A stretch of DNA of 64,000 nucleotides from Hormiphora californensis (lineage: Eukaryota; Animalia; Ctenophora), in the NCBI GenBank assembly GCA_020137815.1, contig CM035351.1, positions 1,240,001-1,304,000 of the forward strand. The letters run 5' to 3'. Of the stretch, positions 1 through 64,000 are shown one piece after another. Numbering within the stretch: the stretch's first letter is position 1; each line of letters starts with the position of its first letter. The notes beneath the pieces are model-generated. The model saw only the letters and a program-made list of their open reading frames with translations. It did not search any database and had not been told where the DNA came from. Made by a program: the position numbers and the translations under genes.

Positions 1-10
1 GTTCGGTTCT

Positions 11-946
11 CTAAAACATGTTGGTGTTAATTCCCTTTAATTTAGCTAGCGACGGATTAGCAGACATGTACTCAGCATACGAATCATGATTACAATTATT
101 AATTTTTGCAATCAGGATTTCGCTCAGCTCCCAGAAATGCCCCAGAGACGGTGCTCCACTCGCAATTGTACTAGCCTTGTACTGCTCCAGGCGTGATTTG
201 AAAGCATCCACACTGCTTGCTTCCTTCACATTAGCTGGAATCTTATTCCAGTAGTTTGCTACTCGATTGGATAGAACTCCATCCCCACGCCCGTCCTTCA
301 GAATCTTTGTACCACTGCGTGAAACTCTGAATAGATCTTTTCCGTAGTCCACTTTGCCAGATGTTATCTTGAACGTCTCAATGAGATCACCTCTCATGCG
401 ACGCTCAAGTAGTGTGGTGAGTTGAAGAATTCTCAGTCTTTCGCTGTAGGGAAGTAATCCAATCCCGTCAATTAGCCGTGTGAAAGAACGCTGTACATCC
501 TCGATCTTCATAATTAGCTTCCAGTATCCGTGGGCTGCAGGTGGGTTCCATACTTGGACAGCATATTCAATATGAGGTCTTACTAGAGTCCTGTAGACAT
601 TCAGCATAACAAATTTGTTCCGGCAAATGAGACTTCTGGTGATCCAGGAAATGACTGATTTTGCCTTGGATACTGCCTTCTCGATACATGTTGTCCAGTT
701 CAGGTCTGAGCTGGTAAGTACTCCTAAGTCCTTCTCAGCACTTACTTCCGGTAGTTGGCAACCATTCATGAAGTACGCGTTTTTCGGGTTGTCTTTACCA
801 ATGTGCAACACCTTGCATTTCCCATCATTCACATTGAAACGAAGGAGCCAGTCCTGTTCCCACTTGTTCAGCTTGTCGATGTCCTCTTGCGCAGTGGGTA
901 TAGAGATTTTAGGGGAGTTTAGCAGGGATTTGAACTTTAAAAACAT
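11..946 (-). mobile_element. 5'-truncated CR1-type non-LTR retrotransposon, C-terminal part of ORF2
   Basis: ORF has CR1/L2-type post-RT motifs: KCKVLHIG, EKDLGV, YRTLVRPHIEYAVQVWNP, LTTLLERRMRGDLIETFKI, NRVANYWNKIP. No YADD, consistent with truncation. Confidence 0.85.
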
Positions 947-2013
947 ACCAACGAATCCTTGATGTTCGCCAGCTTCATAAATCCCTCTCCCAGTTCAGCC
1001 ACAGCCTTTGCTGAAAATATATTTCTTTTAGAACACCTGGGGATAGAATATGTCACCTACTAACTCAGACAATCTATTTAGGGCACTCAGAGGAGTTCAA
1101 GTCAAGATTGAGTGAGGACAGACCACTGTGTTATTCTATCCTGTGTTCTTTAAACCTCGAACTCTGTGATAAAAACCCATGACACCATTGTATGTGGTCG
1201 TAGGACACTCTGATCACTTTATAAGCCATTTCTTTGTCTCTCTCTCTCAATATCTCTCTCTATGTCTCTCTCTCTCTGGTGCCAAGAGCCCCCTTTCTTT
1301 TTAAAGTTAGCATTCGATAAGTAAACACCAGATGTTTTGAAACAGCCGTGTAAGGTGTGCAACTATCACACGGTTATCGGAGAAAGTAATAGTATATTGG
1401 ATGAAGAACAAGTGAAGAATTGTTTACACATGTACATCACTATGTGTATTTTTCTCCAGTTTCATCCCTACAGAAACTGTTTATTTAGCTCTCTCTCTCT
1501 CTTCTACTAAACAAACCTCACCTCTTCTCTTCGCTCTCTTTATCTCTCAAATATCCGATGTAAAAATTTTCCTGAAAGTCCAAACTTCTAGCGGCATTTA
1601 CAATATATTTGTACTGCAGCGTGTGGCGTGTGGTAAGTGATAGAAAACGGAATTTCTAATACTCCGGTGTCACATTACATGAACCAACGTCTCAAGCGTC
1701 CTTGTGTATTATTGCAGGTAGAAATGTAACACAGGCCTCAATATTCAATCGAATACGGAATAGGAGATGTGAGATCTGCTTTTGACTTTCAAATAGCCCC
1801 TTGCATAATTCTGATATTTTCAAACAATGCCACCCTGTCCTCTTGTGCTGGTCACTACAGCAGCACACAGAGCAGGTACTGTCTACACAATACACACAGC
1901 CTCATATTTCCTATCTGCTGTCTTTAGCATTGTTATATACCTCACACACATCTCACACACCGTATGATAATATATGCTCGGTCTTTTTAATATTCCCTGA
2001 CATCCTCTTTATT

Positions 2014-2990
2014 TAGGTGCCGGCAGGCACCTCCGACCCGAAGAAAACAGCAAAAAACGAAAAAAAGAAAAAAAAATTTTTTGCCCTTGCACAAAAACCC
2101 AAAAATGCCGGCCCTATTAAGAACAAAGAAAGGTCTTTTTTTGGGGGGGGGGGGGGGGGGGGGGCAAAAAACATGTCAACGATTGTGGCCACACCGTTTG
2201 AGATATCGACTTGAAATTTTGTAGGCATGTTCTTGTAGTATTCCTTTGTGTCATGACGTTGGCGGATTTTTGAATTTTTAATTAATTAATTAATTATAGG
2301 TAATTAAAAATGGTGCAAGGGCACCGTGCCCTTGCACATTGCGTGTTCTGTCCCTTGCACCGCGCCCTTGCACCAAATTCTATTTTCCGTTCTGCTTAAA
2401 ATATCGACTTGAAACTTTGTAGGAATGTTCTTCAATCATAAAAGATGATCTACAAAAAGTTAGAATAGTCAAAATTAATTAATTAGTTAGTTAGAGCCGT
2501 GCAAAAAATGGAATTTGGTGCAAGGGCAGGCAATGTGCAAGGGCAAATGGTGCAAGGGCAGCCCTTGCACCAATTTTATGATCGAACTGTGTCCACACCG
2601 TTTAATATTTTGACACGAAACTTTCTATGCATGTTCTAGTAGCATAACTACGAGTACTAGAAGAGCCGTATGATTAATATATCAATTAGGTAATTAATTA
2701 TAGGCAAATTAATCAAAATTTGCCCTTGCACAATTTGTGCAAATTTCCCCTGAACATGTGCCCTTGCACCATTTTGTTTGCCCATGCACTAAATTATATT
2801 TTCCGTTCTGCTTAAAATATCGACTTGAAACTTTCTAGGAATGTTCTTCATGCATAAAACATATAATATAATCTACAGAAAGTGGGAATAGTCAAAATTA
2901 ATTAATTAATTACTTAGAGATTAATTTTGGGGTGGCCCCTGCACAATTTTGGCAAATTTGATATTCAAACTTTGAGCCTTTGTGAAAGTA
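2014..2990. repeat. Unclassified non-coding repetitive element with many CCCTTGCAC/GTGCAAGGG motifs and an internal duplication
   Basis: Starts with the palindrome aggtgccggcaggcacct; more than ten cccttgca/tgcaaggg motifs in both orientations; ~2380-2490 is repeated at ~2795-2915. Confidence 0.5.
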
Positions 2991-3563
2991 ATGAAAATTA
3001 TTTATTTCAGGTTATGATGAACAATAAGCTATAAAATCGCCCCTTTTTGTTACACAAGCCTGTGCTTGGTATCGAAGACACCTCACACTCTGTCGCCGGG
3101 CGACCTTCGCGTGCACACGCTGGCAAGGGGTAACTTCGTAACCAAAGCCTGTGCATTGTGCATAATGAAATGGATAAATTTTCATCCAGTTGCTGGCGAT
3201 AGAACTCGATAGAGTTCGATTGATTTACCATGACAACGGAGTTGGTTACCATACTAACCAGAGAATTCGTTGTAAAATAGTCCTTTCTTGCTATAAACTC
3301 GGCCTTTAGATAGAAAATTGATTTTATTCTACTCGCACTAATGCAAGGGCATTTCACAGTTTGGTGCCGTTATTTTTGTCTCTATTTTTAATAGGATTTT
3401 GGGATTACTGATTAGACTGAAAGTATGGGATCATTTGAGAAGTAGTGAAGATTTGAAAATGTTAGCAACTTGCCGGTTCGACAAACTAAACCCATATGAT
3501 TCCAACTTCGGGTCGGACGAGGGGAAGCTTGCCTTTTGCGAACATTTCTACGTACTGTGTGTG

Positions 3564-3615
<52 letters not shown>

Positions 3616-4722
3616 AGAGAGAGGGAGAGATTGTGTGTATTTTCTTACTACGTCACCATCTACCCAACCAAGAAAAAGATCTGATTGTGTTATACACGTC
3701 ACAGGCTAATCGCCGTTTATTTTAACACTATCATACCAAATTCATTCGTAAGCTTTAAAACTTGGCTGTCGAGAGAGAAAAAAGATTCGGCAGTACCTAC
3801 TCAAAAGTTAAATCAAACATTTAGAAACTACTTGAACTATTTCAGTTGTTCACAGTTAGTTGGTTAGTGAACTTACCATAACTGGAATCGCTGCCAATTT
3901 CCACAGCACTCCTAGTCAGTATTTCCCCAACTGTTCGTTCTGTTTGAGGATACTGCATCTCAGCAGCTGTCCCCCTCGCCTTGGCATATGTTGCTTGGGT
4001 TGCCAACTTGGCTCGTGTTACTGTAAAAGTGTGTAAAAGTGTGTAAAAGTGTGGTATATTGGGGCTGACAGTGAAATTTCCAACATTTGGCATCTTGGAT
4101 TATTTCAGTCGGTGTAATAGGGAGATATATTATGAAATTATTACCAGGATTGGGCTGGAGATACTCCATAACTTTATCGTTTAGACTCTCCATACACCGG
4201 GCTGTAGAATCACACCTCTGATGGAAATGTAATTGTTAATAATTAGTGAAAAATAGAAACTTATATTATATGCACTAGTTAACAACTACATAATATCATA
4301 CATTGATAATCTACATCTCTACCAAGATCTAACATTGTAGTCTCACACAAATACACGTGATGATGATGATCATGAGGTACCTTTTCTAACTCAACAAATT
4401 CTTCGTCACAACGGGATCCCTCAGCTTTCCCCATCTTTTCCGAGAGATACTGAAATGGGGGCGTCAATAAGACAATAATAATAATATGTATTACTTTGTC
4501 ATTATACATGTGTATAATACTGTGCCAAAAAGAAATGAGAAAAAGGGGGAAACGAATTGTATCGTTAAATACACACACACACAGTACACACACCTGGGAT
4601 GTTTTTCCAAGGCTCTTCTTAAAGCCGGAAAAAGCCATAGTGATCCCCTTGCGCTAGGAAAGTGGGTGTTACATTAGAGGGCAGTCTTGCATATTATCCC
4701 AAATCTGGAATTGATATGTTAA

Positions 4723-5758
4723 CACTTTTCCCGGTTAGTTAGGGAATATTAGTATATTTTTTCAGCAAAATTTTTAACAAGCTAATTTCTTCACCAATAG
4801 GTCCGGATAGGTGTCTAGTATCACCAAAAAAAAGTACACGATAATCGGAAGTGCGCACACGCGCTGAGCGCGCAAGAAGTAAACACATGTATTTCTAGCC
4901 TGGCACGAAAACCCAAAAACCATCTTAGGAGACGAGTAGAGAAAAAATCAAGGGCACTAGATTGTGTAGCGTCCTCGCATTAGTGGGGGTAGGTGCTGGA
5001 ATTAAGTCTCTATCTCATCTGGTTAATTAGATAATTGGATAATTAGATATGCGCATAACCGTATTTTGGCTATATGGCTATAGCCACTTAGGAATGGTTT
5101 AGAGACTTTTCATTGGTGCCATTTTGTTCAGAAAAAAATTCAATCTAAGAGTTGTGGAAAAATTTAGAGCCTATCTCTTACCGTTTTGGCGTAATTTGCA
5201 GTCAAAGAAGGCCAATTAACTAATTTTTTGGCATTTTCGGCTGATTTGGCATACTTTGACCGCAAATAACGCCAAAACGGTAAGAGATAGGCTCTAAATT
5301 TTTCCACAACTCTTAGATTGAAATTTTTTTCTGAACAAAATGGCACCAATGAAAAGTCTCTAAACCATTCCTAAGTGGCTATAGCCATATAGCCAAAATA
5401 CGGTTATGCACATATCTAATTATCCAATTATCTAATTAACCGGATGAGATAGAGACTTAATTCCAGCACCTACCCCCACTAATGCGAGGACGCTACACAA
5501 TCTAATGCCCTTGATTTTTCTCTACTCGTCTCCTAAGATGGTTTTTGGGTTTTCGTGCCAGGCTAGAAATACATGTATTTACATGTGTTTACTTCTTGCG
5601 CGCTCAGTGCGTGTGCGCACTTCCGATTATCATGTACTTTTTTTTGGTGATACTAGACACCTATCCGGACCTATTGGTGAAGAAATTAGCTTGTTAAAAA
5701 TTTTGCTGAAAACTTGGCCCTTTTTTTACTAAAATCCCCTAACTAGGTAAGGAAAGTG
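4723..5758. mobile_element. ~1-kb foldback/MITE with ~450-bp near-perfect inverted arms
   Basis: 4759-~5210 is the reverse complement of ~5250-5712 (ttcagcaaaatttttaacaagc ... gcttgttaaaaattttgctgaa); degenerate outer arms extend to 4723/5758. Confidence 0.85.
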
Positions 5759-6699
5759 AGATTAAGTTTGTGTAGATTGAGAGCGTGTTGCATGATGCGA
5801 TGTAGAGTGATAAAACATCATAGCAAATAAACATGTGTCTACCTTTGAGCCCCGTGAAGATGATTGTGAAGTGGTGGGTGAGGTGACATTCCGGCGATCC
5901 ATCTCAAATCTGCTTTACAAAGTGAAGGATGAGAATGGAGTATAAGCAATCCGATTGCTTCTGAAAACATTAGATAGAGTTTTATTTGGAATACGATGGG
6001 CCCTCCGAAGCATATTATCGGGAAGTTGGAATACTTCCGCAGAGTACTAGCGACGCATAAATAGTTCTAGGCCTCCTAGTGGAGCCGGTATCTCGTGCCC
6101 AGTGATATCTCCCGTGAATGGTGTCTCGTATGACGTATCCCCGCATGATGTGGTTAAACAGTGGTGCTCTTGGCAAACGCTGCTGGATAAGGCAGCGCTT
6201 TTCAAGTAGTGCTTGAACCAAAAAATTTCGAAATCTCTATCGCTTATAAAAAACGCAAACACAAAAGACCGACACGGGGGTCTCAAATATCAAAACGCAC
6301 ATCCAAGAGGCAAGATAGGTCACAGGGTGAGCCTACAAGCGGGTACTTGGTAAGACGTAAGTGGTACAACAGGAACTGAGAATTTCAACCGGACTAAAAA
6401 TCAAAATCGCGTTTGTTTGGCCAAACAAAAAACACAATTTTTTTTACGAGCTCATATCGCGTTGCGCGCCACGCAATAAAAGCGCTGCATATCCCCGCCG
6501 CGCACTGTAACGAGCAATTGCAATGTAAAACTGCAAATAAATTTTGTCACAAAAAACCGTCCCGTTTTTTTTTCTGGCTGGTGTGACGTCTGTCCCGCGT
6601 CCCCTCATGTGTAGACCCCTCGTTAGGGGCCTACGCCCTACAGGCATATGCCAAATGTGATCAAATAGCGTATTAATAACACCCATTACTCCCATGTAG

Positions 6700-8302
6700 A
6701 TGCTTCAATGGCTGAACGGCGGTGAAAATGTCTTGCTGGAGGTCAACCAGGTGAAACTAAAGAAAGATGATGGAATTCTGTACGTCACAGCTCACCGTAT
6801 CGCCTGGTCTGACATCTCCAACACCTCAACTCCGTCCATTTATTACGATTATGCTCAAGTCAAAGCTCAGCGTATCAGCCCTGATTCTGCTCCTAAAGTC
6901 CGTCTCCAGCTAGTTTTATACGATGATACTACCGTCACTTTTCACTTTAATAACTCTATTTCGGAGAGACAAAAGGCGGAGAGGGAGCGGGTTAAAGAGC
7001 TGCTTGTCCAGTTGCTACAAAAACACAAGAAACCAGCTGCTAATCAAGAACCTTCGAAGAAGCAGATTAGTAAGGAGTTGGAGATGAAACAAAAGATTCT
7101 CCAGAGTTCAGAAGAGATGTTTATCATGTACAAAACCCTGGTCAGCGGAGGGATTATTTCAGCGGAAGATTTCTGGACGATACCACTCGCTGAGCAGCTG
7201 TTGTTAGCAGAACAGAACAGTCAACAAGCGGCTGGTGTTACATTCTGCCTTCATGTCGGAGGCTCGACCAGAGGTAGATGGTTGTAATTCTGTCCAGTAC
7301 AACCTTAACTACAGAAATTATTCAGAGTATTTTTCATACTTACCCCATGATAAAGCTAAAGCACACTGAGCTGGTGCCTGAGAAGATGACGGAGAAAGAG
7401 TTTTGGACGAAATTCTTCCAGTCGCACTACTTTCACAAAGACAAAAACGCTTCCTCCTCCTCAGTCGATCCCTAAAACAGACATTTTCTCAAGTTTAGCG
7501 CAGGTCGACGAGGAGACATCCCTGCAAAAGCTACTCATGGTTGAGGGCAACCCGTTGTTAGATGTTGCCGCTATTGATACCCTCTCAACAGATGACGGGT
7601 TCGGCTATGATTCGGGGCAACAAGAATGCCGGTGCTAAACCTCTCGCTCGAAAGTACAACCATCATAGTTTCATGATCTGCCAGAATTTTAAAGATGATG
7701 ATGAAACACCCGTAGAGGGTAAAGAGAGTCAATCGAGGAAGAAGTTTCTCAAAACTGTGACCACTCAGGAGGATTTATTGAACCCTGTAACTCCAAAACA
7801 TGCCCCGCTCAGTCTATCCAAAACTCCCTCCTCGTCTTCGTCAAGCTTGATTCGGCGGACACTCTCACTTGAAGAGACTGTAGAGAGAATGGAGAGGACT
7901 AAGGAAGATATAAAACAGCTGACACTTGGAAACATGCATCGGTGTATCTCTCCTGAGATTGCTCATAGCACCATGTTAGCCCTGTCGAATCAATCAACGA
8001 GCGGTCCAAAACTACCAAAACCTGGCAGCAACGTGCACGAACTGGTCAGGATAACCTACCTCAATGCATCCCAGATTCTCCGACATTTTTGGCAGTGTTT
8101 CCCTGTAACCACTAGCGCACAGGAGGAGAAAATGGCTAGGTTTGCTGATAGCATTGGGAAGTTTAAAGCAACGACCCTCCAAGAGACACTCAATAAGTTG
8201 CCACCCAAGGAGATTAGACTCCTCAAACATACGATAGATCAGCTAGATCTAGCGTTAAATAAGTTCGAACAAGTAAAGCAAGCCAAAAATGGTCGAAGAT
8301 AG
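6700..8302 (+). CDS. GTF2H1: TFIIH p62 subunit (PH + BSD domains), intronless, split by apparent frameshifts
   Basis: [16 protein letters not shown]...[20 protein letters not shown] (p62 PH domain); ISAEDFW and [15 protein letters not shown] (BSD domains); [10 protein letters not shown] near the C-terminus. Spread over ORFs 6700-7287, 7278-7475 and 7562-8302. Confidence 0.88.
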
Positions 8303-8620
8303 CATTCTGTTATAGGAAAAACTTCTCCATGTGTTTGTAAGGCAACTGTATGTGTGTTTGAGTGTGTGCGTGTGTGTATGTGCGTGTGTAAGTACAAGTG
8401 GCCAAGTGAGAGTGAGAGTGCAAGGTGTGTGTTTGTTATACCGGTATGTACCGGATTGTTCTCCACAAAGTTGTAACTTATTTCACTTTTTAACAACACG
8501 CGTTTATGTTTGTTATAAATCTCCCATTTACCCCCTCCCCCACAGACCCCATCTAAAACCCAAAGTCTTACTTCTCAAAATCCCTCCCACCTAACTCCAT
8601 TTCTCTCCTTTCCTTAGGTC

Positions 8621-10023
8621 ATGTCAGATTCCGAACCAGACAGCCCTGAACCCACAACCGCAACAGAACCGGCCGTTCCTGAGAAACCAGACCCAGAGAA
8701 CCTTTGCAGAGCTTGGCTTGGTTGAGGAGTTATGTTTGGCGTGTAAACAGCTGGGCTGGACGAAAACCCAGTAAGATCCAGTGTGAGGCCATCCCAGTCG
8801 GTCTGTCAGGGCGTGACGTTATCGGTTTAGCAGAAACTGGAAGTGGTAAAACTGGTGCATTTGCCCTTCCCGTCCTTCAGTCCCTCCTAGAGTCACCATC
8901 AGGGTCTGTTTCGCACTTATTCTCACACCCACTCGAGAGCTGGCATACCAAATCTCCGAACAGTTCGAGGCCCTGGGTAGCGAGTATTGGGATAAAATGT
9001 GCGGTGATAATCGGATGGTATCGACTATGATGACGCAATCCATTATGCTGGCCAAGAAACCCCACATCGTCATAGCAACGCCCGGTCGTCTTGTGGATCA
9101 CCTCGAGAACACCAAGGGTTTCTCTCTCCGAACTCTAAAGTATCTTATCATGGACGAGGCTGACCGGATTCTAAACATGGATTTTGAGGAAGAGGTCGAT
9201 AAGATTCTCAAAGTGATCCCAAAACAACGGAACACCTACCTTTTCTCTGCCACCTATGACGAAGAAGGTTGCGAAATTACAGCGAGCATCCTTGCAGAAC
9301 CCATGTAAAGGTTGAGGTTACACACAAGTATGCAACAGTAGATAAACTTCAGCAGTTTTACATTTTCATCCCCCAGAAATTCAAAGAAAATTACCTGGTA
9401 TATATTCTCAATGAACTAGGCGGGTAACTCATTCATGATATTTTGTGGGACATGCGCTAACACAACAAGAATTGCCATCATTCTCAGAAACCTGGGTCTA
9501 AACGCCATTCGCCCTTCACGGTCAAATGAGCCAAACCAAACGGTTGGGTTCCCTCAACAAATTCAAATCAAAAGACCAGAACATCTTGGTCTCGACTGAT
9601 GTGGCCAGCAGAGGTCTGGATATTCCCCATGTAGATGTTGTTATCAACTACTGATATTCCCACACACAGCAAGGATTACATTCACAGAGTTGGAGGACCG
9701 CACGTGCAGGTAGAGCAGGGCGAGCTGTTACATTTGTTACTCAGTATGATGTGGAGCTGTACCAGAGGATAGAGCAGTTGATTGGGAAGAAGTTGCCCAA
9801 GTTTCCCACGGTCGACGAGGAGGTGATGGTGTTGAATGATCGGGTCTCCGAGGCCAAGAGGTTAGCCCACATCGAGGTGAAGGAGTTGCAGTTGAAGAAT
9901 GGAAAGTTTAAGGATAGTCCCCATGGCCAGGAGAAGGAGCAGAAGAGGGTGAATTTGGGACCCCTGAAGAAGAGGAAAGCTGGCGATCGCACGGAAGGAA
10001 AATGGAAGAAGAAAAAGAACTGA
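8621..10023 (+). CDS. DDX47: DEAD-box RNA helicase DDX47/Rrp3, intronless, several apparent frameshifts
   Basis: [97 protein letters not shown]. Confidence 0.92.
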
Positions 10024-10456
10024 AAATGTGGGTTTTTGAGAGAGTTTTAGTGTGATCTCAGCTCAGTGTTTTCTTGTAGGGTGTAACGGAATTAATTTAT
10101 TGACCGATTTTATTCAAACAAATTCAAGTTGTTTTGGAGTGTTACTCTCTCCCAGTCCCCAGATAAATCTTATCCTCCCTGATTACCCAATTAGACTGCA
10201 AAACGAAATGGGAGTGAATTTGAGAACACTCAGATTCCCTGTCTGGCACCGCCGACCCCATCTGAGCGCACTGTTGAGAATCAAATGGGGTATGGCGCCG
10301 CCATACAGCAGATTCCAGTCCTTGACCTTCATAATATCCTCGTCCCTCAATCTTGAATTATCCATTCCCGCTCCCCGCAGATCTCCTGATCCCTCCATTA
10401 TAACTCCCTTTACTACCAATCAGATTCTAACCCACTCCCTCTCCCAGACTGCAGCG

Positions 10457-12005
10457 ATGATTCCACATTTTCGAGGCATCATCACGCCCGTAGTCAGGCC
10501 CCTGACCCGGTCGACCATAACCGTCAGCTGGCCCATCCGTCGGGGAATGGACTACCTAGCATGGAATTACATTGGTACCATTTCCCAACAGGAGCTGAAA
10601 ACAAACCTGCAACGTTACGAGAACAACCCCTTGTACATTCAGAATTATAACACAAAGATCAGGCTAACAAAACGGAACCTAGCACTTCTCATGGGTATTG
10701 ATCCGGAGAAGTTCTCAGATAGCGAGGCAAGTGTTGCTCTTCGGTACCTCTTACCCACTGACATTGGTGAGGGTCGGCCCCAGTTACCTCACCTGAGAGC
10801 CGAGACTTCAGTTGAGGATGAAGTCCGGGCACTCACCTCAAACTCGGGGAGCAAATCTGTTTTTAGAGCGGACAAGTTTAGAGGCAAAGGTCAGGTTTTT
10901 TTGTACATGCACCGGATTGTTGAGGAAGTTGAGAGGGCGATCTCGGTTGAAACGGATGACACGGCTGGAGAGTTTGCTGGTATGATCAAAGAACTGGAGG
11001 GAGTGAGGATGGAATTGGAAGGTAACCCAGAATGTCCAGAACTGCAACAAAAGCTAGCTGAGTTGGAGGGAAACATGGAAATCCTCACGGGGGTGTATCC
11101 GTTCCGAGTTGAACCTAAACTACCCAAATCCATCAAACTGTCTGTGGGGAATCAGCTTGATAAACTGAACATGCTCCTCTCCGGTAGGCCCTCCCTGATA
11201 CTCAATGTGGCTGCCAAACTAACAGGAATTGTGAGGGAAGTGGAGGAACTAGAAACTGTTGGAGAGGAACTAGAAACTGTTGGAGAGGAACTAGAAACTG
11301 TTGGAGAGGAACTAGAAACTGTTGGAGAGGAACTAGAAACTGTTGGAGAGGAACTAGAAACTGTTGGAGAGGAACTAGAAACTGTTGGAGAGGAGTTTGA
11401 GGAGGTGCTATCTGCTGAAGAGGTATTGGGAGATCATGTTGACGAATTCGCATCTTTCAGCGAGCTGAGCGAGGCTGATGACCTCATGGACCTCATAGAC
11501 AGTGAGCTTGGTGACCTTCTAGACAATGAAGTCCCAGATACTCCGGAAAGTTTATCTGAGTTGGAAGAGATCGCAGCAGATACAGCAAGTGCCAGTACCC
11601 TCCGCAGTTTCACCAGTGTGGAGGTGCACCATGTTTGGTTGGCCCACAGCGTCGCAACCCGTCTCCGCCCGGGTACAGGGTGTATCACGGTTAACGGGCA
11701 GTCCTACCTGGACTATTTCCCAACATTCCTCACCAGATCTCTTGTCATAGCTCCCTTCCAGTTATCAGCTACCTTTGGGATGTTTGATGTGGATGTTACT
11801 GTGGAGCAGGAGGGACGGGATGCCGGCAGGAGCCATGCTCTGGCAAAGTGTACAGCCATGTCGATAGCATTATGTCTGAGTAAATTTGATCCGGGGCTAA
11901 GAAAGGCCGCATTCAGGCCGGTGTTCAAGAAACAATTCATGCCGGAGTATAAGAAGGCAGGGAAAAAGGAACTCTAGAGCTCGGTACACCTGGAGAAAGA
12001 GATGA
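10457..12005 (+). CDS. MRPS9: Mitochondrial ribosomal protein uS9m with a large acidic insertion
   Basis: Basic presequence-like N-terminus; NLALLMGIDPEKFSDSEASVALRYLLP resembles the MRPS9 N-terminal motif; S9 domain GTGCITVNG..YF...FDVDVTV; after a frameshift near 11970 the tail reads RARYTWRKR-stop, matching the uS9 C-terminus. Confidence 0.8.
11243..11389 (+). repeat. Coding 21-bp tandem repeat x7 (EELETVG)
   Basis: Seven perfect copies of gaggaactagaaactgttgga. Confidence 0.95.
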
Positions 12006-12178
12006 AGGAGATGTTGTTATCCTGTCGGATGTTGAGGGAATTAAGTTATTGATGTTTTGTACTTATGTAGGGTTTTAAAGCTCTTCAAAGATTGATGTTT
12101 TTCTCGATTAACTTTCTTTTCCCACTGTCCTAGCCCCTAACCTCATTTCTATTTCTCTCAACCACCATTTCAACAGAT

Positions 12179-12974
12179 ATGAACAGGTTGCTATCCCGGT
12201 TGCCACCTCTCCTTACCCAAAGCAGCGTCTCAACATCGTACCGCAGTATCTCAACCACACAGTGTCGAGCAGTGAACATTGTTTTTATCGAGAAGGGCGT
12301 GGAGAGGAATGTGAAGGCGATTAGGGGCGATACACTGATGGAGACAGCTAAAGACAATCAGATAGGTCTACCAGCTGTATGCGGTGGTGAGTGATATTTT
12401 AGATAAACACACATATTTAGCAATAATATAACACTTGGAAGTGTGACATCGAGCATGGTTATCATCATCACGTTATGTTATACACACATGACATTATACA
12501 TGCCATTTGCATTATATGTATTATCCCGCCCCGTACACTCATCACTAGAAATGCCGCTACTTCGTGTGTTTAGTAAGTTCTCACATCTTGCTACACGTCC
12601 CAGGACCCAGCTATTGTTGTACGAGCAATGCACTCATACAACAATAGCTCATTGGGCATTGAGCAGTGCTGAAGGTTTAATTTGACTTCCAAAACTCTCT
12701 ATTCTAAACTCTCCTCCTCCCCCTCCTCCTCTATTCTAAATTCCCCTCCTCCTCCCTCCTCCCTCCAGGAATGTGCGAGTGTTCCACGTGTCATGTGATA
12801 GCAGACCAGGTCACGTGGGATCTCCTCCCAGAGGCAGAGGAGGAAGAGCTGGATGTCCTGGACACAATAAAGGGCGTCCAAGACACATCCCGCCTCGCCT
12901 GCCAGATTGATGTGACTCGTGGTATTGAGGGGGCCCGGTTTACCATACCTGACAGTTTTAGCGATGCTAGGTGA
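12179..12974 (+). CDS. Mitochondrial adrenodoxin-type 2Fe-2S ferredoxin, 2 exons (12179-12386, 12769-12974)
   Basis: GT-AG intron joins AVCGG/MCECSTCHV; SRLACQI; presequence-like N-terminus. FDX1 versus FDX2 cannot be resolved. Confidence 0.88.
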
Positions 12975-13025
12975 TAGTTATAAGATCGGATCACTGTTTA
13001 ATAACCTCAAAATTCTAGGAGATAG

Positions 13026-13179
13026 TAAAGTCGGATTTTTTGAAGTTGTCACCCCCTTTTCGTGCGCGGAATGTTTTTGCGCGTCACATCACATGTTAAC
13101 GTGTGGTGTGCGCATGAAATTTGATAAATTTCACATGCGCGGTCATTTGGGGGTGACAACTTCAAAAAATCCGACTTTA
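13026..13179. mobile_element. ~155-bp MITE with ~30-bp TIRs
   Basis: taaagtcggattttttgaagttgtcacccc ... ggggtgacaacttcaaaaaatccgacttta. Confidence 0.8.
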
Positions 13180-13503
13180 TAACGACATGACGTACCCTGA
13201 ACACCAATAGGTGATAGTTGTGTGATAGTTGTGTGAAATTGATAACTTATTGTTGTGTTTATATGAAGCAAGTTTTGAGACGTCTTTTGAAAGTATTTGT
13301 TTCTTTTCCATTATCGATCCCTAATTCATTTTAAATTCGCCCCAAAGTCCAACAATCCTCCACTTCTCTACTCCCCACTCCGGACTCCCCCTCTCTAGAA
13401 TGAACCAATCCTTCACTCTCTCCCAATCCCCAATATCCCCTCTCTATCTATAAATTATCCAATCCCCCTCCCTAATATCCCTATCTGTATTCCCTCTCTA
13501 GAA

Positions 13504-15120
13504 ATGAGCGGTGGTGCAGCAGTAGTGTCTCTACCGGATGGAGTTGTTTTACACTCCTAAAGCCAAGGAGGGCGACCCTGAAAAGAGTGCTGCCACAGGT
13601 AGCATGATGACACGTCACGCTTATGACTGTCATATCAGTTATGACGTCATATCATTATGACGTCATTGTTGTCTGTTTGCCTGGTTTAGCTAACTCTCTT
13701 TCAATACCAGCTGCAGCAGTATCATGGGTATTCAATCAAATCTCGTCTAACAACATTTATCGTGTCCACTAATCCTAACTCCCCATCCCCCAGGATTACT
13801 AACAGAACTACTAGACGAGGTATTAGGAGATCTATCGGACCAGGCGAAAACCCGGAGAACGACCGTGAGAAAGATGGCGGATGTCCTCCTGACCAACACC
13901 ACTCCTCCGACCAGGAACCACCTGCTAGACCGGACAATGCGGAAAAGAGAGGTACAACAACAACAACACCATAGGGCCATGTTGGAACAATCGAGAAAAC
14001 GGAAACGGTCAGACAACACTAACTGTGATTCACCTCCTCCGGGTCCCTCTGTTGAACAGAGTAGTGAGCCGCCCATTGAATCTTCTTCTAGTAGGACACT
14101 GCCGGATATTGATTCACTCGCAGCCGCTATACACCTGCCCTTGTCAGATAACAATATGGGCTTAATAATGATGTAGTTAGAGCGAAACCAGTTAAAAATG
14201 GGGTTGCAGTTGTTGGTAAGCTACCTAAACCTCGGCCTCCGAGTTCAGTTGGAACAGTAGTGACTACACAAGGACTGCCCAAATACTGTTTACAGAGAAA
14301 GGTGCAACATAGGAATATGTGTAATGCTGCAGAAAAAGAGGGGTGTGAATTAGGGGCAGGGAAACGGAAGCATGCAACCGGAAACCAAAAGAATGTGGTG
14401 ATACAGAATGGAATTTTCGCAGAAAAACAGAATGGGCCTGCCGCAGGAAAACATACTCAACAGAATGGACCTATCGCAGGAAAACAGGGCCAACAGAATG
14501 GACCAATCGCAGGAAAACAGATTCAACAGAATGGACCTATCGCAGGAAAACAGGGCCAACAGAATGGGCCAATCGCAGGAAAACAGGGCCAACAGAATGG
14601 ACCAATCGCAGGAAAACAGACTCAACAGAATGGGCCTATCTCAGGAAAACAGACTCAGCAGAATGGGCCTGTCCCAGGAAAACATACTCAACAGAATGGA
14701 CCAGTTTCTACAAGGCAGAGTCGACAGACTAGTTCAGTATTGCAGAAACGGAAAAGTAGTAGGAGCTCATCTCCCGCAGTAAGGACGGTTAAAGAAGAGC
14801 CCCCTGAGATAGTCCTCAGGGCAACGGAACAAAATGGTGCGAGATCGGTCAGTCCTGCAGTCAGTAGTACAAGTAGTGGGAGTCGAAAGGGAGTCAGTAG
14901 GAAGGGCGGGAAGAGAAAGAAGGACCACACGAACTGTAAAAAGGGTCTCATGTCTCTAGATTCAGTGTTTTTGGCCAGTGTGCCCCTTGTTGTTAGTGAG
15001 GAGGGAGAGTTTGATTGTTTGTTCGCTGCTCAGTGTCCCGAGAATTGGAGTGTAGGGGAGGTACGGGAACCGGTGTTCCGATCACGGCGTCAGTTCTGTA
15101 GGCCGTGTCTTTTTAAATGA
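13504..15120 (+). CDS. Unknown low-complexity, probably nuclear protein with 11-aa repeats; exon structure uncertain
   Basis: AG then ATG at 13500-13506; probable intron ~13600-13710; frameshifted ORFs; basic clusters (SRKRKR, GGKRKK); ~8 QQNGPIAGKQx repeats; Cys-containing C-terminus. Confidence 0.5.
14428..14706 (+). repeat. Coding 33-bp tandem repeat (QQNGPIAGKQx), ~8 copies
   Basis: caacagaatgg(a/g)cc(t/a)atcgcaggaaaacag... recurs with period 33. Confidence 0.9.
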
Positions 15121-16362
15121 GTAATTATCTCCTAATAAATTACACGCAATTCAGTTTATATTCATACACTATTATTATTTGACATTTCTACCAAACACCT
15201 TCAATGAAAGAACTGAGTTTTCATTTGAAAATGAGCAGCGTACCGGAGTTCTGATTGTCCAAAGTCCTTAGCATACGGAACGCGCGGTTACTTTCCGCCA
15301 ATTCAATGTGGGAAGTAGGTGTTGTCAGTAGTTGCAAGCTGCGCGCACATGCTTTTCCCGGTACGAGACTGAAGGGACGGCCCATTTTGGATTGGGCCAA
15401 ATCTGAATCAGCCGGCTGAAGTAGACAGTTCCTGACTCAGTGGTTCTCCGGTAGAACCTTGAAACTGGTATCTGTTGATAGACTATAGAAAGACGTCCTA
15501 TAATGTTAAACGGCGATAAAATATTTTCAAATAAAATTTCAAATTAATTTTACGGGACACAATTTCATATGAACACGGATAATTATATCAAGCAACAGTG
15601 CTATGTACCCCGCTAATCAGGAAACAGTGTACACAAACTGAAACATACATTTTACACAAACACTCCTACGGACGCACAAACTCAGGGACATCTCAGCGCG
15701 CCGAATTGCTCAAAAGAATTGTATCGCGCGCTCCAGTTCTGACTGGCTCTTGAATTGGAAACAATTGTGAGATTCTGGTGTATTTTCTGGAATCAACTCT
15801 CACTTTCATAATTCTCCCGATTCCTAACTCAATATTCACAAATCTCACTTTTCTTTCGTTTCCCGCATCCCAGATACTGTAAAGTGTAATTTAACTCACT
15901 TAAAACTTTTGTCTTTTCCACTTTTGAATCACGGAGAGATATATCGGTAATAATGACCTGTTAATCGCTTCTGTAATACACATATACCTCATGCGGCTAT
16001 AACTGTATTATATAACAAGGGAGTTACACACTGCTCACTAAGTAGCGGTATGTTTTTTACTGGGTCACGCGTTCTTAATTACCAATTCTCACACACAGAC
16101 GTAGACACAGGCACACTTACAGAGACGCAGGCACGGACAGATATTCATAACAGCACACACCGATCAGATTTACAATAAAGGTGTCACCAGCTGTCTCTTC
16201 ATTGTTTATCTTTGAGAGATAGGCACTTGTTACCACCTGTGCTTCAAACTCTTCTTTCTCTTGAGACTGGACAGCAGAGGAAGTCACAATCTCTCAGTTA
16301 CACAGACATCACTTCTACACTCATATAATTGCTCATCATATCTATATCTCATTAGACACACA

Positions 16363-17280
16363 CTAATCACTCTTCCTTCTCTTCCTAGCCCAGAACCGAT
16401 TGTACAATTCCCTAAGAATACTGCCAGGTAATCTCTGGTGTTTATCTATCAGTTCAACTACCCGTCTCTCCACCAACTCCGCCACCACTTTCGGCTCCTC
16501 CTCGTCGTCGAAATGTATAGCACGACCGATGTGCATCCGTAAGCTCAACAGGGAATATTCCCACAATGGGTAGAATTGGTAGTTTAGTCTTTTCGTAGAG
16601 CCAATGAGGCAAGGTTAGCTGAGAATTTTACCGATCTTGCTGCTTCTCGGATGTTCTCAGTGAAAAATGGAACTATAGGAACATCTGCTTCCAGTGCAAC
16701 TTTAGAGAAACCTAGTCGGCTGTTCCATAACAGTTGGTACTTCTCATCGGATAGGAGGGATTCTCTCAAACCTCCGGGGTAGATTATTAGTGTCTCACCC
16801 GCGAAGAGAGCATCAACACAAGTAGTTATGTTGCCCGGCATACAGTTAAACACCTTCATTAGAAGACTCAAGCCGGGAGCTTTGTACAGGAATCTATCAA
16901 CCACAATTCGGACCTTCCTCCTTTCCAGGACGCAATGGGCAAAGAAATAATACGCATCCAGGGGGATGGCACCGTGATACCCGATCATCAAACACCCACC
17001 CTTTTTAGGTAAATTGTTCAAACCATTAAACTCTAGGTTATGCCATATCTTGCCCTGGGCTTCAGTTATCGCAGCTATAGACATACGGAATCCATCCCAG
17101 AAGCCATCGTTGAAAGCCTCGTAGACCTTCTCTCTTTCTCCACCGGTAAACATGGGCTGCCACAGCCATTAGATAAAACCAAACCACCATAAAAAGGGGA
17201 AGGAGGAGGAAGACGAGAAAGGACCATTTGGCAAACCAGGCTCCATACTCCCACAGTAGAGGGAGAACTTCCATAATCAT
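16363..17280 (-). CDS. TMEM68: TMEM68/DIESL-like acyltransferase, copy A (frameshifted)
   Basis: N-terminal TM segment; GYHGAIPLDAYY; IYPGGLRESLLSDEKYQLLWNSRLGF; LIDKHQRLPGSILREL. Confidence 0.85.
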
Positions 17281-18965
17281 CCTGAACGGTGTGTTAACTG
17301 TTAAGGAGGGGTGTAGGATATTAAAGTTATGAAAGGAGGGGTCGTATATGGGGGGGGGGGGGGAGAGAGTGTAAAAGCTTAAAATAGATTGTGAGAAAGT
17401 AATGGAAGATAATATATGGGCACATGTTCATGTCTCATGAGACCAAAGATAATGAAGAAAGAAATATATAATGAGATTATTACATGCATGTACTAGCTAC
17501 TATTACTTATTGACTCTTGAGACGTATAGCTAGACTGATCATTGAGCAGATTTATCTAGAACAAACTAGAAGTTAGCTGTCAGAGAAGGCAAGAGTGTTT
17601 TAACAAGAATACTTGCATATTTCGCTGCACAAGAAATAGTTGGCACGTTCTATGTGAGGGTTCTCGAATGTTCTCATTTTACAAAATATACACAGTTTTG
17701 TGAGCAATTCGTGTATAGAACATCTCAAGAAGTTTATTGTTGTCTGAGCAGAGCAAGATAATAGTTTTGTTTCATGGTATTGCTTACATATTCCTCGCCA
17801 CATGGAGTAAATGTAAATTAGCCATCTGCCCCACAGCTGAGAAATTTAAACAGACTGTGCGAGTATTTCAACTCACCTACTACCTATCACAGTGAGATCT
17901 TACACCTAAACTCTACCGATACGAAAAACGATAGATGACCATTTAGGAGAGACAAGGCGGAATTTGAAATCTAGATCTCTCCGTTGCCAGCACTCCGGGC
18001 TAAATTAATAGTTAACTGTCGAGATTTAGGCCTAAAAATGGAACCATCTATTTCCATGCGATAACGGTCCAGTTACTCCAAATCCTTCATCTGGCCACCC
18101 CCACTGCGACCGAGCCAGATGTTAGTTTCCTGATGCCAAACCCCGCTGAAATACGTTTTTACGGATTTTGTGAAGTTGCCGCCACAAGTTTGTGAGCTCG
18201 CAATGTTTCTTATTTTTGACGCACACACCATGATAGGCGCCAAGAGCGGAGGGGAGGGGGTGACAGGCAATTGAATCGGAGACAATTGTGAGATTCGGGT
18301 ATAATTTCTGGAATCAACTCTCACTTTCATAATTCACAATTCTCACTTTTCTTTCATGTCTCACATCCACTCCCAGAATCAGATTCTCTGATTTAATTCA
18401 CTTTAAACTTTTCCGCACTTATCTTGGATCACAGAGAGAGATATCGGTAATGATGACCTGTTCATCCTTCTGTAATAGATTGCGAAGAAAGATGGCAGAT
18501 AATATATGGGCACATGTGTTCACGAGGGTAAAGATAAAGAAGAAAGAAAAATATATAATGAGATTATGCAAATATTCTTTTTAAAACATTCTTGCCTTCT
18601 CTGTCAAAATGTCTAAGTATGTTTTACTATATTCGTCTGCTCAATACTCAGTTAACCTAGTCTAGTTATACGTCTCAAGAGTCAAGTAGTATACATGCTG
18701 TACTAATCTCATTATATATAATGAAAAAGAAATATATTTCTTTTGTTCTTTATCTTCCCCTCATGAATATGTGCCCATATAATATCTTCCATTACTTTCT
18801 CGCAATCTTTACACTCTCTACCCCCCATGGCCATATATACGATCCCTCCCCTCATAACTTTGAGATCACACATAAAGTATATAAATAAAGTAATAACTAT
18901 CCCATAACACCCCCTACTCCCTAGCCTTTACCCTCTCTCTCTAAACACACCGTTCAGGATGATTA

Positions 18966-19881
18966 ATGGAAGTTCTCCCTCTACTGTGGGAGTATGGAGC
19001 CTGGTTTGCAAAATGGTCATTCCTTGTCTTCCTTCTCTCCCTTCCACTTTTTATGGTGGTTTGGTTTTATCTGATGGCTGTGGCAGCCCATGTTTACCGG
19101 TGGAGAAAGAGAGAAGTCTACGAGGCAGTTCAACGATGGCTTCTGGGACTGGATTCCGTATGTCTATAGCTGCGATAACTGAAGCCCAGGGCAAGATATG
19201 GCATAACCTAGAGTTTAATGGTTTGAACAATTTACCTAAAAAGGGTGGGTGTTTGATGATCGGGTATCACGGCTGCCATGCCCCTGGATGCGTACTATTT
19301 CTTTGCTCATTGTGTCCTAGGAAAGGAGGAAGGTCCGGATTGTGGTTGATAGATTCCTGTACAAAGCACCAGGTATGGGTCTACTACTGAAGGTGTTTAA
19401 CTGTATGCCGGGCAACATAACTACTTGTGTTGATGCTCTCTTCGCGGGTGAGACACTAATAATCTACCCCGGAGGTGTAAGAGAATCCGTTCTATCCGAT
19501 GAAAAGTACCAACTGTTATGGAACAGCCGACTAGGTTTTTCAAAAGTTGCACTGGAAGCAGATGTTCCTATAGTTCCTTTTTTCACTGAAAACATCCGAG
19601 AAGCAGCAAGATCGGTAAAGTTCTCAGCTAACCTGGCCTCATGGCTCTACGAAAAGACTAAACTACCAATTCTACCCATTGTGGGAATATTCCCAGTTGA
19701 GCTACGGATGCATATCGGTCGTGCTATACATTTTGACGACGAGGAGGAGCCGAAAGTGGTGGCGGAGTTGGTGGAGAGACGGGTAGTTGAACTGATAGAT
19801 AAACACCAGAGATTACCTGGCAGTATTCTTAGGGAATTGTACAATCGGTTCTGGGTTAGGAAGAGGAGGAAGAGTGATTAG
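18966..19881 (+). CDS. TMEM68: TMEM68/DIESL-like acyltransferase, copy B (frameshifted), inverted duplicate of copy A
   Basis: Near-identical reverse complement of 16363-17280 with the same motifs. Confidence 0.85.
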
Positions 19882-21371
19882 TGTGTGTCTAATGAGATAT
19901 AGATATGATGAGCAATTATATGAGTGTAGAAGTGATGTCTGTCTGTGTAACTGAGAGATCTTGACTTCCTCTGCTGTCCAGTCTCCAAAGAAAGAAGAGT
20001 TTGCAGCACAAGTAACAAGTGCCTCTCTCTCAAAGATAGGAGTGATGTCTTCCTGGAAGCTATTCTTGCGGCTTGCCCAGTCCAGTCAAGAATTACGAAT
20101 TTAGTGAACATTTTGGTGAAAAAAAATCAATACCCCTTCGACTTTATGTATGTGGGGAGGGACGTCCGGGGCTTGGGAGTAGTCAGGAAGCAAGTTAGGG
20201 CACGGTCGTGACCAAAGAAGGGATGGTCGGACCGCCCTAAAACCGGTTTGGTAACAACCAGTACCATTTCAGGAGTTGCTGTGAGCATTTTGAAGTGGGC
20301 ACGACCAGCCAGTGAAGAGTTATGACGAAAAAGTAGCTACAAATGGCCCTTTTTATGACGATGTTATTCTGCTGGCTGAGAGGGCTTTAAATAAACTTCT
20401 TGTGTGGGCAGAGAAATGTCTGAAGTTGAAGACACATTTTTTTGGAGCTGTTATCTTTCATGGTTGTCTAATTAGAGCTGCTCAAACACAAATTGGGTCG
20501 AAAGTTTCGGGGTTGTGCCCCTTCTTCAGCTCAAATTAATTTGTTTAAAGTAGCCAAAAGCCAAAAACTCGCTTACACACATTTTACGCGTCTCTTGTGA
20601 CTGAAAAATCGCAAAACTTGAATGAAGCTTGAACTTGAACACGAATCCCAACCTGAACTTGAGGCTTTTCAGTGAAAATTTTACTCTTGAGTTGGTAAAT
20701 GTTGCTGGCGCGGGATAGGGATCCCTAAAAAAGTTCAGTATTTACACAGCGTTTACACAGTCTTTACACAGTCATTACACCCAGAGCGGTGCGTGCTGCG
20801 TTTTGCGGCTTTTTCTAAGAAAATATTGGACTGTGTGCTGCAAAATTGAGTAAATTGAGCGCTGCGGCGAAAAAAGTTTCCGAAAACGCTGCAAATCGAG
20901 TTAAGTTTAAGTTTAAGTTTACGCACAATTTATCACAAAGTCACACAATTAATATATAACTTCGTCCCGCTCTTACACCATACACTAATAAAGTGATACA
21001 AGGCTGAGAGGTGAAAATATACAGTTCACATCAGCGGTTTCCTAAAGCGGTTTAAACAATACTTAGAGACAGTGATACACATCCTAGTAGCATTAGATGC
21101 ACAAAATACGAGGAACAAGGGGTTATAGAAAACAAGGTAACGAACTAACAAAACAAGCAGACAAACATAAAAACAGATTAAACAGAATACACAAAGTCAC
21201 AGACGCAAAACACAACATCAGCAGTCAATACAAAACGGTTAATACAAAAACATACTAACACACGTACAAACACATTCACAGACAAACAGACAATCACAAA
21301 CACATACACACAGATTCGGTAATAAATAAATAATAAATTAGCTGTCCTTCAAACACACACTCACTGAAGAG

Positions 21372-21510
21372 TCCTTGACAAGTTTTTTATCGAGAAAAAC
21401 GTATTGAGAAAAACGGTATCCTTGACAAGTTTTTTATCGAGAAAAACGTATTGAGAAAAACGGTATCCTTGACAAGTTTTTTATCGAGAAAAACGTATTG
21501 AGAAAAACGG
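21372..21510. repeat. 47-bp tandem repeat x3
   Basis: tccttgacaagttttttatcgagaaaaacgtattgagaaaaacggta occurs three times. Confidence 0.9.
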
Positions 21511-21807
21511 TGTGTATGGTCTTCTTTCTTCATTCTTCGGCATAAAACTCAGCCAGTCTGGAACCTCAGCTACTCAAACTCTGCTAAACAACTCAGAGGC
21601 CAGAAAATGTTAACAATTTACACAAAATGCACACTTGAAAATATTAACTCATTGACTCAGTCATAGGTGGTCCCTCTACTAAGTCTCAGGTAGATGTAGG
21701 AAGGAATGGTGTAGAAAGTAGGAAGGGATGTAGGAAGGAATATAGGCAGGAATGGTGCAGATTAGAGACAGTAGGTCAGGTGGGATGTAAGGAAGCTGGA
21801 GAGAGGG

Positions 21808-23750
21808 TTTACTTACTTATGATTACTTATGAAGGGTTTTCCAAGTTAGAGGGCCATCCGTTGTTCTTCGAACCGCCTGATTCCCCCGCACCACTCAGTC
21901 AACAAATTTCTGTTATTAGCTGGGTATCCAGGGGTTGGTGGCAAATCTGGAACCTCTCTTAGGAAGAGATCCAAACTTGCTTTGAAGGACGCTAGGTCTC
22001 CAATCTCTCTGAGGTCAGCTGGGATGCAGTTCCATAGTTTCGGTCCAAATGTACCGAAGGAGTTGGCATAGAGAGTTGAATTCCTCTTGCTTTTAACTCT
22101 TGAGAGATCTGGCAGGACTGCTTTCAGACCGTGCCTTGAAGTGCGATGAAACTTTATATCAACTTCATTTGGAGCTGCCCCGTGAAGGATTTTGTGTACG
22201 TGGAGAATCACATACCGCTCTCTTCGCCTCTGGAGCGACATGAGGCCAAGGTACTTGAGGCGTTGCCAATAGTCCAAGTCCTTCATTCCGGCAATCTTGG
22301 ATGTAAACCTGCGCTGCACAGACTCCAAGAGCTGGATATCGCCTACCATCTGGGGGGACCAAAGCGGAGAACAGTACTCCATAGTGCTCCTTACCATGGT
22401 TTTGTATAGACTGACCATGAGTTCCGGATCTCTGCTACTGAATACGCCAAACACCCACTGAGCCATGCGTCGACCTTTTGTCGTAAGGTTCACATAGTGG
22501 GGCCTCCAGGAAAGATCCTCGGACACAGTTACACCCAAATCTCTGAGCTGGTCCGATGGTGCTAACAAGGTATCACCGCTAGTAGAGTAAAACACCCCTG
22601 TCATAGGGAGCTCCTTGATTAGTGCGCCCCTTTGGTGATGGTGAACCATCAGTTCGTATTTGTCCTCATTGAGCACCATGTTGTTTCTTGTTGACCACTG
22701 CATTACTCTATCAAGATCTTGCTGAAGTTTCACAGTGTCACTCTCATTAGTGATTTCCATACTGACTCGAGAATCGTCCGCAAAGAAGCTCAGGATAGCA
22801 TTCAGTGCTTCACTCTCCAGATCATTGATAAAAATCAAGAATAGAAGCGGACCCAAGACAGTACCTTGGGGAACACCACTAATGATCAGTGCAATCTCAG
22901 ATTGGCAGCCGTCCAATACGACTTTTTGTTTACGGCCGGTCAAAAAGGACTCTAACCAGTCAACGATCTGAGGATGCACACCGTAACGCCGTATCTTGAC
23001 AAGAAGAAGACGGATATCAACCTTGTCGAATGCACGGGAGTAGTCCAGGAACACCGTGTCAGTGTCGTGACCACCGCAGAGGGCTTTCAGAACCCAGTCA
23101 AAGTATCCCAATAACTGGGTTAATGTAGATCGTCCCGATCTAAACCCGTGCTGGCGTTCAGAGAATAGGCCGTTCCTCTCAAAGTAATCTACCAAATGGG
23201 ATCTCGTCACGCGTTCAAAGATTTTAATGACGTGGCTAGTGAGTGTCACCGGTCGATAATTTTTGGAACTGGACCTATCACCTTTCTTGAAAAGGGGAAC
23301 AACATGACCCATCTTGTAGTAATCTGGGACCCTTTTCAGCTGAAATGATTCTCTCCATATCATACTGATAGGCTTTGCGAGGGCATCGGCAGCCTCCTTG
23401 AGGATCCTAGAAGGTATTCCATCAGGACCGGGGGCCGAGGAAATGTCGAGGTCTTTGCATGCCTTAACTATATCCTCCTCACTGAACGTGAGTCCTAGGT
23501 CTTCCAATTTTATGGTCGGCCTATCAAATGTGGGATCTCTGGTCTGGGGATTCTCCGGATTACTAAACACACCACAGAACTCCTCCTGGAATATATCTGC
23601 AATCTGTTTCGAATCGGTGATTGGAGAACCTTCCTTGTCTATAATGACAGGGATACCAGAACTACCCTTGGCAAAGGATTTGGCAAAGGAATAGAAATAC
23701 CGTGGATCAGACTTTATCTTATCTTTAGCCTTCCTCTCACGGTTATCTTT
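21808..23750 (-). mobile_element. 5'-truncated CR1-type LINE with intact RT ORF
   Basis: SAPGPDGIP, NYRPVTLTS, QHGFRSGRST, DYSRAFDKV, SGVPQGTVLGPLLFLIFINDL, FADD; short 3' UTR with (taag)n-like tail near 21810-21830; the ORF stays open upstream to ~23750. Confidence 0.9.
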
Positions 23751-26700
23751 GCTGGTCAGTATCTGGTCAGTATCTGGTCAGTATCTGGTCTGGAAGAAGA
23801 GACAGCACCTAGGACACGGGAAACCCAGGAACGAGAACCTAGGTACGAACCAGGTAAGGACAGGGAGGTAGACTATTTAGTTCCAGGAAGAAATGATATA
23901 GGATTGTGTCAGCAGGTCATAGGTGGGATATAAGGGAGCTGGAGTGTGGGTCTGGAAGTAGGGCGTGATGGCAGTGATCGCGAGAGACAGCAGACAGGAC
24001 ACGAGAGCCCAGGAGCGAACCATGTAAGGACAGGGAGGCAGACTATTTAGTTCCAGGAAGGAATGATGTAGGATTTAGACAGCAGGTCATAGGTGGGATA
24101 TAAGGGAGCTGGAGTGTGGGTCTGGAAGTAGGGTAGTGGTGGCAGTGATAGCGAGAGACAGCAGACAGGACACGGGAACCCAAGAGCGAACCAGGTAAGG
24201 CCAAGGGAGGGATCTATTTCCCAAAAGTTGTGAAACAGGATCAGATTTAGAACCGCATGCAAGGAATATTATAGGCAGGGAATAATGAGGCGTTTATGTG
24301 CGGAGCTGGAGCCTGGGGGAAAACAACAGATTTACTGTGAAGTTAACTGGACTGGGTGCCCAGGAAATGATGCAGGTAGATTTGTGCCGGGAAGATGGTG
24401 CGGTACTGATATAATGCCGAGTGAGGTTTATTCAGGTCCATAAGCCAAAGTAAACATATGGGTTTTCAAGGCCTTTTTAAACATCGGCAAGGTTTCTGTG
24501 GTTCGAATTTCTTTAGGTAGGCGATTCCAGATCCTCGGAGCAGCTATACTAAAAGCTCTCTCAGTGGTTTTGTAGTTGTAGTTACTGTGTACCTCTTCCA
24601 GTCTTGTCGTGTCACAATCGACTCTTAAACTCATCGGTTTTTGTTTCCGTCTTTGTAGCATTTCTGATATGTATCCACTATCCAGGCGTCCCATTATTCA
24701 GGGATTTGTATACCATCATACAGATCTTATATTCTATTCTGTGTCTAACAGGTAGGAAGTGGGATTTTTTTCCGTAGATCTGTTACACCACGTCTGCTAC
24801 GTTTACCATGGACAAAGCGAGTGGCAGAGTTCTGTAGCTTCTGAAGACGCTTCACATCCTTGTCTTTGAGACCTATCAGTAGAGCGCTACAATAATCAAT
24901 CTTTGAGTGTATCAGTGAGTTCACAAGTTGGGTCTTTTGCTTTTTGTTCAGTTTGCCTGCAATTCTCCACACGTTGACGAGTTGGTAGTTGCACGACTGA
25001 ACAACTCTGGAGACGTGCTGGGACATCGTGAGTTCGCTATCGACCATGACGCCGAGATTCTTAGCAACTGGTTTGACTTCCGTTTCTTCTTGTGCAATGT
25101 TCAGTGTGGCATCACTGGTAGATTTATCCCATTTGTTTCGTAGGATAAGAACTTCTGTTTTATCCGGATTCAACTTCAACAGGTTCTGTGTCATCCAGAG
25201 ACGAATGTGAGACACACAGCTCTGAACTTTCTTTATCACATCATCGAATGTTTCTGGTGTGAAAGCTATCGAAAGTTGAGAATCATCCGCATACATGTGC
25301 AGGCTGAGACCATATAGTTCCGCTATTTTCTGTAGATCTCTGGTGTATAGTATGAACAAGAGGGGCCCCAGGATGGAACCCTGAGGAACACCAATGCTGA
25401 TAGACTTTGCTTCTGACTCGACCGAACCTATCTTTACTCTAGCTGTTCGATTAGTAAGATATGATTCAATCCAGCTCAATACCTTTCCAGTCACTCCATA
25501 ATCATGTTTCAGGCGGTGTAGTAGCTTGGCATGAGATATGGTGTCAAAGGCCGCTGAAAGGTCCAGAAGAACTAGGATGACCTTGGTCTTTTTATCCAGC
25601 TGCACAAGTATGTCGTTTACTATCTTGATAGTGGCCGTTTCACAGCTATGTTTCGATCGATAAGCAGATTGAACTTCACTGAACAGTCCATTACTCTCCA
25701 CGTAGTCAGTAAGCTGGTCAGCGACGCATTTCTCCAGGACCTTCGAGATGAACGAAAGGTTTGAGATTGGTCGATAACTATTAAGTTCATCAGGGTCTAG
25801 GTCACTGTTTTTGTATGATGGACGAATAACAGCAGACTTTAAGCTATCAGGGACTTCTCCTTTGGTGAGACTGGTGTTCACAATCTTAGAGACTATTGGA
25901 ATGAGGGCTGGAAAAGCATCATTGACGAATGAAGTTGGCATAGGGTCCAGGGTACAGTGTTTCTTGTTCATAGCACGGACAGTAGCAGCCAGCATCGAAT
26001 CGGAGACAGGTTGAAATTTCGCAAACTTTGGCAACTCTGCATCTGTTTCTAGTCGCGGTGTCAGTTCAGGAAGATCGGCTGTGAAATCCGGATCAAGCTG
26101 AATTTTCTCATAGATTGCCGCGATCTTGGAAGTGAAAAAGTCGATCATCCGGTCTGGAAGCCCATCTGGATCGTCAGTGGAGGGGAGTTGGGTCGGTGTC
26201 TTTTCCTTTCCGAGCAGGTGGTTTAGGATTTGATACAACGCAGCATGATTTCCGTCTGCTGCCTCTAGACGCTGTTGGAAGAATTCTCTTCTGGTGCGAT
26301 TGAATACAGTTTTAGTAAACCGGATCTCAGCTATGAACAACTTTTCAGCTATTAGAACTTTTTCGTGGCAGACTGGTTTGTTCTTTTGCTTCTGTTTAAG
26401 GGCTTTCTTGTACGCTGACTTGTACTTCCGCTCTGCTTTTCGGCGTTTGTGTAGAGCATCATAGCACAAACCAAGGGGGCTTAGAGGCTTCCGAAACAAC
26501 TTTCTCCTCAATCGGTGCTAACTGGTCAAGTATGTCTTCAAGTATGGTGTTATACAGTTTGACACATTCATCGACTGATTCAGGAAGCGGAGACGCAGTC
26601 TTTACACCCAGAGCGGCGCGGGCGCTCTGGGTGTAACGACTGTGTAAAGACTGTGTAAACGCTGTGTAAATACTGAACTTTTTTAGGGATCCCTATAAGG

Positions 26701-26864
26701 CAGCGCTTTTCAAACTTCTGAGTTGCCTCGGGCAAAAAAATGCAAAGCAAAATCTCGATTTTGCGGCCACGGCCCGGATTGGCTATGCGCGGCGTCAAAG
26801 TAAGAATTTCAGCATCGTACAAACCAATTTTTCGCGCATTATTGTTTTTTTCAATTTTGACAGC

Positions 26865-29137
26865 TGCTAAAACTCTAACTGGTTCAGGCGGCCCGTCAGG
26901 AGCGGACTCTGATCTCTGGAAACATATGCTCCTGTCCAAAAAACTCAGCCCCGCCTCAAACGAACTAGCACAGGCAATATCAACTTTCGCTATCAAATTA
27001 GCCACGGAAATAGTTAATCCTCTTCACCTTTCGGCATACGTTGCATCTAGACTTGTCCCTCTGAGCAAAAAACCATCTGGAATCCGCCCAATCGGGATTG
27101 GTGAAGTCTTACGCCGGCTAGTCGGCAAGGTGATTACCCGCTCACTGAAACCTAATATTGTTGAATCTACCGCCCCGATACAGCTATGTGCTGGGCTGGA
27201 GAGCGGAGTAGAGGCTGCCGTGCATGCAGCGAGAGAACTGTTTGAATCCGAGAAATGCGAGTGTGTGTTATTAATTGATGCAAGTAATGCTTTTAATTCC
27301 TTAAATCGAAATGCTGCTCTAAATAATATAAAATATGTTTGCCCTGAGTTTGAGCATTATTTAAAAAATACATATGGTTTAACATCTAACTTATTCCTAT
27401 GCGATGGAACTAATCATGAAATTATTAAATCTGCTGAAGGGACGACCCAGGGTGATACTGCGGCCATGTTTATGTACGCCAGCTGCCTTATGCCCCTTGT
27501 AATTTCATTGAAGGACATTGAACAGGTTACCCAGATATTTTATGCCGATGATGGCCTGGGCGGAGGGACTTTGGCTTCTGTGAATCAGTGGTGGGATAGG
27601 ATCAAACTGAAGGGACCTGAATACGGCTACCTACCCAATCCAGGAAAATCATGGTTGATTGTTAAACCTCACCTGGAGGACGAGGCAAAAGCCCTTTTCC
27701 CTGATGTTAACATTACCACCGAAGGGCAACGTTACCTGGGATCGTATATCGGAACAAAGGAAGGTCAGGACAAGTTTGTTCAGAAAGAGGTAGATAAGTG
27801 GGCCGCAGAAATAACATCACTTGCGGAGATTGCAAACAGTGAGCCCCAGCTTGCTTATACAGCATACACCATGGGAGTATCTAAACGGTGGTCGTATCTT
27901 ATGAGAACGACTCCAGGCATTTCTGATCAGTTGGGCCCGATTGAGGATTCAATTCTGCAGCAACTCATCCCTTCTATGACTGGACAACCTGTTATCAACG
28001 AGAGACTTCGATCTGTTTTCTCTCTTCCAGCGAGACTTGGAGGACTCGGGATTCAAAACCCTGTCGCTACATCGGATAGCGAGTACCATTTCTCCAAACT
28101 CATGACTGAAAATCTGTCTGCAGCTGTGCTGAACCAGGAAGATACGTTTACTGCAGATGATGTCAAAAACTCAGAGAACAAACTCATTGTGCGTCGAATG
28201 AAAAACGATCAACATCAGACGGCAATCGATCAAATAAAATCAAAATCGACACCAGAAGAGAAGAGGACCCTCGATCTCCTGGCCGAAAAGGGTGCATCCT
28301 CCTGGCTAACTTGTCTCCCACTAGAATCTCTTAACTTCACTCTAAACCGACAGGAATGGTTCGACGCTATCTCGGCTAGGTACAATCTCCCCCTTGTTGG
28401 CGAACCTCTACCAGATCAGTGTACATGCGGAGAAGCTAACAGTATCGATCATGCTATCTCCTGCAAGCTTGGAGGATTTGTTAACTACAGGCACGACAAC
28501 GTGAGAGACTTTATTGCGAAAGAGCTCAGCACTGTCGGCCTCGATACCAAGGCCGAACCTCACCTTCTCAACGTTCGGGGGACATCCCTTCCAGCTGGGA
28601 CCATTACAGCGGACGGGGCTCGCCTTGACATCAGAACCCGTGGACTCTGGTCAAGCTTAGACTGTACCTATTTTGACGTAAGGATTTTTAATCCAAGGGT
28701 AAAGTCTAATGCCAACCAGAGTATACAGAAGATCTATGAGAAGCATGAAACTGAGAAGAAGAAAGCTTATCTACAACGAGTTCTCCAGGTTGAGAAGGCG
28801 GTGTTCACTCCACTTGTCATGTCAACATCAGGCGGACTTGGTAGAGAATTTCAGAACACACTGAAACAGTTGGCCCACCGAAAATCTTCCAAAACTGGAT
28901 ATGAGCGCCAGGACTGTATTCGGTATCTCAGACTGCGCTTATCATTTGCGATGGTTCGCTCAATAACTGTATCGATTAGGGGATATCGGGGCAGGGGCAA
29001 GGCGGCTGCAAGTGACGCTGATGAATATTTATATCGTATGGACTAATTCCACAGTTATAATTTATTGATTCCATTGATTTCTACTGTATAATTTATTATA
29101 TATTTTATTTTAAGGCCGATATTGGCCGCCCCCCCCC
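26865..29137 (+). mobile_element. CRE-like non-LTR retrotransposon (RT + zinc knuckle + restriction-like endonuclease), 5'-truncated copy 1, poly(C) tail, 11-bp TSD
   Basis: IRPIGIGEVLRRLVGK, LIDASNAFNSLNR, GTTQGD, YADD, CTCG..DHAISC..RHD, ARLDI..FDVRIFNP, HETEKKKAY, FTPLVMSTSGG; TSD attttgacagc at 26854-26864 and 29138-29148. Confidence 0.9.
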
Positions 29138-29202
29138 ATTTTGACAGCGTAATTTTATGTGTTTCGAAGCGCCGCGCATGATTATTTTTGGATTCCACAA
29201 GC

Positions 29203-30228
29203 AGCTGTCTGAACCAGGAAGATACGTTTACTGCAGATGATGTCAAAAACTCAGAGAACAAACTCATTGTGCGTCGAACGAAAAACGATCAACATCAGAC
29301 GGCAATCGATCAAATAAAATCAAAATCGACACCAGAAGAGAAGAGGACCCTCGATCTCCTGGCCGAAAAGGGTGCATCCTCCTGGCTGACTTGTCTCCCA
29401 CTAGAATCTCTTAACTTCACTCTAAACCGACAGGAATGGTTCGACGCTATCTCGGCTAGGTACAATCTCCCCCTTGTTGGCGAACCTCTACCAGATCAGT
29501 GTACATGCGGAGAAGCTAACAGTATCGATCATGCTATCTCCTGCAAGCTTGGAGGATTTGTTAACTACAGGCACGACAACGTGAGAGACTTTATTGCGAA
29601 AGAGCTTAGCACTGTCGGCCTCGATACCAAGGCCGAACCTCACCTTCTGAACGTTCGGGGGACGTCCCTTCCAGCTGGGACCATTACAGCGGACGGGGCT
29701 CGCCTTGACATCAGAACCCGTGGACTCTGGTCAAGCTTAGACTGTACCTATTTTGACGTAAGGATTTTTAATCCAAGGGTAAAGTCTAATGCCAACCAGA
29801 GTATACAGAAGATCTATGAGAAGCATGAAACTGAGAAGAAGAAAGCTTATCTGCAACGAGTTCTCCAGGTTGAGAAGGCGGTGTTCACTCCACTTGTCAT
29901 GTCAACATCAGGCGGACTTGGTAGAGAATTTCAGAACACACTGAAACAGTTGGCCCACCGAAAATCTTCCAAAACTGGATATGAGCGCCAGGACTGTATT
30001 CGGTATCTCAGACTGCGCTTATCATTTGCGATGGTTCGCTCAATAACTGTATCGATTAGGGGATATCGGGGCAGGGGCAAGGCGGCTGCAAGGGACGCTG
30101 ATGAATATTTATATCGTATGGACTAATTCCACAATTATAATTTATTGATTCCATTGATTTCTACTGTATAATTTATTATATATTTTATTTTAAGGCCGAT
30201 ATTGGCCGCCCCCCCCCCCCCCCCCCCC
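29203..30228 (+). mobile_element. Same CRE-like element, more truncated copy 2, poly(C) tail, its own 11-bp TSD
   Basis: Nearly identical to ~28122-29137; TSD attccacaagc at 29192-29202 and 30230-30240. Confidence 0.9.
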
Positions 30229-31163
30229 AATTCCACAAGCTTCGACGAGAAAATCCAAACATTTTTGTGAAATTCGTGTAAAGTTCTACACTATCCCGTT
30301 AAGAACTACGGACTACGTTAAATTACCTAGACAAAGCCCTCGCCCAAGCGGGCCACGCGTAACCGCCTCACGGGGAAGCCCCATTCCAGACGAGGGGAGG
30401 AAGGAGAAGGGACTTGACCGGGGTTTTCACCACCGCGTGTATGTTGATCGTGATGTGATTCACCACCGGCCACCCCCTCGGGAGTCGGGGCCAATCATTC
30501 ATATTGCATTGACTATTTCGTTATGCGCCTATTGAGGGCCGAGGGGCTCGTAACATTATAACCAAGGTATAAGAACTATCTTTCGGTGTACGAGGAACAC
30601 GGCTTTAGAACTCCGTATCTCATGCAGTGAGAGATGTAAATGTAGAGGGACGAAGTACAAAAACGCAGGGTTTCTTGACAAGAAACCCTGTGTTTTTGTA
30701 CTCCGTCCCTCCACATTTACATTGATCACCACACCCAACGCAATGGGGACGGGAACTGGCCAGGAGTTATAGGCTGGGCATCCATGAACGGGTTTCAGGA
30801 GGATCCACATCAACCCAACACTATCGATGCAGTGAGAGAGTCAGCATTACTGCTCGAGTCGAAACAGTCCCTTGGGTCTTGGTGGCACCGTCACGTGGGC
30901 TTCGTTTTGGCGCGCTGCTCGCACGAGTTGTAAGGGTGACTGCGTCACCAACCTTGTGTCCAACTTAATCGCCATTCACGAACATCCACCTGTCCGTGGC
31001 TTCCGTGTCGATCACATTAACTCCTTGATCGATTGCAGAAAGGAGCCGAGCGTGTTCAACCTTCAATATTATCCAAAAGCGCTTCAACTCACCGTTTTGC
31101 AGTAGCAAAATTGAAACGCTTTGTAGTCTGACTAAACAACACTTTTCATTTTTAGTCCAAGTC

Positions 31164-34100
31164 ATGGCAACGGTTATCGGAAAAGTGGATACCCTTCACG
31201 ATGAGATGATTGTAAGTAAATCGTAACCGAGTTGTCTACAACAGAATAGTATAGCATTGCTTGACCACGTTTCCTGGATTTGAACAAAACCTGACAGCAG
31301 CACAAAAAGTTATAAACCATGTTTATTAGTTAATTACTATTTCATGAACTTTCTTCTTCAGCATGACGCCCAGATGGATATCTACGGACATCGCCTAGCA
31401 ACCTGCTCATCTGATCGTTCCGTCAGGATATTTGAGGTTGATAAGAATCAGCCACCTAAACCAATCGCCACACTAAACGGGTAAGAACCAGCTAATTCGA
31501 TTACAAATCTGGTGTGTTGTTGTCTCCGAGGATCACAGTCTACACCCCCCTCTCTGTTCAGACACCATGCCACTGTAATAATAACACCATTCATTTCTTG
31601 CGTTCAGACACCACGGCCCAGTATGGCAGGTATCCTGGATGCATCCCATGTATGGGGTGGTCCTGGCCTCCTGCTCCTACGACAAGAAGGTCATCCTCTG
31701 GAAGGAGAATGAGAGGGGAGAATGGAACAAGATGTTCACCCACGAGAAACATGCTGGATCTGTGAATTCCATCCAGTGGGCCCCACCTGATACTGGCTTG
31801 TACTTGGTGTGTGGGAGCAGTGATGGGACCATCAGTATTGTTCAGGGATTTGGAGAGGACAAGTTTGAATCCAGTCATGTCATCAACAATGCACACACTG
31901 TGAGTTATACGGGATAGGACGGGGATCACTGTGAGTTATACGGGATCAGGGACTTGTTACATATCATAGAGAGGGGTAACCGAGACCGATGGGTGTGGAG
32001 GGAGACAAGTGAGCTCTGGGGGACTATAGTCGACTAGAGATCTAGTTTTATCAGGACCACGAATAAAGCTAATTTTAATAATTTCCCTTCTTTTCAGACT
32101 GGTGTAAATGCTGTTAGTTGGGCACCCTCACACCCTGCAAGTACCACACTAGATGTAAGTAGTAACCCTTCTTTTATCTTCTTTCTAAACAAATGTTCAA
32201 ATCATGTCACAATTCTTAGTGATATTCAGATTTCCGTTATAATATGGGTGCGCTATGTTTGTTTAAATACTCTCTCCCTCTCTCCGTGTCGCTCAATTGG
32301 TACTCAGTACAAGATATTCTACCTGGAACCGACCGAATCAGGAAATACTGGTCCCTGATTGGCTGATAACCAGTCACGTGACCTAAATAACGAGTTCTGA
32401 TTGGCTGGTTGTTGTTGGTACTCAGTACAAGATATTCTACCACTACCTCTCTTATCCAATGAGATCATGCATATGTTATTTAATTTTTTAGATTGGCTGG
32501 GCGGGGTAAAACCACTAAATTAAATCGTCTACTGAGTCGATATCATCTTCACTTTTTTCTGTCATGATGTCCGTTTGGTTACCCTGCCTGCTAAGTTGCC
32601 TTCTATACCTTGTACACACAGAGGACCCAAGTCAAGTGTGTGACCCGAGGGAGTGTTCCAGTTACATTACCTCCATACCATCTGGGGCTCTCACCAATGG
32701 CTCCCTAATTATACCGCAATGCAAAGAAGAAGATGGAAACTGCAGCTATTCCTTGAAGATTGTACTTGAAGATGGGGAAACTGCACTTCAGCTAAACTTC
32801 AGTCGAGATGGGATCACTTTGGCTTCTGACAAGAATGTTAACATGGACGGTAACCCGATAGAGAAAACTGAGTTAACGGGGGATAACCTGGCAGCAATAA
32901 GAATGTTTTGGGACAGATCACAGTTTGGGATAGTTTACGGGGACACCCAGTACACCGAAAAACTGACATACCCTGAGTACGTGTCGGTGGATGAGGACGA
33001 ACTAGATTCTGGAAACTGGACCATTGTCTCAATGAGAGGTTGTGATGGTGTTACGGTGTGTAACTCTTGTGGGACACCCCGTATAGAGGCTCTGGTACAG
33101 AGAGGTGACACCGTTACGGCCACTGTTACATCTCTAGATGGCGTTATAGTGGACTGGTTTTATGATGGAGAGGAGATTGAGGGAGATCACCTAGAGGGAG
33201 GATACTACATAACGACTACCCTGGATGTAATTAATCTAAGAAACAATAGTGAAGTTACCATAACGGTAACTAATATTGTGACTGGTGAATCGTCCAACAA
33301 AAGTCTGGTACTATTTGATAATGATAAGGAAAGAAATGAAAACGCAACAGATACCCCGGATAACGATAAGGAAATCAATGAAAACGCAACATATACTCCG
33401 GATAACGATAAGGAAAGAAATGAAAACGCAACAGATACCCCGGATAACGATAAGGAAAGAAATGAAACCCCAACTGTGGAAGAGGAACCTGAGGGAAGTA
33501 CAATTTGGCATGTTCTAGTGCCACTAGTAGTGGGGTTCAGCTGTGTGGCGGTGGTGCTAGTTCTAGTGATACTGACTCTGATGTTTATCAGGAGGAACAG
33601 CATCATAACTAGACCGGACACAACCGATGGTAGGGTGGGTGGTGATGATGCTATCTATATAGATCTGACAGCGGTAGGAATAACACCTGGAAGGAGAGAG
33701 ACCCTAGAAGGACCTGGGGAGTATGTGGCAATGAGTGGGAGCTCCCCCCGACCAACCCCTAAATTATCTGAACCTGGAAGGAACCAAGAAGGAGATGGGG
33801 ATGAAGAGTGTGTGTCAATGAGTCAGAAGTCCCCTCGACCATCTCCTAATTTAGCCGACTATAGAAAGAAAAAGATGCTAGAAAAGTATGGAGATGGAGA
33901 TGGAGATGGAGATGGGGATGAAGAGTTTGTGTCAATGAGTCAGAAGTCCCCTCGACCATCTCCTAATTTAGCCGACTATAGAAAGAAAAAGATGCTAGAA
34001 AAGTATGGAGATGAAGATGGAGATGGAGATGGAGATGGAGATGGAGACTATGTGGCAATGAGTGGGAGCTCCCCCCGACCAACCCCTAAATTATCTGAAC

Positions 34101-37100
34101 CTGGAAGGAACCAAGAAGGAGATGGGGATGAAGAGTGTGTGTCAATGAGTCAGAAGTCCCCTCGACCATCTCCTAATTTAGCCGACTATAGAAAGAAAAA
34201 GATGCTAGAAAAGTATGGAGATGGAGATGGAGATGGAGATGGAGATGGAGATGGAGATGGAGATGGAGATGGAGACTATGTGGCAATGAGTGGGAGCTCC
34301 CCCCGACCAACCCCTAAATTATCTGAGCCTGAAAGGAACCAAGAAGGAAATGGGGATGAAGAGTGTGTGTCGATGAGTCAGAAGTCCCCTCGACCATCTC
34401 CTAATTTAGCCGACTATAGAAAGAAAAAGATGCTAGAAAAGTATGGAGATGGAGATGGAGATGGAGATGGAGATGGAGATGGAGATGGAGATGGAGATGG
34501 AGATGGAGATGGAGATGGAGATGGAGATGGAGATGGAGATGGAGATGGAGATGGAGATGGAGATGGAGACTATGTGGCAATGAGTGGGAGCTCCCCCCGA
34601 CCATAATCTGAACCTGGAAGGAGCGAGGGGATGGGACTCATGCGAATCTAGGCGGGACTTCCCCTCGACCACTCTCAATGTTCTCGGAATCTGTTTATGT
34701 GGAAATGAATCGGTGAAAACTCAAAATGAAACAATGAACACGCTTTGAGTTCGAATTAAAATCCCCTCTGATTGTCTATTATTTTTGTTTTATAAGGCCT
34801 AAGCTTGTAAGTGATTTTGGCGGAAGGTGAACCAGTCGTGTAGATAAGCGTGTAACATTTTATAGTGATATTCAGATTTCCGTTATAATATGTGTCCTAT
34901 GTTTGTCTCTCCCTCTCTCCGCGTCTCTCAATCCTTTGTTGGTACTCAGTACAAGATATTCTACCATGAACCGACCGAATCAGGAAATACTGGTCCCTGA
35001 TTGGCGGATAACCAGTCACGTGACCTAAATTACGAGTTCTGATTGGCTGATTGTTGTTGGTACTCAGTACAAGATATTCTACCACTACCTCTCTTATGCC
35101 ATGAGATCATATATGTCATTTTAGATTGGCTGGGCGAGGAAAAAACCACTAAATCGCGTACTGAGACGATATCATCTTCACTTTTTCTGCCATGCTTTCT
35201 ATTTGGTCACCCTGCCTGCTCAGCTGCCTTCTCTACCTTGTACACACAGAGGACCCAAGTCAAGTGTGTGATCCTGAGGGAAGTGTTCCAGTTACATTAC
35301 CTCCATACCATCTGGAGCTCTCACCAATGGCTCCCTAATTATACCGCAAAGCAAAGGAGAAGATGGAAACTGCAGCTATTCCTTGAAGATTGTACTTGAA
35401 GATGGGGAAACTGAACTTCAGCTAAACTTCAGTCGAGATGGGATCACTTTGGCTTCTGATAAGAACGTTAACATGGACGGTAACCCGATAGAGGAAACTA
35501 AGTTAACGGGGGATAACCTAAGAGCAATAAGAATGTTTTGGGACGGATCTCAGTTTGGGATAGTTTATGGGGACACTCAGTACACCGACAAACTGACATA
35601 CCCTGAGTACGTCTGGGTGGATGAGGACGAACTTGATGCTAGAAACTGGACTATTGTCTCTATGAGGGGTTGTGATGGTGTTACGGTGTGTAACTCTTGT
35701 GGAACACCCCGTATAGAGGAGCTGATACAGAGGGATGATGAAGTTACAGCCTCTGTGACATCTCTAGATGATGTTATAGTGGACTGGTTTTATGATGGAA
35801 AGGATATTGAGGAAGATCACCTAGAGGGAGGATACCACGTAACGACAACCCTGGATGTACCTAATAATCTAACAAACAATAGTGAAGTTACCATAACGGT
35901 AACTAATATTGTGACTGGTGAATCGTCCAACAAAAGTCTGGTACTATTTGATAATGATAAGGAAAGAAATGAAACCCCAACTGTGGAAGAGGAACTGGGT
36001 GAAAGTAACACAATTTGGTATATTCTAATGGGGTTCATCTGTACGGCAGTGGTGATAGTTCTATTGGTACTGACTCTGATGTATAAGAGACGGAACAGCA
36101 TCGCAACTAGACCGGCTACAACCGATGGTAGGGTGGGAGGGGATGATGCTATTTATGTGGAGCTGACAGTGACAGGAATAGCACCGGGAAGAAGAAAGAT
36201 CCTAGAAGGAGATGGGGAGTATGTGGCAATGACCTCCCCCCGACCAACCCCTAAATTATCTGAACCTGGAAGGATAAATGTCCTAGAAGGAGATGGGGAG
36301 TATGTGGCAATGACCTCCCCCCGACCAACCCCTAAATTATCTGAACCTGGAAGGATAAATGTCCTAGAAGGAGATGGGGAGTATGTGGCAATGACCTCCC
36401 CCCGACCAACCCCTAAATTATCTGAAGGAGATGGAGATGGGGAGTATGTGGCAATGACCTCCCCCCGACCAACCCCTAAATTATCTGAACCTGGAAGGAT
36501 AAATGTCCTAGAAGGAGATGGGGAGTATGTGGCAATGACCTCCCCCCGACCAACCCCTAAATTATCTGAACCTGGAAGGATAAATGTCCTAGAAGGAGAT
36601 GGGGAGTATGTGGCAATGACCTCCCCCCGACCAACCCCAAAATTATCTGAACCTGGAAGGATAAATGTCCTAGAAGGAGATGGGGAGTATATGGCAATGA
36701 CCTCCCCCCGACCAACCCCTAAATTATCTGAACCTGGAAGGATAAATGTCCTAGAAGGAGATGGGGAGTATGTGGCAATGACCTCCCCCCGACCAACCCC
36801 TAAATTATCTGAAGGAGATGGAGATGGGGAGTATATGGCAATGAGTAGGACCTCTCCCCGATGGCGATCGTTAGCCGACGAGATGAGGAGAAAGCTTCGA
36901 GAAAGGCATTTGCCTTTGGAGTATGAGGAAATGACCTCCTCCCGACCAACCCCTAAATTATCTGAACCTGGAAAGAGAAAGATGCTAGAAGGGGATGGGG
37001 AGTATGCGAATCTAGGTGGGACTTCCCCTCGACCACCCCCTATGACCTCAGAATCTGTTTATGTAGAAATGAACCGGTGAAAACTCTGTTTGCGGTGAAC

Positions 37101-38841
37101 AGTCAACAAATCAAAATGAACCAATGAACACACTTTGAGTTCGAATTATAATCCCCTGTGATAGCCTATTATTTTTATGTGTGTGTTTAATGCCTAAGCT
37201 TGTACAAAGTGATTTTGGCGGAACTTGAACCATTCATGTAGATTTAAAGTTTGTAACAGGTTTTGTTAGCACTGAGTGTTTATTTCGTTTTTCTCTCAAG
37301 TAACTACTGTTTCTAAACCTTTTTAACGGGTGACAACTAAAAATTGTTACTAATTTAAAATGGCTGTAGAATTTTTCCCTTTTGAGATACAGCTTCGGGC
37401 CAGTGATAGAACGATTTTGCAGACAATTTTGAATCAGGATAACATAACGGCCATGACTAAAACGTTCATTCTCATAGCGATATCGGATCATTTCCTCTTG
37501 CCCCACCAAAGCATATAGTACGGAGATTTGAAATTTCTATGTTATCAGAAACGACCTTCCCGATGAGATAGAATTCTCATAATTGGAAGTCTGGTTGTTC
37601 ATGCCATAACCAACATAACTGCCAAGTTTGAAGATTTTGGCTCATTGGGAAGTTGGGTTTCTACGGTCATTAATGTTTCGAGAGATGTCGAAATGGCGAT
37701 TTCTCAAATTACCTGTAAACTACGCTTTGTTACAGAAGATTCTGATCAGGAAATTGAGATATATGAAGTTTGAAGCAAAGTTAATTTCGTTCAAAATTGT
37801 CTGAAAAATCATTCTATCACTGTCCCGAAGCTGTATTTCGACCAGAACAGGCGCTAGAGGTGCTAGAAAAACGTGTAGATTTCACGGACTATATGCTTTG
37901 GTGGGGCAAGAGGAAATGATCCGATATCGCTATGAGAATGAACGTTTTAGTCATCGCCGTTATGTTTTTCTGATTCAAAATTGTCTGAAAAATCGTTCTA
38001 TCACTGGCCCAAAGCTGTATCTCAAAAGGGAAAATTTCTACAGCTGTTTTAAATTAGTAACAATTTTTAGTTGTCACCCGTTAATTCTAAATTCGACCAA
38101 CTTCACTGGACTTCACAAATACCTCAACCTCTGAATTACTTAACCCTACCTTCTCTCCCCGTCAGCCGAGCTCAAAAGACTACGACACCGTCAACAAGCG
38201 CTTCGTCTCCGGTGGAGGGGACAGTATGGTCCGAGTCTGGAAGTTCTCTGGGGAAGAGTGGGCTTGTGAGGCTGAACTGAAGGGTCATACTAACTGGGTC
38301 AGGGATGTTGCGTGGGCCCCTGATACAGGGTTCACAACTAGCACCATTGCTAGTTGTTGTCATGATGGAAAGGTGATTATCTGGCAGTGTAGTGATCTCG
38401 ATAAGGGAAACTGGGAGAGCAAGACCATGCATTCATTCGATGATGTTATATGGCATCTTAGTTGGTCCGTCATGGGTGATATTCTGGCAGTTAGTGGAGG
38501 AGACAACAAGGTACGTCCACATCTGTATCCATTTGGTGGATTCTCCACCAATTTTGTAGCTCAATCCCACGTCCACTTTTCCCACGGTGTCACAGTGTCG
38601 CTATAGCTGTAACGCGCGAAAACTCCAATGTGATGAAAGTTCAGCGGAGAATCAGTGCTCTGCCACGCGCGCTCTTCTACCACAGCACAGCCACCAAGTC
38701 AATGTGGTACCCGGGAGAGGGACGCCATGTGGCACCTTTACTGACCACATGTGTAACTCTTTACAGGTGACTCTGTGGAGGGAATCCCATAAGGGAGGAT
38801 GGATTTGTATCAGTAAACAAGATAGCAACGTTGCCAACTAG
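31164..38841 (+). CDS. SEC13: Protein SEC13 homolog (WD40), 6 exons: 31164-31211, 31362-~31480, ~31608-31899, 32098-32154, ~38166-38510, ~38767-38841
   Basis: [96 protein letters not shown]; GT-AG borders. Confidence 0.93.
32324..32414 (-). repeat. Short interspersed repeat (translates as [28 protein letters not shown]) flanked by a 27-bp direct repeat
   Basis: Flanked by ttggtactcagtacaagatattctacc at 32297-32323 and 32415-32441; homologous copies at ~34966-35056 and 41217-41296. Confidence 0.8.
32564..34716 (+). CDS. Nested intronless type-I membrane receptor-like protein, copy 1 (signal peptide, Cys-containing and Ig-like ectodomain, TM, Tyr-motif repeats)
   Basis: 680-aa ORF with hydrophobic N-terminus; [28 protein letters not shown] followed by RR; cytoplasmic YVAM/CVSM/FVSM repeats and (GD)n runs; the paralog's SVYVEMNR-stop end lies at ~34690-34716 past an early stop/frameshift. 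Confidence 0.75.
35192..37080 (+). CDS. Nested intronless type-I membrane receptor-like protein, copy 2, with 11 YxxM motifs
   Basis: Paralog of 32564-34716; ATG at 35192 with frameshifts near 35280-35350; [26 protein letters not shown] followed by KRR; [20 protein letters not shown] repeats. Confidence 0.75.
37327..38080. mobile_element. Non-autonomous DNA transposon, ~195-bp TIRs, flanked by TTAA
   Basis: ttaa|cgggtgacaactaaaaattg ... caatttttagttgtcacccg|ttaa; mirrored ORFs 37234-37509(-) and 37898-38134(+). Confidence 0.85.
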
Positions 38842-39662
38842 GGAGTGAAGACATTAGAAATGTTTTTTGGTGACGCGTCAAAATAAACTGTGTGCACAGT
38901 ACACATGTGTATTGTGGTCGGGACCATTGCCATGTTTTTACCCAATGTATGATTGGAATTGAGAGTTAGAGAATATTTATCTAAAAAGTACCTGAAGTTT
39001 ACCCTATCACAACATGCTATAAAATTCACCATTTGACATTGGAAACTGTCTGAAAAGCGTCCTATGTGGGAATACAAAACTTGACTAAATTCTCCTGTGT
39101 ATCGGGTGCAAGTTTGTTTCATAGTAGTGTGTGTGTGTTTGAGTTTCAATTGAAATTGAATGAAGTGTAAATGGTTGTTTTGATTTTGTTTATCGTTAAC
39201 CCTAAACAATCGATCTTTTAAATACCCATATTGATTCAACCGACCCCAGACCCTTTTATCAAACATTGAAGCAAATATCCCTCTCCTCTCTCTCTATTCT
39301 TTATTGCATTTTAGCTCTCTCTAGTCTCTATTTTCTGGCAATATCTTTCACTCTTCTCTAATTTTAATTCTGCTTGGCTGCCCCTCAAATTGTCCCCTCT
39401 TTAATGCCTGCCCTTCTAATGGGTGCGCCAAATTTAGAAACTAAAAAGCAACCAATCAGCTGAATCCCATCACCGAATATTGGCATCACTTTTCAGCAAC
39501 TGCACTTTCACAACTGATCACTACTTTTACCAGCCAATTATAACTCTCTAATCCCTCTGTCATTATATAGGCTCTTTCCCTCTCTTTTAATTTTAAATAC
39601 CTCTCACCCACTCTCTCTCCCTAGAATGCTACCAGTGAAATACCCGTGATCAAGTATAGACC

Positions 39663-42232
<2,570 letters not shown>

Positions 42233-44415
42233 CGGTTACCCTGGCAACGAACAACCACCAGACTTGTGACGGTTACCCTGGCGACGAACAACCACCAGAC
42301 TTGTGACTGTTACCCTGGTAACGAACAACCACCCGACTTGTGACGGTTACCCTGGCAACGAACAACCACAAGACTTGTGACGGTTACCCTGGCAACAACA
42401 ACCACCAGACTTGTGACGGTTACCCTGGCAACGAACAACCACCAGACTTGTGACGGTTACCCTGGCAACGAGCAACCACCAGACTTGTGACGGTTACCCT
42501 GGTAACGAACAACCACCAGACTTGTGACGGTTACCCTGGCAACGAACAACCACCAGACTTGTGACGGTTAGCCTGGCAACAACAACCACCAGACTTGTGA
42601 CGGTTACCCTGGCAACGAACAACCACCAGACTTGTGACGGTTACCCTGGCAACGAACAACCACCAGACTTGTGACGGTTACCCTGGCAACGAACAGCCAC
42701 CAGACTTGTGACGGTTACCCTGGCAACGAACAACCACCAGACTTGTGACGGTTACCCTGGCAACGAACAACCACCAGACTTGTGACGGTTACCCTGGCAA
42801 CGAACAACCACCAGACTTGTGACGGTTAGCCTGGCAACAACAACCACCAGACTTGTGACGGTTACCCTGGCAACGAACAACCACCAGACTTGTGACGGTT
42901 ACCCTGGCAACGAACAACCACCAGACTTGTGACGGTTACCCTGGCAACGAACAACCACCAGACTTGTGACGGTTACCCTGGCAACGAACAACCACCAGAC
43001 TTGTGACGGTTACCCTGGCAACGAACAACCACCAGACTTGTGACGGTTACCCTGGCAACGAACAACCACCAGACTTGTGACGGTTACCCTGGCAACGAAC
43101 AACCACCAGACTTGTGACGGTTACCCTGGCAACGAACAACCACCAGACTTGTGACGGTTACCCTGGCAACGAACAACCACCAGACTTGTGACGGTTACCC
43201 TGGCAACGAACAACCACCAGACTTGTGACGGTTACCCTGGCAACGAACAACCACCAGACTTGTGACGGTTACCCTGGCAACGAACAAGCCACCAGACTTG
43301 TGACGGTTACCCTGGCAACGAACAACCACCAGACTTGTGACGGTTACCCTGGCAACGAACAACCACCAGACTTGTGACGGTTACCCTGGCAACGAAGCAA
43401 CCACCAGACTTGTGACGGTTACCCTGGCAACGAACAACCACCAGACTTGTGACGGTTACCCTGGCAACGAACAACCACCAGACTTGTGACGGTTACCCTG
43501 GCAACGAACAGCCACCAGACTTGTGACGGTTACCCTGGCAACGAACAACCACCAGACTTGTGACGGTTACCCTGGCAACGAACAGCCACCAGACTTGTGA
43601 CGGTTACCATGACAACGAACAACCACCAGACTTGTGACGGTTACCCTGGCAACAAACAACCACCTGACTTGTGACGGTTACCCTGGCAACGAACAACACC
43701 AGATAAATGTTGTATGCATGCGGGTAAGTTGAAACATGACACAATGCTGAATTGGAGTCTTGGCAATATTGGTTTTTTACTGGCGTCCATTATTTTAGGG
43801 CCGGGAGCTCCTCTTTATCTTCCAATCTTGATGTAAATATAACGTTTTAATAGTTGACCTAAATATATTCAATTTAAAGTCGTTTGTTCCTAGCATGTAC
43901 AAGTCCCCTCCCCCAGTTGTTTATTTTGCTAAATACCCTCATGACCCCCCGCTACCCTCACACTCATTCGAGCCCTTCCTTGGCATGACGGGGCAGGGGG
44001 AGATCAGAGAGAGATATATGGAGCAACATATAGAAAGAAAGAAGGGAGGGGATTGATAGAGAGAGGGAGTGGGAAGACTGAATGTTTTTTACCTGACCGT
44101 CCCAAGTCCCAACCCTTCCATCTTCTTCCAACCCTTACATGATTAAACACATTTCTTGCAACTATAGCAGGAGAGAAACATGGATGGATTGCAGAGAAAG
44201 AAGAAGAAGAAGAAACATATAATCTTGATGATATCTGGATACCTATATTCTACCTGATACCCTGATTATATTCTGTATTCACGATATGCTGCTATCCAGG
44301 AAGTGACGTCATTATCTCTGTTCCTTCTCGTTAGATGCAACAGGTGAGAATCAGTTAATTAACGACATTTACCCGACTTGTCAAATTAATTTCCCTTTTC
44401 GATGATCCTAGGTTG

Positions 44416-44460
<45 letters not shown>

Positions 44461-44724
44461 AGAGAGAGATATTGGGGAAAGAAAAGGAGCAAAATTCAGG
44501 AGGGGAGGATATTAGGCGAGACGCAGAGTTGTAAAATGCCTCACAGACAATTCAGAGACAACGAGGGGGGGGTTACTGCGACTTAAATACTCGGTGAAGC
44601 AATGAATTAAATAACATTTCATTTAATACTGCCGAAATACTGGTATCGTAATTCAGTGTTTTGAGGTTAACCTCTCTCCATGTGCTTTTAGCACTGCTCT
44701 GTCAGCCTGTTCTTCTCTGTGAGC

Positions 44725-45544
44725 AGGGTGTGCTATTTTTCCCAACTCATAAATCAAATCCAATTTTCACAAAGTTTACCCCTAGAATGAGTTCCTACGA
44801 TCATTCTAAAACATTTGGTAAAAAAATTTTAGTCCTACCCTGGCCCAATTACGTGGGCCGATGTATGCCCATATATGGGCATATTCATATCAAAAAATGT
44901 TTTTTGGGGCGTTATTTCGAAAAAACCACACATATGAATCGCCTCATGAGAACCAGTACAACCATTATTTCCAGTCTGCACCTTCAGAACTCCATTTTAT
45001 AATGAAAATTTTATTTTTTTTCATCTTTTTTTCTTGCACATTTTCCTACTTTGCAGTATTAGTTGAGACGAATTTTAACTTTTTGAGATTTTATTTGTCG
45101 GAAACCAAATTCCGGTTGTAACCGACTACTTTTGACCTGCTGAACACGATCCCGTTCATGAAAAAGCTCTCAAAATTGAAGAAAATGGCCAAAATGAACA
45201 TTTTTAGTCAAAAATGAACATTTTTGGTCCAAAATGAACATTTTCAGGTCAAAAATGACCTTTGGCTAACTTTCATGATACACATCCATTCTGATCGGTA
45301 TCAAACCGCTGAACACGACCCTGACCATAAAAAGTTGATATCAAGAACATGCCAAACACTGGTGTAAAACACACATATTTTCCTTTTTTCGGTAAAAAAT
45401 TAAACTTTTTTAATCGCCTGGCCCACGTAATTGACATACACTATCCCAATTCCGTTTTCAGGATGTAGTAGACAATTGTCCATAGTTTCATATCTACCCT
45501 TAACCTTTTGGCCAAGTCGACAAAATTTTCACTTAGCACACCCT
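44725..45544 (+). mobile_element. ~820-bp non-autonomous element with short TIRs (agggtgtgcta), hAT-like ends, copy A
   Basis: agggtgtgcta ... tagcacaccct; near-identical inverted copy at 56461-57278. Confidence 0.8.
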
Positions 45545-46695
45545 AGACTGAGCACTGACTACTGAGCGAAAGGGCTGTGAAAGAAGTCACTCTTTTCATC
45601 TCCGCAGTTACGGGCCCGGGGGTGCCGGGCTGGCTAGTGATTGAAGAAGAATTGTGAAGGAATAAACAGGGGTATTATAGTTGTAAGTTAGATCTCCCAA
45701 GTCCATTAAAACTCGAGTCATTCACTCTATTCAAGACACTACTACTATTGATGATTGTTTCTTTCCCTAGTAGTGACATATTGTAGTCTTCATTCCCGAC
45801 AGACCAGCAGGGGAGCTGCTCAAGTCAATTTGACCTTTTATTTAGTTTTATCAATGATCATCAATCGTATTGATTGTGTGGTATCATGGTTTTCACAGTA
45901 AAAAGTGGATACACTATATTGCTTTTGTGAATTTAATCGATAGAAAGAGGGGTAAAAGATAGATATGGGGGATGGTAAAGGAGCATAAGATCAGCGAGGG
46001 GAGGATATTTAGGCGAGACGTGGAGTTGTAAATACCTTTGAGACAACTGGGGGTTACTGCGAATTGGTCAAAGTTAATAATTAATATTATTTTTTGTATT
46101 TCTTATGTAATGCATGAATCATGATATCCTAAATCGGTTTCATCTTAGTTTATAACTATGAGCTACGGGGCAGTGGGCACCGGCCCTTGTATTTTCCGAG
46201 AGATGATTGGGGGGATGGAACTCTGGAGAAGTTTAGCTTGGCGATAGAGTTTCCATACAGTAGTCGTATTCTAGATGGGGAGAGGGTTGGAGAGGGGAGA
46301 ACATTTGCTTTTAGCACTGCTCTGTCAACCCGTTTTACTCAGTGAGCTATTGGATTGTAAATAAAAACATTTTTACCATGATCCTTGTTGTAAAAACGGT
46401 ATACTCCGTGGCCATCTCAATCCTTAAAACTTCATAGAAACTAGAAGAAGAAGAAGAAGAGGGAATGGTGATGATAAACTAGGCCGGGTATAATAGTTGT
46501 AAGTTAGATCTCCCAAGTCCATTAAAACATCGAGTCATTCACTCTATTCAAGGGTCACAGTACTACAGTTTGATTGTTGTTTCCTCAAATTATTGATACT
46601 GTAACCATCGAATATTCGAATGGTAATCGGCAAAAACTGGAGATTTAGAAGGGAAAGAGAGGAAAGGGAATGACAGAGAAAGATAGAGGGGGATC

Positions 46696-58775
<12,080 letters not shown>

Positions 58776-59408
58776 ATCTCTCCTAATGTGGAAATAACAA
58801 GAAACTCTCTTCTTACTGGGATTTGTACATACACACACAAGCTCTTTATCAGCTGAAGAGATGAAGAGATGTGATCTGCATGAAATGAACACTATGAGTG
58901 TGGGAAGATATATGCGATCTTTGTAGTGTGACTCGATCGTGTCAAAATGGCAGAAAAATGAGAGACAGATATATTCAGAGTTAAAGAAATAGTGAGGGGA
59001 AAGAGGAAGAGAGAGTGTGAGTGATATGAAGAGGGAGTGAGAGAGAAAGACAAAGAGACAAAGAGAGAGATACAGTTAATGAGTTAAAATCGTTGTCTAG
59101 ATGCGGCGGTTTGAGTCTGAGTCTGAGGCACGTCTTTTCTGTTTTGTAGATAACCTCAAAAGGTTCATAACAGCAATATAAGGCCCCCACAATATAATGA
59201 CATTTTAAATTTTATTTGTTTATTATAAATTTATTTGCCGTACACATTTCAAACTTGAGATAACTTGTTTTCGATGTTTCTCAAATATGGTTTGCTGGAA
59301 GAAGTTGGTCTCGAGGTCAGTATCTCTTTTCTCTTCAGTCGCTCGACACTGTGGCTCAATCAGCATTTCCTTCTCTGTACGACTCAACTTCAACGGTATA
59401 CCAGCAAT

Positions 59409-62400
59409 TTGTAACTGTTTGTGTAACTGTCACACACCGTGTATTGTGTAACTGTCACACACCGTGTATTATGTAACTGTCACACCGTGTATTGTGTAAC
59501 TGTCACACCGTGTATTGTGTAACTGTCACACCGTGTATTGTGTAACTGTCACACCGTGTATTGTGTAACTGTCACACACCGTGTATTGTGTAACTGTCAC
59601 ACTGTGTATTGTGTAACTGTCACACACCGTGTATTGTGTAACTGTCACACACTGTGTATTGTGTAACTGTCACACCGTGTATTGTGTAACTGTCACACCG
59701 TGTACTGTGTAACTGTCACACACTGTGTATTGTGTAACTGTCACACCGTGTATTGTGTAACTGTTTGTGTAACTGTCACACCGTGTATTGTGTAACTGTC
59801 ACACCGTGTATTGTGTAACTGTCACACACCGTGTATTGTGTAACTGTCACACCGTGTATTGTGTAACTGTCACACCGTGTATTGTGTAACTGTCACACCG
59901 TGTATTGTGTAACTGTCATACCGTGTATTGTGTAACTGTCACACCGTGTATTGTGTAACTGTCACACCGTGTACTGTGTAACTGTCACACACTGTGTATT
60001 GTGTAACTGTCACACCGTGTATTGTGTAACTATCACACCGTGTATTGTGTAACTATCACACTGTGTATTGTGTAACTGTCACACGCCGTGTATTGTGTAA
60101 CTGTCACACTGTGTATTGTGTAACTGTCACACCGTGTATTGTGTAACTGTCACACCGTGTATTGTGTAACTGTCACACCTTGTATTGTGTAACTGTCACA
60201 CACTGTGTATTGTGTAACTGTCACACCGTGTATTGTGTAACTGTCACACTGTGTATTGTGTAACTGTCACACCGTGTATTGTGTAACTGTCACACACCGT
60301 GTATTGTGTAACTGTCACACTGTGTATTGTGTAACTGTCACACCGTGTATTGTGTAACTGTCACACCGTGTATTGTGTTACTGTCACACACCGTGTATTG
60401 TGTAACTGTCACACCATGTATTGTGTAACTGTCACACCGTGTATTGTGTAACTGTCACACCATGTATTGTGTAACTGTCACACCATGTATTGTGTAACTG
60501 TCACACCGTGTATTGTGTAACTGTCACACCGTGTATTGTGTAACTGTCACACACTGTGTATTGTGTAACTGTAACACACCGTGTATTGTGTAACTGTCAC
60601 ACCGTGTATTGTGTAACTGTCACACCATGTATTGTGTAACTGTCACACCGTGTATTGTGCAACTGTCACACACCGTGTATTGTGTAACTGTCACATCGTG
60701 TATTGTGTAACTGTGTATTGTGTAACTGTCACACACTGTGTATTGTGTAACTGTCACACCGTGTATTGTGTAACTGTCACACACCGTGTATTGTGTAACT
60801 GTCACACTGTGTATTGTGTAACTGTCACACACCGTGTATTGTGTAACTGTCACACACTGTGTATTGTGTAACTGTCACACCGTGTATTGTGTAACTGTCA
60901 CACCGTGTACTGTGTAACTGTCACACACTGTGTATTGTGTAACTGTCACACCGTGTATTGTGTAACTGTTTGTGTAACTGTCACACCGTGTATTGTGTAA
61001 CTGTCACACCGTGTATTGTGTAACTGTCACACACCGTGTATTGTGTAACTGTCACACCGTGTATTGTGTAACTGTCACACCGTGTATTGTGTAACTGTCA
61101 CACCGTGTATTGTGTAACTGTCATACCGTGTATTGTGTAACTGTCACACCGTGTATTGTGTAACTGTCACACCGTGTACTGTGTAACTGTCACACACTGT
61201 GTATTGTGTAACTGTCACACCGTGTATTGTGTAACTGTTTGTGTAACTGTCACACCGTGTATTGTGTAACTGTCACACCGTGTATTGTGTAACTGTCACA
61301 CACCGTGTATTGTGTAACTGTCACACCGTGTATTGTGTAACTGTCACACCGTGTATTGTGTAACTGTCACACTGTGTATTGTGTTACTGTCACACCTTGT
61401 ATTGTGTAACTGTCACACACTGTGTATTGTGTAACTGTCACACACTGTGTATTGTGTAACTGTCACACCGTGTATTGTGTAACTGTCACACCGTGTATTG
61501 TGTAACTGTCACACCGTGTATTGTGTAACTGTCACACCGTGTATTGTGTAACTGTCACACACCGTGTATTGTGTAACTATCACACCGTGTATTGTGTAAC
61601 TGTCACACACCGTGTATTGTGTAACTGTCACACCGTGTATTGTGTAACTGTCACACCGTGTATTGTGTAACTGTCACATCGTGTATTGTGTAACTGTCAC
61701 ACACCGTGTATTGTGTAACTGTCACACCGTGTATTGTGTAACTGTCACACCGTGTATTGTGTAACTGTCACACTGTGTATTGTGTGACTGTCACACCGTG
61801 TATTGTGTAACTGTCACACCGTGTATTGTGTAACTGTCACACCGTGTATTGTGTAACTGTCACACACCGTGTATTGTGTAACTGTCACATCGTGTATTGT
61901 GCAACTGTCACACCGCGTATTGTGTAACTGTCACATCTTGTATTGTGTAACTGTCACACACCGTGTATTGTGTAACTGTCACATCTTGTATTGTGTAACT
62001 GTCACACCGTGTATTGTGTAACTGTCACACCGTGTATTGTGTAACTGTCACACCGTGTATTGTGTAACTGTCACACTGTGTATTGTGTGACTGTCACACC
62101 GTGTATTGTGTAACTGTCACACCGTGTATTGTGTAACTGTCACACCGTGTATTGTGTAACTGTCACACACCGTGTATTGTGTAACTGTCACATCGTGTAT
62201 TGTGCAACTGTCACACCGCGTATTGTGTAACTGTCACATCTTGTATTGTGTAACTGTCACACACCGTGTATTGTGTAACTGTCACATCTTGTATTGTGTA
62301 ACTGTCACACCGTGTATTGTGTAACTGTCACACCGTGTATTGTGTAACTGTCACACATCGTGTATTGTGTAACTGTCACACATTGTATTGTGTAACTGTC

Positions 62401-62776
62401 ACACCGTGTATTGTGTAACTGTCACACCGTGTATTGTGTAACTGTCACACCGTGTATTGTGTAACTGTCACACCGTGTGTTGTGTAACTATCACACCGTG
62501 TATTATGTAACTGTCACACTGTGTATTGTGTAACTGTCACACCGTGTATTATGTAACTGTCACACACCGTGTATTGTGTAACTGTCACACTGTGTATTGT
62601 GTAACTGTCACACCGTGTATTGTGTAACTGTCACACTGTGTATTGTGTAACTGTCACACCGTGTACTGTGTAACTGTCATACCGTGTATTGTGTAACTGT
62701 CACACCGTGTATTGTGTAACTGTTGCACCGTGTATTGTGTAACTGTCACACACCTTGTATCATTGTGTAACTGTCA
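59409..62776. repeat. ~3.4-kb satellite of 23/25-bp units
   Basis: ctgtcaca(ca)ccgtgtattgtgtaa in tandem; variant blocks recur, suggesting higher-order structure. Confidence 0.97.
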
Positions 62777-63002
62777 GAACACGTTAAGGCCAGGGACGAC
62801 CTCCCTACCATTCTAATCCTATCCATGATCCACTAAAAGATAAACACGGTATCTCATGGGTTGTTTAACATACTAATAGAAAGTCAGTTGACACAATCAC
62901 AACACTATACATGCTCTGTGTTACACACTACATAACATTGCTATTTACATATATCGCTACATAAGTTAATCACAAGTTTAGCTAAATAACCCGGTATCTA
63001 TA

Positions 63003-63731
63003 ATAGTAGGGTCGGTTGTGGGAAGTTGGGTCTGGAATTTTAAATTTGACTTGCTGATATGATTAGGGACTCTATAAAAAGTCCAAAGTACCATCCCACA
63101 GGTCTCTACCACCCCCGGTTCACTAATTAGTCGTAATTATGTGATTTATGACGTTATCGCCAATTAGCACTAATAATACCAGTTCCTGGTCACTTAGAGC
63201 TTAGATTTTGATACCAGCTGATAGAGGATCACTAGATTAGTGGGCATTCAAAATTTTAGGTCGATCGGAGTTATGGTCGAGGAGTTATAACCGTTTTTCC
63301 GTTTGGCTGGCGGTTGGCTGGCACCACGTGGGATTACGGGTTTAGGTCGTCGTGGGAGGTCGTCATTGGTCGCGTTCGATCGGGCTCGATGAGGTGATCA
63401 AAACCTAGTGGGGCCAGACCTTGGCCCCACCCCGTTCTTGGGTTATTGGGCTTTTTCGGTTTCCCGCCAAAATATTTTCCCGCCAAAACCGAAAAAATCT
63501 AGTGATCCTCTATCAGCTGGTATCAAAATCTAAGCTCTAAGTGACCAGGAACTGGTATTATTAGTGCTAATTGGCGATAACGTCATAAATCACATAATTA
63601 CGACTAATTAGTGAACCGGGGGTGGTAGAGACCTGTGGGATGGTACTTTGGACTTTTTATAGAGTCCCTAATCATATCAGCAAGTCAAATTTAAAATTCC
63701 AGACCCAACTTCCCACAACCGACCCTACTAT
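63003..63731. mobile_element. Palindromic MITE with ~235-bp apparently perfect TIRs
   Basis: atagtagggtcggttgtggg...gatcactagatt (63003-~63238) mirrors aatctagtgatc...ccgaccctactat (~63497-63731). Confidence 0.88.
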
Positions 63732-64000
63732 AAGACTCAGTCTATACTATCTAAACTCTCTACTTGATCAGCCTGTGTGTCACTAGATGAGTACTACAGT
63801 AGTATGTCTGTGTCAGAACTCAATTGACCACATGGGGTACTAAAGATCTGGCGCTGCCAGACAGTGATATACTTTGATAAGTCCACTGTGCGCTTCAATA
63901 AATATATAAACAGTCTTTAAGGGTACACCTGGCGTTTTTCATCATCGAGTGCCCAACCAAATGACTTCACCAGGGTTTAGGCCATACAAAATGGACCTCA

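Follow-up and report, generated by a model that had tools for sequence, protein, structure and literature searches.

The window, the whole 64-kb stretch of DNA analysed here, contains two separate insertions of a young LINE family encoding RT and RLE, a conclusion supported by an empty site and by a separate TSD for each copy. The copies end in a run of Cs that varies in length and was likely copied from the 3' end of the element's own RNA, and to the full explanation built on this, slippage and loose targeting included, we assign a probability of roughly 0.6. The element is an RLE-type non-LTR retrotransposon of the R2 group in the wide sense, with RT, a CCHC knuckle and a PD-(D/E)xK-like endonuclease in one ORF, and the hallmarks of TPRT are seen in three truncation points, a common 3' end, TSDs and an empty site.

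Two insertions and an empty site

Both copies are 5'-truncated, carry their own 11-bp TSDs and end in C9 and C20 exactly where the first-pass annotation had placed them (Table 1); the extra A at 30229, after the C20 run of copy 2, was absent from it. Each 11-mer TSD occurs in just its own two places within the 64 kb, and 54 bp separate the TSD starts in the unfilled site. The two copies are identical in 1009 of 1018 columns with a single gap (about 99%, with 8 substitutions), in agreement with the young age first proposed for the family. The open ORFs claimed for both were found in copy 1, the frame of which is open across all 728 codons with about 245 N-terminal codons missing, but not at the 5' end of copy 2, where a 1-nt deletion lies 6 nt inside the end and the frame is open thereafter. 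At the truncation points the last three letters of TSD 1 and the last two of TSD 2 coincide with the element, and element contigs from other samples align starting at 26862, at the end of TSD 1. The AGC common to both TSDs is therefore in part 5' microhomology.

Table 1. Features of the two insertions (window coordinates)
Feature	Position	Strand	Remark
T tract ATTGTTTTTT directly 5' of site 1	26842..26851	+	common to site 2 and the third locus
TSD 1, 5' copy, ATTTTGACAGC	26854..26864	+	terminal 3 nt (AGC) are element letters too
Copy 1 ORF, 5'-truncated: RT, thumb/linker, CCHC knuckle, RLE	26865..29046	+	stop 29044-46
Copy 1 whole body, ORF and 3' UTR	26865-29128	+	
Copy 1 3' UTR, AT-rich	29047..29128	+	terminates in predicted 5-bp stem and G
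Copy 1 C9 run	29129..29137	+	not present in empty site
TSD 1, 3' copy, ATTTTGACAGC	29138..29148	+	
Host spacer, 43 nt, separating the insertions	29149..29191	+	contains CGCGCAT and T tract; covered by the empty-site contig
TSD 2, 5' copy, ATTCCACAAGC	29192..29202	+	terminal 2 nt (GC) are element letters too
Copy 2 body, 5'-truncated: linker, knuckle, RLE, 3' UTR	29203..30208	+	1-nt deletion close to 5' end
Copy 2 C20 run and one A outside the TSD	30209..30229	+	C20 30209-28, A 30229
TSD 2, 3' copy, ATTCCACAAGC	30230..30240	+	

The check for empty alleles proposed at the outset gave an empty site 1. A contig from another sample (X5) passes from 26850 to 29138 across just the two letters CA and has a single copy of TSD 1 and no C run, which shows that these are real insertions and that the Cs arrive with the element. 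Over about 132 nt, 9 letters and 7 gaps set this contig apart from the window, and it may therefore represent a paralogous site instead of an allele. Site 2 was probably empty as well, judging from an unchanged contig depth (151.8) at 30287 and from the contig's 94 further letters, although the listing shows no joint there. The spacer region 29147-29200 had no cover in sample X3; such a hole proves nothing. Five of the seven coding differences between copies 1 and 2 are silent (p 0.01-0.05), as are 15 of the 20 listed differences from contigs of other samples (p 2e-6 to 2e-4), and this predominance of silent changes indicates that the window copies derive from source lineages under selection. 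Runs X1, X4 and X22, and X8, X9 and X11-X21 with their small shares, do not enter the comparisons with other samples.

Target sites and 3' ends

Three fully resolved loci, with both junctions, form the evidence base. The third, present in both samples, consists of a 36-nt stub ending in C6 with the 8-bp TSD ACTTGTAT on either side and ATTGTTTTTT upstream, its ends being paired through this common 8-mer rather than taken from one listed record. TSD lengths of 11, 11 and 8 bp do not bear out the constant nick stagger assumed earlier, and CGCGCAT, which had been made part of the target, does not occur in the 22 nt preceding the third locus. The likeness noted between sites 1 and 2 is real but modest, being equalled by 179 of 20000 random 36-mer pairs and by 335 other 36-mers of the window, and beyond short motifs no relationship links the three sites. 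The T-tract motif, found at 117 of 127880 window positions, was chosen post hoc as one of about four features common to sites 1 and 2, and the third locus has four of the six letters common to TSD 1 and TSD 2 (4957 of 127918). A loose preference for a T tract followed by A-Y-T-N5-A-N-C is supported, with the backing of one independent locus, and this is what remains of the degenerate target preference first suggested, from which CGCGCAT and part of the AGC have to be withdrawn. On the upstream side, one loose end in X3 (at 29069) and one in X5 (at 29067) resemble a pyrimidine tract followed by CA and A; they were left out of the target sites because they may be UTRs of diverged families.

A C run at the 3' end was also seen at other loci, which end in C6 to C15, including a sister family (C15) without the 3' arm of the hairpin. 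Among the 13 of 29 loose ends listed, two of which are mixed consensuses of two contigs, five of six downstream ones pass through or start with a run of at least six Cs, and one exits the element at 29116 and shows no C run. C13 was found in one further contig while others reach C8 or stop at C7, and a deep trunk contig (depth 706) extends to C6 before branching, giving an overall range of 6 to 20 among copies. The next letter after every C run for which it was read is an A (the two copies in the window, the sister family, the stub and, by its fit to 29146, the C13 contig), and up to seven As may follow, as in an X10 contig with C7 and then seven As. The C run described as standing instead of poly(A) is real, but with 0 to 7 As after it that wording was too strong. 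Neither AATAAA nor ATTAAA was found in the 3' UTR of copy 1, which makes it less likely that the A stems from poly(A). Three further C/G runs of at least 14 lie elsewhere in the window, so long C runs arise also without the element; A/T runs of at least 10 are absent from the window.

The hairpin reported before the C run is predicted as a 5-bp stem (GGCCG..TGGCC), but the predicted stability of the 3' UTR does not exceed that of shuffled sequences (z -1.35, 21/200), and the hairpin was rejected as the cause of the run on the C15 of the sister family lacking the 3' arm. As to RNA, the metatranscriptome gave one contig (depth 2) running into flank-like sequence, and an RNA run from the same species had next to none of the element's words, which neither shows nor excludes expression.

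Origin of the C run and alternative readings

The preferred explanation starts from what was directly observed, namely the separate duplications, the empty site 1, C runs of 6 to 20 and the RT and RLE motifs. By analogy with R2, the RLE would nick the bottom strand right after the T tract and leave a primer ending in T, with which an A located 3' of the C run in the RNA could pair; in R2, pairing of the RNA 3' tail with the primer is described as required (PMC13580325). This A might represent the first bases of poly(A) or read-through from the donor flank. The RT would then copy the C run as G, slipping on the run, and replication slippage could later widen the length spread. The top strand would be cut about 11 nt further on and the truncated cDNA joined to it via 2-3 nt of microhomology, and trimming may shorten the duplication, as at the third locus with its 8 bp. 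The choice of target would be loose (a T tract, then A-Y-T-N5-A-N-C), possibly aided by an N-terminal SAP/HeH-like domain, and two such sites near each other in CpG-rich, probably open DNA would account for the double hit; the flanks have CpG observed/expected ratios of 1.56 and 1.09, the window one of 0.64.

Adjacent copies on the same strand, 99% identical and sharing variants relative to contigs of other samples, could suggest that the 3' half of copy 1 was duplicated in tandem to give copy 2, or that copy 2 is an artefact of assembly. This is hardly credible given a separate TSD for each copy, a 43-nt spacer and TSDs that are each single, eight mostly silent substitutions, C runs of different length and a site 1 seen empty; tandem duplication was rejected on the TSDs, the single spacer and the empty site, and the independent insertions of the first-pass annotation are upheld by the TSDs, the empty site and the silent coding differences. 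Very unlikely, too, is a sequence-specific family recognizing CGCGCAT-n-ATT..AGC with a fixed 11-nt stagger, in the manner of the leader-targeting CRE/SLACS elements. At both window sites CGCGCAT does lie 12-14 nt upstream of an 11-bp TSD, and only 64 of 127880 positions have it within 22 nt upstream, but the third locus lacks it over that distance and has an 8-bp TSD, and AGC is partly microhomology. Three of the four CGCGCAT in the window moreover fall inside one 450-bp unfilled stretch, so that the motif can be a local feature, and the sites differ from the spliced leader. The spliced leader was rejected as a target, since its sole match in the window (20530-20553) lies 6 kb away, and so was rDNA, as no rRNA family occurs in 26000-31500, an interval in which nothing reached the gathering score of an Rfam family.

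The alternatives for the Cs themselves differ in where the run is made. It could be synthesized during integration, the RT adding or reiterating G on the nicked primer in telomerase-like fashion while pairing anew with a few Cs at the RNA end, in which case the run would be a genuinely synthesized tail in which poly(A) has no role. Lengths of 6 to 20 within one young family, the absent poly(A) signal and relatives with variable terminal repeats (trinucleotide runs of at least five units in 10 of 56 loci) would suit this, but the deep trunk reaching C6 before branching fits a templated core, at no fewer than two loci additional As follow the run, and long C/G runs occur elsewhere in the window; we consider it unlikely without being negligible, and it overlaps with templated copying, the difference being the templated share of the run. 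Neurospora retroplasmids have CCA ends, and the RNA could likewise be C-tailed by a nucleotidyltransferase, such as a CCA-adding enzyme acting on a tRNA-like stem and G to yield C(n)A. The order of stem, G, C(n) and A at both window copies and the A after every run with a readable next letter agree with such tailing, which is nonetheless highly improbable: the stem is just 5 bp and no stabler than shuffles, C15 occurs in the sister family although the 3' arm of the stem is missing there, and genomic copies already encode the Cs, making tailing unneeded.

Relatives and known systems

The RT and RLE protein recognized in the first reading was corroborated by an RVT_1 match of copy 1 (3.8e-11, profile search), by its REL motif (C-x1-C-x7-H-x3-C-x8-RHD-x19-E-x21-RLD) and by its predicted 728-aa model, for which the top folds were R2 proteins (PDB 9nl3, 8gh6, 8ibw, 9nl2 and 9dou; E 8.5e-15 to 5e-13, TM 0.51-0.59, identity 14-15%), ahead of LINE-1 ORF2p. 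By sequence profile, R2 proteins were the only RT hits. Copy 1 is 91% identical to residues 246-974 of the 974-aa relative P0151, a full-length protein in which Pfam found no APE-type domain. N-terminal domains were tested on full-length relatives, the window copies being truncated there, and the N-terminal 45 aa matched HeH in six of six (best 5.3e-6) and SAP in four of six, while no zinc-finger family was found in P0151, P0153 or P0001-4. HeH/SAP domains rank high in the fold search with a 45-aa model, but at E >0.8 and Z <=5.4 these fold matches alone are not significant; the model superimposes on the C-terminal part of T4 EndoVII (rmsd 0.9-1.0 over 37-39 residues), and on several SAP domains too. 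In the ESM Atlas the whole protein matched nothing but unnamed RT clusters, and its N-terminal 45 aa drew no hit.

Relatives comprise 1064 marine-invertebrate proteins, with 41-72% identity over the RT-RLE region (71% for a Pleurobrachia bachei and 47% for a Mnemiopsis leidyi protein) and an N-terminal PHD finger in several, and 80 metagenome loci, all at 36-51% identity and none in the close clade. The protein scan gave 0 loci in viral contigs, where the exact 3'-end pattern was not found either, and one short, distant locus in prokaryote contigs. Within 330 nt past the stop, 18 of the 56 relative loci with a 3' end have an A run of at least seven, 10 a trinucleotide run and six a C run of at least six, none of the latter assignable as a terminal tail by eye.

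Descriptions of LINE 3' ends give poly(A) or short tandem repeats, and a central question for TPRT and for R2-based gene writing is how the RT first makes contact with the end of the RNA. No C-tailed LINE was found in the literature searched; Repbase, outside that search, may already contain the family or a C-tailed CRE. A young and compact RLE element (about 3 kb, 974 aa) with a C(n) end, intact frames and a polymorphic site is a simple substrate with which to learn if terminal repeats are copied from a template, reiterated or added. What sets target choice in animal CRE-like elements, for which no solved structure was among the matches seen, also becomes testable, since in the present family a SAP/HeH-like domain stands in place of the zinc fingers or PHD of others. 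Speculatively, and at rather long odds, a comb-jelly CRE-like clade may have replaced poly(A) by a self-renewing C homopolymer, RT-reiterated in a one-base telomerase style, and zinc fingers by SAP/HeH, with steering to T tracts; such a 3'-end and targeting design is unreported for LINEs in the literature searched. If the run is merely a slipping templated tract, the result is a well-documented new family and nothing further.

Likely from a pleurobrachiid comb jelly, the family also likely belongs to the CRE kind, although the tree of 65 rows holds unnamed relatives only and no named CRE protein. Like the CRE clade (CRE1/2, SLACS, CZAR) it has a single ORF, an RT followed by the CCHC knuckle and RLE, and TSDs, which one account attributes to all known CRE elements (PMC3636483). 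The REL spacing fits that given in print for SLACS/CRE except for x8 (theirs x9-10) and RLD (theirs R/KPD), and as R2Bm aligns weakly to the REL region, the motif does not separate clades. Trypanosomatid CRE elements are described as inserted in spliced-leader genes, with generally a poly(A) end and mostly one or two zinc fingers (PMC12278014, PMC3636483), whereas the copies of the present family are dispersed and have a C run at the end, and its full-length relatives begin with a SAP/HeH-like domain. Its ends also differ from the trypanosomatid poly(A) type, with C9 and C20 plus A in the window and 0-7 As after the C run elsewhere. The telomere-targeted MoTeR, FoTeR and Cnl1, reported with N-terminal C2H2 fingers and grouped with CRE/SLACS in trees, share the RHD..E..RxD type of REL (E-x19-RAD in FoTeR, as reported in PMC12857005). 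Unlike at these, no telomeric repeat lies at the present element. R2, which is specific for 28S rDNA and has zinc fingers and Myb, provides the nearest solved structure, yet at 14-15% identity, and since no CRE structure is among the listed fold matches, R2 is to be taken as the nearest solved relative and not as the family of the element.

Two truncated copies and an empty site

Two 5'-truncated insertions of a C-tailed LINE encoding a reverse transcriptase (RT) and a restriction-like endonuclease (RLE) are identical in 1009 of 1018 alignment columns. Copy 1 has ATTTTGACAGC on both sides as its target-site duplication (TSD 1) and ends in C9, while copy 2 is flanked by ATTCCACAAGC (TSD 2) and closes with C20 followed by a single A. 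Neither 11-mer is found anywhere else in the window, and the TSD starts lie 54 bp apart once the insertions are removed in silico. These features agree with the first-pass annotation on two truncated copies with 11-bp duplications of their own and C9 and C20 ends, although it had missed the surplus A and a 1-nt deletion close to the 5' end of copy 2.

Coordinates of the insertions and neighbouring features
Feature	Position	Strand	Remarks
Copy 1 body, 5'-truncated	26865-29128	same as copy 2	
Copy 2 body, 5'-truncated	29203-30208	same as copy 1	
Foldback element, end	26591-26696		presumably hAT-like; terminus TAGGGATCCCTAT; truncates the LINE on its left
Foldback element, second copy	20715-20788	inverted	
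Unrelated second LINE	24745-26517	-	590-aa open frame; RVT_1 7e-31; 5' part missing at 26593; presumably L2/CR1-type
Hairpin, likely a MITE	30622-30839		51-nt arms (30627-30729) inside 13-nt direct repeats ATGCAGTGAGAGA
WD40 gene	31170-32100	+	intron-split; the insertion sites lie about 1 kb upstream of its start; presumably SEC13-like
695-aa frame	32519-34606	+	signal-like start, one hydrophobic stretch, repeated tyrosine motifs (YVAM), GD repeats; looks like an immune-type receptor
Duplicate of the 695-aa frame	34851-35981		
Spliced-leader match	20530-20553	-	identical to the Hormiphora leader (PMC8527503) over its 3'-terminal 24 nt
G22	2143		outside element
G14	17350		outside element
C17	54799		outside element

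The earlier reading of two independent insertions, and not a tandem duplication, is upheld by an empty site and by mostly silent differences. A search for empty alleles, as had been suggested, yielded a contig from a second sample (X5) that connects 26850 to 29138 with only CA in between and holds one copy of TSD 1 without the element or its Cs. Over about 132 nt it shows 9 mismatched letters and 7 gaps against the window, which makes it either a paralogue or a distant allele. Site 2 is probably vacant in it as well, the joint itself lying outside the rows listed; a contig of equal depth (151.8) is present at 30287, with 94 letters past 29198. Of the 7 coding differences between the copies, 5 are silent (p 0.01; p 0.05 assuming only transitions), as are 15 of 20 between copy 1 and contigs of other samples (p 2e-6 to 2e-4; among the rows listed, beside 66 further rows, and excluding a single-contig row at 28368). 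This silent excess indicates descent from source elements under selection, which at the sequence level would fit two retrotransposition events and recent activity. That the copies represent a duplication or an artefact deserves hardly any credence.

The foldback element is of very high copy number, with a summed depth of 1e5 or more in four runs and many different flanks past 26696. A contig from sample S1 is identical to 26684-26808 and then diverges for 30 letters, which marks one more insertion or deletion, carried by a different haplotype.

Target sites

The overall resemblance of sites 1 and 2 is equalled by about 0.9% of random pairs. Against a strict CGCGCAT specificity stands the one further locus with both junctions, a 36-nt stub in runs X3 and X5 whose ends, paired via a shared 8-mer, carry ACTTGTAT on both sides: CGCGCAT is absent from the 22 nt upstream, and the duplication is 8 bp. 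Neither CGCGCAT as part of the target nor a constant 11-bp duplication, both proposed earlier, finds support at this locus. The proposed AGC letters are present at sites 1 and 2, but the terminal AGC of TSD 1 and GC of TSD 2 also match the element at its truncation points, as expected of microhomology joining. Strict specificity is accordingly very improbable. A motif common to sites 1 and 2, ATTGTTTTTT, lies closely upstream of the third locus and precedes 117 of 127880 window positions; TSD 1 and TSD 2 agree at 6 of 11 positions, and the third locus has 4 of these 6 letters as well (3.9% of positions); both features coincide at 8 of 127918, in tests selected after the data were seen.

Ribosomal DNA was rejected as target, with no rRNA family match at the sites, as was the spliced leader, whose only match in the window is that in the table. 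The flanks are CpG-rich and, in the unfilled state, about 1 kb upstream of the WD40 gene, so open chromatin may plausibly be a second factor.

The C run and its possible origin

In a survey of four runs over 29000-29200, 13 of 29 loose-end rows were examined, six of them downstream. Five of the six traverse or start with a C run: C6 and C15 in X5, C6 (a mix of two contigs) and C8 (mixed) in X3, and C7 in X10; the sixth departs from the element at 29116 and has none. Further contigs show C13, extend as far as C8 or break off at C7; in the deep trunk contig the run goes on to C6. The C run is thus a family trait ranging from 6 to 20. It does not require the hairpin, as the C15 row, a diverged sister family with a different frame end, lacks the 3' arm of the stem; the hairpin is no more stable than shuffled sequences. 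Wherever the next letter was read it is A; copy 2 has one surplus A and an X10 contig has seven As, letters that may stem from a poly(A) tail or from the target. AATAAA is absent from the element's 3' UTR. Outside the element, the window has three long C/G runs, and A/T runs of 10 or more are absent; the Hormiphora genome seems prone to long C/G homopolymers, and slippage after insertion may therefore widen the spread of C lengths.

The element possesses RT and RLE, truncation, duplications, an empty site and Cs that it carries itself. By analogy with R2 (PMC13580325, PMC3636483), we propose with a probability of roughly 0.6 that the bottom strand would be nicked after a T tract, the A behind the C run in the RNA would pair with the primer's terminal T, RT would copy the C run while slipping on it, a second nick would follow about 11 nt on, and the cDNA would be joined via microhomology. 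It is unlikely that the run arises mainly through reiteration of G by RT, and much less likely still that the RNA is C-tailed.

Among distant metagenome relatives, 56 of 80 loci, each a single copy, have a 3' end: A runs occur in 18, trinucleotide runs in 10, and C runs of 6 or more in 6, clearly terminal in none. Ends of (TAG)n, (CTA)n or (TTA)n, often right after AATAAA, were seen in L004, L014, L016, L046, L051, L074, L075 and L076, the first two sharing one contig; they may reflect either insertion into microsatellites or tails made of repeats.

Protein relatives and known systems

Copy 1 has an open frame of 728 codons with an RT domain, and its protein shares 91% identity with a full-length 974-aa relative, P0151, over residues 246-974 of the latter. 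Together with an X3 contig extending 734 nt farther upstream, this implies a full element of about 3 kb. Among named proteins, those of Pleurobrachia bachei (71%) and Mnemiopsis leidyi (47%) come closest; with the leader match, this makes a pleurobrachiid ctenophore the likely host. The predicted structure (mean pLDDT 82.6) best matches R2 proteins, followed by LINE-1 ORF2p. In a quick-mode, midpoint-rooted tree of 65 rows, containing no named CRE reference, the window protein, P0151 and three further full-length relatives (P0001-3) form one clade (100% SH-aLRT). The N-terminus of these relatives bears a 35-residue helix-extension-helix domain (Pfam, E up to 1: HeH 6/6, SAP 4/6, best 5.3e-6; PDB 2out 5e-4, Ku70 entry 1jjr 0.026), modelled as two helices, with fold searches in weak agreement; other relatives have a PHD finger in its place. 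SAP domains bind AT-rich DNA, and a role of this domain in targeting is conceivable.

No description of a C-tailed retrotransposon was found in the literature searched, which comprised few subscription papers, nor of the Hormiphora family in titles on CRE in ctenophores or cnidarians; passages of PMC5348765 and PMC2790886 added nothing on tails. From residue 521 the copy 1 protein reads C-x1-C-x7-H-x3-C-x8-RHD-x19-E-x21-RLD, closely resembling the SLACS/CRE endonuclease pattern quoted in PMC12857005. Motif spacing and duplications make CRE membership likely, whereas the leader target, poly(A) and zinc fingers of trypanosomatid CRE (PMC12278014) were not found here, the zinc fingers being judged on full-length relatives. 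Loose targeting is nothing new as such, since non-specific RLE families such as Hero exist (PMC4640811), and the element works like an R2-group LINE.
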